Source: Gammaproteobacteria bacterium (GTDB lineage Bacteria > Pseudomonadota > Gammaproteobacteria > JBCCGL01). Taken from it: 64,000 bases of DNA. Positions 1-64,000 of the stretch are shown piece by piece. A program made the translations under genes and the position numbers. Location: assembly GCA_965277715.1 (NCBI GenBank), contig OZ255836.1, forward strand, positions 2,272,001 to 2,336,000, given 5' to 3'. The notes beneath the pieces were generated by a model that saw nothing but the letters and a program-made list of their open reading frames with translations, made no database searches and was not told the origin of the DNA. The first letter of the stretch is position 1. Each line of letters begins with the position of its first letter.

Positions 1-910
1 GCCGGTGATCCCGGGTAAAGCGCATCGTGATACCGGCAAAGGCATTGGCCGGTGTTAACCCCCAGTTTTCTTCACAGCCCAGTGCGCTGCGCTGCGCAGC
101 GGTCAAGCGTTGGCTCAAGCTGGCATTGGCGGCAAAGGTCAGCAGTTTGCGTTGATAAAAACCAAAGCGGTCGGCAAAACCGTTCACACATAAGATCAAT
201 TTGCTGGCAGACACCTGCCCTTTTGCCGTGCGCAGTTTCACCCCGCCGTTGTTCTCCAGCGCGACTACCGGGGAGTTTTCGTACAGTGTCACGTTTTCCG
301 GCAACGTATCCGCCAGCCCCCTCACCAGCGCCGCCGGGTTGAGCAGGCGACAGCCGGGAGTGTGCACCGCTGCGGCAAAATGCCGGGTGCCCAGCCGTTT
401 ATCCAGGTCGGTTTTATCGATCCATTGGTAGCGCTCGCCGAGCGCATCCAGCTCCCGGGCAAAGGGTTCGAGCACCTCACTCACCCCCTGCGGGCTAACA
501 GCCGCGTGGTATTTTCCCGGTTGGCTCCAATCGCACTCAATCGCGTATCGGTCGATCTGCGCCTGATGGTAATCAATCGCCGCCCGCGCCAGTGCCATAA
601 ACCGGTGCGACCCCTGCAGCTCCTCCATCGAACTCCCCACGTTGTGGGGCAGGTCGATAGCAAAACCAGAATTGCGACCGGATGCCCCCTCGCCCACCTG
701 ATTCGCCTCCAGCAAGACAACGCGGTCCTGCGGGCGATTCTCTGCTAGGCGGCGCGCAGCGGACACCCCGGCAAAACCGCCACCGACAACCACCCAATCG
801 GCTTTCTCCACAGTACTTAACGGTGCCTGCACCTCGCGTGGCGCGAGAATCCGACTCCAGCCATTTTCATCGTCATCTCGCGGCAATTGCTTAATAGCGT
901 GCACCGACAC
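1..910 (-). CDS. FAD-dependent oxidoreductase, DadA/PuuB/OrdL-like (partial, runs off left edge)
   Basis: Not in the ORF track. Manual translation from GTG at 910 gives MSVHAIKQLPRDDDENGWSRIL...DWVVVGGGFAGVSAARRL...LLEANQVGEGASGRNSGF, with the GxGxxG and GASGRNxG motifs. It starts 3 nt after the upstream cupin stop. Confidence 0.85.
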   Translation of the reverse strand, partial: MSVHAIKQLPRDDDENGWSRILAPREVQAPLSTVEKADWVVVGGGFAGVSAARRLAENRPQDRVVLLEANQVGEGASGRNSGFAIDLPHNVGSSMEELQGSHRFMALARAAIDYHQAQIDRYAIECDWSQPGKYHAAVSPQGVSEVLEPFARELDALGERYQWIDKTDLDKRLGTRHFAAAVHTPGCRLLNPAALVRGLADTLPENVTLYENSPVVALENNGGVKLRTAKGQVSASKLILCVNGFADRFGFYQRKLLTFAANASLSQRLTAAQRSALGCEENWGLTPANAFAGITMRFTRDHR

Positions 911-913
911 AAC

Positions 914-1273
914 CTATCCCTCGTTCCAGTTAGCGGGTTGTACGGCGTAAGCCACCAGTGCGCTTTCTGATACATACGTCAGCGCAGTACCCGCCGGTAA
1001 CCACAAGCTGTCGAGTGGGTGCAGTTCATGCACCTCGCCCGCTGTGTGTACCTTCAAAACACCCTCAATCACTGTCAATACTTCGTCGTAGTGAATCGTC
1101 CACGGAATATGTGCCTGTTTAAACCGCGCAAAGCCGGTGCCGAGCGCCGACCCATCCTTCTCACCACAGGTTTCCACCACCTCGGCCATATGCCCGTACT
1201 CAAAACGCGGCATAAACGTGAGATCGGCGAATCGCTCGACCCGAACCGGAGCTTTTATCGGCTTAGACGACAT
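914..1273 (-). CDS. EutQ-like cupin protein
   Basis: LGTGFARF...IPWTIHYDEVLTVIEG motif typical of EutQ cupins; 119 aa. Confidence 0.8.
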   Translation of the reverse strand: MSSKPIKAPVRVERFADLTFMPRFEYGHMAEVVETCGEKDGSALGTGFARFKQAHIPWTIHYDEVLTVIEGVLKVHTAGEVHELHPLDSLWLPAGTALTYVSESALVAYAVQPANWNEG

Positions 1274-1405
1274 AGTGGTATTCTCTTGTTAGAAAAAATA
1301 TAAACTCGTACATTCAATTTTATACGCGCTGTAAAATCCATTTGCAATGGACATCAGCCCTCTGCAATCAGCCCCTCTATTCGAATAACCCGGAGACACA
1401 GCATC

Positions 1406-2944
1406 ATGCCCCGTCGTTCCAGAAGGCACCCGACACCAAACGCATCCACACAGCCCGATGCCAGCAAACGCAATACCGCTTACCGCGCACTGAAAAACCC
1501 CCTCATCCGGCAACCCGCCTTTTCACAGGATCGACTCCAGGCCATCCACCAAACCGCCCTACGCGTTATCCAGCAACTCGGCATTCGCGTGCTCAACGAC
1601 GAGGCGCGCCGCCGGTTTAAACAGGCCGGTGCACGCGTCGATGACAACACCCTGATGGTGCATATCGACCCGGCGATAATTGAATCGGCCCTCGCAACCG
1701 CCCCCAGCGAATTTGTATTACACGGCGCAACACCACAACACAACGTGACACTGGGGGGCGACAACATCGCCTTTGTCAGCGTCGGCGGTCCACCCCATAT
1801 CAGCGACCTCGACCGTGGCAAACGCAACGGCGCGCTGGAGGACACACGCAACATCATCAAACTATCACAACACTTTGATGTCATGCACATACAATCCCCC
1901 AACGTCGAACCACAAGACATTCCACTGCCGATCCGCCACCTGCACACCACCGAAAGCCAGCTCACACTCAGCCAAAAACCCTTCTTTATTTTTTCACGCG
2001 GCACCCCCCAGGTTGACGACGCCTTTGCGATGACGCGCATCGCACGCGGCCTCAGCGAAGCGCAATTCCGTGAGCGCGCCTACTGCTACACCGTAATCAA
2101 CACCAACTCCCCCCGGCAGCTAGACATTCCCATGTGCCAGGGCATCATCGACTTTGCCGAGGCCGGGCAAATGTCCGTCATTACACCGTTCACCCTGGCG
2201 GGCGCCATGGCCCCCGTCACCATGCCCGGCGCATTGGTATTGCAGCACGCCGAAGCACTGGCGGGCATTACCCTGGCGCAAATCGTGCGCCCCGGCGCGC
2301 CCGTGGTATACGGCTCGTTCACCTCAAATGTCGACATGAAATCCGGCGCGCCCGCCTTCGGCACCCCCGAGTTTGTCCAGGCGGCCTTCGGCGCCGGGCA
2401 GTTGGCCCGGCATATCAAACTCCCCTGGCGCGGCTCGGCGGCGACAGCCTCCAACGCCCCGGACGAACAGTCCGTCTACGAATTTATGATGTCCGCCTGG
2501 GGCAGTGTTTTAGGCGGAGTGAATATGTTGATTCACTCGGCTGGCTGGCTGGAAGGTGGGCTGACAGCCTCAATGGAGAAATACATACTCGATATTGAAA
2601 TGTTACAAATATTTGCAGAAATTTTTCAACCGCTGGTAAGCGATGATCCAGCCCTGGCCTTTGAGGCCATCGCCAGCGTCGAACCTGGCGGGCACTTCTT
2701 TGGTTGCGAGCACACCATGTCGCGTTATCAAAATGCCTTTTACACCCCCCTGGTTTCCGACTGGAGCAACTACGGCACCTGGCAGGAAAATGGCAGCAAA
2801 ACCGCCACGCAGCGCGCCAATGGCATTTGGAAAAAAATACTCAATGAATTTGAAGCACCGCCAATGGATGCGGGGGTTTACGAGGAATTGCAGGCATTTG
2901 TACGCAAACGTACAGATGAAGGGGGGGCGCCGCCGGAGTCTTAG
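1406..2944 (+). CDS. Trimethylamine methyltransferase (MttB) superfamily protein, non-pyrrolysine (MtgB-like)
   Basis: INTNSPRQLD, TPFTLAGAMAPVT, GSFTSNVDMKSGAPAFGTPE, HSAGWLEGGL and GGHFFG motifs; no in-frame TAG. Confidence 0.93.
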   Translation: MPRRSRRHPTPNASTQPDASKRNTAYRALKNPLIRQPAFSQDRLQAIHQTALRVIQQLGIRVLNDEARRRFKQAGARVDDNTLMVHIDPAIIESALATAPSEFVLHGATPQHNVTLGGDNIAFVSVGGPPHISDLDRGKRNGALEDTRNIIKLSQHFDVMHIQSPNVEPQDIPLPIRHLHTTESQLTLSQKPFFIFSRGTPQVDDAFAMTRIARGLSEAQFRERAYCYTVINTNSPRQLDIPMCQGIIDFAEAGQMSVITPFTLAGAMAPVTMPGALVLQHAEALAGITLAQIVRPGAPVVYGSFTSNVDMKSGAPAFGTPEFVQAAFGAGQLARHIKLPWRGSAATASNAPDEQSVYEFMMSAWGSVLGGVNMLIHSAGWLEGGLTASMEKYILDIEMLQIFAEIFQPLVSDDPALAFEAIASVEPGGHFFGCEHTMSRYQNAFYTPLVSDWSNYGTWQENGSKTATQRANGIWKKILNEFEAPPMDAGVYEELQAFVRKRTDEGGAPPES

Positions 2945-2980
2945 CCCTTCCCAGCGGTTTACCCTGCTGCTGAACACCAT

Positions 2981-3033
2981 CGTCTTCAGCACCTTAGACG
3001 CCCTCGCTACGATTCAACTGCGAAATTTAGGCT
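2981..3033. repeat. Partial copy of the palindromic MITE-like element
   Basis: cgtcttcagcaccttagacgccctcgctacgattcaactgcgaaatttaggct matches the reverse complement of about 47876-47928 with about 4 mismatches. Confidence 0.85.
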
Positions 3034-3107
3034 TACTAACGCAAATAACACTATCTGCATGGTTTGAGTAGCTGGTACATATTTGACCCATCGCGTACTA
3101 TCGCACC

Positions 3108-4067
3108 ATGCAAATCGCCAACCCAATCTACGATGTCGTCTTCAAGTACCTGATGGCCGACGAGCGCGCCGCCAAGCTGATTATTGGTGAAATCATCGGT
3201 ATGGACGTCATCGACATCGCCCTGCAACCGCAAGAGCGCCTGGCCAACCTGACTGAAAAAAACCTCACCGTCTACCGACTCGATTTTTCCGCCAGGGTTA
3301 AAACCCGCGATGGGCAGTTCAAACAAGTCATTATTGAAATCCAGAAAGCCAAATACACCAGCGATATTATGCGCTTCCGGCGCTACCTGGGGCAGCAGTA
3401 CAGCGATGAAAAAAACGTCCACGCGACTGTTTCGGCCACGGGGCACAGCACATATCAGGCGCTGCCGATTATTACCATCTACTTTTTGGGTCATACGCTC
3501 AACCACTGCACAGCATCCGTTATCAAAGTAGGCCGAATCTATACCGATGCGATTACCGGCGAAACACTGGCCGACAAAGAAACCTTTATCGAAAGCCTGA
3601 CCCACGACAGCTATGTGGTACAAATTCCCTACCTGAAAGCCCAACGCCGCAACGACCTGGAGAAACTACTGGAAATATTCGACCAGGACCTACAGGTGGA
3701 GAACAGACACAGACTGTCGATTGATGAGACGCTGTTTCCAAAGAAATACCACGTATTGATCAGGCGTTTGCAGGCGGCGATTAGCGAACCAGAGGTTATC
3801 GACACCATGCAGATTGAAGACGAGATACTGCTGGAACTGCAAAACAAGGAACGCGAGATCGAGGCAAAAGAACAACTGGTTGAAGAACAAAGCAAAGCGC
3901 TTGAGGAAAAAGACCAGGCGCTTGAGAAGAAAGACCAGATAGTCAAAGAACAAGGACAAGCGCTTGAGAAGAGAGACCAAATAGTCAAAGAACAAGGGGA
4001 GGCACTTGAAGAAAAAAACAAATTAATCGACGAACTAAAAAGCCAACTCAAGAAGCTAACTGATTGA
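3108..4067 (+). CDS. Rpn-like PD-(D/E)XK nuclease-family protein (PDDEXK_2 type) with coiled-coil repeat tail
   Basis: N-terminal NPIYDVVFKYL, RLDF...IIEIQKA (D...ExQ catalytic pattern), RFRRY; C-terminal ALEEKDQ/IVKEQGQ heptads. Confidence 0.8.
   Translation: MQIANPIYDVVFKYLMADERAAKLIIGEIIGMDVIDIALQPQERLANLTEKNLTVYRLDFSARVKTRDGQFKQVIIEIQKAKYTSDIMRFRRYLGQQYSDEKNVHATVSATGHSTYQALPIITIYFLGHTLNHCTASVIKVGRIYTDAITGETLADKETFIESLTHDSYVVQIPYLKAQRRNDLEKLLEIFDQDLQVENRHRLSIDETLFPKKYHVLIRRLQAAISEPEVIDTMQIEDEILLELQNKEREIEAKEQLVEEQSKALEEKDQALEKKDQIVKEQGQALEKRDQIVKEQGEALEEKNKLIDELKSQLKKLTD
3870..4022 (+). repeat. 21/42-bp intragenic tandem repeats encoding heptads
   Basis: gcgcttgagaagaaagaccagatagtcaaagaacaagga followed by gcgcttgagaagagagaccaaatagtcaaagaacaaggg, plus related 21-bp modules. 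Confidence 0.85.
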
Positions 4068-4109
4068 AACCAATACCCCGTCAATCCAAAATTGACACTG
4101 TATTAACGC

Positions 4110-4523
4110 TTACAGACTCTCTTCACAATCCAGACAAACCCCACTAATTTCCAATAGCGCATTTTTCATCGAAAACGCCGCGCCGTCAGCCAGCGACTGC
4201 AACCACTCGGGCAGGTGGTCGTCAGCCAGCTCGATAACGCTGCCACACTGCGCACAAATGGCAAAGGCAACCACCGCATGGCTGCCACATTCCGGGCGCT
4301 GGCAGGCGACAAACGCATTCAAACTCTCCAGGCGGTGGACAACCCCCAGCTCGGTCAACTTTGCCAATGCCCGGTACACCTGTTGTGGGGCGGCAATACC
4401 CTGATCGCGCAATTTGTCGAGCAGTGAATAGGCCGTTAACGGATCATTGGAACGACCCAATTGCGCCAGCACCAGTGATTGATTGCGTGTCAATTCGACT
4501 GTGTGGCCTTGCTTATTATTCAT
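4110..4523 (-). CDS. zur: Zinc uptake regulator (Fur family)
   Basis: VYRAL, HRLESLNAFVAC and two CxxC motifs; co-oriented downstream of znuCB. Confidence 0.92.
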   Translation of the reverse strand: MNNKQGHTVELTRNQSLVLAQLGRSNDPLTAYSLLDKLRDQGIAAPQQVYRALAKLTELGVVHRLESLNAFVACQRPECGSHAVVAFAICAQCGSVIELADDHLPEWLQSLADGAAFSMKNALLEISGVCLDCEESL

Positions 4524-4532
4524 AATATGGAT

Positions 4533-5330
4533 TCACAATTGGCGCCGACCCGGCCGGTACAACAAACTAACAATAAACAACAACAGCGCCGCCACAACAA
4601 TAGACGGACCGGAAGGCGTATTCCACTCAAGTGAACCAAACAACCCACCGAATACCGCCACCAGCCCAATCAACGACGCGATAACCGCCATACCCTCCGG
4701 GTTCAACGCAAAGCGGCGGGCCGTCGCCGCCGGAATAATAAACAGCGCGGTAATCAACAAAACGCCCACAATTTTTATCGAAATAGCAATCACCGTGGCA
4801 ATCAACAACATAAACGCAAGATTGGCGCGCTTCGCTGGCAAACCCTCAGCCTCGGCGATCTCCGCACTCACCGTAGCGGCAAACAAAGGCCGCCATATCC
4901 ACACCAACACACCCAGCGCCAGCGCACCGCCCGCGTAAATAATCGCAATATCCATTGTCGAAACGGCGAGAATATCACCAAATAAAAACCCCATAAGATC
5001 GACCCGCACCCACGTCATAAAAGCCAATATCACCAAACCCAAGGCCAGCGAAGCATGCGCGAGTAAACCCAACAACGCATCCGAGGAAAGGCTCTGCATA
5101 CGTTGTAACAGCAGCAGCGCGCTGGAAACCACCACCGCCACCACCAATACCGCCAATGTGGTATTGACCTCAAACGCCAGTGAGAGCGCGACCCCCAGCA
5201 AGGCCGAGTGCGCTACCGTATCACCGTAATACGCCATGCGACGCCAGATCACGAAACAACCCAATGGCCCCGCCACCAGGGCCACCCCCACACCCGCGAC
5301 CAGTGCACGGATAAAAAAATCATCAAACAT
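4533..5330 (-). CDS. znuB: Zinc ABC transporter permease
   Basis: GPLGCFVIWRRMAYYGDTVAHSALLG, DLMGFLFGDIL, TPSGPSIV. Confidence 0.95.
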   Translation of the reverse strand: MFDDFFIRALVAGVGVALVAGPLGCFVIWRRMAYYGDTVAHSALLGVALSLAFEVNTTLAVLVVAVVVSSALLLLQRMQSLSSDALLGLLAHASLALGLVILAFMTWVRVDLMGFLFGDILAVSTMDIAIIYAGGALALGVLVWIWRPLFAATVSAEIAEAEGLPAKRANLAFMLLIATVIAISIKIVGVLLITALFIIPAATARRFALNPEGMAVIASLIGLVAVFGGLFGSLEWNTPSGPSIVVAALLLFIVSLLYRPGRRQL

Positions 5331-6108
5331 GGTTCACCCCCACTGCATCCTTTGCATCATCCACACCCTCAACACAGCCATTGAGGTGGTGGCTGTGGTC
5401 GTGATGATGGCGATAAATGGCCAATGCCGAAGCGGCCTTGTCGCCAAATAAGCGCTGATACGCCGGGTTTTCGACGACGGCGCTGGGGTGACCCTGGCAG
5501 CAAATATGCCCATTGAGGCACAACACTTTATCGGTTGAGGCCATCACCACGTGCAGATCGTGGGAAATTAATAATACGCCACTGCCCAGCTCATCCCGGA
5601 TGGCTGAAATAAGTTGGTACATTTGAATCTCACCGGAAAAATCGACACCTTGAACTGGTTCATCCAATACCAAAAGATCCGGCTTGCGTGCAATCGCACG
5701 CGCCAGCAGCGCCCGCTGAAATTCACCACCAGACAGCGTGCGCAGCCCGGATTTAGCCAAATGCGCAATACCTGTGCGTTCGAGTGCCGGGTGAATCTCC
5801 GCCGCCGATAAACGCCCGGTCAAACACATAAACTTTTCCACCGATAATGGCAGAGTCCAGTCTACCGACACACGTTGCGGCACGTAGCCAACCCGCAGTG
5901 AAGGCAAACGCTGCACACGCCCCTCATCCGGGGGCAATATACCCAGCGCCATTTTGGCGGTGGTGGATTTTCCCGAGCCGTTAGGGCCAATCAAGGTCAC
6001 TATCTCGCCCCGGTTGAGTGTCAAATCGACATCACGCACCAGCCAGCGCCCCTGGCGCACAATACCGGCATGGCTGAGTTGAAAGAGCGATTCAGGTAGT
6101 TTCGGCAC
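5323..6108 (-). CDS. znuC: Zinc ABC transporter ATPase
   Basis: GPNGSGKST, LSGGEFQR, LDEP, C-terminal His-rich HHHDHSHH. Confidence 0.95.
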   Translation of the reverse strand: MPKLPESLFQLSHAGIVRQGRWLVRDVDLTLNRGEIVTLIGPNGSGKSTTAKMALGILPPDEGRVQRLPSLRVGYVPQRVSVDWTLPLSVEKFMCLTGRLSAAEIHPALERTGIAHLAKSGLRTLSGGEFQRALLARAIARKPDLLVLDEPVQGVDFSGEIQMYQLISAIRDELGSGVLLISHDLHVVMASTDKVLCLNGHICCQGHPSAVVENPAYQRLFGDKAASALAIYRHHHDHSHHLNGCVEGVDDAKDAVGVNHV

Positions 6109-6138
6109 AATGATTCCAAATGCTTGTAAAATATTTTT

Positions 6139-6183
6139 GAAATGTTATAACATAACACATTGATGTTACTTTATAACATAACA
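6139..6183. promoter_or_regulatory. Two tandem Zur boxes
   Basis: GAAATGTTATA-A-CATAACACAT and GATGTTACT-T-TATAACATA resemble the Zur palindrome GAAATGTTATA-N-TATAACATTTC; they lie between divergent znuC and znuA. Confidence 0.85.
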
Positions 6184-6397
6184 GAAATACAGGCGTTGGC
6201 TGTGGATGAACACCCCACCCCTGGCCCCTCTTTAGCAAAGAAGGGGGGGGATGGCTTCGATAACGTGAGTAATGGCACCAGCGCTTTCCCTTAACCTAAA
6301 TTCCGCAAAAGCAACTTATTAATTGCTATTGAGCGAAAAAGAAACTAACGATTTTCCCATTGAATCCAATTAATAATAATCAGCGAACAAAATAAAA

Positions 6398-7306
6398 ATG
6401 CGTAAAACAGCCATTCAATTAACCGCCGCCTGCGTGCTGGCTTTTGCTATAAATACAGCAGCAGCGGACATCAATGTCGTCGTTTCGATCAAACCGGTTC
6501 ACTCGCTGGTCTCCGCCCTTATGCAGGGGACAGGCACACCGTTATTGATTGTCACCGGCGCCGAATCACCCCACAGCGACAGCCTCAAACCATCCCAGGC
6601 GAGCGCCATTGCAAGCGCCGATGTACTGTTTTGGGTTGGCCCCCAGTTAGAAACGTTTCTGCAAAAACCGCTTAAAATCATCGGTGTGCAGGCGACAGTC
6701 ATCACCCTACTCGATACCCCAGGGCTGATTAAACTGCCACAGCGTGAAGGTGGCGGCTTTGCAGAGCACACCGGGCATAACCATGCAGCGCACGAGGTGG
6801 ATACCCATATTTGGCTGGACCCACAGAATGCCAACATCCTGGCCACTAAAATCCACCGCGCCCTGCTTGAAGCTGACCCGGCCAACGCGGCACACTACAC
6901 CGCCAATTTAAACACCGTAACCGCAAAGCTGGATCAACTGACCGCCGAGGTAAAAACAATGCTTAGCCCGGTCACGGGTAAACACCCCATCTTCTTCCAC
7001 GATGCCTATCAGTATTTTGAGCACCGTTTCGGTATAACGGCGGCGGGGGTGATCACCGTCAACCCACATATCATGCCAGGTGCTGGGCGCCTGGCGGATA
7101 TTCAGGCAAAAGTAAAAAAACTGGGGGCTACGTGTGTCTTTTCAGAACCGCAGTTTCAGCCAAAGCTTGTGCAAACCGTTATTGAAGGCAGCAAAGCAAA
7201 ATCGGCCGTGCTTGACCCCCTGGGTTCACACCTGCCCGCCGGGCCGGATTTGTATTTTCAGCTTATTAAAGAAATGGCCAGGTCTGTTTTTACTTGTTTG
7301 CGTTAA
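6398..7306 (+). CDS. znuA: Zinc ABC transporter substrate-binding protein
   Basis: Signal peptide, VVSIKPVHSL, SPH, His loop, HIWLDP, FHDAYQYFE, CVFSEPQF. Confidence 0.95.
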   Translation: MRKTAIQLTAACVLAFAINTAAADINVVVSIKPVHSLVSALMQGTGTPLLIVTGAESPHSDSLKPSQASAIASADVLFWVGPQLETFLQKPLKIIGVQATVITLLDTPGLIKLPQREGGGFAEHTGHNHAAHEVDTHIWLDPQNANILATKIHRALLEADPANAAHYTANLNTVTAKLDQLTAEVKTMLSPVTGKHPIFFHDAYQYFEHRFGITAAGVITVNPHIMPGAGRLADIQAKVKKLGATCVFSEPQFQPKLVQTVIEGSKAKSAVLDPLGSHLPAGPDLYFQLIKEMARSVFTCLR

Positions 7307-7344
7307 TACTTTCTCAACCTGGTGTTGATAGCGTAATATTGAGG

Positions 7345-7712
7345 AATCGCTGTAATCTCATTCGATTTATTCGCTACTTTTTCCTGTCCCAATACCATAC
7401 TGTGGTGGTGCGACCAAGCACTGACCATATAGATCGCTGCCTTGTAACCGCTTTTATTCAGACTTGCTCGCAAACACTTACCGTCAGTAGCAATCACATC
7501 CTGCTCTGTAAGGCTGGCAATATCAGCCACCCAACGCGAAAAACACTGGCTAAACTGTTCGGTGTCCACTACGGCAAAGACATCGCCTAATGTGTCGTGA
7601 GACAGAATACCATTTTGTAAACCTAATACCTTTGTCAGCCACTCCTCATGAGCTTTACCGTATTCCTCTATAGCCACCAATTATCGGCACCTGAAATAAC
7701 TGCACACAGGGT
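7345..7712 (-). pseudogene. ISAs1-family transposase remnant
   Basis: LCAVISGADN then a frameshift at about 7680, then IEEYG...SHDTLGDVF...ATDGKCLRAS...MVSAWS...VLGQ...KSNEITAIP; truncated at both ends. Confidence 0.88.
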
Positions 7713-7847
7713 TAGGAAGAGAATATCCGTGAGTTGGTATTTCTTTTGTCGGTCAACGCGAGGAGGAGAGGTTGCCAAACGCACACTTGCTGATACACTG
7801 GCGCGGCACATTTTCCTGTAAATAACAGTAACGATTGGAGGAATTCA

Positions 7848-8942
7848 ATGAAAAGACGTGACCTTCTTAAGAAAGGCGCATTGGGCCTGGGTGCCGTTGC
7901 CGCATCCACCACCATAGCCGCTCCTGCACTCGCGGCGGGCGCCAAAGAAATCGTAATGGTCTCCACCTGGCCACGTGACTTTCCTGGGCTGGGTACAGGC
8001 GCACAGCGCTTTGCCAAACGCCTCGAAGACATGAGCGATGGTAAATTCAAAGTCACTTACTTCGCCGGTGGCGAGCGCGTTAAACCGTTCGACTCCTTCG
8101 ACGAAGTGGCCTCAGGCAACGCACAGATGTACCACGCCGCCGAGTACTACTGGAAAGGCAAGCACCCAGGCTGGGCGTATTTCACCGCCGTACCGTTTGG
8201 CTTTACCTACACCGAAATGAACGCCTGGATTCGCTTCGGCGGCGGTCAGAGATTGTGGGACGAGCTGGCCAGTGACTTTGGTCTGAAAGGGCTGATGTGC
8301 GGTAATACCGGCGTGCAAATGGGCGGCTGGTTCCGCAAGGAAATGAACAGTGCAGACGATTTTAAAGGCTTAAAAATGCGTATGCCCGGCCTGGGTGGTG
8401 ACGTATTGGCTAAAATGGGCGCCTCACCTGTCTCCCTGCCCGGCTCACAAATCTATGAAAACCTGGTATCCGGTGCTATCGATGCAACCGAATGGGTAGG
8501 CCCCTGGAATGACAGCTTTATGAAATTCTACGAAGCCGCCAAATACTACTACTACCCAGGTATGCACGAGCCTGCCGCGATGCTGGCGTGTGGCATGAAT
8601 AAAAAGTGGTGGGACAGCCTAACCCCTTCCGAGCAGCTAATTGTCGAAGCCGCTGCATCGATGGAAAACGATGTAATGATGGCCGAGTACAATGCCAAAA
8701 ACGGTGCATCACTGGCCAGTTTGATTAACGACCAGGGCGTCAAGTTGAGAAAATTCAACGACGACATCTACGATGCATTTGCCGAGGCCGCTGAAGAAGT
8801 CTATGAGGGTGTAGTCGAGCACGGCCCGCTGGCCAGACGTATCCACGAGAGCTTTCTCGACTCCCGCCAAACGCTGGGTGCCTGGGCGAAGATCTCAGAT
8901 CAGGCTTACGTCGAACAGCGCAACCGTGCGTTGGGTGTTTAA
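7848..8942 (+). CDS. dctP: TRAP transporter substrate-binding protein (TakP-like, Tat signal)
   Basis: KRRDLLK twin-arginine leader; YYWKGK, GNTGVQMGGWF, KMRMPGLGG, ATEWVGPWND. Confidence 0.93.
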   Translation: MKRRDLLKKGALGLGAVAASTTIAAPALAAGAKEIVMVSTWPRDFPGLGTGAQRFAKRLEDMSDGKFKVTYFAGGERVKPFDSFDEVASGNAQMYHAAEYYWKGKHPGWAYFTAVPFGFTYTEMNAWIRFGGGQRLWDELASDFGLKGLMCGNTGVQMGGWFRKEMNSADDFKGLKMRMPGLGGDVLAKMGASPVSLPGSQIYENLVSGAIDATEWVGPWNDSFMKFYEAAKYYYYPGMHEPAAMLACGMNKKWWDSLTPSEQLIVEAAASMENDVMMAEYNAKNGASLASLINDQGVKLRKFNDDIYDAFAEAAEEVYEGVVEHGPLARRIHESFLDSRQTLGAWAKISDQAYVEQRNRALGV

Positions 8943-8975
8943 GCCGGGGGTATAACCCCTCTTGGTAAGTACTAC

Positions 8976-9008
8976 AAAGCGGAGCCTTCAGGCTCCGCTT
9001 TTATTTTA
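8976..9008 (+). terminator. Stem-loop / intrinsic terminator after dctP
   Basis: aaagcggagcc-ttca-ggctccgcttt followed by a T-rich tract. Confidence 0.8.
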
Positions 9009-9093
9009 ATAATACGGTTCCCGGCCAACTTAGACGATAATAAACCGGGCAAGGCTACGTAAACCTAATACCCGTCACCCTTTGGAGGAGCGT

Positions 9094-10134
9094 GTGAACA
9101 ACGATAAAACCCGCGCAATTGTGCGCGCTTTTTGTCTGGCAATGGTGTCGATCACTTTGCTGTTCCTGTTTAACAATGTCCTTATTTTCTGGTTCGACTG
9201 GCCCGGTATGTTCGCACTGTTCGGCCAGTTTGGGCTGCCTGGGTTTGCCGCCCCGGATGACGCCATTCAGGGCAGTGGTTTTTTATTGGCCGGGTTACAA
9301 ACCCTGAGCTATGCCCTGGCCATCGCGCTGCCAATTGTATTCGCCTTAAAAAACCCGGACCGTGCACTGCGCATTGATGCTGCCCTACTTGGCGAAGTCG
9401 CCGCGTTTATTATCCGCACCGCCTTTTGGGCCGTGGTACTGATCGGCCTGGTGGACACTATCATCTCCTTTCTGCGCGTGGAAAATTACCTTTCACTGTT
9501 TGTCGGCGAACAAACCACCAAAGACCTTGGGCGCGCCGTATTTCGTGGTAGCTGGGTGCACTATCCGCTGTTACTCCTGGCCTTAGTGATTGCCGCGTTT
9601 GTGCGCTCGCTGGGGTTTATCTGGCTGGGTCTGTTAGTGGTATTCGCCGAATTTTCCATTGTCATTACGCGCTTTGTGTTTTCCTACGAGCAGGCGTTTA
9701 TGGGTGATCTGGTGCGTTTCTGGTACGCCGCGATGTTTCTGTTTGCCAGTGCCTACGCGCTGGTTCACGAGGGCCATGTGCGCGTCGATGTGCTGTATGC
9801 ACGCTTTAGCAAACAGCGCAAAGCGGTGGTCAATTTACTCGGCTCGTTAACCCTTGGTATCCCGCTGTGCTGGATTATTCTCACCATGGGCATGTGGAGC
9901 AAAACCGCCAGCCTAAATAGCCCAATGATCAGCTTTGAGATTTCACAGAGCGGCTATGGTCTGTACGTGAAATACCTGATGGCGGGATTTATGATTGTAT
10001 TCGCCATCTCCATGATCGCGCAATTTTGCAGCTATATCCTCAGCAGCGTGGCAGACATTAACGATGAACCCGTTAACGATAAGCCAATGAACGATAGACC
10101 AGGCGATAGCGACGCCGTGGCCACCGCCCACTAA
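9094..10134 (+). CDS. dctQ: TRAP small permease, extended (about 346 aa)
   Basis: C-terminal half has HVRVDVLY. GTG at 9094 follows a GGAGG RBS; the ORF track starts at 9082. Confidence 0.85.
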   Translation: MNNDKTRAIVRAFCLAMVSITLLFLFNNVLIFWFDWPGMFALFGQFGLPGFAAPDDAIQGSGFLLAGLQTLSYALAIALPIVFALKNPDRALRIDAALLGEVAAFIIRTAFWAVVLIGLVDTIISFLRVENYLSLFVGEQTTKDLGRAVFRGSWVHYPLLLLALVIAAFVRSLGFIWLGLLVVFAEFSIVITRFVFSYEQAFMGDLVRFWYAAMFLFASAYALVHEGHVRVDVLYARFSKQRKAVVNLLGSLTLGIPLCWIILTMGMWSKTASLNSPMISFEISQSGYGLYVKYLMAGFMIVFAISMIAQFCSYILSSVADINDEPVNDKPMNDRPGDSDAVATAH

Positions 10135-10164
10135 CCGCCAGCAGAACACTAAAAGGCCCACCCG

Positions 10165-12819
10165 ATGGAATTATTCTTTCTCGCCATTCTCGTACTGTTG
10201 ATGGTCATCGCCCTCACCTCCGGCTTTCCCGTCGCCTTCGCCCTGCCCGGCTCGGCCATTTTGTCGATTGCCATCGCCGCCCTGTGTGGCCTGGTCTTTG
10301 CCGGTGACCCGGATGCCTACTTTGCCCAGGGCAGCGCCCTGCAGTGGCTCAGCGCTGGGGTGACTAACTTTCGCAGTTTGTACTGGGATGTCGAGCGCGA
10401 CACGCTGATTGCCATTCCGCTGTTTATTTTTATGGGCATCATGCTACAACGCTCAAAGATTGCCGAGGATCTGTTGGTGGCAATGGCCCAGCTATTCGGC
10501 CCGGTGCCCGGCGGTTTGGGCATCTCGGTGGTACTCGTCGGCGCCCTGTTGGCCGCCACCACCGGTATCGTCGGGGCCACAGTAATCGCGATGGGCCTGA
10601 TTTCACTGCCCGCGATGCTACGCAATAACTACTCCAAATCCCTGGCCACAGGGACAATTTGCGCCTCTGGCACACTGGGGCAAATCATCCCGCCATCAAT
10701 TGTATTGATCATCCTCGCCGACCAACTGGCCAGCGCCGCCGACCAAGCCAGCACCGCACGCAAGGCCGAATACAAGGCGGCCACTGGCGAGTTTTCCATG
10801 CCATCGGTGTTTGACATCACCTCAGCCAGCGCCGGGGATATGTTTATGGGGGCATTTATACCCGGCATGGTACTGGTGACAATCTACGCGCTGTACATTT
10901 TTATCCGCGCATTAATCCGCCCACAAGACGCCCCGCCCGTGCCCTATGATGGCCAATATGACCGCCAGTTTGTCTTTAAGATACTGCAGGTTTTAGTGCC
11001 GCCACTGGCACTGATATTCGTCGTACTCGGCTCGATTATTTTGGGCGTCGCCACAGTCAACCAGGCGGGCTCCATCGGCGCTATCGGCGCGATGATTATG
11101 GGCGGCTACCGCCTTACCGAGGGCAAACGCCACTGCTTTACACCCGCCTATATGGCCGTGGTATCCATCGTCGCGTTGATCATCATCCTGTCATTTTTTG
11201 ACATCAACGTAAAAAACATCCAAACCAGCCACGACATACTGGGCGTCATACTCGCCAGCCTGGCCGTCACCGTACTGTTTGTATCGATCGGCTGGAGCAC
11301 CTGGCGTGCCTATAAAATCGACAATACCCTCGTCGATGTCATGATCGATACCGCCAAGACCACCTCAATGGTTTTTATCATCCTGATCGGTGCGGCAATG
11401 CTAACCTCGGCGTTTCGCGGTTTTGGCGGTGAGGAACTGGTAAAACACTACCTGACTAGCCTGCCGGGTGGATTTTGGACACAGTTTATCGTCGTCATGG
11501 CCGTTATCTTCCTGCTCGGCTTCTTTCTCGACTTTATCGAAATCGCGGTAGTTGTTGTGCCGATTGTTGCGCCTATTTTACTGGCTGACCCAAGCGCCAA
11601 TATCACCGCCGTCTGGCTCGGGGTAATGATCGGCCTGAACATACAAACCTCTTTTCTCACCCCTCCCTTTGGGTTTGCACTGTTCTATCTGCGTGGGGTC
11701 GCGCCCCCGTCGGTCAAAACCACCGATATTTACAAGGGCGCCAGCGCGTTTATTATTTTGCAACTGCTCGGGCTGGCCGTGGCGGGCAACTGGCCAAGCC
11801 TGGTCAACTACCTGCCATACCGTACCTACCTGACCTCTGAAACGGCACCGCCACCCGTCAATCCCCGGTTACAACTCTGCCTCGAACAGCACGTCTTTAC
11901 CTACTACGACGAAAACCAAAGCCGCCTGCTCAAAGGCATCGACCAGTTCGCCGCTGCCGATATCAGCTACCTACCTCAAAAATTGCAGAACACACTGACA
12001 GAAAGCACTGATAAGGCGCGGGCAACCTTCGATCTTGTCACCGACATTCGCACTGCTACCGCCGCGCTGGACGACTATATCGTCGACTACCGGCCACAGC
12101 ACCAGGATGTACGCCGTCTGCGCCGGATACTGTCTGGTCAGCAGCACGCCCTTGAAGAACTAAACGAAAAACGCGAACAGCTCGACGCGGACGATACCAA
12201 AGGCCAGGCGTCTATCGACCAACAAATCGCCGACATCCAGGCACAACAGCAAGCGATTACTGCGCAAATTCCCGCTGACTGGGAAACGCAGAACAAACGC
12301 TACTCAACGCTCTACAAAGCACAGCAAAAAGCCAAAAGTGCCTACCGCCGCAATGTCGATGAAGCCTACGAAGTGATTATTGAAACCCGTGACACGCTGG
12401 CGTCGACCGATCAGCTCATCGCCTTCGAACCGCGCTTCGCCGATATTGAAACCGCCATTCAAAACCCCGATAACAAAGCGGCAATGGCTGACCTCAAAGC
12501 GATTAATAGCGAGTTGAGTGCCATTAAAGGTGCTTCAGCGATAAAGTCAAAACTATCCAAAGCGCGGCGCGCATTAAAAGGCAAGTCACCCAAACGTGAC
12601 AAGGCGATGCGCCTATTGGCAGAGGCCCAGGAACTGTTTCATGAAGATATATTGTGGCGGCAACGGGCGCAGAAAACACTCGCCACCGCACTGAATGAAT
12701 ACGACCAACTGCTTAGTAATTCGATTGGCCTGCGCCTGCAACAGCGGTTCACCACCGATCAGGCCCATGCGATTGCCAGTTGTCAGTCGGTGCACCGGGA
12801 TATTTCGTTGAATTTTTAG
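10165..12819 (+). CDS. dctM: TRAP large permease with a soluble C-terminal extension of about 320 aa
   Basis: AIPLFIFMG, SGTLGQIIPPS, QTSFLTPPFGFALFYL, then a hydrophilic helical tail. Confidence 0.92.
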   Translation: MELFFLAILVLLMVIALTSGFPVAFALPGSAILSIAIAALCGLVFAGDPDAYFAQGSALQWLSAGVTNFRSLYWDVERDTLIAIPLFIFMGIMLQRSKIAEDLLVAMAQLFGPVPGGLGISVVLVGALLAATTGIVGATVIAMGLISLPAMLRNNYSKSLATGTICASGTLGQIIPPSIVLIILADQLASAADQASTARKAEYKAATGEFSMPSVFDITSASAGDMFMGAFIPGMVLVTIYALYIFIRALIRPQDAPPVPYDGQYDRQFVFKILQVLVPPLALIFVVLGSIILGVATVNQAGSIGAIGAMIMGGYRLTEGKRHCFTPAYMAVVSIVALIIILSFFDINVKNIQTSHDILGVILASLAVTVLFVSIGWSTWRAYKIDNTLVDVMIDTAKTTSMVFIILIGAAMLTSAFRGFGGEELVKHYLTSLPGGFWTQFIVVMAVIFLLGFFLDFIEIAVVVVPIVAPILLADPSANITAVWLGVMIGLNIQTSFLTPPFGFALFYLRGVAPPSVKTTDIYKGASAFIILQLLGLAVAGNWPSLVNYLPYRTYLTSETAPPPVNPRLQLCLEQHVFTYYDENQSRLLKGIDQFAAADISYLPQKLQNTLTESTDKARATFDLVTDIRTATAALDDYIVDYRPQHQDVRRLRRILSGQQHALEELNEKREQLDADDTKGQASIDQQIADIQAQQQAITAQIPADWETQNKRYSTLYKAQQKAKSAYRRNVDEAYEVIIETRDTLASTDQLIAFEPRFADIETAIQNPDNKAAMADLKAINSELSAIKGASAIKSKLSKARRALKGKSPKRDKAMRLLAEAQELFHEDILWRQRAQKTLATALNEYDQLLSNSIGLRLQQRFTTDQAHAIASCQSVHRDISLNF

Positions 12820-12949
12820 TTGGAAAATTTAAAAGATGCGTTCAGGTTTCAAATTTAACACCGGTATTCTAGACGCCATGTATTAAATGGCTGAGCTACT
12901 GCAAATGGATAAGCGCGAGCTGCGTACCATCTTGGCAAGCATGCATCTT

Positions 12950-13125
12950 TCGACAATTGATTCGGATTTAGAAGATGTGTGGGCAACTTTTGCCTGAATC
13001 GTCTCGGGCTACCGCTACTTATTGATGACCGTGCAGGTCGCAAAATGGCTAAACAGCAGCTCATTCAGGAGGCCAGTACACGTTACATGAACGAACTCAA
13101 AGATTAAATCAGGCCCATCTTATAG
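12950..13125 (+). pseudogene. Possible DUF3368 (PIN-like) gene remnant
   Basis: One frame reads LPLLIDDRAGRKMAKQ, resembling the LLIDER.GR..A motif; surrounded by stop codons. Confidence 0.4.
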
Positions 13126-13258
13126 TGGAAACCGGAGCACGCATCTTCAGCCTCATCTCATATTGGAGAAGACTATTAATTGCATTAAACTGCCGTGCTA
13201 ACTAAATTGCCGCCCAATCACATAAACCAATTTCGCATCAACCAATCGGGAGTTATTA

Positions 13259-14569
13259 ATGCAACGTACAATTGATCAGGTCGCTGTTATCGGCGCGGGC
13301 ACGATGGGGGCGGGTATCGCGGGTATTTGCGCGATGGCCGGTAATTCGGTGGTATTACTCGATATGCACCGTGAGCTGGCTGAAAAAGCCGTGCAACGGT
13401 TACTGGGGGGCCGCAATCCAGCAATCACCGAACAGGCCGCCGGGCGCATTCGCTGTGGCGCCATCGACACAGACCTCGATCAGGTATCCGGGTGTGACTG
13501 GATTTGTGAGGCGATCATTGAGGACCTGGCAACCAAACGCGATTTGTTTACCCGCCTGGAAGCTGTGCGCAAAGCGGGATCGATTGTCACCACCAACACA
13601 TCGGGTATCCCACTGCGTGACATCTACACCGATATGCCCGGTAACCTGGTCCGAGATATCGCCGTCACCCATTTTTTTAACCCGCCACACATTATGCGCC
13701 TGCTGGAACTGGTTCCCGGACAAAATACCGACCCGGAGGTCACTCGCACACTGACAGATTACTGTGGAAAAACACTCAATAAAGGTGTGGTGAATGCCAA
13801 GGATACCGTCAACTTTATCGGCAACCGCATCGGTTGCTTCTGGATGCTGGCTGGCCTGCACAAAGCGCGGTCGGCGATTGTAAACGGGGTCAGTATGGAG
13901 GAAATCGATGCGGTAATGTCAGAACCCATGGGCTTACCTCCCACGGGTATCTACGGCTTAGTCGATTTAATTGGTTTGGATGTAATGGATTTTGTTGGCA
14001 AAAACCTCAAAGCAAACCTGCCCACAGGTGATGCCTGCCTCGACTATGCCGACTTCCCAGAGACCGAACAGGCATTACTCAAAGCGGGCCAGCTAGGGCG
14101 TAAAACCGGTGGTGGTTTTTACAAGCTCACGCGCAATGACGACGGCAGCAAAACGATGGAGGTATACGACCTGCATAACACTCAGTGGCGCCTGGCAGTA
14201 CCGTGCGAGCTGGACGAAGAACACAGCGATTACACTACGCTATTATTTGCCAATTCTGAAACAGGCAAATTTGTCTGGGAGTTGATGAGCGCGGTGTTCT
14301 GTTATGCCGCCGAACTGGTGCCGGAAATTTCTGACGATATTGTCAATATTGATCGCGCTATGCGTTGGGGATTTAACTGGGCACAAGGTCCGTTTGAAAT
14401 GCTGGACGCCATAGGCCCGCAACGATTTATCGATAAACTGAACACCGAGGGACGACCCATACCGAAGATGTTGGCGCTATTGCAATCAGCCGATGCAAAA
14501 ACGTTTTATCGTGGCACCGAGGCGTATTTTGGTACCGACGGAGAGTACCGGGCTATACCTACAGAATAA
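13259..14569 (+). CDS. 3-hydroxyacyl-CoA dehydrogenase (FadN-like, no hydratase domain)
   Basis: GAGTMGAGIA, EAIIEDL, TNTSGIP, HFFNPP, NFIGNRIG, LGRKTGGGFY, AMRWGFNW. Confidence 0.9.
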   Translation: MQRTIDQVAVIGAGTMGAGIAGICAMAGNSVVLLDMHRELAEKAVQRLLGGRNPAITEQAAGRIRCGAIDTDLDQVSGCDWICEAIIEDLATKRDLFTRLEAVRKAGSIVTTNTSGIPLRDIYTDMPGNLVRDIAVTHFFNPPHIMRLLELVPGQNTDPEVTRTLTDYCGKTLNKGVVNAKDTVNFIGNRIGCFWMLAGLHKARSAIVNGVSMEEIDAVMSEPMGLPPTGIYGLVDLIGLDVMDFVGKNLKANLPTGDACLDYADFPETEQALLKAGQLGRKTGGGFYKLTRNDDGSKTMEVYDLHNTQWRLAVPCELDEEHSDYTTLLFANSETGKFVWELMSAVFCYAAELVPEISDDIVNIDRAMRWGFNWAQGPFEMLDAIGPQRFIDKLNTEGRPIPKMLALLQSADAKTFYRGTEAYFGTDGEYRAIPTE

Positions 14570-14577
14570 CCAATCAG

Positions 14578-14608
14578 CCCATTGGGCGCACGCTATGCAC
14601 CCAATGGG
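14578..14608. terminator. Hairpin between convergent genes
   Basis: cccattgggcgca-cgcta-tgcacccaatggg. Confidence 0.65.
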
Positions 14609-14617
14609 TAACCGGAC

Positions 14618-14665
14618 AATTAGGGAACCAGGTAATTAAAGAACCGGGCAATTAGAGAACCGGGC
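14618..14665. repeat. Three 16-bp tandem repeats
   Basis: aattagggaaccaggt / aattaaagaaccgggc / aattagagaaccgggc. Confidence 0.85.
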
Positions 14666-14681
14666 ACCCTCTTACAAATAA

Positions 14682-15800
<1,119 letters not shown>

Positions 15801-15970
15801 TTATAGACATGATTAATAATGTAATGAATTGTAAATGAACGGGTAGAGTACTCCCCTTTACATTATTTTTCGATACCCCGTATAAGTAAAAAAATAATAT
15901 ACACGTTACACGTATAAATGCGCTATAAAGCGCCACCCACTACAGCGCCACTCACTACCTGGAGCTTTAC

Positions 15971-17296
15971 ATGACAACACGTGAAATCATCTACTCGATG
16001 TCCGCTCTACTCGCTTCGGTGGCATTCCTCAATCTCGGTATTGGTGCAATCAACTCCTTTGTCGCGCTGCGCATGGATGCCGAGGGGTTTGCAGATATTT
16101 ATGTGGGGGTTTCCAGCTCGGCCTACTATGTTGGCCTGGTTTCCGGCACTTTGCTGTGTGGCAGGCTGATTAACCGCATTGGCCATATCCGTGCATTTGG
16201 AGTATTTGCCGCCTGTATGGCCATCACCATCAATATGTTTCCTTTATATATTGACCCGGCTCTTTGGGTGGGCTTGCGCTTTATCTGTGGTATCAACCTG
16301 GCGGGGTTGCTGATGGTGGCAGAGAGTTGGCTGAATAAACGCGCCACCAATGATACCCGTGGATCGGTGTTCTCAATTTATATGATGGCTTCATTTATGT
16401 CGGCAGGTTCAGGGCAGTTTATGCTGATCGCTACGGATATTGGCAGCAATAACCTGTTTTCAATCTGCGCTATTATTTTCTGCCTGGCGCTCATTCCGGT
16501 GGCGATTACCCGTGCGACAAACCCGGAGCAAGTCGAGGCCAAGTCCATGACGTTCCGTGAGTTGTACACGATTTCACCCGTGGCGGTTGCCGCAGGTTTT
16601 TGCTCGGGCATTATCTCTGGTGCACTCTACGGTACGGGCACTATTTACGCTGTGGGCCAGGGGTTTGATATCACCAGCACCTCCTTGTTTATGACAGCAC
16701 TCATCCTCGGTGGTCTGGTGCTGCAATATCCCATTGGGCGTTTATCTGACAAATTTGACCGGCGTCTAGTGATTATCGGCACCAGCGCCACACTGATGAT
16801 CATCAGTGTATTTATTATCTGGCTCAGCTCAGCGCCCTGGTGGTCGTTTATGTTCTTTATCGATAACGGCACACGCTGGCCCTTTCTATTTACAACCCTG
16901 ATGATTGGGGGTGTCGCTGCCACGCTATACCCACTCAGCGTGGCCTATGCCAATGATTATATGGAACCTCACCAACTGGTGCCTGCCAGTGGTGGGTTGG
17001 TGCTCACTTACGGGCTTGGTGCCATCACCGGGCCAACACTATCGGCCACTAGTATGAGTACCTTTGGCCCCGCCGGATTGTTCGGTTTCATCGCGTGTAT
17101 AGCCGCGTTGGTGTGTGCATTTACCCTGTACCGCATCACCCAGAGAAGCTGGGCGCCTATCGTTGAAAAGGAAACTTACGTACTGATGCCAGACCCGGTA
17201 AGTATGCCAATAGCCAGCGAAGTCGACCCACGCGCATTGGAAGCTTACGCGCCTGAAGATATAGGCCCACCCCCACTGCAAGAGGGTAATGATTAA
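15971..17296 (+). CDS. MFS transporter (YcaD-like)
   Basis: RIGHIRAF, ESWLN, GRLSDKFDRR; about 12 hydrophobic segments. Confidence 0.88.
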   Translation: MTTREIIYSMSALLASVAFLNLGIGAINSFVALRMDAEGFADIYVGVSSSAYYVGLVSGTLLCGRLINRIGHIRAFGVFAACMAITINMFPLYIDPALWVGLRFICGINLAGLLMVAESWLNKRATNDTRGSVFSIYMMASFMSAGSGQFMLIATDIGSNNLFSICAIIFCLALIPVAITRATNPEQVEAKSMTFRELYTISPVAVAAGFCSGIISGALYGTGTIYAVGQGFDITSTSLFMTALILGGLVLQYPIGRLSDKFDRRLVIIGTSATLMIISVFIIWLSSAPWWSFMFFIDNGTRWPFLFTTLMIGGVAATLYPLSVAYANDYMEPHQLVPASGGLVLTYGLGAITGPTLSATSMSTFGPAGLFGFIACIAALVCAFTLYRITQRSWAPIVEKETYVLMPDPVSMPIASEVDPRALEAYAPEDIGPPPLQEGND

Positions 17297-17415
17297 AGGC
17301 GATGACTATTACTATTTATCGAGATATAGAGAGGGTATTGGAAAGCTATTATGTTTTCCGCCACCCCCTAGAGAGAGTATTAAAAGCGCAGTAGTTAAGG
17401 TACGACGTATCGTGC

Positions 17416-18306
17416 TTAATGCGGTGTAATACCACGCAAGCGCTCACTACGACGACGCAGCAATTCGAGCGTGGTCAGCAATGCTATCGAAAACAACACC
17501 AATATAGTCGCAGCCGACAAGATGGTCGGGCTGATTTCCTGACGAATACCAGACCACATTTGCAAAGGCAATGTGTGTTGTTGTGGGCCACCAACAAATA
17601 AGATGATAACGATTTCATCAAACGAGGTAATAAAGGCAAACAATGCGCCAGATATCATTCCGGGGGCAATCAATGGCATTTGAATTTTAAAAAAGTTATA
17701 CGCGGGTGTACCACCCAGGTTTGCACCAGCCCGAATAAGCGACTTATCGAAGCCAACCAAGGTAGACGTCACGGTAATAACGACAAATGGTAATCCGAGT
17801 ATGGTATGCGCAAGCACAATACCCGGCCAGGTAGCCGTCAAGTTAACCTTGGCAAAGAAAAAAGCCATGCCTGATGCGGTGATGATTAGCGGTACGATTA
17901 AAGGCGAGATCATTAACGCCATAATCAGGCGCCGGGCGGGCATATTGTCGCTACTGAGACCTAACGCAGCAAGCGTACCAAGAAACGTAGCGAGTAAGGT
18001 TGACGCTATCGCGATTAACAGGCTGCTTTGCGCACCCGTCATCCATTTATTGGTACACATGGTAGAAATATTGTCTTCGATATCACCACATAAGCCGAAC
18101 AGGCCTTTGTACCAACGCACTGAAAACCCCTCTGGATTCAGAGATAACATTTCCGGCGTAAAACTGAGGAACGGTGTCGAGGTAAACGACAGTGGTATAA
18201 CAACAACCAGCGGTGCGACCAGGAAGAACAACACAAACACACAAAAGGCAATATAGGTGTAATGCCAAAGGCGTTGACCGGGAGTTGTATAAATTGGTAA
18301 GGCCAT
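17416..18306 (-). CDS. Polyamine-type ABC permease (PotC-like)
   Basis: EAA-like loop, FITSFDE, TLPLQMWSGIR. Confidence 0.9.
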   Translation of the reverse strand: MALPIYTTPGQRLWHYTYIAFCVFVLFFLVAPLVVVIPLSFTSTPFLSFTPEMLSLNPEGFSVRWYKGLFGLCGDIEDNISTMCTNKWMTGAQSSLLIAIASTLLATFLGTLAALGLSSDNMPARRLIMALMISPLIVPLIITASGMAFFFAKVNLTATWPGIVLAHTILGLPFVVITVTSTLVGFDKSLIRAGANLGGTPAYNFFKIQMPLIAPGMISGALFAFITSFDEIVIILFVGGPQQHTLPLQMWSGIRQEISPTILSAATILVLFSIALLTTLELLRRRSERLRGITPH

Positions 18307-18310
18307 ATTC

Positions 18311-19573
18311 TTAACCCATCTTCATGTTGTCGATACCGATAATTTTGTCGTATAACCAGTATAGAAATAATATAGCCACCAGCAGAATACTACCCATAGC
18401 GGCAGCCAGGCCCCAGTTCAGCGAGCGTTGCATATGGTAGGCCACCATATTACCAATCAATCGACCATCTTTTCCGCCAACCAGCTCAGGGGTTATGTAG
18501 TAGCCAATGGCAACAATAAAGACCAGGATACAACCCGCACCGATACCCGGTATCGTTTGTGGCATATAAACCCGGATAAAAGCCATTGTGGGTGTCGCAC
18601 CGAGGTTTTGCGCCGCTTTCATATAAGTCGGCGGAATCGTCTTCATAACGCTATAAAGTGGCAGGATCATAAAGGGCAATAAAATTTGCGTCATCACGAT
18701 GACCGTGCCGTTAAAGTTGTACATCATTGACAACCGGTTATCGTCCGCCAGTATGCCCGTTGCTACCAGAGTGTCGTTCACAACACCATTTTGCTGCAAC
18801 ATAATCATCCAGGCGACAATACGCACCAGCAACGATGTCCAAAAGGGCATAAGGACACAGATCATCAATAGATTAGATATGCGCATTGGCAGGGTTGCCA
18901 ATAAATAAGCAACCGGGTAAGACAAAATTAAACAGGCGATAGTGACGATGAAACTAACCATCAACGTGCGATACCAAAGCAGGTTGTACACCTTGCGCTC
19001 TTCAGCGACGTCGATGACATTTTTATCAAAGTCAAAGGTCTTATCCACCGAATTAAGAAAGTAACCCATCGTCGTTTTGTCTTTCATAATACCGATTGAC
19101 AACCAGTATTCTTTCTCGGCCCAGCGCTTATCTATTTTAATCAGCGCGTCTTTGTATTCGGGGCCTTCGAGTTTTTTAATTTTTCTGGCGGTGCGTTTAA
19201 CCAGGCTCTTCCAGCCGGGTTTAGCGTAATTCATTCGGGTGCTGACTTTACCGACATCGATTTTATCAGCGGCTAACACATCTTTGACGAAAGCGGCATA
19301 AAGCGCCTCCGGTGGCTCTGAAGTTTTATCCCAGGCTTCAAATGCGGCAATAGTGCCCGGTAATACCCGATTGATCAGCGAATCATCGACACTGCGCGTA
19401 AGCATATTGCCGATTGGAAAAACAAACAGTAAAAGTAGAAAAAGCAGAGGGCCACTGACGAGAAGCATCGCCCGCATTTTGTTACGACGTAACGATTTTT
19501 GCAGGCTTGCTTTTAACGGAATACCATCTGCGGTGAGAATAGGCCCGCCGGGCGTAGCGATTTGTGTCGACAT
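18311..19573 (-). CDS. Polyamine-type ABC permease (PotB-like)
   Basis: PFWTSLLVR, PFMILPLY, GYYITPELVGG. Confidence 0.9.
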   Translation of the reverse strand: MSTQIATPGGPILTADGIPLKASLQKSLRRNKMRAMLLVSGPLLFLLLLFVFPIGNMLTRSVDDSLINRVLPGTIAAFEAWDKTSEPPEALYAAFVKDVLAADKIDVGKVSTRMNYAKPGWKSLVKRTARKIKKLEGPEYKDALIKIDKRWAEKEYWLSIGIMKDKTTMGYFLNSVDKTFDFDKNVIDVAEERKVYNLLWYRTLMVSFIVTIACLILSYPVAYLLATLPMRISNLLMICVLMPFWTSLLVRIVAWMIMLQQNGVVNDTLVATGILADDNRLSMMYNFNGTVIVMTQILLPFMILPLYSVMKTIPPTYMKAAQNLGATPTMAFIRVYMPQTIPGIGAGCILVFIVAIGYYITPELVGGKDGRLIGNMVAYHMQRSLNWGLAAAMGSILLVAILFLYWLYDKIIGIDNMKMG

Positions 19574-19602
19574 GGCTTCTCTATTGATTATTGGTCATTA
19601 AT

Positions 19603-19645
19603 AAAAAAACTGGCGGCGGGTTCATGACACAAACCCGCCACCCGG
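19603..19645 (-). terminator. Stem-loop after the Pot-type binding-protein gene
   Basis: Minus strand ggcgggtt-loop-aacccgcc followed by a T tract. Confidence 0.65.
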
Positions 19646-19659
19646 TCTTTCAAACTAAC

Positions 19660-20742
19660 TTACTGCGCCATCCAGGCAGTGTAACGTTCGCCGATTGAAT
19701 CACCGTAGTCAGCCCACCATTCAGGGCTTGCAACGACAGAGCGCGCCATAACCTCAGGGCGGTTAGGCATATGTTCCATAATGTTTTTGCCATTGTGGAA
19801 CCATGGCTCACCACTTTGCATGATGTCGAACGCAGAAGTGCGCATCGGGCCGTAGTTGATGAACTTAGCCTGACCGGCCTGTTGCTCAGGTGCTGATGCA
19901 TGAATCAGGAATTTCTTGGCTTCTTCAGCGTTTGGTGCACCTTTAACCAGTACCAGCCACTCTTCCTCCAGTACCTGGCCGTCCCAAACGGTGACAAATT
20001 TTTCACCTTCAGACAACACAGCGGCACCAATACGGCCATTGTAGGCCAGTGACATAGCTACTTCACCGGACTTAACCAGTTCGAGGGGTTTCGCACCTGA
20101 AGACCAGAATACGGCGTGGTCTTTGATTTTATCGAGCATGCCGAACGCACGATCAATACCGGCATCGGTGCTCATCACATCGTAAACGTCTTTAACGGCA
20201 ACGCCGTCAGCCAGTAGCGCCATTTCAATCAAGGCGTTAGGCCACGTATGAATACCGCGTTTGCCAGGGAATTTTTCAACGTCAAAGAAATCCGCGATTG
20301 TAGTAGGCTGCTCACCGCTGAATGTGCCCTCTTCATAGAAAGGTACATAAGACCAGAAGATTTGCGGGACAACACAGTCGTTAGGTACTTCGACCATGAT
20401 GTCATCGTCCATTGAAGTGCCATCGGCGGCGGGTTTGAACATGCTGCGATCAAGTTCTTCAAACAGACCTTCATCGCAACCAACACGGGCCTCGTGTGGC
20501 AGCACATCAACAATATCCCAGGTAACAGTGCCAGACTCTACCTGTGTTTTGATTTCACCAAGGCCACCGTTGTAGTTGATAAAATTGACTTTACCTTCTT
20601 TCCAGGTATCAGCGTACGCTTTTTGCTGTGAAGCGGTGTAAGCACCACCCCACGATGTCACATTGACATCGGCTTGTGCTGCTGTCGCCGTAGCAGCCGC
20701 TACAACTGAAGCCAGCAGGGTTTTTTTCATCGTCATTTTCAT
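19660..20742 (-). CDS. Polyamine-type ABC substrate-binding protein (PotD/PotF-like)
   Basis: Signal peptide, SWGGAY, WDIVD, KFPGKRG, YNGR. Confidence 0.9.
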   Translation of the reverse strand: MKMTMKKTLLASVVAAATATAAQADVNVTSWGGAYTASQQKAYADTWKEGKVNFINYNGGLGEIKTQVESGTVTWDIVDVLPHEARVGCDEGLFEELDRSMFKPAADGTSMDDDIMVEVPNDCVVPQIFWSYVPFYEEGTFSGEQPTTIADFFDVEKFPGKRGIHTWPNALIEMALLADGVAVKDVYDVMSTDAGIDRAFGMLDKIKDHAVFWSSGAKPLELVKSGEVAMSLAYNGRIGAAVLSEGEKFVTVWDGQVLEEEWLVLVKGAPNAEEAKKFLIHASAPEQQAGQAKFINYGPMRTSAFDIMQSGEPWFHNGKNIMEHMPNRPEVMARSVVASPEWWADYGDSIGERYTAWMAQ

Positions 20743-20805
20743 AGGGTCTTTTTCCTCTTCGGTTTAACCACTCAAGTACAAAAAACTGTCGGGTTGACGC
20801 CCAGG

Positions 20806-21903
20806 TTAGTCTGATGGGTCAAGCGCTCGACAATCTTCCACATTCCAACCGATATTAACGGTATCACCCTTCTGAAGGTGCGCATGAGCGGCTGAATTGG
20901 GAATTTTTACAATAAAATCGTCGTGACCACAGACCGTGAAACGGGTTCGTATATGATCACCCAGGTAAATCAGCTCTTCAGCTTTACCCGAAAAAATATT
21001 TGGCAGGGAACCCGTCTCCGGGTTGACTATCACGCGTTCCGGGCGCAACGATAAGGTACTACGGCTACCCACGCCGCCAACGTTGACTTTTTTGGCTTCG
21101 ACAACACCGGCATTGTTATCGATATCGACCTTAACACTTTCGCCCAGATCCTCGATCACATTGCCTAGCAGGCGATTGTTTTCGCCAATAAAATTGGCAC
21201 AGAACGCATTTTCGGGGCGTTCATAGAGGTCTCCCGGTGGTGCGCACTGTTGGATGATGCCATCATCGAAAACCGCGATACGGTTAGACATGGTCAGTGC
21301 TTCACTTTGGTCGTGGGTGACGTAGACGACGGTCAATCCGAGGTTTTCATGGATATGCTTAATTTCATACTGCATTTGTTCGCGCAGGTTCTTATCGAGC
21401 GCACCCAGTGGTTCGTCCATGAGTACCAGGTCAGGGTCAAACACCAACGAACGGGCAACCGCAACGCGCTGTTGTTGACCGCCCGATAACTGTGCGGGAC
21501 GACGATCACCAAATGCGCCGAGTTGTACCATATCCAATGCACGTTTGACGCGGGACTCACGTTCACTCTTATCCATTTTGCGCACTTCGAGTGGAAAAGC
21601 CAGGTTCTCAGCTACTGTCATGTGTGGAAAGAGCGCGTAGTTCTGAAACACCATGCCAATGCCGCGTTTGTGCGGGGGCACCTTATTGATTGGGTTTTCT
21701 TTGAGGTAAATCTCCCCATGTGTCGCCGGTTCAAAGCCCGCGAGCATCATCAAACAGGTTGTTTTACCTGAGCCAGATGGCCCAAGCATAGTGAGAAACT
21801 CACCCTGGGCAACGTCCAGGTTTAGATTTTTGACAACTAATGACTCTCCATCGTAGCTTTTCTGAATATCTACGAATCGAACAAGGGGTTTGTCACTCGA
21901 CAT
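20806..21903 (-). CDS. Polyamine-type ABC ATPase (PotA-like)
   Basis: GPSGSGKT, LSGGQQQR, MDEPLGALD, TOBE-like tail. Confidence 0.93.
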   Translation of the reverse strand: MSSDKPLVRFVDIQKSYDGESLVVKNLNLDVAQGEFLTMLGPSGSGKTTCLMMLAGFEPATHGEIYLKENPINKVPPHKRGIGMVFQNYALFPHMTVAENLAFPLEVRKMDKSERESRVKRALDMVQLGAFGDRRPAQLSGGQQQRVAVARSLVFDPDLVLMDEPLGALDKNLREQMQYEIKHIHENLGLTVVYVTHDQSEALTMSNRIAVFDDGIIQQCAPPGDLYERPENAFCANFIGENNRLLGNVIEDLGESVKVDIDNNAGVVEAKKVNVGGVGSRSTLSLRPERVIVNPETGSLPNIFSGKAEELIYLGDHIRTRFTVCGHDDFIVKIPNSAAHAHLQKGDTVNIGWNVEDCRALDPSD

Positions 21904-22286
21904 AGTGTTTATATCTCAACTCTTGGCTCAGTCTTCTGGCTCAATTTTTTGGAAGTTAGTAATCTTATGTATCCGGTTTTTAAACGCAGAACTAAAGATT
22001 TTCCGCAGCCTCCTCAGAACTGCAGGTGCACTCGCACCTGAGAACCATATCATCTTGGCCACTAAAATCAATAGCTAAGAGGCTGTCAAACGCAGGCGAT
22101 CAGTACAGGTTTCAACTATTCTGCTAGAAGAACCACAGCACTGTGAATAGAAAATGAATCTGACTTCAGTTAGTTTTTAGTTTATTTATGAGGGTTATCA
22201 GTTTTCAGTCCCAGGTGCGACGTTGTATTAACCATTCGCACAACATCAGTCATTTTTTATCGTTGACGCCATGGGGTTTTTTGATG

Positions 22287-22775
22287 TTATAGAGAGCCTT
22301 CAAATTGACAATGGTAGGAAATAACTTCTCCGCGCACACTGGCAATATTGCTTTGAACACGGGTTGCAATCAATGTTTCAACCTTAAAATTGAGTGCAAA
22401 CGTCCAGCTTTCGGTGGAAAAAGGGTTCGATGCCGAGGTGACAAAGATCAAACTGTTGCGCGTATGTGATCGGATTTTAAGTAGGTTGTGTGGTTTTTCG
22501 GTGGTGCTGATCTCGATACTGGGACCTTTTTCGCCAACTGGCAGCCAATCGAATCTAAGCTTGGATTTTCCATCAGCAAACGTTTCGGCAAATAACCATT
22601 CTGAAAACCGTGATTTGGCGTCTTCGCTTTGACTCGCCGAACTTGCTCCCCGATGCTTACCAAGCGTATTGGATTCCTCACTGATGCAGGTGATGCTATT
22701 GGCAATTTTGGGATTGGCTGCTGTGGCGATGACTGGAGATAAACATAGGCACAGGCAGATTAATTGCAGTTTCAT
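22287..22775 (-). CDS. Hypothetical exported protein (about 162 aa)
   Basis: ATG at 22775 after an AGGAGG RBS; signal peptide MKLQLICLCLCLSPVIATAA; no family recognised. Confidence 0.7.
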   Translation of the reverse strand: MKLQLICLCLCLSPVIATAANPKIANSITCISEESNTLGKHRGASSASQSEDAKSRFSEWLFAETFADGKSKLRFDWLPVGEKGPSIEISTTEKPHNLLKIRSHTRNSLIFVTSASNPFSTESWTFALNFKVETLIATRVQSNIASVRGEVISYHCQFEGSL

Positions 22776-23011
22776 CAAAGCCTCCTGTTGAACGGTGTGA
22801 TCGAATAAGTCAAGCCAGTATATACCCATATCACCATGAAGAAGATCCTTCCGGGGGTATTTGCGCACAGAAAAACCGCCCTTTCCTGGAAAGTATAACG
22901 CTACCCTGCACGACTGAAGCCCCCTAAAGTATGTGAATAAACACTTGCTCAAAAAACCCTTCCCGGCCTATATTTCCTCCCCCGGCCACCAGACACCACC
23001 TGCCACAACGA

Positions 23012-24040
23012 ATGAATGACACTTCTGCTCAAAGCACGCCGGTTTGTTATACGTTTTTGCTGGTGCCCGGTTTTTCAATGATCGCTTTCGCGGCAGCGGT
23101 CGAACCGTTGCGCATGGCTAATCGGGTCAGTGGCAAAACACTCTACCAGTGGACGGCGGTGTCTGTCGATGGCGAGCCGATATCTGCCAGCAACGGGCTC
23201 AGTATCACCCCCGATACAGAAATGTCTGATATCAACACTTGTGATGGGCTGTTTGTGTGCAGTGGTGTGGATATCTACGACGTGGATATTAAGCCCTATA
23301 CTGCGCCTATCAAACGTTTTGTCACGATGAAAGTACCACTGGGGGCGCTATGCACTGGCGCTTACATTCTGGCGCGTATCGGCCTGCTCAACGGTTACCG
23401 CAGCACTATCCACTGGGAGAGCCTGGCCAGCCTGCGCGAGGAGTTCCCCGCCATTATTGTCTCCAGTGAGCTGTTTGAGATCGACCGCGATCGCTTTGTC
23501 GCTGGCGGCGGCACCGCACCACTGGATATGATGCTGCATCTCATCAGCCAAAAACACGGCAATGATCTGGCCGTCAATATTTCAGATATGTTTACCTGCG
23601 AACGCATACGCGGGCGCCACGACCGCCAGCGCATGCCTTTGCAACAACGCCTTGGGTCACGCCAGCCGAAACTGATTGAGGCGGTGTCATTGATGGAGGC
23701 CAACCTCGAAGAGCCAATGAGCCTGGACGAACTGGCCCGCCATGTGGGTGTATCACGCAGGCAACTGGAGCGCATCTTTCAAAAGCATCTGCAGTGCGTG
23801 CCGACCCGCTACTATCTTGAGCTGCGCCTACAGCGCGCACGCCAACTGCTGCTGCAAACCAGTATGTCTATTGTCGATGTAGCCTTTGCCTGTGGGTTTG
23901 TCTCCGCCCCGCACTTCAGCAAGTGCTACCGCGATTGCTATGGCATTCCACCACGCGATGAACGGCGTTTGCGCAACTCAGCCCACCCCGATATACCTAT
24001 TATCGACGCGCCCCCGAAACGTAACGGGATTCAAACTTAA
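23012..24040 (+). CDS. GlxA/GbdR-type AraC regulator (DJ-1 domain plus HTH)
   Basis: EPLRMANR, CTGAY, TIHWE, MEANLEEP, RQLERIF, FSKCYR. Confidence 0.92.
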   Translation: MNDTSAQSTPVCYTFLLVPGFSMIAFAAAVEPLRMANRVSGKTLYQWTAVSVDGEPISASNGLSITPDTEMSDINTCDGLFVCSGVDIYDVDIKPYTAPIKRFVTMKVPLGALCTGAYILARIGLLNGYRSTIHWESLASLREEFPAIIVSSELFEIDRDRFVAGGGTAPLDMMLHLISQKHGNDLAVNISDMFTCERIRGRHDRQRMPLQQRLGSRQPKLIEAVSLMEANLEEPMSLDELARHVGVSRRQLERIFQKHLQCVPTRYYLELRLQRARQLLLQTSMSIVDVAFACGFVSAPHFSKCYRDCYGIPPRDERRLRNSAHPDIPIIDAPPKRNGIQT

Positions 24041-24124
24041 CCGGGTTTAAAATTGCCAACCCAGTAGCGGTGTAATAGTATTCACGCCCGTTAATTTAGC
24101 CGCCCTGTTTGGCAGACGCATACC

Positions 24125-24943
24125 ATGACCCACACTCACACCCCCATTGAGTCGATACCCGACGTACAGAGCTATACTGACCAACGGCATATCGGTATCA
24201 ACCGGGTCGGTATCCGCGATATTCGCCACCCGGTTAGTGTGGTTGACCGCAGTGGTGTGATACAAAATACCGTGGCGCGCTTTTCCATGTCGGTACGCCT
24301 GCCAGAGGATCGCAAAGGCACGCATATGTCGCGTTTCTCACAACTGCTCAACGAGCACGATCACGCCGCCCATTCAGTGAAAAATTTCGAGAGCCTGTTT
24401 GCCCAAATGAACCGGCGCCTGGATAGCACCGCAGGCACTATTGAGATGACATTCCCCTACTTTATCAGCAAGCAGGCGCCGATAAGCGGTGTACATGGCA
24501 TGCTTGATTACCAGGTAACCCTGCGCTCAGATGTGCGCGTGGAAAAGCAAACTGATACATCAGTCAAAGTGGTAGTGCCGGTTACGTCACTGTGTCCGTG
24601 CTCCAGGGAAATCTCCGACTACGGCGCGCACAACCAGCGCTCGCATATCACCATAGATGTACGTATCAGTGAACCGGTATGGATCGAAGAGTTGATCGAT
24701 ATCGCCGAACGGGAGGCATCCAGCGAGTTGTACAGCCAGTTAAAGCGCGCCGATGAGAAGGTGGTTACCGAGCGCGCCTATGACAATCCCAAATTTGTCG
24801 AGGATTTAATCCGGGATGTCGCCCAACACTTAAACAGCGATGCACGTATTCGCGCCTACACGCTGGAAGTGGAAAATTTTGAATCGATTCACAACCACTC
24901 GGCCTACGCGATGATTCAACACGATAAGGATACCTCCGTCTAA
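24125..24943 (+). CDS. folE2: GTP cyclohydrolase IB
   Basis: [40 protein letters not shown]. Confidence 0.96.
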
Positions 24944-24960
24944 AACAGACTGCGCGCCGC

Positions 24961-25725
24961 CTACCTCACCTCACCAAACCATTCACTGCAATGCGACTGC
25001 GATAACACCGAAACCCGTGCAGCGCCATCCGGCAATACGTTGGCGATGGCTGTCAGCGCTTTCTTTGGGGTATTATTTTTATCACTGAGGTGTGCAAGTA
25101 AAATAAATTCCAGCGCACTGTGATCAATCGATGCCAGCAGGCAGGCCGCCTGGCGATTTGACAAGTGTCCATAGCGCCCACCGACGCGGGCCTGTAATGT
25201 AGGTGGGTAGGGGCCATTGCGCAGCATATCTTCGTCGTGATTGCACTCCAACACCAGCCCATTGACTGTGTTTACACTGTCGATAACGTGTGGGGTAACC
25301 GTGCCCAGGTCGGTCAATACAGCCAGCTTGTAATTATCTGAGGCAATCACAAACTGACAAGCTTCAGCCGCATCGTGTGGTACAACAAAGGGGTGTAACT
25401 CAAAGCAACCGATGGAGAATTTTTGCGCCGCAGAGAAAAAACGCAGATCGGCAATACGCTTATCACGGGCGCGTCGCCAGGTGCCACGTGTCATCCATAC
25501 AGGTAGATTAAAACGCCGCGCCAAAGGTGCGACGCCCGCGAGATGATCGCTGTGCTCGTGAGTGACAACAATACCCAGTAAATCGGTTGGGTGCATAGCG
25601 AGTTGTTCAAGGCGGCGTACTGTCTCTTTAATGGTGAGGCCGCAGTCGAGTAAAAACGCACTCCCACCCTGCTTGATAACAGCCGCATTGCCACTGCTGC
25701 CGCTGCCTACGCACGCGTAGTTCAA
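24961..25725 (-). CDS. MBL-fold metallo-hydrolase (YycJ/WalJ-like)
   Basis: GSGSSGNA, THEHSDH, VPHDA, LECNHD, GHLSN, AHLS. Confidence 0.92.
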   Translation of the reverse strand: MNYACVGSGSSGNAAVIKQGGSAFLLDCGLTIKETVRRLEQLAMHPTDLLGIVVTHEHSDHLAGVAPLARRFNLPVWMTRGTWRRARDKRIADLRFFSAAQKFSIGCFELHPFVVPHDAAEACQFVIASDNYKLAVLTDLGTVTPHVIDSVNTVNGLVLECNHDEDMLRNGPYPPTLQARVGGRYGHLSNRQAACLLASIDHSALEFILLAHLSDKNNTPKKALTAIANVLPDGAARVSVLSQSHCSEWFGEVR

Positions 25726-25743
25726 GATAGGTGTCTTAAAAGT

Positions 25744-26856
25744 CTAAATAAGCTGTAAACGCATCGCATCAAGGATGGCGTGCTCTTCCTCAGGGTGCAG
25801 CGCCTCGCCATTTGCATCGCTAAGCGTCACATAAGTACCGTTTGACTGTTCATTCAAATACACTTGGTAGCCCTTAATATTGTCACTTGAATCAAAAAAA
25901 CCGAAAACACGGCCGAAAAACCCCTCATCCTCTTGGGACGCCTCTACCAGGTGAAATGCACCCGCGTAGCTCACCTGATAGCGTGCCGTATTAATATCTT
26001 CATCTTCGATATAAAAATTCAGATTCTCCAATACAACCGACACCTTGGGCCAGGCCAGGGCAAAGGGTTCAGCGATGAATAATGCCGATTCCTGTTGATC
26101 GTTTTTCACAATGTAAGCCGGTGATTCAAGCTGCACCACTTCGACATCACTGAGCACACCTTTGGCCCGCTGTACATCAATACCGAGGTACACCATCAAA
26201 CGGGTTAACAGTCTCGCCTCTAGCTCAGGATTTCGCCCCACATCCTGCCATTCATACTCGCCATCCTCCTCCCGAGGATTGGCGGTTTCGATAGCCTGCT
26301 CAGAAATTTCCCGGTGAGTAACAAACAGGCGGGTCGACATATCACTATCCCGCTCAAAGCGAAAAACATAACTGGTGAGCGATGAAGAGGGGGTTAACAC
26401 CGCCAGCGCATCGCTAAAAAAACCTGAAATACCCGACTGTGGCACAGCAATTTTATCCTCTGCCCAGGTGGTTTCCATATAACCAGACAGGGGTTCATTC
26501 TTACTGAGCACATACCCTTCCCGAAAAATAAACTCCCGCACTTGTGGCCAGAGTTTCTCTACTTCAACCGACAGTGCCAGCCAACTCAAATCACCTTCGC
26601 GCATAAAGCGCACTTCCTCTATCTCTGGCAGCAGGGTATTACGCTGGATTTTACTGCTATCAATACCAGATACAACAAACTCACCACTTTTGTCTGGCGC
26701 GGCAAGATCGGGGGGTACCTCTAATTCCTCTGCGCTTTGGGCGCGCTGGTATTGCACCTCGGGCCGGTCATCCGAATAGAACGCGCTACAGGCAGCCTGG
26801 CCGAATAGAACAGACATACCAAGTACCAGCAGGGGAAGTTTAAGCAGTGGTTTCAT
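25744..26856 (-). CDS. bamC: Outer-membrane assembly lipoprotein BamC/NlpB
   Basis: Lipobox-like AAC, LEVPPDL, METTW; upstream of the MBL gene as in the usual synteny. Confidence 0.8.
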   Translation of the reverse strand: MKPLLKLPLLVLGMSVLFGQAACSAFYSDDRPEVQYQRAQSAEELEVPPDLAAPDKSGEFVVSGIDSSKIQRNTLLPEIEEVRFMREGDLSWLALSVEVEKLWPQVREFIFREGYVLSKNEPLSGYMETTWAEDKIAVPQSGISGFFSDALAVLTPSSSLTSYVFRFERDSDMSTRLFVTHREISEQAIETANPREEDGEYEWQDVGRNPELEARLLTRLMVYLGIDVQRAKGVLSDVEVVQLESPAYIVKNDQQESALFIAEPFALAWPKVSVVLENLNFYIEDEDINTARYQVSYAGAFHLVEASQEDEGFFGRVFGFFDSSDNIKGYQVYLNEQSNGTYVTLSDANGEALHPEEEHAILDAMRLQLI

Positions 26857-27032
26857 AAATAATTAACGTCACGAATGAAATTTACCCTAATTAGATTTAC
26901 ATGCCAGTGAGCTTATATTTTATATTTTTAGCATCGTGCACCAGCGCGCCGCAATGGTACTTGGCAGCACTGGTAATAACAAGCGGTCAGGGGTTACTGG
27001 GTTGCAAGCTAGTACACCGTCTAACTTATATT

Positions 27033-27204
27033 GACGGGTTCAGGGCTGCTCTACTGCGGAAAAACCGATTTGGCCCTTTTTTGCGCACCCTTTTTTGCAT
27101 AACATTTCGTCAAGTAGCACCACTATTCTCCCCAATAGTGCGTAAAAAAAATGACTCAAATCGGTCTTTCCCTCGCTACGAGCACCTAAGCCCGACAGGC
27201 TCCT
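27033..27204. repeat. Palindromic MITE-like element, second subfamily
   Basis: Nested inverted repeats (ccgatttg/caaatcgg, cactatt/aatagtg). Shares ctactgcgg and ccctcgctacg with the 47876 element; right end cctaagcccgacaggctcct. Confidence 0.7.
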
Positions 27205-27375
27205 GATATGCATTAACTTGCAACCAATTGTTCCAGAACGCTTTTTTCTGGAACAATTATTGGCTAATGCATCAGACATCATGTATTGACTTGTGTGCAA
27301 GTTAATACATGGGGTCTAGGTTTCGCCACAGAGAATGTATAAACTCGCCACTTCCAACCGGAAAATTCAATATTC

Positions 27376-27870
27376 GTGGAGTTCTCTGTGAGTAATAGTG
27401 AATTGAGCACTATCGAAATAGGCGTGAAAATCCCGCCAATCGCATTGCCCGCCACAAGTGGGCAAACGATCAACCTGGCCGATTTTATAGGTCAATCCAT
27501 CGTATTGTATTTTTACCCCAAGGACAGCACCCCAGGCTGTACGACGGAAAGCATCGACTTCACCACACACTACGCCGACTTTACCGCAGCGAACTGCGTT
27601 ATTTTTGGCATTTCCCGTGACAGCCTGAAAAGCCACGAAAAATTCAAAGCCAAATACGCCATGCCGTTTGAGCTGTTATCCGACGCCGATGAAAACGTTT
27701 GCCGATTGTTCGATGTCATTAAGATGAAGAATATGTACGGAAAACAGTACGAAGGCATTGAGCGAAGCACCTTTCTTATCGACGCTAATGGAGTATTACA
27801 GCGCGTATGGCGCAAGGTGAGGGTAAAGGAGCACGTTGCGGAGGTGTTGGCAGCCGTACAATCGCTATAG
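27376..27870 (+). CDS. bcp: Peroxiredoxin Bcp/PrxQ
   Basis: LYFYPKDSTPGCTTE, ERSTFLID. Confidence 0.95.
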   Translation: MEFSVSNSELSTIEIGVKIPPIALPATSGQTINLADFIGQSIVLYFYPKDSTPGCTTESIDFTTHYADFTAANCVIFGISRDSLKSHEKFKAKYAMPFELLSDADENVCRLFDVIKMKNMYGKQYEGIERSTFLIDANGVLQRVWRKVRVKEHVAEVLAAVQSL

Positions 27871-27889
27871 AGGATATTGGCGAAGGTTG

Positions 27890-28945
27890 CTATACCTTGG
27901 CCTGCCGTGGCCAGGCGTTTAACACCGCCTGTACCAGCGTTGCCAGTGGGATAGCAAAAAACACCCCCCAGACGCCCCACAGACCACCAAAAAACAATAC
28001 CGCGACGATAATCGCAATGGGGTGCAAATTGACCACCTCTGAGAACAACACGGGCACCAGTACATTGCCGTCGAGGATCTGAATAATCGCATAGGCCAAT
28101 AGCAGGTAACCAAACTGTGGATCAACCCCCCACTGAAAAAACCCGATCAACGCAACGGGAACGGTCACGGCCACCGCCCCAACAAACGGAACAATGACCG
28201 ATATCCCCACCAAAAAACTCAGCAGCAAGGCAAAATTTAGCCCCATAAAGGCAAATGTCACAAAAGTAACCGCCCACACGATGAGTATTTCAATGAATTT
28301 TCCACGGATATAGTTGGCGATTTTAATATCGACTTCACGCCAGACCCGATCGATCAACTCGCGCTGCCTGGGGGCAAAATTAGCCGCCCAGGCCAACAGT
28401 GCCTGTTTGTCTTTGAGGGCAAAATACACCATCAATGGCACCAGTACTGTGTAGAGGGCAAAGGCAAAAATATTCACCGCATTAGCCAGCGAAAATGACA
28501 GAAACGCCTGACCAATCGAGCCGACACCTGAGCGCACTGTATTGATCAAATCGTTTATTTGTTCGGCACTCACCACCGACGGATACGCCGCTGGCAACCG
28601 CTGTAGTGCATCCTGACCGGTGGCGATCATGGCCGGAAACGCCCTGATAAGTTCTGCGAGCTGACGCCACAACAAAGGCACCAGACCAAATACCAACACC
28701 ATAAAAAATACAAAAAACAATAGCAGTACAACCGCCGCCCCCAATGAACGCGGCACGTTGATCCTTTCCATTGCCGACACCAGACCCTCCAGCAAATAAG
28801 CGAGCAATACCGCCAACAGCACCGGGGCCAGGATGTCGCCAAGCAGCAGAATGCCCAGCAATGCCAGCGCCAGCACAATCGCCAGTATTACCACCTGTGG
28901 GTCAGAAAAGTGCCTTTTATACCAATTGTTTATTACACTGAACAT
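27890..28945 (-). CDS. perM: AI-2E family transporter PerM
   Basis: YIRGK, DGNVLVPVLFSE, LHPIAII; adjacent to bcp. Confidence 0.9.
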   Translation of the reverse strand: MFSVINNWYKRHFSDPQVVILAIVLALALLGILLLGDILAPVLLAVLLAYLLEGLVSAMERINVPRSLGAAVVLLLFFVFFMVLVFGLVPLLWRQLAELIRAFPAMIATGQDALQRLPAAYPSVVSAEQINDLINTVRSGVGSIGQAFLSFSLANAVNIFAFALYTVLVPLMVYFALKDKQALLAWAANFAPRQRELIDRVWREVDIKIANYIRGKFIEILIVWAVTFVTFAFMGLNFALLLSFLVGISVIVPFVGAVAVTVPVALIGFFQWGVDPQFGYLLLAYAIIQILDGNVLVPVLFSEVVNLHPIAIIVAVLFFGGLWGVWGVFFAIPLATLVQAVLNAWPRQAKV

Positions 28946-28961
28946 ATGTTTTTATCTTGGG

Positions 28962-29873
28962 TTATTTGCCATCATTCACTTCACAGTAATCGCGCGCAAA
29001 ATCGTATAGCCTGTCCATCAGGCGCGTGCGAAACTGCTGCCTTTGGCGCACAAATGAGAAACTGCGTTCGAGGGGCGGATCCAATGGAATGGCACACAGT
29101 ATGCCAAGACGCAACTCCTTTTCAATGGTCGCCAGGGAAACGACTGAAATACCCATACCCGCCTCCACAGCGCCTTTAATCGATTCAGTGCTACCCATTT
29201 CAAGCTCGTTATTGAGATCACTCTCCTGGTAGCCCTGAGCTTGCAGATAATCACAAAACACCCCCCGCGTACCCGATTCCGCCTCGCGAAAAATAAAGGG
29301 ATGGTTCAACAGCTCGGCACAGGGCACCACAACCTGACCGGCCAGTGAGTGTTTGTTGGACACGATTGCCACCAGCTTATCCACCCGGCACGGTTCCACC
29401 AATAAGTGTTTATTGGTAACCGCCCCCTCTACGATACCCAGGTCGATTGTATTATCCTCAACCATGGTCACAATGCCCTCGGTGTGGGTGACTTTCAAAC
29501 GGACACCGGCACCGGGGTAGACACGTTTAAATTCACCGAGCATCGCCGGTAGCATATATTCAGCGATGGTAGTGCTGGCGCCCACGATAACCGTGCCACT
29601 GCTGTCACCCGTCATCGATTTGATCGACTCATTCATTTCATTGTACAAGTCGAGAATGCGCCCACTGTAAGCAAATACCTCATCGCCGGCACGGGTTAGG
29701 CTGACTTTATTGTGTGTACGGTCAAATAGGCGGGTGGCAAACGTCTCCTCTAACTGGCGCACCTGAAAGGTCACCGCAGGTTGTGTCATATTCAGTTCTT
29801 CCGCTGCTTTTGTAAAACTCAGCAGCCTGGCAACTGTATAAAATACTTCCAGACGACGATCAGACATTATCAA
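28962..29873 (-). CDS. LysR-family regulator (CysL-like)
   Basis: SFTKAAEELNMTQPAVTFQ HTH; GASTTI, RE..SGTR, IKGAVEAG. Confidence 0.92.
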   Translation of the reverse strand: MIMSDRRLEVFYTVARLLSFTKAAEELNMTQPAVTFQVRQLEETFATRLFDRTHNKVSLTRAGDEVFAYSGRILDLYNEMNESIKSMTGDSSGTVIVGASTTIAEYMLPAMLGEFKRVYPGAGVRLKVTHTEGIVTMVEDNTIDLGIVEGAVTNKHLLVEPCRVDKLVAIVSNKHSLAGQVVVPCAELLNHPFIFREAESGTRGVFCDYLQAQGYQESDLNNELEMGSTESIKGAVEAGMGISVVSLATIEKELRLGILCAIPLDPPLERSFSFVRQRQQFRTRLMDRLYDFARDYCEVNDGK

Positions 29874-30174
29874 CCTCTACAGTCAGGCAGGGACGGTGGC
29901 CACGACAGCAAAACAGCGATACTGCAAACAAATTGATTTTCACTTTATTTATTATCTGCCCCTCATTTAGCTGCTTCAGGAAACACCGAAAAACGTTTAC
30001 CGAAAAACGCTTACCGATAGTAAACTATTTTTTTGCCGGAAAGCGGACCAACTTCACCGGGTGGGAAGCGATCACCCATCACATTGACAGAAACGTTTGT
30101 ATTAGGGTACACATCGCATACTATTCAGATACAATCGTCACCCTAAATCGGGCCTATTCAGAGTCACTATAAAC

Positions 30175-30708
30175 ATGAAACGTGTTGATTTACCCCCCAG
30201 ACAATGTAGTACCAGCAGTAACCCTTCCCCCCTTTCAGTTCGTGCACAAGGTTATTTCAATACCGCATCAACGCTATTTGCCGTTGTATTATTACTCAGC
30301 TCAACCGCTATTGAAGCCAAAATCTACAAATGGATCGACAGCGATGGCATTACCCAATACACGCAGTCGCCACCGCCAGAAGATGTAAGCAGCGAAGAAA
30401 TTCCCACGCAAACCTATGATGCTGAAGCCGCCGCCCAATCGAAACAGGCACTGCAAAAACGCATAGATGCGCTAAACCAACGGCGTGACGATAAAAAACA
30501 GGCGAAAAATAAAGATGAAAAAACCAGTGAAGAACAAAAGGAACGGGAAAAATACTGTGAAGTGGCAAAACAGCGCCTCGCCGAATTCCAAACTGGCCGA
30601 CCGTTGGCTCAAGAGCAGGCCGATGGCAGCTTTGTCCGCATGACCGAGGAACAGCTAGCCGCACAAATAGCCACAGTGCAGGAAAAAATTACAGAGCTAT
30701 GCAACTAA
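30175..30708 (+). CDS. DUF4124 domain protein
   Basis: IYKWIDSDGITQYTQSPPP after a hydrophobic leader; start uncertain. Confidence 0.85.
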   Translation: MKRVDLPPRQCSTSSNPSPLSVRAQGYFNTASTLFAVVLLLSSTAIEAKIYKWIDSDGITQYTQSPPPEDVSSEEIPTQTYDAEAAAQSKQALQKRIDALNQRRDDKKQAKNKDEKTSEEQKEREKYCEVAKQRLAEFQTGRPLAQEQADGSFVRMTEEQLAAQIATVQEKITELCN

Positions 30709-30723
30709 CCCGGGTAGGTTCGC

Positions 30724-30740
30724 CTACTGCGGAAAAACCG
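30724..30740. repeat. 17-bp core of the MITE-like family
   Basis: ctactgcggaaaaaccg is identical to 27051-27067. Confidence 0.65.
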
Positions 30741-30817
30741 GTGTTGTACCAACCGACACAAGCGACATCGACCACTGATCTCTACACCTGACTACATAAG
30801 TAAAAAAACAACTCACT

Positions 30818-32527
30818 ATGCGCATATCACAGTTTCATCTCACCACGATTAAGGAAACCCCCGCTGACGCTGAAATCATCAGCCATAAGCTGATGCTGCG
30901 CGCCGGGCTGATCAAACGGCTGTCCTCTGGTTTGTATAGCTGGATGCCATTGGGCATGCGTGTCATGCGCAAGGTGGAAGCCATCGTTCGCGAGGAGATG
31001 AACGTGGCTGGCGCCGTCGAACTGCTGATGCCCGCCGTACAACCGGCCGATTTATGGGAAGAATCGGGTCGCTGGAGCCAGTTCGGCCCCGAGTTGCTGC
31101 GCTTTAAAGACCGGGGCCATCGCGACTGCTGCCTTGGCCCCACCCACGAGGAGGTCGTCACCGACATCGCCCGCCGCGATATAAAAAGCTATAAGCAACT
31201 GCCCGTTAACTTTTACCAGATCCAAACAAAATTCCGTGATGAAATCCGCCCACGGTTTGGCGTCATGCGCTCACGCGAATTTATTATGAAAGACGCCTAC
31301 TCATTTGGCATCAATCAGGCGGCACTCAAGCAATCATTTGAGTCGATGTATACCGCCTACAGCACAATCTTTACCCGCCTTGGCCTGACCTTTCGCGCTG
31401 TCGAGGCTGACAGTGGCGCAATTGGTGGCAGTGGTTCCAAGGAATTTCACGTACTGGCAGACAGTGGTGAAGATGCCGTGGTGTTTTCCACTGAAGGTGA
31501 GTACGCCGCCAATATAGAAAAGGCCGAAGCCGTGTGCAGTGACACACGCGGTGAGCCAGAGGGGGCCATGCACTTGGTGGATACGCCGGATGCAAAGACT
31601 ATCGCCAGCCTGGTTGAACAATTTCAGTTGCCAATTGAGCGCACCGTAAAAACACTGATAGTGGCAGCATCGGATGAAGTCGACAGCAATCTTATCGCTC
31701 TATTAGTGCGCGGCGACCATGAACTCAACGAGGTTAAAGCGGGCAACCTGCGCGATGTGGCGAGCCCATTGCGTTTTGCTGAAGAGGCCGAAATCCGTGC
31801 TGCTATCGGCGCTGGCCCTGGCTCACTGGGGCCGGTCAACCTGCCCATTCCCTGCGTTGTCGATCACAGCGTGGCGGCAATGGCGAATTTTGGGGCAGGC
31901 GCCAATATCGACCACAAACACTATTTTAATATTAACTGGGGCCGCGATTTACCCGAACCGCAAACGGCAGATTTGCGCAATGTTGTCGACGGGGACCCCA
32001 GCCCGGACGGTGTCGGTACACTGCACATCGCACGCGGCATCGAAGTGGGACACATCTTCCAGCTCGGCACCAAATACAGCGAGGCAATGCACGCTAACGT
32101 ACTCGACGAATCAGGCAAGCCCACGCCGATGTGGATGGGCTGTTACGGCATTGGCGTCACCCGTGTGGTCGCTGCCGCTATCGAACAAAATCACGACGAT
32201 AAAGGCATTATATGGCCACCGGCAATGGCGCCGTTCCAGGTGGTGCTGGTGCCGATTAATATGCACAAATCAGCGCGCCTGCACGACGCCGTGGAAACCC
32301 TTTACCAGGCTATGCGCACAGCCGGTATCGACGTGTTGCTGGACGATCGCAATGCGCGTCCCGGTGTGATGTTTGCGGATATGGAATTGATCGGTATTCC
32401 ACACCGCGTGGTGGTATCTGATAAGGGGCTGGATAAAAACAGCGTCGAGTATAAAGGCCGTTGTGACGCCTCATCGCAGGACATTCCACTCGATCAAATC
32501 ATCCAACACCTGACAGCACAACGCTAA
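30818..32527 (+). CDS. proS: Proline--tRNA ligase
   Basis: [33 protein letters not shown]; editing insertion present. Confidence 0.98.
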
Positions 32528-32538
32528 ACGGAGCGGAC

Positions 32539-33543
32539 ATGCCCATCGAAAAAAAATCCTTTATCTACCTCTCCCGTTCAACCCTTGAGGGGCTTGGTAT
32601 CACCACCGAACAGGCTATTGGGCGGCTTGAAAAGTTAATTCTGGATAGTCGCGACCTGGATAGTAGCGACCTGGACAATAACAGCAAGAGTGTATGGAGT
32701 GCGCCTAAAGCAGCCATATCAACCCATGATGGCCGCTATATGATGGCGACGCTCTCAGCCAGTGACGATCCGCAGTTGCTCGCGGTCAAATCCCTGATCG
32801 TCAACCCGCGCAACCCACAGCGCGGGCTGGACAGCATCAACGCCACCATTACTCTGCTGGACAGTGATACCGGCTTACCGGTTGCCGTAATGGATGGCAA
32901 CTGGGTAACCGCCGTGCGCACCGCTTGTGCCAGTGCCATTGCCGCCAAACGATTGGCCAATGAAGATGCCCGCTCAATCGCTTTTATCGGCTGCGGTGTA
33001 CAGGCACACAGCCACCTGAAAGTGTTTTGTGACCTGTTTCCTATCGAGGAAATTCGCGCCTTTGGGCGTGGCAGCAAAAACCGTGATGCCCTGTGCGCAA
33101 CCGCACAGGGTATGGGGTTGAATGCAATCGCCAGTGATACGCCACAGCGGGCAGTTGAAGATGCCGATATTATCGTTACTTCAATCAGCATAAGTTCCAC
33201 CGATGATCCCTTTATCGACGCACGCTGGCTGAAACCAGGCGCTTTTGCAGCGGTAACCGATTTGGCTATCCCGTGGATGGACGCAAGCATGACCGCCTTT
33301 GACCGCATTGTTATCGACGATCTGGCCCAGGAAATGGCCATGCCCAAACCAATGGTCGATACCCAGTTAGTGCAGGGCGATATTACCGGGCTGGTCAGTA
33401 ATACCGTCGAGGGCCGACAGCACCATAATGAGCGCTGTGCATTTGTATTTCGCGCCGTGGTGCTCGGCGATCTTGCACTGGCTAGCCTGGCGTATGAAAG
33501 GGCTTCTGACACATCGAGCGGACGGGCAATCGATACAGCCTGA
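32539..33543 (+). CDS. Ornithine cyclodeaminase / mu-crystallin family protein
   Basis: TAVRTA, IGCGVQA, WLKPG. Confidence 0.88.
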   Translation: MPIEKKSFIYLSRSTLEGLGITTEQAIGRLEKLILDSRDLDSSDLDNNSKSVWSAPKAAISTHDGRYMMATLSASDDPQLLAVKSLIVNPRNPQRGLDSINATITLLDSDTGLPVAVMDGNWVTAVRTACASAIAAKRLANEDARSIAFIGCGVQAHSHLKVFCDLFPIEEIRAFGRGSKNRDALCATAQGMGLNAIASDTPQRAVEDADIIVTSISISSTDDPFIDARWLKPGAFAAVTDLAIPWMDASMTAFDRIVIDDLAQEMAMPKPMVDTQLVQGDITGLVSNTVEGRQHHNERCAFVFRAVVLGDLALASLAYERASDTSSGRAIDTA

Positions 33544-33573
33544 CTTTTTTGACGCTATCCACCAGGAACGACA

Positions 33574-33972
33574 ATGTCGCTTACAAATGGTATCAACCAC
33601 CTTGGCCTCGCGGTGCGTAACCTTGAAGATAGCCGCGACTTCTTTGTTACGCATTTAGGTTGGCAGGCGTCAGGCTATGACCCCCGTTACCCACGAATCG
33701 CCGTCAGCGATGGCGTGGTTCGATTAACCCTGTGGCAGATTGACGAAACCCAGCCAACCCACGACTTCAATATGCGCAGCAATATCGGCCTGCACCACCT
33801 GGCGCTGGAAATCGCCGATCAGGACACCTTATATACCCTGGCAGAACAATTGGCCGCTGTAGAAAATGTCACTATCGAGTTCATGCCGGAACCGATGGGC
33901 GATGGCCCGCGCAAGCACTTTATCTGTTATGAGCCCGGCGGTATACGTATTGAATTTACCTGGCCGGGATAA
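33574..33972 (+). CDS. VOC/glyoxalase family protein
   Basis: GINHLGLAV, GLHHLAL, EPGGIRIEF. Confidence 0.9.
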   Translation: MSLTNGINHLGLAVRNLEDSRDFFVTHLGWQASGYDPRYPRIAVSDGVVRLTLWQIDETQPTHDFNMRSNIGLHHLALEIADQDTLYTLAEQLAAVENVTIEFMPEPMGDGPRKHFICYEPGGIRIEFTWPG

Positions 33973-33981
33973 AGTATTGGC

Positions 33982-35172
33982 ATGTCTATACAGGAAAAAC
34001 TGCGCCGCATAGCGCTAGACCAACAAGGGCTGTTGAAAAACAAACCCTTCGGCAACGGCCAACAAGCGGTACTACGCGCACTCCAGCAGCTCGCCTACGT
34101 GCAGATAGACACGATCTCCGTGGTCGAGCGCGCTCACCACCATATATTGTGGTCACGCATTCCACACTACCAGCCAGGATTTCTGGAAAAATTAGTTGCC
34201 AGTAGAGCCGTTTTTGAATACTGGTTTCACGCCGCTTCCTGGTTGCCGATGCGTGATTACCGCTTCGCCTTGCCGCGTATGCAAGCCATCAAAGAGGGCG
34301 AGCGGCATTGGTTTGAAAACAGCGACAAAAAGTTGATGCGCCATATCCTCGACCGCGTGCGCGGAGAAGGCCCTTTGCGCACCCGCGATTTTGCCGATAC
34401 ACGCCAGGGGAAAAAAGAATGGTGGGACTGGAAACCCGCCAAACAAGCCCTCGAACAACTCTTTATGCAGGGGGAGTTGATGGCGAGTGGGCGGGAGGGG
34501 TTTCAAAAAATCTACGATATACCGGAACGCGTACTCCCCGAGTGGGTTGATACCCGCAAACCATCGCTGGATGAATACGCCAACCACCTTATCGATGCCA
34601 CCCTACAAGCACATGGCTTTGCAACGCAAAAAACCATGACCTATTTGCGCAAGGGTCGAGCGCTGCGTGAAGCCGTGAGCAAACAATTACAACAGCGGGT
34701 CGACGCCAAGCAATTGGAGGCAATCAGTTTGGCAGCGAATACCACCGCCTATATTGATGCTGAAAAACTGGCAACCCGCGCACCGAGAAGCAGCGCCACG
34801 GCAAAGATACTCTCCCCTTTTGACAATCTACTGATACAACGCGAACGGGCGCGCACTGTATTTGCGTTCGACTATCAAATCGAGTGCTATGTGCCTGCAC
34901 CCAAACGGCAGTTTGGTTACTTCTGCCTACCCATTTTATACCGCGACCAACTCGTTGGGCGGGTCGACTGCAAGGCACACCGCAAGGAAAAGCGCCTGGA
35001 ACTCAAATCACTCTATATAGAGAAGCCGGTCGATGATGGCTTTTCCTGTGCAATAGCTGCGACCATTATTGGCTTTGCCCGTTTCAACCAGTGCGATGAG
35101 ATTACCCTGACAAAAACACGGCCAACACACTGGCGGAACGAGATTAAAATGGCACTTGCAACCGACTTATGA
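33982..35172 (+). CDS. ycaQ: YcaQ/AlkZ-family crosslink-repair DNA glycosylase
   Basis: VQIDTISVVERAH (QxD), FEYWFH, LSPFDN, IECYVP..KR.FGY. Confidence 0.88.
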   Translation: MSIQEKLRRIALDQQGLLKNKPFGNGQQAVLRALQQLAYVQIDTISVVERAHHHILWSRIPHYQPGFLEKLVASRAVFEYWFHAASWLPMRDYRFALPRMQAIKEGERHWFENSDKKLMRHILDRVRGEGPLRTRDFADTRQGKKEWWDWKPAKQALEQLFMQGELMASGREGFQKIYDIPERVLPEWVDTRKPSLDEYANHLIDATLQAHGFATQKTMTYLRKGRALREAVSKQLQQRVDAKQLEAISLAANTTAYIDAEKLATRAPRSSATAKILSPFDNLLIQRERARTVFAFDYQIECYVPAPKRQFGYFCLPILYRDQLVGRVDCKAHRKEKRLELKSLYIEKPVDDGFSCAIAATIIGFARFNQCDEITLTKTRPTHWRNEIKMALATDL

Positions 35173-36707
35173 CAACAACACGCCAGAATATACTGCTCAT
35201 TACCTCAGACCAGTGGCGGGGCGACTGTCTCTCTGCACTCGACCATCCCTGTATCCAAACACCACACTACGACGCGTTGATTAAAGATGGCATATTGTTT
35301 CGCAACCACTATTCAGTGTGCGCCCCCTGCGCCCCTGCACGTGCCAGCCTGCTCACCGGCCTGTACCAGCAAAATCACCGTGTAGTGCGCAATGGCACGC
35401 CATTGGATCACCGTCACACCAACCTCGCCCAGCAACTGCGCGCCGCAGGCTACCAACCGACTTTGTTCGGCTATACCGATACCAGCCTCGACCCGCGTGT
35501 GCACAGCGAAACCACCGTCACCCGACACGGTTACGAAAATATACTGCCAGGGTTTGACGAAGGCCTGCTATTGGTCGAAGGCGACCCACAGCCCTGGTTA
35601 CAACATTTACGCGATCAAGGCTATGATTTTGCAAACGCAGACCAAGCCTTTGCCGCTGTTGAAAACTACCCAGGCAGTGCAGCACGCGGCAAAAGCTTTG
35701 CCCCACCCAGGTTTCGTGACGAGCACTCACAAACGGCGTTTTTAACTCATAAAACCATTGAGTATATCGATACAGCGGCGCCAGGGTGGTGTGTGCACCT
35801 CTCATACCTGCGACCACACCCTCCGTTCATTGCCACTGAACCCTGGAACACACGCTACCACCCAGATCAAGTACCGCTCCCCGTGCGCGCACCACAGGTT
35901 GAACAAGAAGCCGAACACCCCTGGTTAAAAGCGGCACTCAGCGATCAGGGTGATTGGTTTGCAGCGTGGATTCGCGACGCCATCGGCAGCGAACACTACG
36001 AGCGGGAAATGCGCCAGCTGCGCGCCACCTACTATGGGTTGATCAGCAAGGTCGACCACGCTATTGGCCAGTTGATCGAATACCTAAAAGCCACCCATCA
36101 GTACAACAATACCCTGATCGTACTGACCGCCGACCATGGTGAACTACTGGGTGATCACTGGTTATTTGGTAAGCGCGGTTATTTTGATTCCAGCTACCAT
36201 ATCCCGCTTATTATCCGTGACCCACAACAGACAGACAACTTGCGCGGGCGTATCGAACCGGCGTTCACCGAATCGGTTGATGTTATGCCGACAATTCTCG
36301 ACACACTGGGACTCCCCATTCCGAGGCAATGCGATGGCCGATCACTGCTACCGTTTTTAGCCAACGCCCCGCCGAAAGATTGGAGAAAGGAATTGCATTG
36401 GGAGTACGATTTTCGCGATGTAAGCAATGATGCACTGGAAAAAACATTGGGTATCGAAATGGACGAGTGCCAACTAAACGTAATTCGCGACCAGCATTAC
36501 AAATACGTCCATTTCACGCATTTACCGCCGCTAATGTTCGATTTGGAAAAAGATCCGCAAGAACTCAACAACCTTATCGACCACCCCGACTACGCCAGCA
36601 TAGCGCTCAGCCTATCGCAAAAAATGCTGTCGTGGCGTATGCGCAACGATGAGCGCACACTGACACATATCGACGTATCGCGGCAAGGAATCTACCGGCG
36701 AACATAA
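35169..36707 (+). CDS. Sulfatase-superfamily hydrolase (phosphonate monoester hydrolase-like)
   Basis: NILLITSDQWR, CAPARASLLTG (CxPxR), RPHPP, ADHGE.LGDH; ATGA overlap with ycaQ. Confidence 0.88.
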   Translation: MTTTRQNILLITSDQWRGDCLSALDHPCIQTPHYDALIKDGILFRNHYSVCAPCAPARASLLTGLYQQNHRVVRNGTPLDHRHTNLAQQLRAAGYQPTLFGYTDTSLDPRVHSETTVTRHGYENILPGFDEGLLLVEGDPQPWLQHLRDQGYDFANADQAFAAVENYPGSAARGKSFAPPRFRDEHSQTAFLTHKTIEYIDTAAPGWCVHLSYLRPHPPFIATEPWNTRYHPDQVPLPVRAPQVEQEAEHPWLKAALSDQGDWFAAWIRDAIGSEHYEREMRQLRATYYGLISKVDHAIGQLIEYLKATHQYNNTLIVLTADHGELLGDHWLFGKRGYFDSSYHIPLIIRDPQQTDNLRGRIEPAFTESVDVMPTILDTLGLPIPRQCDGRSLLPFLANAPPKDWRKELHWEYDFRDVSNDALEKTLGIEMDECQLNVIRDQHYKYVHFTHLPPLMFDLEKDPQELNNLIDHPDYASIALSLSQKMLSWRMRNDERTLTHIDVSRQGIYRRT

Positions 36708-36782
36708 GTAATGTAATCCCCAAAGCCCTTTGTTGAGCAGCGGCTATGGATGGCGCATTTTGGGTCACTGACTGCAATATCG

Positions 36783-37059
36783 CTCCCTAAAAACGCAGGT
36801 GCTTTACCGATTCCCCCGAATCGATCAGTTCACGCAGGGCATCAATGCCGATTTTCAAGTGTGTTTCAACATGATCAGCCGTCACCTTGTCGTCGCTTTT
36901 AGCGGTTTTGACCCCCTCCGGCTGCATGGGCATATCAGACACTAATAACAAAGCACCGTGAGGGATTTTATTGGCAAAGCCGACGATAAACAGGGTCGCG
37001 GTTTCCATATCGATAACGGATACGCGGATCTTCTTTAGGTATTCCTTGAACACCACATC
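36783..37059 (-). pseudogene. Duplicated 3' third of amn (direct repeat of 37912-38188)
   Basis: About 277 bp with about 14 mismatches by manual count; includes the stop codon; offset 1129 bp. Confidence 0.95.
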
Positions 37060-37125
37060 ATTCGCTTCTTAACGGAACAGTTGCGATGTTGTACCCATAT
37101 TTAGGGGTACATATTAATTTTGCCA

Positions 37126-37530
37126 TTATCTAAAAGGGTTGCAAATACGCAGCTTTTTTTCAATCATTAAGTTGTGTTGCATATCTTCCGAATATAATAT
37201 TTCGCAATTCGTAATCAGTGCAACTGATACAATCATTGCGTCATAAACACTCAGTTGATAACGTTCTGCTAGAAATCTACCTTTATCATGCGCCTCAAGC
37301 GTTAACGGTTTTACGGTGCATAAAGAGCATATCAGTAACAAAAATTCATTGATTTTCTCCCACGGCATGGAGAACTTGCGGCGAGTTACGTTGACGATTT
37401 CATTCAATACCAGAACACTGATTATCCCACCGAGCTTGACAGTGGCTTCAGCACGGTTAGCTTTCTCTTCGTTATCTGATAGTAGGTATAATAAAATATT
37501 GGTGTCGAAAAACACCTTAGTTGCGCGCAT
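37126..37530 (-). CDS. vapC: VapC PIN-domain toxin
   Basis: FFDTNILLY, LNE, YDAMIV, LYSEDM; start at 37530 overlaps the antitoxin stop. Confidence 0.92.
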   Translation of the reverse strand: MRATKVFFDTNILLYLLSDNEEKANRAEATVKLGGIISVLVLNEIVNVTRRKFSMPWEKINEFLLLICSLCTVKPLTLEAHDKGRFLAERYQLSVYDAMIVSVALITNCEILYSEDMQHNLMIEKKLRICNPFR

Positions 37531-37750
37531 TGGCGTATTCCCTGTCAAATTTAAAATCGGCAGGTAGTTTCCCTCGAAACGACCGTAACCGTGCAAGTAA
37601 ATCTTCGTTATCGGTTTTTTTTGCTATTTGGAAGACTCTCGTATCCGCCACCACAATTTCAATATCATCCCCCGGACGTAGTTCCAATGCCTGCACAACT
37701 GGATTAGGCAGCCTGACGGCCAGACTATTGCCCCACTTAGAAACTCGCAT
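37517..37750 (-). CDS. vapB: AbrB/MazE-type antitoxin
   Basis: KWGNSLAVRLP; 77 aa; upstream of and overlapping the PIN gene. Confidence 0.92.
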   Translation of the reverse strand: MRVSKWGNSLAVRLPNPVVQALELRPGDDIEIVVADTRVFQIAKKTDNEDLLARLRSFRGKLPADFKFDREYANARN

Positions 37751-37763
37751 GATATTCTCTTAA

Positions 37764-37786
37764 GATATACATTATGAATGTATATC
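37764..37786. promoter_or_regulatory. Probable vapBC operator
   Basis: Perfect 10-bp inverted repeat gatatacatt-atg-aatgtatatc, 13 bp upstream of the vapB start. Confidence 0.75.
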
Positions 37787-37915
37787 ATATCCTCGTGATA
37801 CCTCAACGGGAAGCCTTCTTTAAAAGAACAAGGGGTTAAATATATTTAATAGTATTTAAAATATGCTATGACCCTGAAATGTATACCCAATCAATCATAA
37901 CCGAAGAATTACTCC

Positions 37916-38686
37916 CTAAAAACGCAGGTGCTTTACTGATTCCCCCGAATCGATCAGTTCGCGCAGGGCATCAATGCCGATTTTCAAGTGCATTTCGACG
38001 TGATCAGCCGTCACCTTGTCGTCGCTTTTAGCGGTCTTGACCCCCTCCGGCTGCATGGGCATATCAGACACTAATAACAAGGCACCGTGAGGAATTTTGT
38101 TGGCAAAGCCGACGATAAACAGGGTCGCGGTTTCCATATCGATACCGGCTACGCGGATCTTTTTTAGGTATTCCTTGAACGCCACATCGTGCTCCCATAC
38201 GCGCCGGTTGGTGGTGTACACCGCACCTGTCCAGTAGTCCCGCTGGGTTTTTCTAATACTGTGCGATACTGCCATTTGCAGGCGAAACGATGGCAGCGCC
38301 GGAATTTCTGCGGGCATATAGTCATTGCCAGTCCCCTCACCGCGAATCGCGGCAATCGGCAGGATAAAATCACCAATGGCGATTTTTTTCTTCAGACCAC
38401 CGCATTTACCGAGAAACAACACCGCCTTGGGCCGGATAGCGCTGAGCAAATCCATCACCGTCGCTGCCAGCGGGCTGCCCATACCAAAATCGATAATGCT
38501 GATGTTGTTAGCAGTGGCCGATTGCATGGGCCGCCCTTCACCGGCAATAGGCACAGCGTAGTATTGGCTAAACAATTCCACGTAGTGGTGAAAATTAGTC
38601 AGCAGAATATATTCACCAAAGGTCGATTTTTCCACTCCGGTATAGCGCGGCAGCCAGTTGTCGACGATCTCGCTTTTGGTTTCCAC
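37916..38686 (-). CDS. amn: AMP nucleosidase (short type)
   Basis: NWLPRYTG, YILLTNF, FGMGS, LGKCGGL, IDMETAT, SVKHLRF. Confidence 0.92.
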   Translation of the reverse strand: METKSEIVDNWLPRYTGVEKSTFGEYILLTNFHHYVELFSQYYAVPIAGEGRPMQSATANNISIIDFGMGSPLAATVMDLLSAIRPKAVLFLGKCGGLKKKIAIGDFILPIAAIRGEGTGNDYMPAEIPALPSFRLQMAVSHSIRKTQRDYWTGAVYTTNRRVWEHDVAFKEYLKKIRVAGIDMETATLFIVGFANKIPHGALLLVSDMPMQPEGVKTAKSDDKVTADHVEMHLKIGIDALRELIDSGESVKHLRF

Positions 38687-38731
38687 AATCAGTTGTCTCT
38701 GTAGGGCGATAAACCCAATAGCGGGCGGATG

Positions 38732-39916
38732 CTACTTCTTAATCTGTAGCTTGCGCGGCACATCCGCCAGGGTTTCGACCCCGGTTTCGGTGATGCGGAT
38801 GCTCTCGGTAATTTCCAGCCCCCAGTCGTCCACCCACAGGCCCGGCATAAAGTGAAAACACATATTGGGCTGTAACACCGATTGATCACCGGCGCGAAAG
38901 CTCATGGTGCGCTCGCCCCAGTCTGGAGGGTAACTCATCCCAATCGAATAGCCTGTGCGGCTCTCTTTTTCAAACCCGTGCTTTTTCAGCGTGGCGAAGA
39001 AGGCGTTGGCAATATCTTCACAGCGATTGCCCGGCCTGGCGGCGGCGAGGCCGACCTCAACGCCTTCCAGCACCGCCTGCTCGGCATCGAGCATTTTTTG
39101 TGGTGGGGTGCCGAGGTAGATGGTGCGTGACAGCGGGCAGTGATAGTGCCGGTGCACACCGCCCAGCTCAAAGAACGTGCCTTCGTTAGGGCGGATGGGT
39201 TTATCATCCCAGGTAAGGTGGGCAGCGCTGGCGTCGATACCCGAGGGCAATAATGGCACGATACCGGGGTAGTCCCCCCCGTGGCCTTCGGCGCCGACGA
39301 TGCTGGTGTGGTAGATTTCAGCCACCAGGTCATTCTTGCGCATACCCGGTTCAAACAATTCCAACACGCGGGCGTGCATTTTTTCCACAATACGCGCCGC
39401 GCGTCGCATATACACAATCTCCTGCTCTGATTTAATTGCCCGCTGCCAGTTGACCAGGCCCGTGGCATCCACCAATGTGGCGTTTGGCAGCGCCTCACAC
39501 AAGCTTACATAGGCACGGGCGCTGAAGTAGTAGTTGTCCATTTCCACGCCGATACGCAGCGCATCCCAACCACGGGCGGGGAGCACTTCTTCCGCCATCC
39601 AGGTCATCGCGTGTAGAGGTGGGTTTTGCACCAGGTGATCCGGGTAGCCGATGATGTTCTCGTGTGCCATAAACGTGGTGCGTGTGGCGCCCACCGCGTC
39701 CATACCCCGGCCAACGTATACCGGCTCGCCCTGCATCGCCAGTAACACACATTCGTGTGTGTAAAAAGACCAGCCATCGTAGCCGGTCAACCAGGCCTTA
39801 TTTGATGGGTCGTAGACTATCAGCAGCTCCACCCCGGCCTGCGCCATCGCGGCGCGGGTTTTGGCGATGCGTTGTTGGTATTCCCCGTGGGAAAAGTTTA
39901 GTTCTATATCGGGCAT
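38732..39916 (-). CDS. M24-family hydrolase, ectoine hydrolase DoeA/EutD-like
   Basis: WLTGYDGWSFY, LVNWQRAIKS, GGDYP, AHLTW, YPPDWGERTMS; likely start MPDIEL at 39916. Confidence 0.85.
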   Translation of the reverse strand: MPDIELNFSHGEYQQRIAKTRAAMAQAGVELLIVYDPSNKAWLTGYDGWSFYTHECVLLAMQGEPVYVGRGMDAVGATRTTFMAHENIIGYPDHLVQNPPLHAMTWMAEEVLPARGWDALRIGVEMDNYYFSARAYVSLCEALPNATLVDATGLVNWQRAIKSEQEIVYMRRAARIVEKMHARVLELFEPGMRKNDLVAEIYHTSIVGAEGHGGDYPGIVPLLPSGIDASAAHLTWDDKPIRPNEGTFFELGGVHRHYHCPLSRTIYLGTPPQKMLDAEQAVLEGVEVGLAAARPGNRCEDIANAFFATLKKHGFEKESRTGYSIGMSYPPDWGERTMSFRAGDQSVLQPNMCFHFMPGLWVDDWGLEITESIRITETGVETLADVPRKLQIKK

Positions 39917-39962
39917 TATATTTTTTCTCTGTGTTGATGTGGCAACCACTACCAAATAAGGA

Positions 39963-40451
39963 TTACAAGGCCAGCACCCCCTGCCGGGCGCCCTCCAGGT
40001 TCAATAAAAAATGCTTGGTTGGCAGTCCGCCTCCAAAGCCCGTCAGGCGGCCATTATGACCGATGACCCGGTGACAGGGCACAATAATGGGGAGTGGGTT
40101 GCTGCCGTTTGCCGCCCCCACCGCCCGCACTGCCTTGGGTTTGTCTATCTGCCGGGCAATTTCGCCGTAACTGCGCGTTTCACCGTAGGGAATCGTTTGC
40201 AGTGCCTGCCACACAGCGCATTGAAATGCTGTGCCGACCGGCGCCAGGTCGAGTGAAAAAACCGTTAATTCGCCGTCGAAGTAAGCGCGTAACTGTTCTA
40301 TGGCGGCGGCAAAGAGTGCCGTCGACTCGGCCCAGTCATCGCTGTGTACCCGCTTTTTATGGCCCTCTGGGAAGCTGAGTATCCTCAGACCTGCATCATC
40401 CCCCGCCAGTAGGAGTTTGCCCACCGGGCTATCGTAGTAGGTGTAATGCAT
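39963..40451 (-). CDS. ogt: Methylated-DNA--protein-cysteine methyltransferase
   Basis: GTAFQ..VW, RAVGAANG.NP, PCHRV. Confidence 0.95.
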   Translation of the reverse strand: MHYTYYDSPVGKLLLAGDDAGLRILSFPEGHKKRVHSDDWAESTALFAAAIEQLRAYFDGELTVFSLDLAPVGTAFQCAVWQALQTIPYGETRSYGEIARQIDKPKAVRAVGAANGSNPLPIIVPCHRVIGHNGRLTGFGGGLPTKHFLLNLEGARQGVLAL

Positions 40452-40496
40452 ATTGGCCTCCCCTGATGTACAGTTTTGTTCATGTAATTGCGGTGA

Positions 40497-42125
40497 TCAC
40501 TCAGACAGTGATGGCTCGGGCACACCCTCTGGAAACAGGCCGCTATTGACCATAATAGCGGTAATTTGCTGCGCTTCGGGTAACTTCATTTTCATCGTGG
40601 TCGCTAAAGCCTTTAGCAAAAGCTGCCGTGCCTGGCTATCGTCACCAGGGATTGCCCTTACAATTAGCAACATGGCTATCTTGGCCTGGGTAATGGCGAT
40701 GGAGCGCACATCGCCCAGACGTTCATACACCGGCAATTCCTCTTCCCTATGAATCCGCAACGCCTCATCAAGCTGACCCCGTGCCTCCAGGGTGTCCGCA
40801 ATCTGGCCTTTGGTGACCGCGATGGAACGCACATCGCCCAGGCGTTCATATATCGGCAGTTGATCCTCCTCACGGATCCGCAACGCCTCATCAAGCTGAC
40901 CCCGAGCCTTCAGGATATCCGCAATCTGGCCTTTGGTGACCGCGATGGAACGCACATCGCCCAGACGTTCATACACCGGCAGTTGATCCTCCTCACGGAT
41001 CCGCAACGCCTCATCAAGCTGACCCCGAGCCTCCAAAATGTCCGCAATCTGGCCTTTGGTGACCGCGATGGAACGCACATCGCCCAGACGTTCATACACC
41101 GGCAGTTGATCCTCCTCACGGATCCGCAACGCCTCATCAAGCTGACCCCGAGCCTCCAAAATGTCCGCAATCTGGCCTTTGGTGACCGCGATGGAACGCA
41201 CATCGCCCAGACGTTCATACACCGGCAGTTGATCCTCCTCACGGATCCGCAACGCCTCATCAAGCTGACCCCGAGCCTCCAAAATGTCCGCAATCTGGCC
41301 TTTGGTGACCGCGATGGAACGCACATCGCCCAGACGTTCATACACCGGCAATTCCTCTTCCCTATGAATCCGCAACGCCTCATCAAACTGACCTTGTATG
41401 CGTCTGATGGTAGCCAGTCGACTCATGGCGTAAGCATTACTCAGCCGATCATCAAACTGCATGGCAAGATCACCCGCGAGATTGGCTACGGCTTCAGCGG
41501 TAGGGATGTCTCCCAACGCCAGGTGGATATCCACCTTTTCAAGCAACAGGGTAATCTGTTGGTGTGATGCCTCCCGGTCATTGAGGTAGGTTTCAAGCAC
41601 TTGCAGGCGCTGTAATTTTTCCTCTTTATCGATGATATTGACATTCTCAATCGGCTTCAGGTCTACGGGTGTTGTCCCGGTAATCAACTTAAAGTCGAGT
41701 ATCGCCGTTCGCCAGGCCCATAGATCCGGTGCCTGATGGGCAAAACGCGACAATTCGTCTGGGTTCAACCATAGCAAAATACTGGTTTTAAGCGCCTCGG
41801 CCAAGGCTTCCCGCCCATAGTTCAACCGGGCGAACAGTTGCTTGCCACCATGCTGTCGCAGCACTTCGCCAATGCCGGTAACATGCAGTACTGTGGCCTG
41901 TTTAGCCTGTTCAATCAGGGTACTAATAAAGGCCTCTGACGGCAGTGCTGCCGGGATTTCCCATAGATGGGTAGGCAGGGATTGTTCAGCGAGTTTTTTT
42001 TGCAGGGTGTCTACATAGCCCGCGAAGTTGTGCTCGATAAGGATTAGCTGGAATTGGTGGTGATGTTTTAGCAGGCGTTGCAGCCGAATGTAGTCACCGG
42101 AGTGGTAGGTCTTTAGATCGGCCAC
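40497..42125 (-). CDS. TPR-repeat protein with an uncharacterised N-terminal alpha/beta domain
   Basis: N-terminal LNYGREAL...ILLWL...APDLWAWR; 41-aa repeats GDVRSIAVTKGQIADILEARGQLDEALRIREEDQLPVYERL; starts 5 nt after the ATPase stop. Confidence 0.9.
   Translation of the reverse strand: MADLKTYHSGDYIRLQRLLKHHHQFQLILIEHNFAGYVDTLQKKLAEQSLPTHLWEIPAALPSEAFISTLIEQAKQATVLHVTGIGEVLRQHGGKQLFARLNYGREALAEALKTSILLWLNPDELSRFAHQAPDLWAWRTAILDFKLITGTTPVDLKPIENVNIIDKEEKLQRLQVLETYLNDREASHQQITLLLEKVDIHLALGDIPTAEAVANLAGDLAMQFDDRLSNAYAMSRLATIRRIQGQFDEALRIHREEELPVYERLGDVRSIAVTKGQIADILEARGQLDEALRIREEDQLPVYERLGDVRSIAVTKGQIADILEARGQLDEALRIREEDQLPVYERLGDVRSIAVTKGQIADILEARGQLDEALRIREEDQLPVYERLGDVRSIAVTKGQIADILKARGQLDEALRIREEDQLPIYERLGDVRSIAVTKGQIADTLEARGQLDEALRIHREEELPVYERLGDVRSIAITQAKIAMLLIVRAIPGDDSQARQLLLKALATTMKMKLPEAQQITAIMVNSGLFPEGVPEPSLSE
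40696..41392. repeat. 123-bp tandem repeat array (about 5.7 units)
   Basis: Units start at 40696, 40819, 40942, 41065, 41188 and 41311; those at 40942, 41065 and 41188 are identical by manual comparison. Confidence 0.97.
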
Positions 42126-42130
42126 GGTGC

Positions 42131-43441
42131 TTAGAGGGCGGCACGGTAGTTAGGCAACAGCCGCACTACCGGGTGGCTCTGCCACCAGAAATTATTGTAT
42201 TCCAATAAAACCAGATCATAGAGCAGGCGGCGGGTTTGCTCATTGACAGGAGTGAAGTCTTTATTCTCCTGGTCTATGCCGGCAAGCCTGGAGTAATCGT
42301 CAATGGTAATCAGGCGGCTGTATTCCTTGGCAAGCAGTTGTATAGCTTTGTTTGCGATGGCGCAGGTGATGGGAGCGTCGTCGGTCTCCTGGAAGCATAG
42401 GCCAATCAGTCGCAGCAGGTCTCTGGGGTGCCCGCCACAGGCGCCGATCAGTTCATTCAGAGTCGCCTCGCTCTCAAAGGCCTGTATCGGCAGTCGCCGG
42501 GTAATCAGTTCGCGCATTTTTTCCCAGGCGATGGGGATTTTTTTGTCCGACGCTTTTTCCGTGAGTTTTATCATGGGCAGTCTGAATACTGCGTCAAAAT
42601 TCTGCCCGGCCTGCCCTTGTTCTGCCAGTATATGGATAGGTGTGCAGTAGATAAAATTGGCTTTGATTTGCCGCAGTTGGTGAATGTCCTGGATAAAAAA
42701 GGCGGTGGCGTCATCCCCTTGTATCCTGTCGGTGCCGTCGATGATGAAGATCAGGGATTGCGCCAGGTTGTTGGTTTTTATTGCATCCCGGGCAAAATCC
42801 AGGAGCTGGTTGAACGCCTCGGCAAACTCTGAGAAAGCATCTTTGATTTCGCGACGTATTTCCTCTTTATAGCTGGAGTTAGTGCTGATAGCGGTGGTCA
42901 GTGAAGCGAACAGCTTGCCGACCAGAGGTAGCCCGACACTGGCCTCGGCACCCGTTTTCAACTCAGTGGCCAGGCTGCGGGCGCGTTCAATTTTTTCCAC
43001 CCGTGCGTCAAACCAGCGCAGTAACCGGTCGAAGAAGACAAACGGCACGTCGATACCTTCGTCTTGTAAACGCTCGATAAGTGCCTTGGCCTCCAGCAGG
43101 GCTATGTCGCAGTAGCGCAGGTTGTGTACATCCAGCTCTTTGACGGCATCGATGGCAATTACCAGAAAGCCTTCAGGGTTAGCCAGGTCTTTACTGAGTG
43201 CTCTTAATTCGGTGCTTTTGCCACAGCCCCGGTGGCCACCAAACAGTAGGTATTGGTTGTGTAGGTGTGTATTGCGCAACTGCCGGGAGCTGGCGTGCAT
43301 GCCCAACTGACGCAGGATGGGTGCGCGGCTGAATTGACCGCGCGCGGCGCTCAGGTCGACCAGTAGCGGGTCACCAGGGTCTAGCGGCAGATCGTAGTTA
43401 AAGTTTTGCCGGTAGTCCCAAAGGTTTGGGGTGTCGCTCAT
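42131..43441 (-). CDS. P-loop ATPase (AAA+/STAND/KAP-like)
   Basis: Walker A GHRGCGKS, Walker B IFIIDGTD, GGHPRDLL; long helical insert between the motifs; likely start MSDTPN at 43441. Confidence 0.88.
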   Translation of the reverse strand: MSDTPNLWDYRQNFNYDLPLDPGDPLLVDLSAARGQFSRAPILRQLGMHASSRQLRNTHLHNQYLLFGGHRGCGKSTELRALSKDLANPEGFLVIAIDAVKELDVHNLRYCDIALLEAKALIERLQDEGIDVPFVFFDRLLRWFDARVEKIERARSLATELKTGAEASVGLPLVGKLFASLTTAISTNSSYKEEIRREIKDAFSEFAEAFNQLLDFARDAIKTNNLAQSLIFIIDGTDRIQGDDATAFFIQDIHQLRQIKANFIYCTPIHILAEQGQAGQNFDAVFRLPMIKLTEKASDKKIPIAWEKMRELITRRLPIQAFESEATLNELIGACGGHPRDLLRLIGLCFQETDDAPITCAIANKAIQLLAKEYSRLITIDDYSRLAGIDQENKDFTPVNEQTRRLLYDLVLLEYNNFWWQSHPVVRLLPNYRAAL

Positions 43442-43507
43442 GTGTTGGTGTTGTCTGGGATCAGGAAGTGGCAATTCTAGTGTCTGGTGCAGCTAGATGC
43501 CAGTGGT

Positions 43508-43531
43508 ACGCGTTCAGGTGCGCAAGTGCAC
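43508..43531. repeat. 24-bp copy of the mnmG 3' end
   Basis: acgcgttcaggtgcgcaagtgcac versus 45435-45458 acgcgttcaggcgcgcaagcgcac (22/24). Confidence 0.8.
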
Positions 43532-43586
43532 CTGGGCTAAGGTTTTAACCCAGTGTGCTTCGATCCAGAGCATCGCCACTGATAAC

Positions 43587-44027
43587 TTAATCCTCTTCCT
43601 TTAGCCGCATCGCCAACACATCACACTTGGCGTGATGCAATAGGGAGTTTGCGGTGGAACCTAACAGGAGTCTTATACCGTGGCGACCATGGCTACCGAC
43701 GATGATCAGGTCGCTTGCCGTGTTTTTGGCGAGTGACAAGATTTCATCCGATGCATAGCCACAAAGAACCTGGCCATTTTCTATGGCAATCCGGTGTTGC
43801 TTTAGCGTTTTCTCTAATGCCACTTGCGCTTTGGATTTTATGTCATCCGTGGTATCCAGCATCGGTATACCCGCGTAGATGCCGTCATAGCAGGGCACGA
43901 TGCCCATTTCCACTACGGTGACCACTGTCAATTCAGCACGGTATTGCGCGGCTACTTTTTTTGCCCGCGCCAGTATGTAATCTGACTCCGGTATCAGGTC
44001 AATGCCAACAAGAATTTTCTGGTACAT
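43587..44027 (-). CDS. Universal stress protein
   Basis: YQKILVGID, DLIIVGSHGRHG, LGSTA; ATG at 44027 after GGAGG. Confidence 0.93.
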   Translation of the reverse strand: MYQKILVGIDLIPESDYILARAKKVAAQYRAELTVVTVVEMGIVPCYDGIYAGIPMLDTTDDIKSKAQVALEKTLKQHRIAIENGQVLCGYASDEILSLAKNTASDLIIVGSHGRHGIRLLLGSTANSLLHHAKCDVLAMRLKEED

Positions 44028-44104
44028 TTTGATTGCCTCCGATAAGCGAATTTCAATGGGGTCTAGCACACCGCCTACCTTAGCAAAGAGGGCGTGCAGG
44101 GAAA

Positions 44105-44118
44105 TTGCGCTAGATCAA
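44105..44118 (-). promoter_or_regulatory. Candidate FNR/Anr box upstream of usp
   Basis: Minus strand TTGAT-CTAG-CGCAA versus the consensus TTGAT-N4-ATCAA. Confidence 0.5.
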
Positions 44119-44159
44119 CTCAGAGACTCAATCCTGTTCTTTTTTACATAGTTGTCACG

Positions 44160-45413
44160 CTAAGGCTGCCCAAAATAATACTTCCACCATCGAATGGTCA
44201 ATGGCACCGAAATATTGAGTAAAAACGCGGCCAACATTAGTGTGTAAAAGGTATTCGCTGTCATTATGGCGTGTTGTACGTAGGCAATATCCATAACGAC
44301 AAAGGCCAGCTCCGCACGACCTAACATGCCAAAACCGATTAACCAGCTATCTGGCCACGAGAAGTGGCCGGTATAACGCGCCGCCAATCCAGCAGATAGT
44401 ACCTGACCGATAAACAAACCAACGAATAACAATAAACTGTAAGGTAAAACTGTCAGTAATATATCGCCATCAAAAATCAACCGGGTGCCCAAGGTGACAA
44501 AGAACACCGGGCCGATCCAGGAAAACGCGATGTTGTCGATAATCTGCTTGGCCTGGCCATGCCTATCCTGGTCATGCGTATCCCCACTCTGCGGGAGGTG
44601 CAAGTCAAAATATTCGCGCTTGATGACCAAACCGGCCATATAAGCTCCAATAGCGGGATGAAAGCCAAAATGGTGCGCGATAATAGCCACGGAAACCGCG
44701 ATGAGCAGCATCGTCAGAATGGCATTTTCACCGCGTACCATTGACAACACGCGATTGAGGTTAAAACTTCCGATAAAGGGGATTTTGCCAACCCAGCCTT
44801 TACTGACGGGAAATAACCAACCCCCCAGTAATATGATGATGAGGAAAAATAAAACCGCTTTGCCCGCGACAAAACCCAGTCCGACGATAGAGAAAGCGGC
44901 CTCTCCGGTCGCTATCGGCACCATAACGGCAACCAGCGCCAGCGAGGCAATGTCGTCGAGAACAGCGGATGTCATAATCCCAGTGGCGGCGGGTGTATTG
45001 TGCAAACCCTCGGTTTTCAACGACGCCATGGTCAACGATACTGCGGTGGCGGTCATGGCCAAACCGGCCAGTAAAGCCATTGGGAAATCGCCCCAAAAAT
45101 ACCATACCGTCAGGTAGGCAATGGTAAATGGCGCAAGCGCACCGAAAAAAGCGATGCCCCAACTGCGCTTAATACTGCTGAGAAAATTGCCTGTGTTTTC
45201 CTCAAAGCCGAGCGCGAACATGATTAAAATAATGCCCAGCTCAGCAAAATCAGCAATAAACACAGGCATTTCAGCGGGCAAAACACCCATGTTGACCATC
45301 GCCGCCCCGAAAAACAGATACCACAGTACGGGGGTTAATCGGGTGCGATGTGCAGCGTATGAGGCGGCAAATACGCCCAGCCAAATAATCACTAATAAGG
45401 TTAAATCGTGCAT
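44160..45413 (-). CDS. Cation:proton antiporter (CPA2 family)
   Basis: ATAVSLT, SAVLDDI, PVFFV, MLGRAE; about 12 hydrophobic segments. Confidence 0.9.
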   Translation of the reverse strand: MHDLTLLVIIWLGVFAASYAAHRTRLTPVLWYLFFGAAMVNMGVLPAEMPVFIADFAELGIILIMFALGFEENTGNFLSSIKRSWGIAFFGALAPFTIAYLTVWYFWGDFPMALLAGLAMTATAVSLTMASLKTEGLHNTPAATGIMTSAVLDDIASLALVAVMVPIATGEAAFSIVGLGFVAGKAVLFFLIIILLGGWLFPVSKGWVGKIPFIGSFNLNRVLSMVRGENAILTMLLIAVSVAIIAHHFGFHPAIGAYMAGLVIKREYFDLHLPQSGDTHDQDRHGQAKQIIDNIAFSWIGPVFFVTLGTRLIFDGDILLTVLPYSLLLFVGLFIGQVLSAGLAARYTGHFSWPDSWLIGFGMLGRAELAFVVMDIAYVQHAIMTANTFYTLMLAAFLLNISVPLTIRWWKYYFGQP

Positions 45414-45440
45414 AGTTTGCCTCTAATGCGGCGCACGCGT

Positions 45441-47333
45441 TCAGGCGCGCAAGCGCACGTCACCCCGCTGTTTTTTCAGGTGCACCAGCAGCAGCGAAAC
45501 AGCGGCGGGCGTGATCCCCGCGATGCGTGACGCCTGGCCAATGGTCTCGGGCCGGTGCTGGGTCAGTTTTTGGCGTACCTCGTTAGATAGACCTCTTACC
45601 TGTGCGTAGTCGATGCCCTCTGGCAGGGCAGTTTCCCCGTGGCGCCGCTGGCGCGCTATTTCATCCTGCTGGCGCACTACATAGCCCGCGTACTTCGCCT
45701 GGGTCTCGACTTGCTCTAACACTTCATCAGGGTAGGCGTCGGTGGGTTTTTGCAAAGCGCCCATCAGTGCGTGGATGCTCACGCTGGGGCGTTTCAATAT
45801 ATCGCTGGCGTGTTGTTCTTTGCTGAGGCTATCACCACAGGTTTGTTCGATAGCGGTGGCAACCGCATCACCGGGCTTGATGTGGACGCTGCGCAGTTGT
45901 TGTTGCAGGTGTTCGATGGATTCGCATTTGCGCTGGAATGCCTGCCAGCGCACCTCATCAACTAAGCCCAGGTCACGGCCAATTTCGGTGAGGCGCAAAT
46001 CGGCGTTGTCTTCGCGCAGTTGCAGGCGGTATTCGGCGCGGCTGGTGAACATGCGGTAGGGTTCATTGGTGCCACGGGTGATCAAATCATCGATGAGCAC
46101 GCCGATATACGCCTGGTCGCGACGCGGTGACCAGCCCGCTTTACCCTGCACGGCGCGCGCGGCATTTAAGCCTGCGATGAGTCCTTGCGCGGCGGCTTCT
46201 TCGTAGCCGGTGGTGCCGTTGATCTGCCCGGCAAAGTACAGACCGGAGATGGGTTTGGTTTCCAGTGTGCTGCGCAAATCCCGTGGGTCGAAAAAGTCGT
46301 ATTCGATGGCGTAGCCGGGGCGGGTGATATGCGCGTTTTCAAACCCGACGATGGAGCGCACGTAGTCGTATTGCACGTCAAACGGTAGGCTGGTGGAGAT
46401 ACCATTGGGGTAGATTTCGTGGGTGTGCAGGCCTTCTGGTTCAATAAAAATCTGGTGCGAGGTTTTATCGGCAAAGCGCACTACTTTGTCTTCAATCGAG
46501 GGGCAGTAACGCGGCCCGGTGCCTTCGATATGGCCTGCGTACATCGCCGAGCGCGCCAGGTTTTCGCGGATGATGTCGTGGGTGCGTGGGTTGGTCTGGG
46601 TGATGTGGCAGACGGTTTGCGCCGGGTGGTCTGCGCGTGAGCCGAGGAATGAGAACACCGGACGGGGTTCGTCGCCCGTTTGTACCTGCAGGCCGCTGTA
46701 GTCGATGCTGCGCCCATCGATACGCGGTGGCGTACCGGTTTTTAAGCGTTCGACGCTAAATGGCAGGGCGCGCAAGCGCTCTGCCAGAGCGATTGCAGGG
46801 GGATCACCGGCGCGGCCACCGGCGGTGTTGACGTCGCCGATGTGGATTTTTCCGGCCAGGAAGGTGCCGACGGTGAGTACGACGGCGGGGGCGTTAAACC
46901 GCAGACCGGTGGCGGTGAGCACACCGCAGATACGCGTGTTGTCGATAATCAGATCGTCGACGCCCTGTTGAAATAGGGTTAGGTTTACTTGGTTTTCCAG
47001 GGTGTGACGAATGGCCTGGCGGTAGAGTTGGCGGTCGGCCTGGGCGCGGGTGGCACGCACGGCGGGGCCTTTGCTGGCGTTGAGTCGGCGGATGTGGATA
47101 CCGGCAGTATCCGCCGCTTTGGCCATGGCGCCGCCGAGGGCGTCGATTTCTTTGACCAGGTGGCTTTTGCCGATGCCGCCTATGGCCGGGTTGCAGCTCA
47201 TTTGCCCGAGGGTTTCGATGTTGTGGGTGAGCAGTAGGGTACGGGCGCCGGTGCGGGCGCTGGCCAGGGCGGCTTCGGTGCCTGCGTGGCCGCCGCCTAT
47301 GACGATGACATCAAACTGTTGTGTGAAGGTCAT
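45441..47333 (-). CDS. mnmG: tRNA uridine-5-carboxymethylaminomethyl modification enzyme
   Basis: [51 protein letters not shown]; start MTFTQ at 47333. Confidence 0.98.
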
Positions 47334-47875
47334 TGGTGATGCCAAGGGTGCGAAATAGGGGATTTTAACGGGTTCTGGTGGGTATACCAAGGTGCAAATT
47401 ACCCGAGGGGGAAAGGGATGACTTATCCTGTTTGTATTTGTATACAGGTGGTGTAGGGGCGGTGGGGTTTCAGTGTATTTCTTTATCCTTTCACAGGCGA
47501 AGCTACCGCTCCTGCTCAAGCCTCCTTACCTACATCCTTATTTCAGCTTCACCTGAAGTGGCCACGCGATAATTCGTCTGTGTGTGGATTTATAGGCCAG
47601 CTCCAATTTCCCTAATGACAGCCTGGGTACGGTGGGTAGTTGGACAGGTATATGTCGGGCGCTTGCTTGTAATATATTAAATATGACTGTTCCCCTTTTT
47701 TCCTTTTTCGTTATGTTTTTTTACTCAGCAATTTCTCGGTGAAATGAAAATTTTTCCTTTTCAAACAATATTCTTGACACAATCAAATCCAAAGCAACTT
47801 TGACTCGTTTTAGCAACTTTTTAAGACACACTCCAAGGCAAGAGGGGCAGTATCTAAAAGCACAGCAAACCTTTA

Positions 47876-48054
47876 AACCTAAATTCCGCAGTTGAATCGT
47901 AGCGAGGGCATCTAAGGTGCTGAAGATGAAGTGTTTTTACCAGAATTTTAGCAATCCTGTAGTCATTCTACAGGTGAAGCTGAAATTCTGGTAAAAGCGC
48001 TTTAGATTCAGTGCATTAGGTGGCCGCAGTAGATTCAACTGAGGAATTTAGGTT
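47876..48054. mobile_element. Complete 179-bp MITE-like palindromic element
   Basis: 23-bp terminal inverted repeats aacctaaattcc(g/t)cagttgaatc (22/23); internal nested inverted repeats ttttaccagaattt/aaattctggtaaaa and cctgtag/ctacagg; no ORF. Confidence 0.85.
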
Positions 48055-48081
48055 AAAACAGGTATCTTTCATCGTTTAATG

Positions 48082-49863
48082 CTAGCCTAGGCGGCACTCG
48101 ACCAGCGGTTTAGGCATACCGCAGGCGTAGCCTTGAGCGTGGTTAATTTTCAAGTCATTTAGAATTTGCAAACTTTCCCTATGCTCGACGCCTTCTGCCA
48201 CGGTCTGCATACCGAGTGCTTGAGAGACGTCCGATACGGACTGCACGATCATTCGGTTGACCGCATCGGTATGAATATGGGTAATAAAGCTGCCATCGAT
48301 TTTAATATAGTCGACTGGCAGGTGGCGCAGATATGACAAAGAGGACATCCCACAACCGAAGTCATCAAGGGCGAAGTGGTAGTCTTTTTTACGCAATCGT
48401 TGCAATACGCCAATGGTGTAATCCAGGTCGCCCATTGCAGCGGTCTCGGTAATCTCAAAACACAGTTGTGCCGGACGAATGCGCGCCTTGGCCACCATCT
48501 GCATAATATGCGCGCTAACCCGAGGGTCGCCGAGCGAAAGACCGGAGAGATTAACAGTAAACCGCGCATTACCATCTCGGAACCAGTGGGCATAGCGGGT
48601 CAATAAGGTTTTCACCACCCACAGATCAATATCGATAATGCTACCGTAGCGTTCAGCAGCCGGAATAAAAGACTCCGGCAACACCAGACGGTTATCTTCG
48701 CGCAGGCGCAGGAGAATTTCGTGAACCGGGGGACTATCAGGCGTGGACAGGGATACGATGGGTTGAGCGTACAGCTCAAAACGGTCCTTCGCAACGGCGT
48801 CTTTGAGCGAGCCTGCCGTAATAATGTCTGTGTGATAGCGGTTGACCCGTTGGTCGTCGGGTTGGTACGTACAGATTTGGTTACGGCCTTTATCCTTGGC
48901 CATCAGACAGGCGACATCGGCACAGCTTAAGGCGTCACCGGGGTCGTCCGCATGGTTGGAAAATGGTGCCAATCCGATGCTGACGCTGACATTAAAACAT
49001 CGGCCCGACCAGCTAAAGCGCATGGCGCGAATGGCACTGAGTAGGCGTTCGGCAAGTTCCTTAGCCTGAGACAAGGTTTTGTCGGTCAAGATCAAAATAA
49101 ACTCATCGCCTCCGACCCGTGCCAGAATATCTTCGTCGCGTATGGAGCGTTGAAACAACCCTGCCAGTTGTTGCAACAGTGCATCCCCGGCCTCATGGCC
49201 GACCGAATCGTTAACTAACTTAAATTGATCGACATCAAGGTAGCATAAGACATGATAGCGGCTGCCGTGGTCGGTTTCGGACACTAAGCCCTGTAAATGC
49301 TTTTCAAAAGCGGCCCGGTTTAGCAGCCCGGTCAACTTATCGTGATTGGCTTGATAGGCCAGTTGTTCATTTTTTTCCTGAAGTTCCTGAGTTTTATCCT
49401 GTAGCTTATCGTGGGCTTGCTGCAAGCGTTTCTCAAAATTTTTCTGATCCGTAATATCGCTGGTAATAGCACCGATATAAGCGATTTCACCGGAATCGTC
49501 GAGAATGGGGAATTTATAGCAGTAGTGAATACGGTGGGCGCCGTCGGGCGTGACCAATTCGTATTCCCGCCCAATAGCTTCTTTGCAAGCAATCACCTCG
49601 TGGTCATGGGCTTCAAAGAATGCAGCCTCTTCCGGCCGAAATATCTCCTGAGCGGTCGGGCCGCCGTCTCCCCAGCCTTGCTCACCATAGAGTTGCCGGG
49701 TGCGGCGACTGGTCATAATATGATGGCCATTCAAGTCTTTAAGATAAATCTCGACCGGCGCATGATCGAGAATTTCCTGCAATTGCCGGGTGCGGTCATA
49801 CAGTGCAGCTTCGACCGCGCTCAAGTCACGGGAGGGTTTGTTATCCACCGGAGTCAACGGCAA
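48082..49863 (-). CDS. PAS-GGDEF-EAL c-di-GMP signalling protein
   Basis: PAS/PAC, coiled coil, HDKLTGL, GGDEF, EILLR, EITET, DDFG, VAEGVE, QGY. Confidence 0.93.
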   Translation of the reverse strand: MPLTPVDNKPSRDLSAVEAALYDRTRQLQEILDHAPVEIYLKDLNGHHIMTSRRTRQLYGEQGWGDGGPTAQEIFRPEEAAFFEAHDHEVIACKEAIGREYELVTPDGAHRIHYCYKFPILDDSGEIAYIGAITSDITDQKNFEKRLQQAHDKLQDKTQELQEKNEQLAYQANHDKLTGLLNRAAFEKHLQGLVSETDHGSRYHVLCYLDVDQFKLVNDSVGHEAGDALLQQLAGLFQRSIRDEDILARVGGDEFILILTDKTLSQAKELAERLLSAIRAMRFSWSGRCFNVSVSIGLAPFSNHADDPGDALSCADVACLMAKDKGRNQICTYQPDDQRVNRYHTDIITAGSLKDAVAKDRFELYAQPIVSLSTPDSPPVHEILLRLREDNRLVLPESFIPAAERYGSIIDIDLWVVKTLLTRYAHWFRDGNARFTVNLSGLSLGDPRVSAHIMQMVAKARIRPAQLCFEITETAAMGDLDYTIGVLQRLRKKDYHFALDDFGCGMSSLSYLRHLPVDYIKIDGSFITHIHTDAVNRMIVQSVSDVSQALGMQTVAEGVEHRESLQILNDLKINHAQGYACGMPKPLVECRLG

Positions 49864-49939
49864 TACGCCGAATATCCCGCGCAGTGGTTGCTGGAAAAAG
49901 TAATATTCATTATCTGCTCTGGTGGCTGGGGTTTTATCG

Positions 49940-50345
49940 TTATTGTGAGCGGTCTATAAGCCGCCTGACTTCTGAGTATAGGAGAGCAGGAGGTTTTTGC
50001 CGGACAGATGCTATTATCCGGCCCCGGTGAATATTACCAGCTAGTAAGAAAATCGCCGATACGCTATCGTAAAACAGGTTAAAGACCTGGTAGCTTACAT
50101 CCGCTTCTGCACATGACATAAGCGCAAGCCCTGCCAGCAAAGCCAAGCCCATCATGCTACCGGGCAACACCCACGGCGGTATCGCTACCGGCAGCCACAG
50201 CGTCATCAACAACAGCAATACGCCGTAACCCGGCCCAACCACTAAACCGATGAATTACAGCGCCAACCGCACCAGAATTTGCTGTACGGTAGCGAAGAGT
50301 GCGGTGATACGCCCCTCCACCCAATTAAGCCATTGCACAGCTTTT
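49940..50345 (-). pseudogene. Probable MFS transporter C-terminal remnant
   Basis: Broken hydrophobic frames: EGRITALFATVQQIL, then VGPGYGVLLLL...; no credible start. Confidence 0.35.
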
Positions 50346-50375
50346 TCGCGCTCAACTACGTTTTCTAGGTTAAAT

Positions 50376-51122
50376 TTAAATAGCCAGGTATTGCTGGCGC
50401 ATTTCTTCATTTTCCAGGACTTCTTTGGCTTCGCCGTCAAAGACGATTTCTCCCATGTCCAGTATGATCGACCGGTCTGAGAGTTTGAGCGCCGCGACGG
50501 CGTTCTGCTCGACGATGATGGTGGTGATGCCCAGCTCGCGCACGCCGCGCAGGATGCGTTCAATTTCCTGGACGATGACGGGGGCCAGCCCTTCGTAGGG
50601 TTCGTCCAGTAGGAGCAGTTTGACGTCACGCGCCAGTGCTCTGGCAACTGCCAACATTTGCTGTTCACCACCGGATAAGGTCACTGCGTCTTGTTTGCAG
50701 CGCTCGGCAAGGCGGGGGAAGTGTTCGTAGATGCGTTCTTTGCTCCAACCCATCGGGGGGGCTATCTGTGCCAGTTCCAGATTTTCCTCCACGCTTAGCC
50801 CGGCGATGATGCGGCGGTCTTCCGGCACCAGGGCGACGCCGTTTTGTGCGGCCTGCCAGGATTGCATTTCATGTACAGGCTTGTGGTCGAGCCAGATTTC
50901 ACCGTGGGTGAGTTGCGGGTCTGCCATGCGGGCGATAGCGCGTAGGGTGGAGGTTTTGCCCGCACCGTTTCTGCCCAGTAAGGCGAGGATTTCACCTTCG
51001 CGTATGTCAAAGCTAATGCCCTGGACGATGTAGCTTTCGCCGTAGTAGGCGTGCAGGTCCCAGCAGGAGAAATAAGCCGGGGCAGTATTTGTTGGGTGGG
51101 TGGATGGGGTTTCTTGGGTCAT
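50376..51122 (-). CDS. Liv-type ABC ATPase (LivF-like)
   Basis: GRNGAGKT, VPEDRRI, LSGGEQQML, LDEP. Confidence 0.93.
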   Translation of the reverse strand: MTQETPSTHPTNTAPAYFSCWDLHAYYGESYIVQGISFDIREGEILALLGRNGAGKTSTLRAIARMADPQLTHGEIWLDHKPVHEMQSWQAAQNGVALVPEDRRIIAGLSVEENLELAQIAPPMGWSKERIYEHFPRLAERCKQDAVTLSGGEQQMLAVARALARDVKLLLLDEPYEGLAPVIVQEIERILRGVRELGITTIIVEQNAVAALKLSDRSIILDMGEIVFDGEAKEVLENEEMRQQYLAI

Positions 51123-51880
51123 ACCTGAACGCCTCCGAGATAGGCTTCCTGGACTTTTGGGTTACCCCGGATTTCATCCGGGGTGCCCTGGGCGATGATG
51201 GTGCCCTGCGCCAGTACGGTAATGGTGTCTGCCAGGCTGAAGACGACGTGCATATCGTGCTCGATGATGACTTTGGTCATGCCCTGTTCTTTGATTTGCT
51301 GGAGCAGTTCGATGGTGCGGTTGGTGTCGTGCCGCGCCATACCGGCGGTGGGTTCGTCGAGCAGTAGCAGGCGGGGGTGTTGGATTAGTCCCATCGCCAG
51401 TTCTAACCGGCGTTTGTTACCGCGTGACAGGCTGCCCGCCGTGCTATCCCGCGAGGTGTACAGATCGACATCGCGCAGCACCTGCTCAGCCTGTTCGAGT
51501 ATGTCGGTGTCATTGGCCAGGGATTTAAACGGGTTGAAGGAGAAGGCCCCGTCACGTTTGGCCAGCGCGGGCATCATGACGTTTTGCATCAGGGTTAAGT
51601 CGGGGAAGATTTCCGGGGTCTGGAATACCCGCACAACCCCTACCTGGTTAATCGCATGAGGTTCCATGCCCGTCAGGTTGTGCCCATCGAATGTCACCGA
51701 GCCTCGCGTGGGGTGTAAACGGCCAATACAGACGTTGAGCAAAGTGGATTTCCCCGCACCGTTTGGCCCGATTATGGCGTGGGTTTTACCCTCTTCGATA
51801 TCGAGGTTGACGTCGCTCAGGGCGTGCAGGCCGCCAAAGGTGACATCGACATGCTGAATTTTCATTACCGTATTAGGCAT
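51119..51880 (-). CDS. Liv-type ABC ATPase (LivG-like)
   Basis: GPNGAGKST, LDEPTAG, EHDM, VQEAYLG. Confidence 0.93.
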   Translation of the reverse strand: MPNTVMKIQHVDVTFGGLHALSDVNLDIEEGKTHAIIGPNGAGKSTLLNVCIGRLHPTRGSVTFDGHNLTGMEPHAINQVGVVRVFQTPEIFPDLTLMQNVMMPALAKRDGAFSFNPFKSLANDTDILEQAEQVLRDVDLYTSRDSTAGSLSRGNKRRLELAMGLIQHPRLLLLDEPTAGMARHDTNRTIELLQQIKEQGMTKVIIEHDMHVVFSLADTITVLAQGTIIAQGTPDEIRGNPKVQEAYLGGVQV

Positions 51881-51881
51881 G

Positions 51882-53027
51882 TTATGACTCCTCTACCGCA
51901 CCGTTATCAGCGGCGGCCTTGCGCTGCCTGCGGTTGCTAATAACGGTACTGATACGCTGGATACCCTCCATCACACCGCCCGGTAGAAAGATGACGATAA
52001 CCATAAACAGCGCGCCCAGCGTCAAATGCCAGCCTTCACCGACAAACGGGTGGGTAATAAACACAAAGACATTGGCCAGCCAATCGGGCAGAAAATCAAA
52101 CGACGCCTGCAAGCTGTCCTCATTAAATGCGGAGAAGATGTTTTCAAAGTATTTGATGATCCCCGCGCCCAGTAGCGGCCCCAATAATGTGCCCACACCA
52201 CCGAGTATGGTCATTAACACCACCTCGCCGGATGCCGTCCACTGCATGCGTTCGGCGCCCGCCAGGGGGTCGGTAACCGCCATTAGAGACCCCGCCAGGC
52301 CCGCGTACATACCGGAGATCACAAAGGCGGCGAGCAGGTAGGGCCGGGTGTTGAAGCCGGTGTATTTCATGCGCATTTGGTTGGATTTTATCGCCTGGAG
52401 TTTGAGACCAAAGGGTGAGCGAAAAATGCGCAGGGAGACAAAAAACCCCACAATCAGCATAAAGGCGCAAAAATAAAAACCGGGGTAACCCTGCATATTG
52501 ATACCCAGGAAGTTGCCCACCGGATTGGCTTGCGGCTCAACACCGATCAGTTTGTCCAGTACGCGGACATCGTCACGCAAAACGCGCAGGCCGGTTTCAC
52601 CGTTGGTGATAGGGGTCAGCACCGAGTAAGCCAGGTTGTAGCTCATCTGCGCAAAGGCCAGGGTTAAGATGGAGAAGTAGATGCCGGTTCTGCGCAAGCT
52701 GATATAACCGATCAAGACGGCGAACAGCCCCGCCAACAGGGTGCCGAAGATGACGGCGGGCACTACGCTCATCGAGAGCAGTTTAAACGACCAGACAGCG
52801 GTGTAAGAGCCAACCCCCAAAAACGCGGCGTGGCCAAATGAGAGGTAGCCCGTCAAGCCAAACAGGATGTTAAAGCCAATGGCAAATAAACCAAAAATGG
52901 CAAATTTCTGCAGCAGATCAGGGTAACCTGCACCAATCGGTTTTAGCCAGAGTGGCATGGTGAGTACGACAACCACGAAGATCAGCATGGTGGTCGTGTC
53001 TTTGCGGGAGAGTGTAAACAATTGCAC
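51882..53027 (-). CDS. Liv-type ABC permease (LivM-like)
   Basis: [29 protein letters not shown]. Confidence 0.92.
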
Positions 53028-53030
53028 GGG

Positions 53031-54047
53031 TTAGTCCTCCATCACGCCTTTGCGCCCCATTAGGCCGCGTGGCCGGACCAGTAGCACAACAACCGCAACC
53101 AGGTAAATAATAATCTGGTCGATACCGGGAAACAGCGATTTGACTTCGTTCATCGAGGCAAATGACTGCAAAATGCCCAGCAGAAACCCGGCGGCTACCG
53201 CGCCACCCAGTGACCCCATACCGCCGACAACCACGACCACAAAGGAGAGCACCAGAAAGTCCATACCTATATGGTAGTCGGGGGGCAGTATCGGTGTGTA
53301 CATGACCCCGGCCAGCCCGGAGACCACGGCGGCAACACCAAAGACGATGGTAAAACTGCGCTGCACGTTGATGCCCAGCAGGCCGACCATATCGCGATCA
53401 TGCATACCGGCACGCACGACCATACCGAAGGTGGTGTAGCGCAAAAAGGCAAACACTGAAAAGATCACCACACCGGCGAAGGCGAGGTAAATCAACCGCC
53501 AGTAGGGGTATACCACCGCATCCCCCAGCCCCAGCCAGGTGCCGATGCTGGCACTGCCGGCGATGATATCCGGGGCAGGAGTGGGTACCGGGTTTGCACC
53601 AAACAGTGACTTGATAATCTCCTGCAGAATAATCGCCAGACCAAAGGTCACCAGAATCTGCTCGGCGTGGCTGCGTTTGTAAAAATGCTTGATCAGGCCA
53701 CGCTCCATAGTCAGGCCGATCAATAACATCACCGGAATGGCGAAAATGATCGACAGTGGCACCGCCCAGTCGATGATCGTGGCGCCGGTATCGCCCCACC
53801 AGATTTCCAGGTAGGGGACTTCTTTATAGGCATCAAAGAATGTCACGCTCTCATCTTTGACTTTTTGCGAGATAGTGAGGAGTTTTTGAAAGGTCACCGC
53901 GCAGAATGCACCGAGCATAAATAATGCACCGTGGGCAAAATTGACTACACCCAGTGTGCCAAATACGAGTGTCAGGCCCAGTGCGATCAGCGCATAGGCG
54001 CCGCCTTTATCCAGGCCGTTTAAAATTTGTAATAGAATAGCGTCCAT
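53031..54047 (-). CDS. Liv-type ABC permease (LivH-like)
   Basis: YALIALGLTL, VNFAHG, VVVGGMGS, RPRGL. Confidence 0.92.
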   Translation of the reverse strand: MDAILLQILNGLDKGGAYALIALGLTLVFGTLGVVNFAHGALFMLGAFCAVTFQKLLTISQKVKDESVTFFDAYKEVPYLEIWWGDTGATIIDWAVPLSIIFAIPVMLLIGLTMERGLIKHFYKRSHAEQILVTFGLAIILQEIIKSLFGANPVPTPAPDIIAGSASIGTWLGLGDAVVYPYWRLIYLAFAGVVIFSVFAFLRYTTFGMVVRAGMHDRDMVGLLGINVQRSFTIVFGVAAVVSGLAGVMYTPILPPDYHIGMDFLVLSFVVVVVGGMGSLGGAVAAGFLLGILQSFASMNEVKSLFPGIDQIIIYLVAVVVLLVRPRGLMGRKGVMED

Positions 54048-54120
54048 AGTCGCTTAGCCCATGAAATGCTGATCAGAACGTCTGGGAATAAGACATCCAC
54101 AAAATAAAAGGGTAAAACAT

Positions 54121-54149
54121 AAAGGGGGCAGGCATAACGCCTGCCCCCC
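54121..54149 (-). terminator. Stem-loop after the Liv-type binding-protein gene
   Basis: gggggcaggc-loop-gcctgccccc followed by TTT on the minus strand. Confidence 0.75.
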
Positions 54150-54163
54150 GCTGCCGTGATGGA

Positions 54164-55504
54164 TTAAGCGCAGCTACCCAGCTCACCACCCAGTATAGCT
54201 GGATCGTATTCAACCTGAGCGCGTGGCACTTGTTGCACAACTTCCAGCAGGTCAAATTGGCTGCTGGGATTTTCGTTACCGCGTACAACCAGCACGTCTT
54301 TAAAGCACTGGTGATCTGAGTCACGGTATTCGGTTGGGCCATTACCCATGCCGTCAAACTTGAAACCTTCCAGCGCCGCGATGACTTCACACGGGTTGAA
54401 GGTGCCCGCCATTTCGCAGGCATTGGCATACAGCAGGGTTTGTACGTAGCAGGTGTGGGCTGCCTGTGAGGGCGGGAAGCCGTATTCCTGACCAAACGAT
54501 TTAACAAATGCCTGTGAACCGGCATCCTGTAATGACCAGTTCCAGTTGGTGGTGCCAAAAATGCCTTTAATGTTTTCACCGGCACCTTGCGCCATCAAAC
54601 GCGAGAACAGCGGCACGACGATTTTGAAGTCTTTACCGTTAACCTCTTTTTCACGCAGGCCAAACTGTACGGCCTGGGTCAGTGAGTTAACCATGTCTTT
54701 GCCGTAGTGGTTGAGGATGAGCACATCGGCGCCCGAGTTTAATACGGGGGTAATGTACTGCGAGAAGTCACCGGCACCGAGCGGGGTACGCACGGTTGCC
54801 TGGGTTTTCCAGCCCAGCCCTTCGGTGGTGTCTTTAATCGATCCCTCCTGGCTCCAGCCCCAGGTGTAGTCGGCGGTGAGGTGATAGGCGTTACGCTCTT
54901 TACCCATTTCGGCTTCGAGTACCGGGCCGAGTGCCGCGCCAGACATATGGGTGTTGAAGAAGTGGCGAAAACCGTATTTGCGTTTGTCTTTGCCGGTGGT
55001 GTCGTTAGAGTGGGTCAAACCGGCCATAAAAATCACACCGGCCTCCTGGCACAGTGACTGCACGGCAATCGCGACGCCGGAAGAGGAGCCACCGGTAATC
55101 ATCAGGGCGCCGTCTTTTTCGATCATGCGTTTTGCCGAGGCACGCGCTGCATCCGATTTGGTTTGGGTGTCCCCGGTTACGTATTCGACTTTTTTACCCA
55201 GTACACCGCTACCTTTGAGCGACAGGGGTTTCATGGTGTTCAGCAGGCCGCCGTCGCCTTCACCGTTGAGGTGTTTTACCGCCAGTTTGTAGGCGCGCAG
55301 CTCATCGGCACCCTCGTCGGCATACGCGCCGGTTTGTGGCACGTTAAAACCCAGTGTGATGGATTTGGCATTGCCGGGGTCGTTGGCAAAATCCGCCGCC
55401 CAGGCATTGCGTACAAAGAACGCCGGGGTGCTGATTGCCGCTGCTGAAGCGGCCATGCCTTTGAGTACGTCGCGACGCGACCAGGTGCTGCTTTTTATAG
55501 CCAT
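54164..55504 (-). CDS. Liv-type substrate-binding protein with Tat signal
   Basis: SRRDVLK leader, PQTGAYADEG, TGGSSS, ADYTWG. Confidence 0.92.
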   Translation of the reverse strand: MAIKSSTWSRRDVLKGMAASAAAISTPAFFVRNAWAADFANDPGNAKSITLGFNVPQTGAYADEGADELRAYKLAVKHLNGEGDGGLLNTMKPLSLKGSGVLGKKVEYVTGDTQTKSDAARASAKRMIEKDGALMITGGSSSGVAIAVQSLCQEAGVIFMAGLTHSNDTTGKDKRKYGFRHFFNTHMSGAALGPVLEAEMGKERNAYHLTADYTWGWSQEGSIKDTTEGLGWKTQATVRTPLGAGDFSQYITPVLNSGADVLILNHYGKDMVNSLTQAVQFGLREKEVNGKDFKIVVPLFSRLMAQGAGENIKGIFGTTNWNWSLQDAGSQAFVKSFGQEYGFPPSQAAHTCYVQTLLYANACEMAGTFNPCEVIAALEGFKFDGMGNGPTEYRDSDHQCFKDVLVVRGNENPSSQFDLLEVVQQVPRAQVEYDPAILGGELGSCA

Positions 55505-55577
55505 GGTGAATCCTCCTGTTAGGGGTTGTGTTTTATCAGGTAGGGCGAGTCTGTGAGTGTGGCCGGTTGATGTAAAT

Positions 55578-55591
55578 TAGCCAATGGTCTA
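55578..55591. promoter_or_regulatory. Candidate CrbR-type operator
   Basis: TAGCC-AATG-GTCTA, one mismatch from the palindrome TAGAC-N4-GTCTA; a similar site TAGCG-GATC-GTCTA lies at 55702-55715. Confidence 0.45.
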
Positions 55592-55818
55592 GTTTTCACC
55601 TGAACCGATCGACAAATACCGGCGTAAGTACTGGAATTTAGGGGTATTTAGCCATTTCACCCACGCTAACCGTGGCCTGTGGCTGTGTGAAAACACCAAA
55701 ATAGCGGATCGTCTAATACCTGCTAAAGACTACCCACGGTAGAGTTTTACTACATTTTTGTTGCTATAGGCAAAATGAGTAACCTATAGCAAGTGCAAAT
55801 ACTATAGGATCGGGAAAA

Positions 55819-56529
55819 ATGGTAACGCGGATCACACCGGCAATAGGCGATCTTCAACAGATGTTTAAGCTATCAAAAATCATTGTTGCCGACGATCATC
55901 CGCTATTTCGCGATGCGCTGCAAAATGCGATTGTGCAGGGGTTTGGCGATATTGCCATTGTCGGGGTGGATTCGTTTTCATCCCTACAGGATGCAACGCG
56001 CCAGCACCACGACTGCGACCTGATTCTGCTCGACCTGATGATGCCGGGCGCAGTGGGGTTTTCTGCGTTGAGCTGGCTGGGCCTGCGCTGCCCGTTGATT
56101 CCCGTTGTTGTGATCAGCGGCAACGACGACAGCACGATTGTCGCACGGGCGCTGGACTATGGCGCGATGGCCTTCGTGCCCAAATCGACGCAGCTACCCA
56201 CAATGATCGAGGCGATTGAAAGCGTGCTGGCCGGTGACACCTGGCTACCCAATGAATTCACCCCGGAAAACGACGAGAACACCGCCAACCGACAAGTGTT
56301 TGCCGACCGGGTTTCACAACTGACGGTCAAGCAGTTCCGCGTATTAATGATGCTCGCCGATGGCCACCAAAACAAACACATCGCCGCCGATTTGTGCGTA
56401 TCAGAGGCCACCGTCAAGGCACACCTCACGGTGGTCTACCAAAAACTTGGCGTTCAGAACCGCACCCAGGCGGCCACCCTGGCCGCACAGCATTTGAAAA
56501 TAGACCGGGAAGAGTTTTTGCAACCGTAG
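55819..56529 (+). CDS. NarL/LuxR response regulator (CrbR/ErdR-like)
   Basis: ADDHPLFR, LLDLMMPG, PKS, LuxR HTH SEATVKAH...NRTQA; alternative start at 55861. Confidence 0.9.
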   Translation: MVTRITPAIGDLQQMFKLSKIIVADDHPLFRDALQNAIVQGFGDIAIVGVDSFSSLQDATRQHHDCDLILLDLMMPGAVGFSALSWLGLRCPLIPVVVISGNDDSTIVARALDYGAMAFVPKSTQLPTMIEAIESVLAGDTWLPNEFTPENDENTANRQVFADRVSQLTVKQFRVLMMLADGHQNKHIAADLCVSEATVKAHLTVVYQKLGVQNRTQAATLAAQHLKIDREEFLQP

Positions 56530-56592
56530 TGCAACATGCCTTTTTGCCAACGCCGCAGAGGGATACCCATCAGACCTGGTGCCGAACAATTG

Positions 56593-59500
56593 TCAGAGTA
56601 TCTGCGCGCCTTTGGTCTGTTTATACACCCTGTAAACCAGGCTACGCAAAGCACCCGGGTTAACCGGCTTGCGCAACTCCTGATAGCCCGATGCCTCCGC
56701 CTCCTGGCGAATCGCATCACTCAAATCTGCCGTAATTAATACCCCCGGCACTCGCCAGTCAAAATGTGCCTGTACCTTATTCATCACCTCGACCCCGGTC
56801 TCATCGTTATCGAGGTGGTAGTCCACCAGCATCAGGTCTGGCATCAGGCTTTGTTCGACAAAGGCTCTTTCCACCTCAGCACCCGAGGCCACAGCAATCA
56901 CCTGACACCCCCAACCGGTAAGCACTGTATTCATGGCATTGAGCACATCGTCGTCGTTATCCACACACAACACGGTCAAGCCTTCAAGGGGCTGTTTGCG
57001 TTGTCGGCCACGCGGCTGCACAGCCGCTTGATGGGTAGGCTGCAACTCACCGGGCTGGCCCAATGGCACAGTGATTGAGAATACCGAGCCATGCCCCGGC
57101 CTGGACTTGACATCGACGGGGTGGTCAAGCACCTTGCTGATGCGCCGCACAATGGCCAGACCAAGCCCCACACCCTTTTCCAATTTTGACGGCTGGTTGT
57201 CGAGGCGCTCAAACTCATCGAAGATACGCTCGATATTGGTTTCGGCAATACCGACACCGCTATCCCATACTTCGATGCGCAACTGGGGCTGACCTGATCC
57301 CATCGAAACCCGCCGACACCCCAGCAAAACCTGCCCGCCCCGCGCATAGCGCAGCGCATTGGTGAGAAAGTTTTGTAACACGCGCCGCAATAAGTGTGCA
57401 TCACTGCGCACCGCGAGCGAGCACGCTACCGTGCGCAGGCGGATATCGCGCTGCGCGGCAATCACGGCAAACTCATCATCGAGCACATTGAGCGTATCGG
57501 CAACGGCAAAGGTGGTGATGGTAGATTTGATCGCCCCCATGTCGAAGCGGGAAATATCCAGCAGGGTTTTAATAATCTCTTCAGCCGATTGCAAAGAACG
57601 GCTAATGCGCCCGGTGATGTTCTCATTGTAAACCCGGTTTTGTTGCAGGGCCGATGTGTACAGGCGGGCGGCGTTGAGCGGCTGCATCATGTCGTGGTTG
57701 ACCGCCGCGAGAAACCGCACTTTACTGTCGATGGCATTGCGCAGCGCCTGATTGACCGTCGACAGCTCCTGGGTGCGCTCTTTGACACGCTGCTCAAGGG
57801 TGTCGTTGATCTCCAGCAACTTGCGCTCGGTGTTTTTGTGCTCGGTAATATCGGAGTAGCTGGTGACGTAACCACCGCCCGGTATCGGGTTGCCACGGAT
57901 CTCCAGCACCGAGCCATCATCGCGCACCCGCTCTGAGATATTCGGCTCGCCGGACTGCATATGCCCCAGGCGTTTGTTGACATAATCCTCCTTGTCCTGG
58001 GGGCCAAAATCCCCGCGTGACACACTGTAGCGCAGCACATCGACAATAGGCCGACCCACCACAATCAGGCTGGAAGGTAAATCAAACAAATCCACATAGC
58101 GCTGATTCCACGCCACCAGGCGCATACGCTGATCGACCACGCTGATACCCTGATCGATATTTTCAAACGTCGTATACAGCAGCTCCTGATTAAACTGCAA
58201 CGCCTGCGATGCCTCACCGACAATGCTGACAACCTCCTCAATCGGCAACTCCCTGCGTTGCGACACCGACGACACCATCAGGCGCGCCGACGATGCGCCA
58301 ATGGCGCCGCCGAGCAAGTGCTCGGTAAAACGCACCATGGCCTCGTCGGCACGGCTGGTGGGGGATAGGTTTAAACCATTTGACTGCGTATAGTCGGCAA
58401 ACGCCTTTTTCCAACTGGCCTCACCGATAAACTTTTCACCCAGCGAAGACAACTCCCCAACGCGTACATCACTCGCCGTGTGGGATAGCGGCCCGGCTGC
58501 CTCATCGGTTTTGATCGAATGGGTAAAATCCGTCGCCTGCAAACGGTCGGTTAAATTGCCCTGCGCCTGCCAGGAAAAATACACATAGAAAAGCAGATTG
58601 ACACTCAGACTCCAAATAGCCCCGTGGGTAACCGGGTCGAAGCCATTGAGGCCCAACAGCGCATAAGGTTTCAGCGCCGCGATACCAAACAACCCCTGCT
58701 CGATAAACCCGGCCGGTAGCCAGCCGGTATCGGCCAGCGTCGGTAAAAACAGCGTGTACATCCAAATGGCCGAACCACCGATCAACCCCATGCGCGCCCC
58801 GCGCCGGTGCCCGCGCTTCCAGTAAACCCCGCCAATAATCGCTGGTGCAAACTGGGAGGCAGCGACAAATGCAATCAGCCCTATCGATGCCAGCGTGCCA
58901 ATATCGCGGATGTACTGGTAGTAAATATAACTCAATAACAAAATTAGAATAATCGCCACCCGGCGAATCGTTAACAGCAGGCCGGTGACATCCTTGCGCG
59001 CTTTCAAATTCAATACCGGCAACTTAAACAACAGCGGCATCACAATATCGTTGCACACCATTGTACTCAGCGTAATAACCGCCACAATGACCATACTCGT
59101 CGCCGCCGACAACCCACCTAAAAACGCCAGCATGGCGATACCGCCGTTATGTGAGGCGATGGGGATCGTCAGTACAAACATATCCGGGTTGACATCCAGC
59201 CCTGCAAACAAGGTTGAACCGACAATGGTAATCGGCACCACCAATACACACGTCACCAACAAATAGAGCGGAAATAACCAGCTCGCCACCTTCAACTGGC
59301 TGTTGCGTGAACTCTCCACAAAGGTCACATGGAACTGGCGTGGCAGACAAAAAATCGCCACCATCGCCAGAGCCGTCTGGCTGACAAAAGCACTTTTGAA
59401 TATATCCTCCTGTAACGATGGCCTGAGTAGCCTGGCACTGGTTTCAGGTAATGCAGTGGCCGCCGAGATAAACCCCTCAAACCCGCCAGACACACCGTAA

Positions 59501-60156
59501 ATCGCGAACAAACACACACACAGCAAAGCAAACAGCTTAACCATTGACTCAAAGGCAATGGCCAGAATAATCCCCTCGTGCTGCTCGGTTTTACTCACAT
59601 AACGCGTGCCAAAAAGAATGCTGAACACGGCCATCAGGGCGGCGACGATAAAGCCGGTGTCTTCGATCAGCGAGCGCGGTGCCAACTGATCAGCGTTCAC
59701 TCGCAGGCCGTCGTGGGCGAGTACATCAAAGCTCAGCGCCACCGCTTTCAACTGTAAGGCGATATAAGGCATGGTGCCCAGCACCGCGACCAAGGTCACC
59801 AACACCGCCAGGCTGCTCGATTTACCGTAGCGGGACGAAATAAAATCGGCGATGGTGGTAATATTTTGCTCGCGGCAAATCACCGCGACTTTTTTTAAAA
59901 ACGGATAACCGAAGATAAATAAAAGAATCGGCCCCAGGTAAATAGGAAAAAACCCCCAGCCCGCCGTCGTTGCCCGGCCCACAGCGCCGTAATACGTCCA
60001 GGACGTACAGTAAACACTGAGTGACAGGCTATAGATAAACTCGCGATAGGGCAGTGGCTGGTTCAGGCGGGAGCGCCGATCGCCGTACCAGGCGATGGCA
60101 AACAGCGCGCCGATATAGATCAACGAACAAAATACGAGTAACCAGGGTTGTAGCAT
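56593..60156 (-). CDS. Hybrid sensor kinase CrbS/MxtR-like (SLC5 transporter domain, STAC, PAS, HK, REC)
   Basis: YCTSWTYYGAVG, PYIALQLKA, LPRQFH, IGASSARL, HDMMQPL, NALRY, DSGVG, GLGL, C-terminal receiver domain. Confidence 0.93.
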   Translation of the reverse strand: MLQPWLLVFCSLIYIGALFAIAWYGDRRSRLNQPLPYREFIYSLSLSVYCTSWTYYGAVGRATTAGWGFFPIYLGPILLFIFGYPFLKKVAVICREQNITTIADFISSRYGKSSSLAVLVTLVAVLGTMPYIALQLKAVALSFDVLAHDGLRVNADQLAPRSLIEDTGFIVAALMAVFSILFGTRYVSKTEQHEGIILAIAFESMVKLFALLCVCLFAIYGVSGGFEGFISAATALPETSARLLRPSLQEDIFKSAFVSQTALAMVAIFCLPRQFHVTFVESSRNSQLKVASWLFPLYLLVTCVLVVPITIVGSTLFAGLDVNPDMFVLTIPIASHNGGIAMLAFLGGLSAATSMVIVAVITLSTMVCNDIVMPLLFKLPVLNLKARKDVTGLLLTIRRVAIILILLLSYIYYQYIRDIGTLASIGLIAFVAASQFAPAIIGGVYWKRGHRRGARMGLIGGSAIWMYTLFLPTLADTGWLPAGFIEQGLFGIAALKPYALLGLNGFDPVTHGAIWSLSVNLLFYVYFSWQAQGNLTDRLQATDFTHSIKTDEAAGPLSHTASDVRVGELSSLGEKFIGEASWKKAFADYTQSNGLNLSPTSRADEAMVRFTEHLLGGAIGASSARLMVSSVSQRRELPIEEVVSIVGEASQALQFNQELLYTTFENIDQGISVVDQRMRLVAWNQRYVDLFDLPSSLIVVGRPIVDVLRYSVSRGDFGPQDKEDYVNKRLGHMQSGEPNISERVRDDGSVLEIRGNPIPGGGYVTSYSDITEHKNTERKLLEINDTLEQRVKERTQELSTVNQALRNAIDSKVRFLAAVNHDMMQPLNAARLYTSALQQNRVYNENITGRISRSLQSAEEIIKTLLDISRFDMGAIKSTITTFAVADTLNVLDDEFAVIAAQRDIRLRTVACSLAVRSDAHLLRRVLQNFLTNALRYARGGQVLLGCRRVSMGSGQPQLRIEVWDSGVGIAETNIERIFDEFERLDNQPSKLEKGVGLGLAIVRRISKVLDHPVDVKSRPGHGSVFSITVPLGQPGELQPTHQAAVQPRGRQRKQPLEGLTVLCVDNDDDVLNAMNTVLTGWGCQVIAVASGAEVERAFVEQSLMPDLMLVDYHLDNDETGVEVMNKVQAHFDWRVPGVLITADLSDAIRQEAEASGYQELRKPVNPGALRSLVYRVYKQTKGAQIL

Positions 60157-60469
60157 AAATGCCTAACTTTTTAAGCCAGTTTGATAGTGGGTGAAATATA
60201 CCTGTTTCGTTGATGTGTAACTAATATTTAAAACCGCTATCAGGGGGATTGTTTGAGCGCAATAGATGGGGAAGATCGTCTACGGCCAATAGCCAGGATG
60301 GCCTGTAAAAGCAGTGGCTGTAAACGCTTTACTGCCCTCGTTAACTATCTATAAAATCAACAAATAATTTCACTTTAACTCAAATAAATTGTCAAAAACC
60401 AAAATCGTGATAGGGTGCTGCCATTATAATGAGCAATCGGGTACCCCACCCCAACTACGGAGAACCAGC

Positions 60470-60793
60470 ATGATCCGCTGCCACCTGGCCCGACTGATGG
60501 GCGAGCATAAAATGCGCATAAGTGACGTGATCCGCGAAACGGGTCTAAGCCGCAACACTGTCACCCTGATGTACAAAGAAACCGCGCAGAAAGTGAATTT
60601 AGAAGCATTGGATAAGCTCTGCGCGCTTTTTGATTGTGATATACACGAAATCCTCGAACGTGAGCCACATGTCGATCCAGCCCATTTAAATCAGATAAAG
60701 ATTCCAGTGCCACCAGATGAGAAAGAACAAAAATTACTGACAGGAAAAATGCAATTGGTTAAATCGGTAAAAGAGGCGCGTGAAAATGGCTGA
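60470..60793 (+). CDS. Xre/Cro HTH regulator fused to an HsdS-like C-terminal fragment
   Basis: ATG at 60470 after GGAG; MIRCHLARLMGEHKMRISDV...LCALFDC HTH, then IKIPVPPDEKEQ and LLTGK. Confidence 0.75.
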   Translation: MIRCHLARLMGEHKMRISDVIRETGLSRNTVTLMYKETAQKVNLEALDKLCALFDCDIHEILEREPHVDPAHLNQIKIPVPPDEKEQKLLTGKMQLVKSVKEARENG

Positions 60794-63448
60794 TCAAAAT
60801 AACAAATACACCAAAGCACGCTTTTTTAAATGTGCCTTGCAGGTAAACCCTGTCGGTTATATCAAATACCGTGGTCAGCAACCGACGCTTACAGAAGAAG
60901 AGTACAACCAACAGCTACTGAATGCTGCGCTTGCGGGGGGTATCGAAGTAATTGGTTTAGCAGATCATGGTTCTGTGAGCGGCTTTGAAAAGATAAAAAA
61001 TTTATATAGCGGGCATGGCATTGTAGTATTTCCTGGTTTCGAGGTGACTTCCAGTGAGAAGATTCACTTTGTTTGCCTGTTTGATGAATCAACAGCTACC
61101 GATTTGATCAAGATGCATCTAGGTGCATTAGGTGTGGATATTAACCAACCCGCAGCGCCCGTGCAGAAATCTGCCGACGATATTATCAATTATGTAAATA
61201 AAAATAGTGGCTTCATATTTGCGGCCCACAGTACTAATGATAATGGCGTATTAAAGCATCGGATGGGGCACATTTGGAAACACAGCGGACTATTGGCTGC
61301 GCAGATACCCGGCTCAATTGCAGACCTTAAAGGTGTGGAGGATGATTTTTACCGAAAAGTTTTCCTTAACAAGAATGCTGATTATCGTCGAGAACGAAAA
61401 ATGGCAGCTATCAATGCCGCCGATGTGTATAGGCCAGAAGACATAAAAAGCAGTAGTGCCTCCTGTTTAATTAAAATGACCAAACCCTGTTTTGCCTCCT
61501 TTAGGCAGGCTTTTTTAGATGCAGGTTCCCGTGTGCGGCTAAACTCAGACAAGCCGAAAAATCATGCATCCGCTATCGAGCGAATACGTTTTGTGGGCGG
61601 ATACCTGGATGGGGTCGATATCACCTTATCTGAGCACCTGAATGCAGTGATTGGTGGTCGGGGAACGGGTAAATCAACACTGCTGGAATGCCTTCGTTTT
61701 GCGTTTGACTTACAACCGTTTGGTAAAACAGCGAAGGCTCAGCATAACGCCATTCTACAAAACAATCTTGGCAATGAAAAAGGCATGGTTGAAGTAACCG
61801 TTCGGTCTGCTGTTATGCATGGCCGTAAATTTACCATTAGCCGAAAATATGGAAGCCAACCGATAGTCGTTGATCAAGACGAAAATGTATCCCCCCATCG
61901 ACCAGAGGATTTGCTGCCGGGTATTGCGCTTTATGGTCAAAACGAAATCTATGAGATGACCCGTAACGATCAAAGCCGCAACCAGCTCATCAAGGACTTT
62001 TTAGAAGGAGAGCATGAGCAATTTGATGCAGCCATAACCAAGGTATTGGCAAGGCTCAGAGATAATCGAGAATCAATAGCGCGTGCGCTTGAGCAAAAGG
62101 CCGATATTGAGGCAGACATCGAGCGCTTGCCCAAACTGATAGATCAAGCTAAGCAATTTCAAGTATTAGGCATCACTGAAAAACTAAAAATCACGCCGAA
62201 ACTGGAAAAGGAAAAGCAGCTTAATGAGCGCGTTAATGAAGAAGTTGATCGTGTTAAACAGGCAATTGATACGCTTAAAGACAGTTTACCGGATACTATC
62301 TTTTTATAAGTGACACCAGCCTGGATGGATTGCCTCATGCCGACCTGTTGAGACCACAACGCGAAATATTAGAAAGCGTTAAAACCGCTTTAATGCAGAC
62401 TGTGACACAGCTCGATAAAGTCGTCCTTACAACATCGGAACAGCTATCACCTATTCAACAGACACTGATTGAGAGGCAACACTCGAAAGAGCAACAACTG
62501 GAAAACGCCTTTAAAGAAATACCGGCAATCCGAGGTAAAACGGGACGACAAATTGGTGTTGAATACCAAACATTACTTAAACAAATTGAACAGGTTCGGC
62601 CAAAACAAACCGCATTGCAAACCAGGCAGGCGCAAATCGACGAGCTTTACAAACAGCGTAAAAAACTACGGCTGGAAATGAACCAGCAAACCAGTGCCCG
62701 CACCAGTGCCATGCAAAAATCGGTAAAGCGGTTAAACCGTAAACTGGATCAAAAGGTTCGCTTGAGTTTACACTCAGAAGGTAACCGCCAGGTGCTGATA
62801 GATTTTCTCAATGCCTGTAATTTAGAAGGTATAGGGGCTAAGCGCCTTGCCTGGGTGCTCAAAGGTGAGTTTTCGCCAGCTGGCCTTGCTGAAACCATAC
62901 GGCAAGGAAAGGCGGAGCTAATCCGCCTTCCCGGTGTTACAGACACCATAGCAGGGGCGTTGTGCCGTTTGTCAGAACCTACGCTTCTCGCACTGGAAGA
63001 GTGTGTTATTCCCGATACGATGACAATCGAGCTGAATGTCACGCAAGGCGGAACAGAGGCGATTTTTCGTTCTATTGAAGACTTATCGACAGGCCAACAA
63101 TGCACAGCCGTTTTGCACCTACTACTGCTAGATAAGCAAGACCCACTGATTCTCGACCAACCCGAAGATAATCTGGATAACGCCTTTATTGCAGATCTTA
63201 TTGTTGCTGAGCTGCGTAAAGCCAAGTTAAGCCGTCAATTCCTATTTGCAACCCATAACGCCAATATCCCGGTATTTGGCGACGCCGAGTGGATCGGTGT
63301 ACTCAGCGTTGAAGACCATAAAGGGCAAATTCTTCCACAGCAACAAGGCGCGATTGATATGCCGGAAGTGCAAAAATTAGCAGCAGATATATTGGAAGGT
63401 GGTAAGAATGCATTCAACCAGCGCCGTGAAAAATACGGCTTTAACTAA
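60786..63448 (+). pseudogene. PHP phosphoesterase-ABC/SMC-like ATPase fusion (Ppl/TrlF-like), split by a frameshift near 62305
   Basis: ADH, GFE, AAHS PHP motifs and Walker A GGRGTGKST in ORF 60786-62309; LSTGQ, ILDQPEDNLD, ATHNANI in ORF 62330-63448 in another frame. Confidence 0.88.
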
Positions 63449-63474
63449 ACACGATACTGTCTTGGGAGAGTCAT

Positions 63475-63987
63475 GTGTTAAAAGATGATATTAGTGACGG
63501 CCCTATGGTGGGGCGCAGGGATATAGACAATGGAGAAAAGTGGTTAGTCGACGGTGGTTTAATCGAGCGGTTTATGGAAACAATGGAGCCATTTATATCC
63601 CGGGAAGCAAGCAATATTGGCCCGGGTTTGCAGCGGGAAACTCAATTGTTCTACCCTCTCGAAGCCATTCGCGAAGTGTTAATTAATGCTCTTGCCCACC
63701 GTGACTGGACGCGTTTTGTGGAAATTGAAATAGCCAGCTATTCCGATCATTTTGAAGTAATTAGCCCGGGCGCCCTACCAAACGCTATGACGGTAGAAAA
63801 AATGAAAGCCGGACAGCGTTCACCCAGAAACACCATCATTATGGAAGTACTTCGAGATTATGGTTATGTTGATTATCGGGGGATGGGGGTCAGGACAAAA
63901 ATTGTTCCACTGACGCGAGCCTTGACTGGAAAAGATCCCGAATTTGACTTAACCGATGATTATTTGAAAACAGTTCTCTATCGATAG
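63475..63987 (+). pseudogene. HATPase_c_4 domain protein, apparently lacking its N-terminal AlbA_2 domain
   Basis: YPLEAIREVLINALAHRDW, ISPG, RN..I, GMG motifs; only 170 aa. Confidence 0.7.
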
Positions 63988-64000
63988 CTCTGGAATTATG

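Follow-up and report, generated by a model that had tools for sequence, protein, structure and literature searches.

The closest described concept to the gene pair analysed here is the nSTAND2 two-gene operon (Kaur, Iyer, Burroughs and Aravind 2021, eLife, PMC8195603), from which the pair appears, by eye, to be a separate family. As described there, nSTAND2 is a mobile counter-invader operon of two genes whose products both contain NTPase cores of the STAND/AAA+ type; one core has eroded NTP-binding motifs, a hetero-multimer is predicted, and the inactive module bears the variable part. This inactive module, a core with a GxP helical domain and a winged helix, spans approximately 320 aa and has GT4 or HEPN effectors as its most common fusions. 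Like nSTAND2, the present operon pairs an active with an inactive NTPase of STAND/AAA+ type, but its dead module is a 148-aa core followed by TPR arrays, and a GT4 or HEPN fusion occurs in 0 of 128 partners. The nSTAND2 alignment motifs (ILIIERFHAF, RSLEH, PFLNSxYGDNH, and GGGPD) look dissimilar to both proteins in a comparison made by eye only. In the case of the ternary iSTAND and iSTAND2 systems (Kaur et al. 2020, PMC7159879; Kaur et al. 2021), the authors describe predicted conflict systems in which an inactive STAND-type module is the sensing or assembly component. Built on a MoxR–vWA pair, these systems occur preferentially in filamentous or multicellular bacteria, with FGE-sulfatase (FGS) and TIR as recurrent partners. 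Here too, an inactive STAND-type module is present and FGE-sulfatase and TIR occur among the partners, whereas no recurrent MoxR or vWA gene exists beside the pair in 80 loci.

Single-chain bacterial STAND/NLR sensors (Avs/AVAST, MalT-type, and NB-ARC–TPR proteins) combine, as the pair does, a nucleotide-binding domain with a lid, a winged helix, and a TPR sensor. However, in the pair, switch and sensor are two proteins joined via a dead AAA+ domain, with neither an N-terminal effector nor a PADLOC match to Avs. In fungal NLRs, which are eukaryotic single-chain proteins, the TPR, WD, and ANK units are near-identical in DNA and are read as a source of recognition diversity (Dyrka et al. 2014, PMC4986451). 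Near-identical repeat units are also found here, but in a bacterial, two-chain, and family-wide setting (44 of 75 genes). The hetero-oligomers of ORC/Cdc6 and the clamp loaders offer a further likeness, in that a dead AAA+ subunit is predicted by modelling to complete the nucleotide site of a live subunit, and ORC/Cdc6 is the best fold match for both proteins; unlike those assemblies, the pair has no sign of DNA binding and no replication context. In the present analysis, computation alone shows how the two proteins are built, that their pairing is conserved, that one of them contains a dead AAA+ fold, where the two are predicted to meet, and how the repeats vary.

The pair is located on the minus strand of the window, which is the whole 64,000-nucleotide stretch of DNA analysed. 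Gene 1 (42131–43441) encodes a stand-alone AAA+ ATPase of the ORC/Cdc6–STAND type with 436 aa from an ATG; an alternative TTG start at 43474 adds 11 aa, but the homologues begin at the ATG. Gene 2 (40497–42125) encodes a protein of 542 aa with a GTG start, and only the 5 nt GCACC (42126–42130, minus strand) separate the two frames in the arrangement TAA–GCACC–GTG. In homologous loci, the two ORFs likewise abut or overlap. The upstream neighbours (Usp, a Na/H exchanger, and MnmG) and the downstream neighbours (O6-methylguanine methyltransferase, M24 peptidase, and PNP_UDP_1 phosphorylase) are of housekeeping types unrelated to the pair, and the G+C content of the pair (0.51–0.58) is similar to that of the flanks and not foreign. 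The two-gene unit with a 5-nt gap and its insertion among unrelated genes, both claimed in a preliminary description of this DNA, are thus borne out.

In the AF2 model of the gene 1 protein (pLDDT 88.3), an N-terminal extension precedes the nucleotide-binding domain, which carries a helical insert, and a lid and a winged helix complete the chain. All motifs that the preliminary description had read in this ORF are present. The Walker A motif GGHRGCGKST (residues 68–77; 43211–43240, minus strand) is conserved in 24 homologues, with G69, H70, G72, G74, S76, and T77 invariant and K75 near-invariant. The Walker B strand with its DGTDR motif (residues 230–239, with IFIIDGTDR at about 231–239; 42725–42754, minus strand) is conserved in the same 24 homologues, where F232, D235, G236, and R239 are invariant. 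In the lid, the conserved GGHPR motif (residues 336–340 within GGHPRDL, 336–342; 42422–42436, minus strand), which we take to be the sensor-2 or STAND 'GxP' position, has G336, H338, and R340 invariant among the 24. Between Walker A and Walker B, a helical insert of approximately 115 aa (residues 110–225; 42767–43114, minus strand) is modelled as six helices (residues 110–127, 138–150, 155–165, 171–186, 192–201, and 203–223); it contains the conserved hydrophobic stretch GLPLVGKLFASLTTAI and the residues P172 and F178, which are invariant in the 24 homologues. The insert is acidic (net charge −4, family median −3), as is the winged helix (−2 in the window protein, family median −4). In KAP NTPases, transmembrane helices lie in an insert of the P-loop domain, between its Walker A and Walker B motifs. 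The insert of gene 1 lies at the equivalent position, and the KAP_NTPase model matches 2 of 24 members and 12–95% of the members of look-alike atlas clusters. Hydropathy does not support a membrane-helix reading of the insert: the best 19-mer, which includes a lysine, scores only 1.42, and no convincing membrane helix is seen.

Among solved structures compared with the model by VIA, Cdc6/Orc1 (2qby_A) matches with a Z of 15.0 over residues 7–436, followed by TnsC (14.8), PAB2304 (14.0), plant NLRs (11.8–12.7, with WRR4A at 12.7), MalT (11.1), and Avs3 (10.1). The model also matches archaeal PF01637 ATPases, RdrA, and BrxC (4.4e-5), and it is aligned over residues 21–436 with plant NLRs, MalT, and CED-4. 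The nucleotide-binding domain, the helical lid, and the winged helix are all present, but ORC/Cdc6 has the same domain layout, so the layout cannot tell ORC/Cdc6 from STAND. At the level of Pfam, NPHP3_N is the sole match of gene 1 above the cut-off, and a narrow one (26.2 versus 24.8 bits), while NACHT (24.7 versus 26.7), AAA_16 (23.3 versus 32.6), and nSTAND3/5 stay below it. Across 24 family members, AAA_16 matches 21, ORC-CDC6-like 14, NACHT 13, ATPase_2 12, and KAP_NTPase 2. The ATPase stands on the ORC/Cdc6–STAND border, and its membership within STAND is not demonstrable. The 724 homologues have lengths of 430–460 aa. Neither gene 1, whose protein ends after the winged helix, nor any of the 120 listed homologues (all 381–492 aa) has sensor repeats on the ATPase polypeptide; the repeats lie in gene 2, and the NTPase and the putative sensor are separate polypeptides here, as had been proposed.

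Residues 1–148 of gene 2 (41682–42125, minus strand) form a pseudo-AAA+ domain without Walker A. Its AF2 model (pLDDT 87.4) has a beta-alpha-beta strand order; all top 50 rows of the VIA comparison are AAA+ ATPases, with Z of 9.5–11.7 over residues 1–148, and the best Foldseek match is Cdc6/ORC (1.1e-4), with NSF D2, Hda, and Sir3 also found. Walker A is absent from alignments of 50 and of 148 sequences, and the consensus at the P-loop position reads xYxDxxYRD. These models agree with the earlier suggestion of an inactive NTPase fold and point to an AAA+ core lacking the P-loop. Simultaneously, the motifs LNYGRE, LLWL, and APDLWAWR are kept across 50 homologues. Within LNYGRE (residues 101–106; 41808–41825, minus strand), N102 and R105 are invariant in the 50 and in the 148 sequences, and within APDLWAWR (residues 132–139; 41709–41732, minus strand), A132, D134, W136, W138, and R139 are invariant in the 50 homologues. 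APDLWAWR closes helix alpha-4 immediately ahead of strand beta-5, the site of the arginine finger in AAA+ proteins. The domain family comprises 4,056 representative clusters at an E-value of 1e-3 or better; a word-indexed search with residues 1–190 returned 3 proteins only, a limit of that method. Profile comparison of the dead domain with the ATPase family gives no sequence relation (hhalign probability 12%), so a recent duplication as the origin of the two AAA+ modules is unsupported.

The prediction of the complex between the ATPase and its partner yields an ipSAE of 0.79 (runs 0.81, 0.79, and 0.69), while the best of three controls reaches 0.00; the partner has a pLDDT of at least 76, and at least 60% of the contacts are common to the runs. 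The calibration mark, reached by 116 of 157 solved complexes and by 2 of 215 mismatched pairs, was set under conditions other than those of this run, which used its own alignments together with ATP and Mg. Furthermore, AAA+/AAA+ interfaces are common among solved structures, and the docking pass may therefore partly reflect likeness. In the predicted interface, P133, D134, and A137 of the partner contact R71, G72, R239, and R340 of the ATPase, with R340 reaching residue 137; R139 of the partner contacts residue 373 of the ATPase, and R239 and Q241 of the ATPase are included together with partner residues 102–107. The conserved APDLWAWR face of the partner is thereby placed over the nucleotide pocket of the ATPase, and the docking of the N-terminal domain on gene 1, previously only surmised, is supported at the level of modelling.

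Behind the dead domain, six tandem units of 41 aa (123 nt) of the TPR_12 type (Pfam, 1.2e-18) occupy residues 245–490 (40656–41393, minus strand), followed by a C-terminal helical cap without a family match (residues 491–542 and the stop codon; 40497–40655, minus strand). Tandem Repeats Finder reports a period of 123 nt with 5.7 copies and 94% matches at 40696–41393. Units 2 and 3 (41025–41270, minus strand) differ at 0 of 123 nt, whereas the other differences among units 2–5 amount to 4–7 nt; unit 1 has 9 nt of difference to units 2 and 3 and 13–16 nt to units 4 and 5. Unit 6 is 24–33 nt away from each of the others. Only units 2 and 3 match fully, so the description of the units as DNA-identical applies literally to a single pair, the remaining units being near-identical. 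High-identity tandem repeats exist in 44 of 75 partner genes, with up to 98% identity and up to 10.9 copies; the period is 123 nt in 31 partner genes and 120, 240, 246, 360, or 369 nt in others. The array interrupts all four short-read assemblies, whose contigs stop near 40734 and start again near 41357–41395. Outside the repeats, contigs from four runs of four different studies are free of indels and differ by 13 synonymous and 9 non-synonymous changes; judged from these sequences, natural populations maintain the pair under purifying selection. No RNA dataset is listed among those that contain the locus.

The pair is a conserved module that recurs across many bacterial phyla. A partner ORF lies directly downstream in 75 of 80 ATPase loci. 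Of 79 partner loci, 78 have the ATPase upstream, 75 of them under a strict criterion and 3 after inspection; these loci come from a search seeded with a 19-sequence subset and hence biased toward members bearing APD[LMF]WAWR. The two genes accordingly co-occur in other genomes, and relatives also occur in cyanobacteria, which the preliminary description had mentioned (loci L097, L143, L145, and L150, together with atlas matches). Other occurrences include sponge symbionts, Accumulibacter and Competibacter of wastewater, cable bacteria, Verrucomicrobia, and Actinomycetes. The distribution is patchy: in one family, the ATPase is encoded by 2 of 101 genomes. Some genomes carry two to three divergent copies. 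The flanking genes vary between the 80 loci, and no recurrent third gene is found among their 711 greedy ORFs.

When the C-terminal domains of the partners are tabulated, TPR arrays, including TPR_MalT and TPR_12 matches, are found in 103 of 128, and the consensus of the 148 best N-domain representatives has TPR-like LGD...A..IA units in its C-terminal part. Three partners carry NACHT or nSTAND modules instead of a TPR array: NACHT and FGE-sulfatase in L008, DUF4062, NACHT, and FGE-sulfatase in L123, and nSTAND5 and TIR in L021. In addition, one ATPase is fused to the PADLOC candidate-defence ATPase PDC-M38A (9.3e-124), with PDC-M38B adjoining. No effector domain is recognised at the window locus or in the 103 TPR-bearing partners, in keeping with the earlier impression. 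Among the neighbour ORFs scanned (128 of 248), PADLOC matches at 1e-12 occur in 13, at 10 of 42 loci, a count that includes several generic models, stands without a baseline, and is taken here as uninformative. For the pair itself, PADLOC-DB 2.0 gives nothing significant (the best hit of gene 1 is VakA at 0.0092, that of gene 2 a generic TPR model at 1.1e-9). NCBIfam and the PDB likewise yield no significant sequence match for either protein, and Pfam names no system, so the absence of a match to a characterised system also stands. A literature search found no paper on the pair, which the supplementary candidate lists of defence-discovery papers may contain.

We give about an even chance to the reading that the two polypeptides form one machine, in which the tasks of an NLR-like sensor and switch are divided between them. 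Gene 1 would be the active nucleotide switch, with its nucleotide-binding domain, lid, winged helix, and long helical insert. The dead AAA+ domain of gene 2 would bind it via an ordinary AAA+ subunit-to-subunit interface, in which the invariant APDLWAWR/LNYxRE face would cover the ATP pocket; a face so placed would be able to control ATP binding or hydrolysis. The TPR array fused to the dead domain would act as the ligand-binding sensor and would stay variable as near-identical 123-nt units are gained, lost, and homogenised. Its ligand would most likely be a protein of a phage or another invader, and ligand binding would shift the seat of the dead domain on the ATPase and release an ATP-dependent assembly. 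We infer that the array senses a ligand, that the ATPase is regulated through the partner, and that the pair probably has a role in conflict or immunity. Besides the pairing, the folds, and the predicted docking, this reading draws on features of an immune type: the high-identity repeats, the patchy distribution with two to three copies in some genomes, the rare replacement of the TPR array by other modules, and the fusion of one ATPase to a candidate-defence ATPase. Counting against it are the missing effector, the lack of a PADLOC match, the housekeeping neighbours and native G+C of the locus, and the absence of a sequence relation between the two AAA+ modules.

A quite different role would be that of a housekeeping or regulatory AAA+ chaperone for which the TPR protein serves as substrate adaptor, for example in complex assembly or quality control, with no part in conflict. 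TPR proteins are often co-chaperone adaptors, and the locus, with its native G+C, housekeeping neighbours, purifying selection, missing effector, and lack of a PADLOC match, is in line with such a role. Against it stand the patchy occurrence of the ATPase (one family has it in only 2 of 101 genomes), the multiple divergent copies in some genomes, the DNA-level homogenisation of the repeats in 44 of 75 partner genes, flanks that differ between loci, and relatives fused to TIR, DUF4062, NACHT, or a candidate defence ATPase. We hold the chaperone to be decidedly unlikely. Still less probable, and indeed improbable, is an ATPase acting on DNA in the manner of ORC/Cdc6, TnsC, MuB, or BrxC (loading, target selection, or marking) under the regulation of the TPR protein. 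The best structural matches are DNA-binding AAA+ proteins of the initiator clade (Cdc6/Orc1, TnsC, and BrxC), and the helical insert presumably occupies the position of the DNA-contacting insert of that clade. However, plant NLRs, MalT, and Avs3 match nearly as well, and no transposase, integrase, methylase, or PglZ-like gene is recurrent beside the pair in 80 loci; DNA binding was rejected as the main reading on account of the acidic character of both the insert and the winged helix.

The rare partner architectures bear on the role of the ATPase itself, which could be a constant executioner rather than a switch, causing damage by its conserved helical insert or by ATP consumption, while the dead AAA+ domain would be a portable adaptor that lets different sensors seed the assembly. 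The N-domain does head proteins (L008, L123, and L021) that already possess a sensor and a NACHT or nSTAND switch, and NLRs carry adaptor or effector domains at that N-terminal position. The insert presumably sits where KAP NTPases have their membrane helices, with the KAP_NTPase matches noted above, but its most hydrophobic 19-mer is weak and has a lysine inside, there is no sign of toxicity, and such architectures are found in only 3 of 128 partners; we hold this possibility to be rather unlikely. In a more specific and bolder form, which we regard as unlikely, the dead AAA+ domain would be a new immune adaptor, a plug by which unrelated sensors nucleate one ATPase by completing its ATP site, and the ATPase with its KAP-like insert would be the executioner. 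The sensors so plugged in would be hypervariable TPR arrays, DUF4062–NACHT–FGS proteins, and nSTAND–TIR proteins.

In NLR-type sensors, which are usually single-chain, switch and sensor are inseparable for study. If the split reading is right, the pair presents them as naturally separated, and the joint is a compact dead-ATPase domain that is well modelled and offers a few invariant residues for mutation. The family is large. It is in none of the libraries searched. If the adaptor reading is true, heterotypic AAA+ seeding would be an immune signalling step that follows the logic of Death-fold and TIR adaptors while using an ATPase fold, and it would extend across thousands of protein clusters in at least ten phyla. 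If the pair is not anti-phage, it would be a common AAA+/pseudo-AAA+ pair without an assigned job; if it is, it would add a widespread system with a bacterial form of high-identity repeat diversification, hitherto mainly discussed for fungal NLRs.

Gene 1, an ATPase of 436 aa called from an ATG (42131–43441, minus strand), is separated from its partner, gene 2, an ORF of 542 aa with a GTG start (40497–42125, minus strand), by a gap of 5 nt (TAA-GCACC-GTG). The ATG agrees with the start position in the homologues of a 24-member alignment. The pair is flanked on one side by Usp, a Na/H exchanger, and MnmG and on the other by an O6-methylguanine methyltransferase, an M24 peptidase, and a PNP_UDP_1 phosphorylase; its G+C does not depart from that of the surrounding window, and no effector is found at the locus. 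Gene 2 carries a tandem repeat with a period of 123 nt (40696–41393; 5.7 copies, 94% matches, Tandem Repeats Finder), counted at the protein level as six 41-aa units at residues 245–490. Units 2 and 3 show zero differences over 123 nt, and 4–7 nt differences are found in units 2–5; unit 1 differs by 9 nt from units 2 and 3 and by 13–16 nt from units 4 and 5. For unit 6, the difference is 24–33 nt against every other unit. Since the ORFs, gap, repeat units, and unrelated flanks are all confirmed, the preliminary description, which had reported a two-gene unit with a 5-nt gap, inserted among unrelated genes and carrying 41-aa repeats with DNA-identical units, is right in all particulars checked. 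Two further ORFs, of 272 aa (40749–41567, plus strand) and 158 aa (40910–41386, minus strand), are other frames of the TPR array, themselves repetitive, and were rejected as genes, being by-products of the 123-nt repeat.

Nearby, two direct copies of a 277-nt repeat (95% identical; 36783–37059 and 37912–38188) bracket a low-G+C insert (approximately 0.40) that holds an AbrB/MazE-like antitoxin (37517–37750) and a PIN-domain toxin (37126–37596). The repeat corresponds to the 3′ end of the PNP_UDP_1 phosphorylase gene (37916–38686), and therefore a vapBC-type cassette seems to have been inserted, duplicating the end of that gene and leaving behind a remnant ORF of 89 aa (36787–37056).

Gene 1 has weak matches in Pfam, where NPHP3_N exceeds its cut-off (24.8) at 26.2 bits and NACHT, ORC-CDC6-like, and AAA_16 stay under their cut-offs, and no useful match in NCBIfam or PADLOC. 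With 8,000 candidates scored, a word-indexed search at a threshold of E 1e-3 yields a family of 724 proteins; the 120 matches listed are uniform in length (381–492 aa), and the rare named relatives among them are labelled 'hypothetical', 'AAA family ATPase', or 'Orc1-like AAA ATPase'. Features invariant across the 24-member alignment are Walker A (GGHRGCGKST), Walker B (hhhhDGTDR), the lid motif GGHPRDL, and the C-terminal LLEYNxYWWQSHP. The AlphaFold2 model (pLDDT 88.3, pTM 0.88) is composed of a nucleotide-binding core, a lid, a winged helix, and a helical insert of approximately 115 aa between Walker A and Walker B. Compared with 48,161 chains by VIA-align, the model ranks archaeal Cdc6/Orc1 at the top (Z 15.0 over residues 7–436), followed by TnsC (14.8), the archaeal PF01637 ATPases PAB2304 (14.0) and SSO1545 (13.5), plant NLRs (11.8–12.7), MalT (11.1), RdrA and BrxC (both 10.9), Avs3 (10.1), and CED-4 (9.7), and Foldseek is consistent with this ranking. 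The modelled fold thus places gene 1 as an AAA+ ATPase of the ORC/Cdc6–STAND neighbourhood, firmly in neither clade.

Residues 1–200 of gene 2 have no sequence match in Pfam, NCBIfam, or the PDB. The N-terminal domain is modelled as a five-stranded α/β core (pLDDT 87.4, pTM 0.74), for which Foldseek gives Cdc6/ORC as the best match (1.1e-4), then NSF D2, Hda, and the Sir3 AAA+ domain; in an independent all-against-all structural alignment of residues 1–148, the top 50 are exclusively AAA+ ATPases (Z 9.5–11.7). A glycine–lysine P-loop is absent from 50 aligned N-termini and likewise from 148 further representatives. Because of these AAA+ matches and the absent P-loop, the domain is, as modelled, an AAA+ core without its former nucleotide-binding loop, which bears out the earlier proposal of an inactive NTPase fold. 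No sequence kinship with gene 1 is detectable (hhalign probability 12%). The two motifs picked out earlier, LNxxRE and APDLWAW, prove conserved in the 50 homologous N-termini, where the invariant residues N102, R105, W119, A132, D134, W136, W138, and R139 form LNYxRE and APDLWAWR. In the model, R139 ends helix α-4, right before strand β-5, and this position would be where AAA+ proteins bear the arginine finger. At a threshold of E 1e-3, the dead domain is found in 4,056 representative clusters, 1,326 of which reach 1e-10 or better; of the 150 representatives listed, 149 carry it at the N-terminus, the exception being P0265 (residues 162–316).

The suggested docking of this domain on gene 1 is favoured by a single complex prediction, made from both family alignments plus ATP and Mg, whose score, the model's own confidence for a class (AAA+ pairs) well represented among solved structures, is 0.79 (runs 0.81, 0.79, and 0.69), compared with 0.00 for the highest-scoring of three controls. 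The partner pLDDT is at least 76, and at least 60% of contacts are common to the runs. In calibration, 116 of 157 solved complexes attained the mark for this score, as did 2 of 215 mismatched pairs; custom alignments and ligands, both used here, lie beyond that calibration. The confident partner-side contacts in the predicted complex are residues 133–134 and 137–139 of APDLWAWR and 102–107 of LNYxRE; those of the ATPase are the P-loop residues R71 and G72, R239 immediately after Walker B, and R340 of GGHPR, with the N-terminal extension and the helices of the lid also contributing. The predicted interface is that of ordinary AAA+ subunit geometry, with the dead domain on the arginine-finger donor side.

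Both genes co-occur in other genomes. In an ATPase-first sample of 80 of 300 matching loci from species-representative genomes, a dead-domain ORF lies directly downstream on the same strand in 75, three of which are weak or partial cases (L002 with Ns, L003 a fragment, and L023 at 3e-5). The five unpaired loci comprise one whose contig stops 81 nt past the ATPase (L001), three with unrelated or missing downstream genes (L037, L042, and L047), and one with the ATPase in a fusion (L012). From the dead-domain side (pattern APD[LMF]WAWR; 80 of 320 loci kept, 79 of them new), 75 loci count as adjacent under a strict rule, inspection adds three further pairs (L132, L136, and L142), and only L111 is without the ATPase; the two counts are not independent because approximately one third of the second set shares contigs with the first. 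When the 711 ORFs called greedily in the first 80 loci were clustered, no third gene recurred. Two variants were observed: a three-gene form in a Thiohalocapsa MAG (L136:1667–6140), with the ATPase flanked on both sides by dead-AAA+/TPR genes, and, in a Desulfococcus MAG (L111:3196–4944), a dead-AAA+/TPR orphan with no ATPase in 3.2 kb upstream.

Among 128 distinct partner ORFs (75 at E 1e-5 and 53 at E 1e-8), TPR families (TPR_12, TPR_10, and TPR_MalT) occur in 103, no match is found in 22, many interrupted by contig ends, and non-TPR modules follow the dead domain in three: NACHT/nSTAND3 and FGE-sulfatase (L008); DUF4062, NACHT, and FGE-sulfatase (L123); and nSTAND5 and TIR, ending at a contig edge (L021). 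DUF4062 is described as an immune NADase domain in a 2026 preprint, and FGE-sulfatase corresponds to FGS, a sensor or effector domain of Kaur et al. (PMC7159879). In the case of a Methylovulum MAG (L012:5953–9245), the ATPase forms an in-frame fusion of 806 aa with an AAA_15/AAA_21 ATPase; the latter matches the PADLOC candidate PDC-M38A (9.3e-124), a DUF3226/PDC-M38B protein (3.8e-108) comes next, and the dead-AAA+/TPR partner is absent from the locus. Being known from a single MAG contig, this fusion is possibly an assembly error.

DNA-level tandem repeats exist in 44 of 75 partner genes, with a period of 123 nt in 31 and of 120, 240, 246, 360, or 369 nt in the remainder (70%–98% matches, up to 10.9 copies); near-identical units are thus a trait of the family and not special to the window. 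Within the arrays of 40 proteins with at least four units, the structural positions G1, A6, L7, P16, and A35 are least variable and positions 10–14, 24–27, 29–33, and 39–40 most variable, a pattern, outside any formal selection test, to be expected of a TPR scaffold whose surface residues vary.

As named in the database records, the hosts include Accumulibacter, Competibacter, Zoogloea, Sphaerotilus, relatives of Thiothrix and Leucothrix, cable bacteria, Magnetococcales, Entotheonella, Myxococcota, Spirochaetia, Acidobacteriota, Verrucomicrobia, Actinomycetes, Chloroflexi, Cyanobacteria, Clostridia, and Omnitrophota. The ATPase is present in 2 of 101 sampled genomes of one family (E 1e-40 or better), and some genomes carry two or three copies. 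In Accumulibacter phosphatis (L058; G001:C1:3364911–3366210), it lies in two pieces near residue 260 with an internal TAG, likely a pseudogene or frameshift; the downstream partner is intact. Window positions 40400–43600 are present in sequencing runs of five studies, three labelled sponge metagenome, which supply four of the seven runs with at least half of the stretch's sampled words; the source is probably a bacterium associated with sponges. Across contigs from four runs, each of a separate study, the non-repeat part is approximately 99.5% identical or better; 13 of its differences are synonymous, 9 are non-synonymous, and there are zero indels, consistent with maintained function. The repeat array is the break point of all four assemblies, and in one run many variant short contigs lie inside it (112 placed, 95 fitting two places).

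The feature is real, and the overall reading of a split NLR-like pair is supported computationally by the pairing, the dead AAA+ fold, and the predicted complex. The pair is most likely a two-piece NLR-like device, in which gene 1 would act as a live AAA+ switch, the dead AAA+ domain of gene 2 would cap its ATP site, and the TPR array would sense a ligand. That the ATPase is itself the executioner, with the dead domain as its adaptor, is less likely, as is a housekeeping chaperone with its adaptor. A DNA-acting loader is still less probable, since the winged helix and insert are both acidic across the gene 1 family, which argues against DNA binding. For the two-piece device, a role in conflict or immunity may be inferred from five indirect lines: the patchy and multi-copy distribution, the variable repeats homogenised at the DNA level, the movement of the pair between contexts, the rare fusions to TIR, DUF4062, and NACHT–FGS modules, and the single locus where the ATPase is joined to a candidate defence ATPase.

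No published description of the pair was found in the literature searches made. The nearest published idea is the nSTAND2 two-gene operon of Kaur et al. 2021 (PMC8195603), in which active and eroded STAND modules, the latter bearing GT4 or HEPN effectors, are predicted to form a hetero-multimer. The logic is shared; however, the motifs look unrelated, the inactive nSTAND2 module is approximately 320 aa, and the fusions differ, so that the families, compared by eye, appear distinct. In contrast to the iSTAND ternary systems, which require MoxR and vWA genes (PMC7159879), such genes are missing beside the pair. The pair is widespread, without a name, and tractable by experiment.
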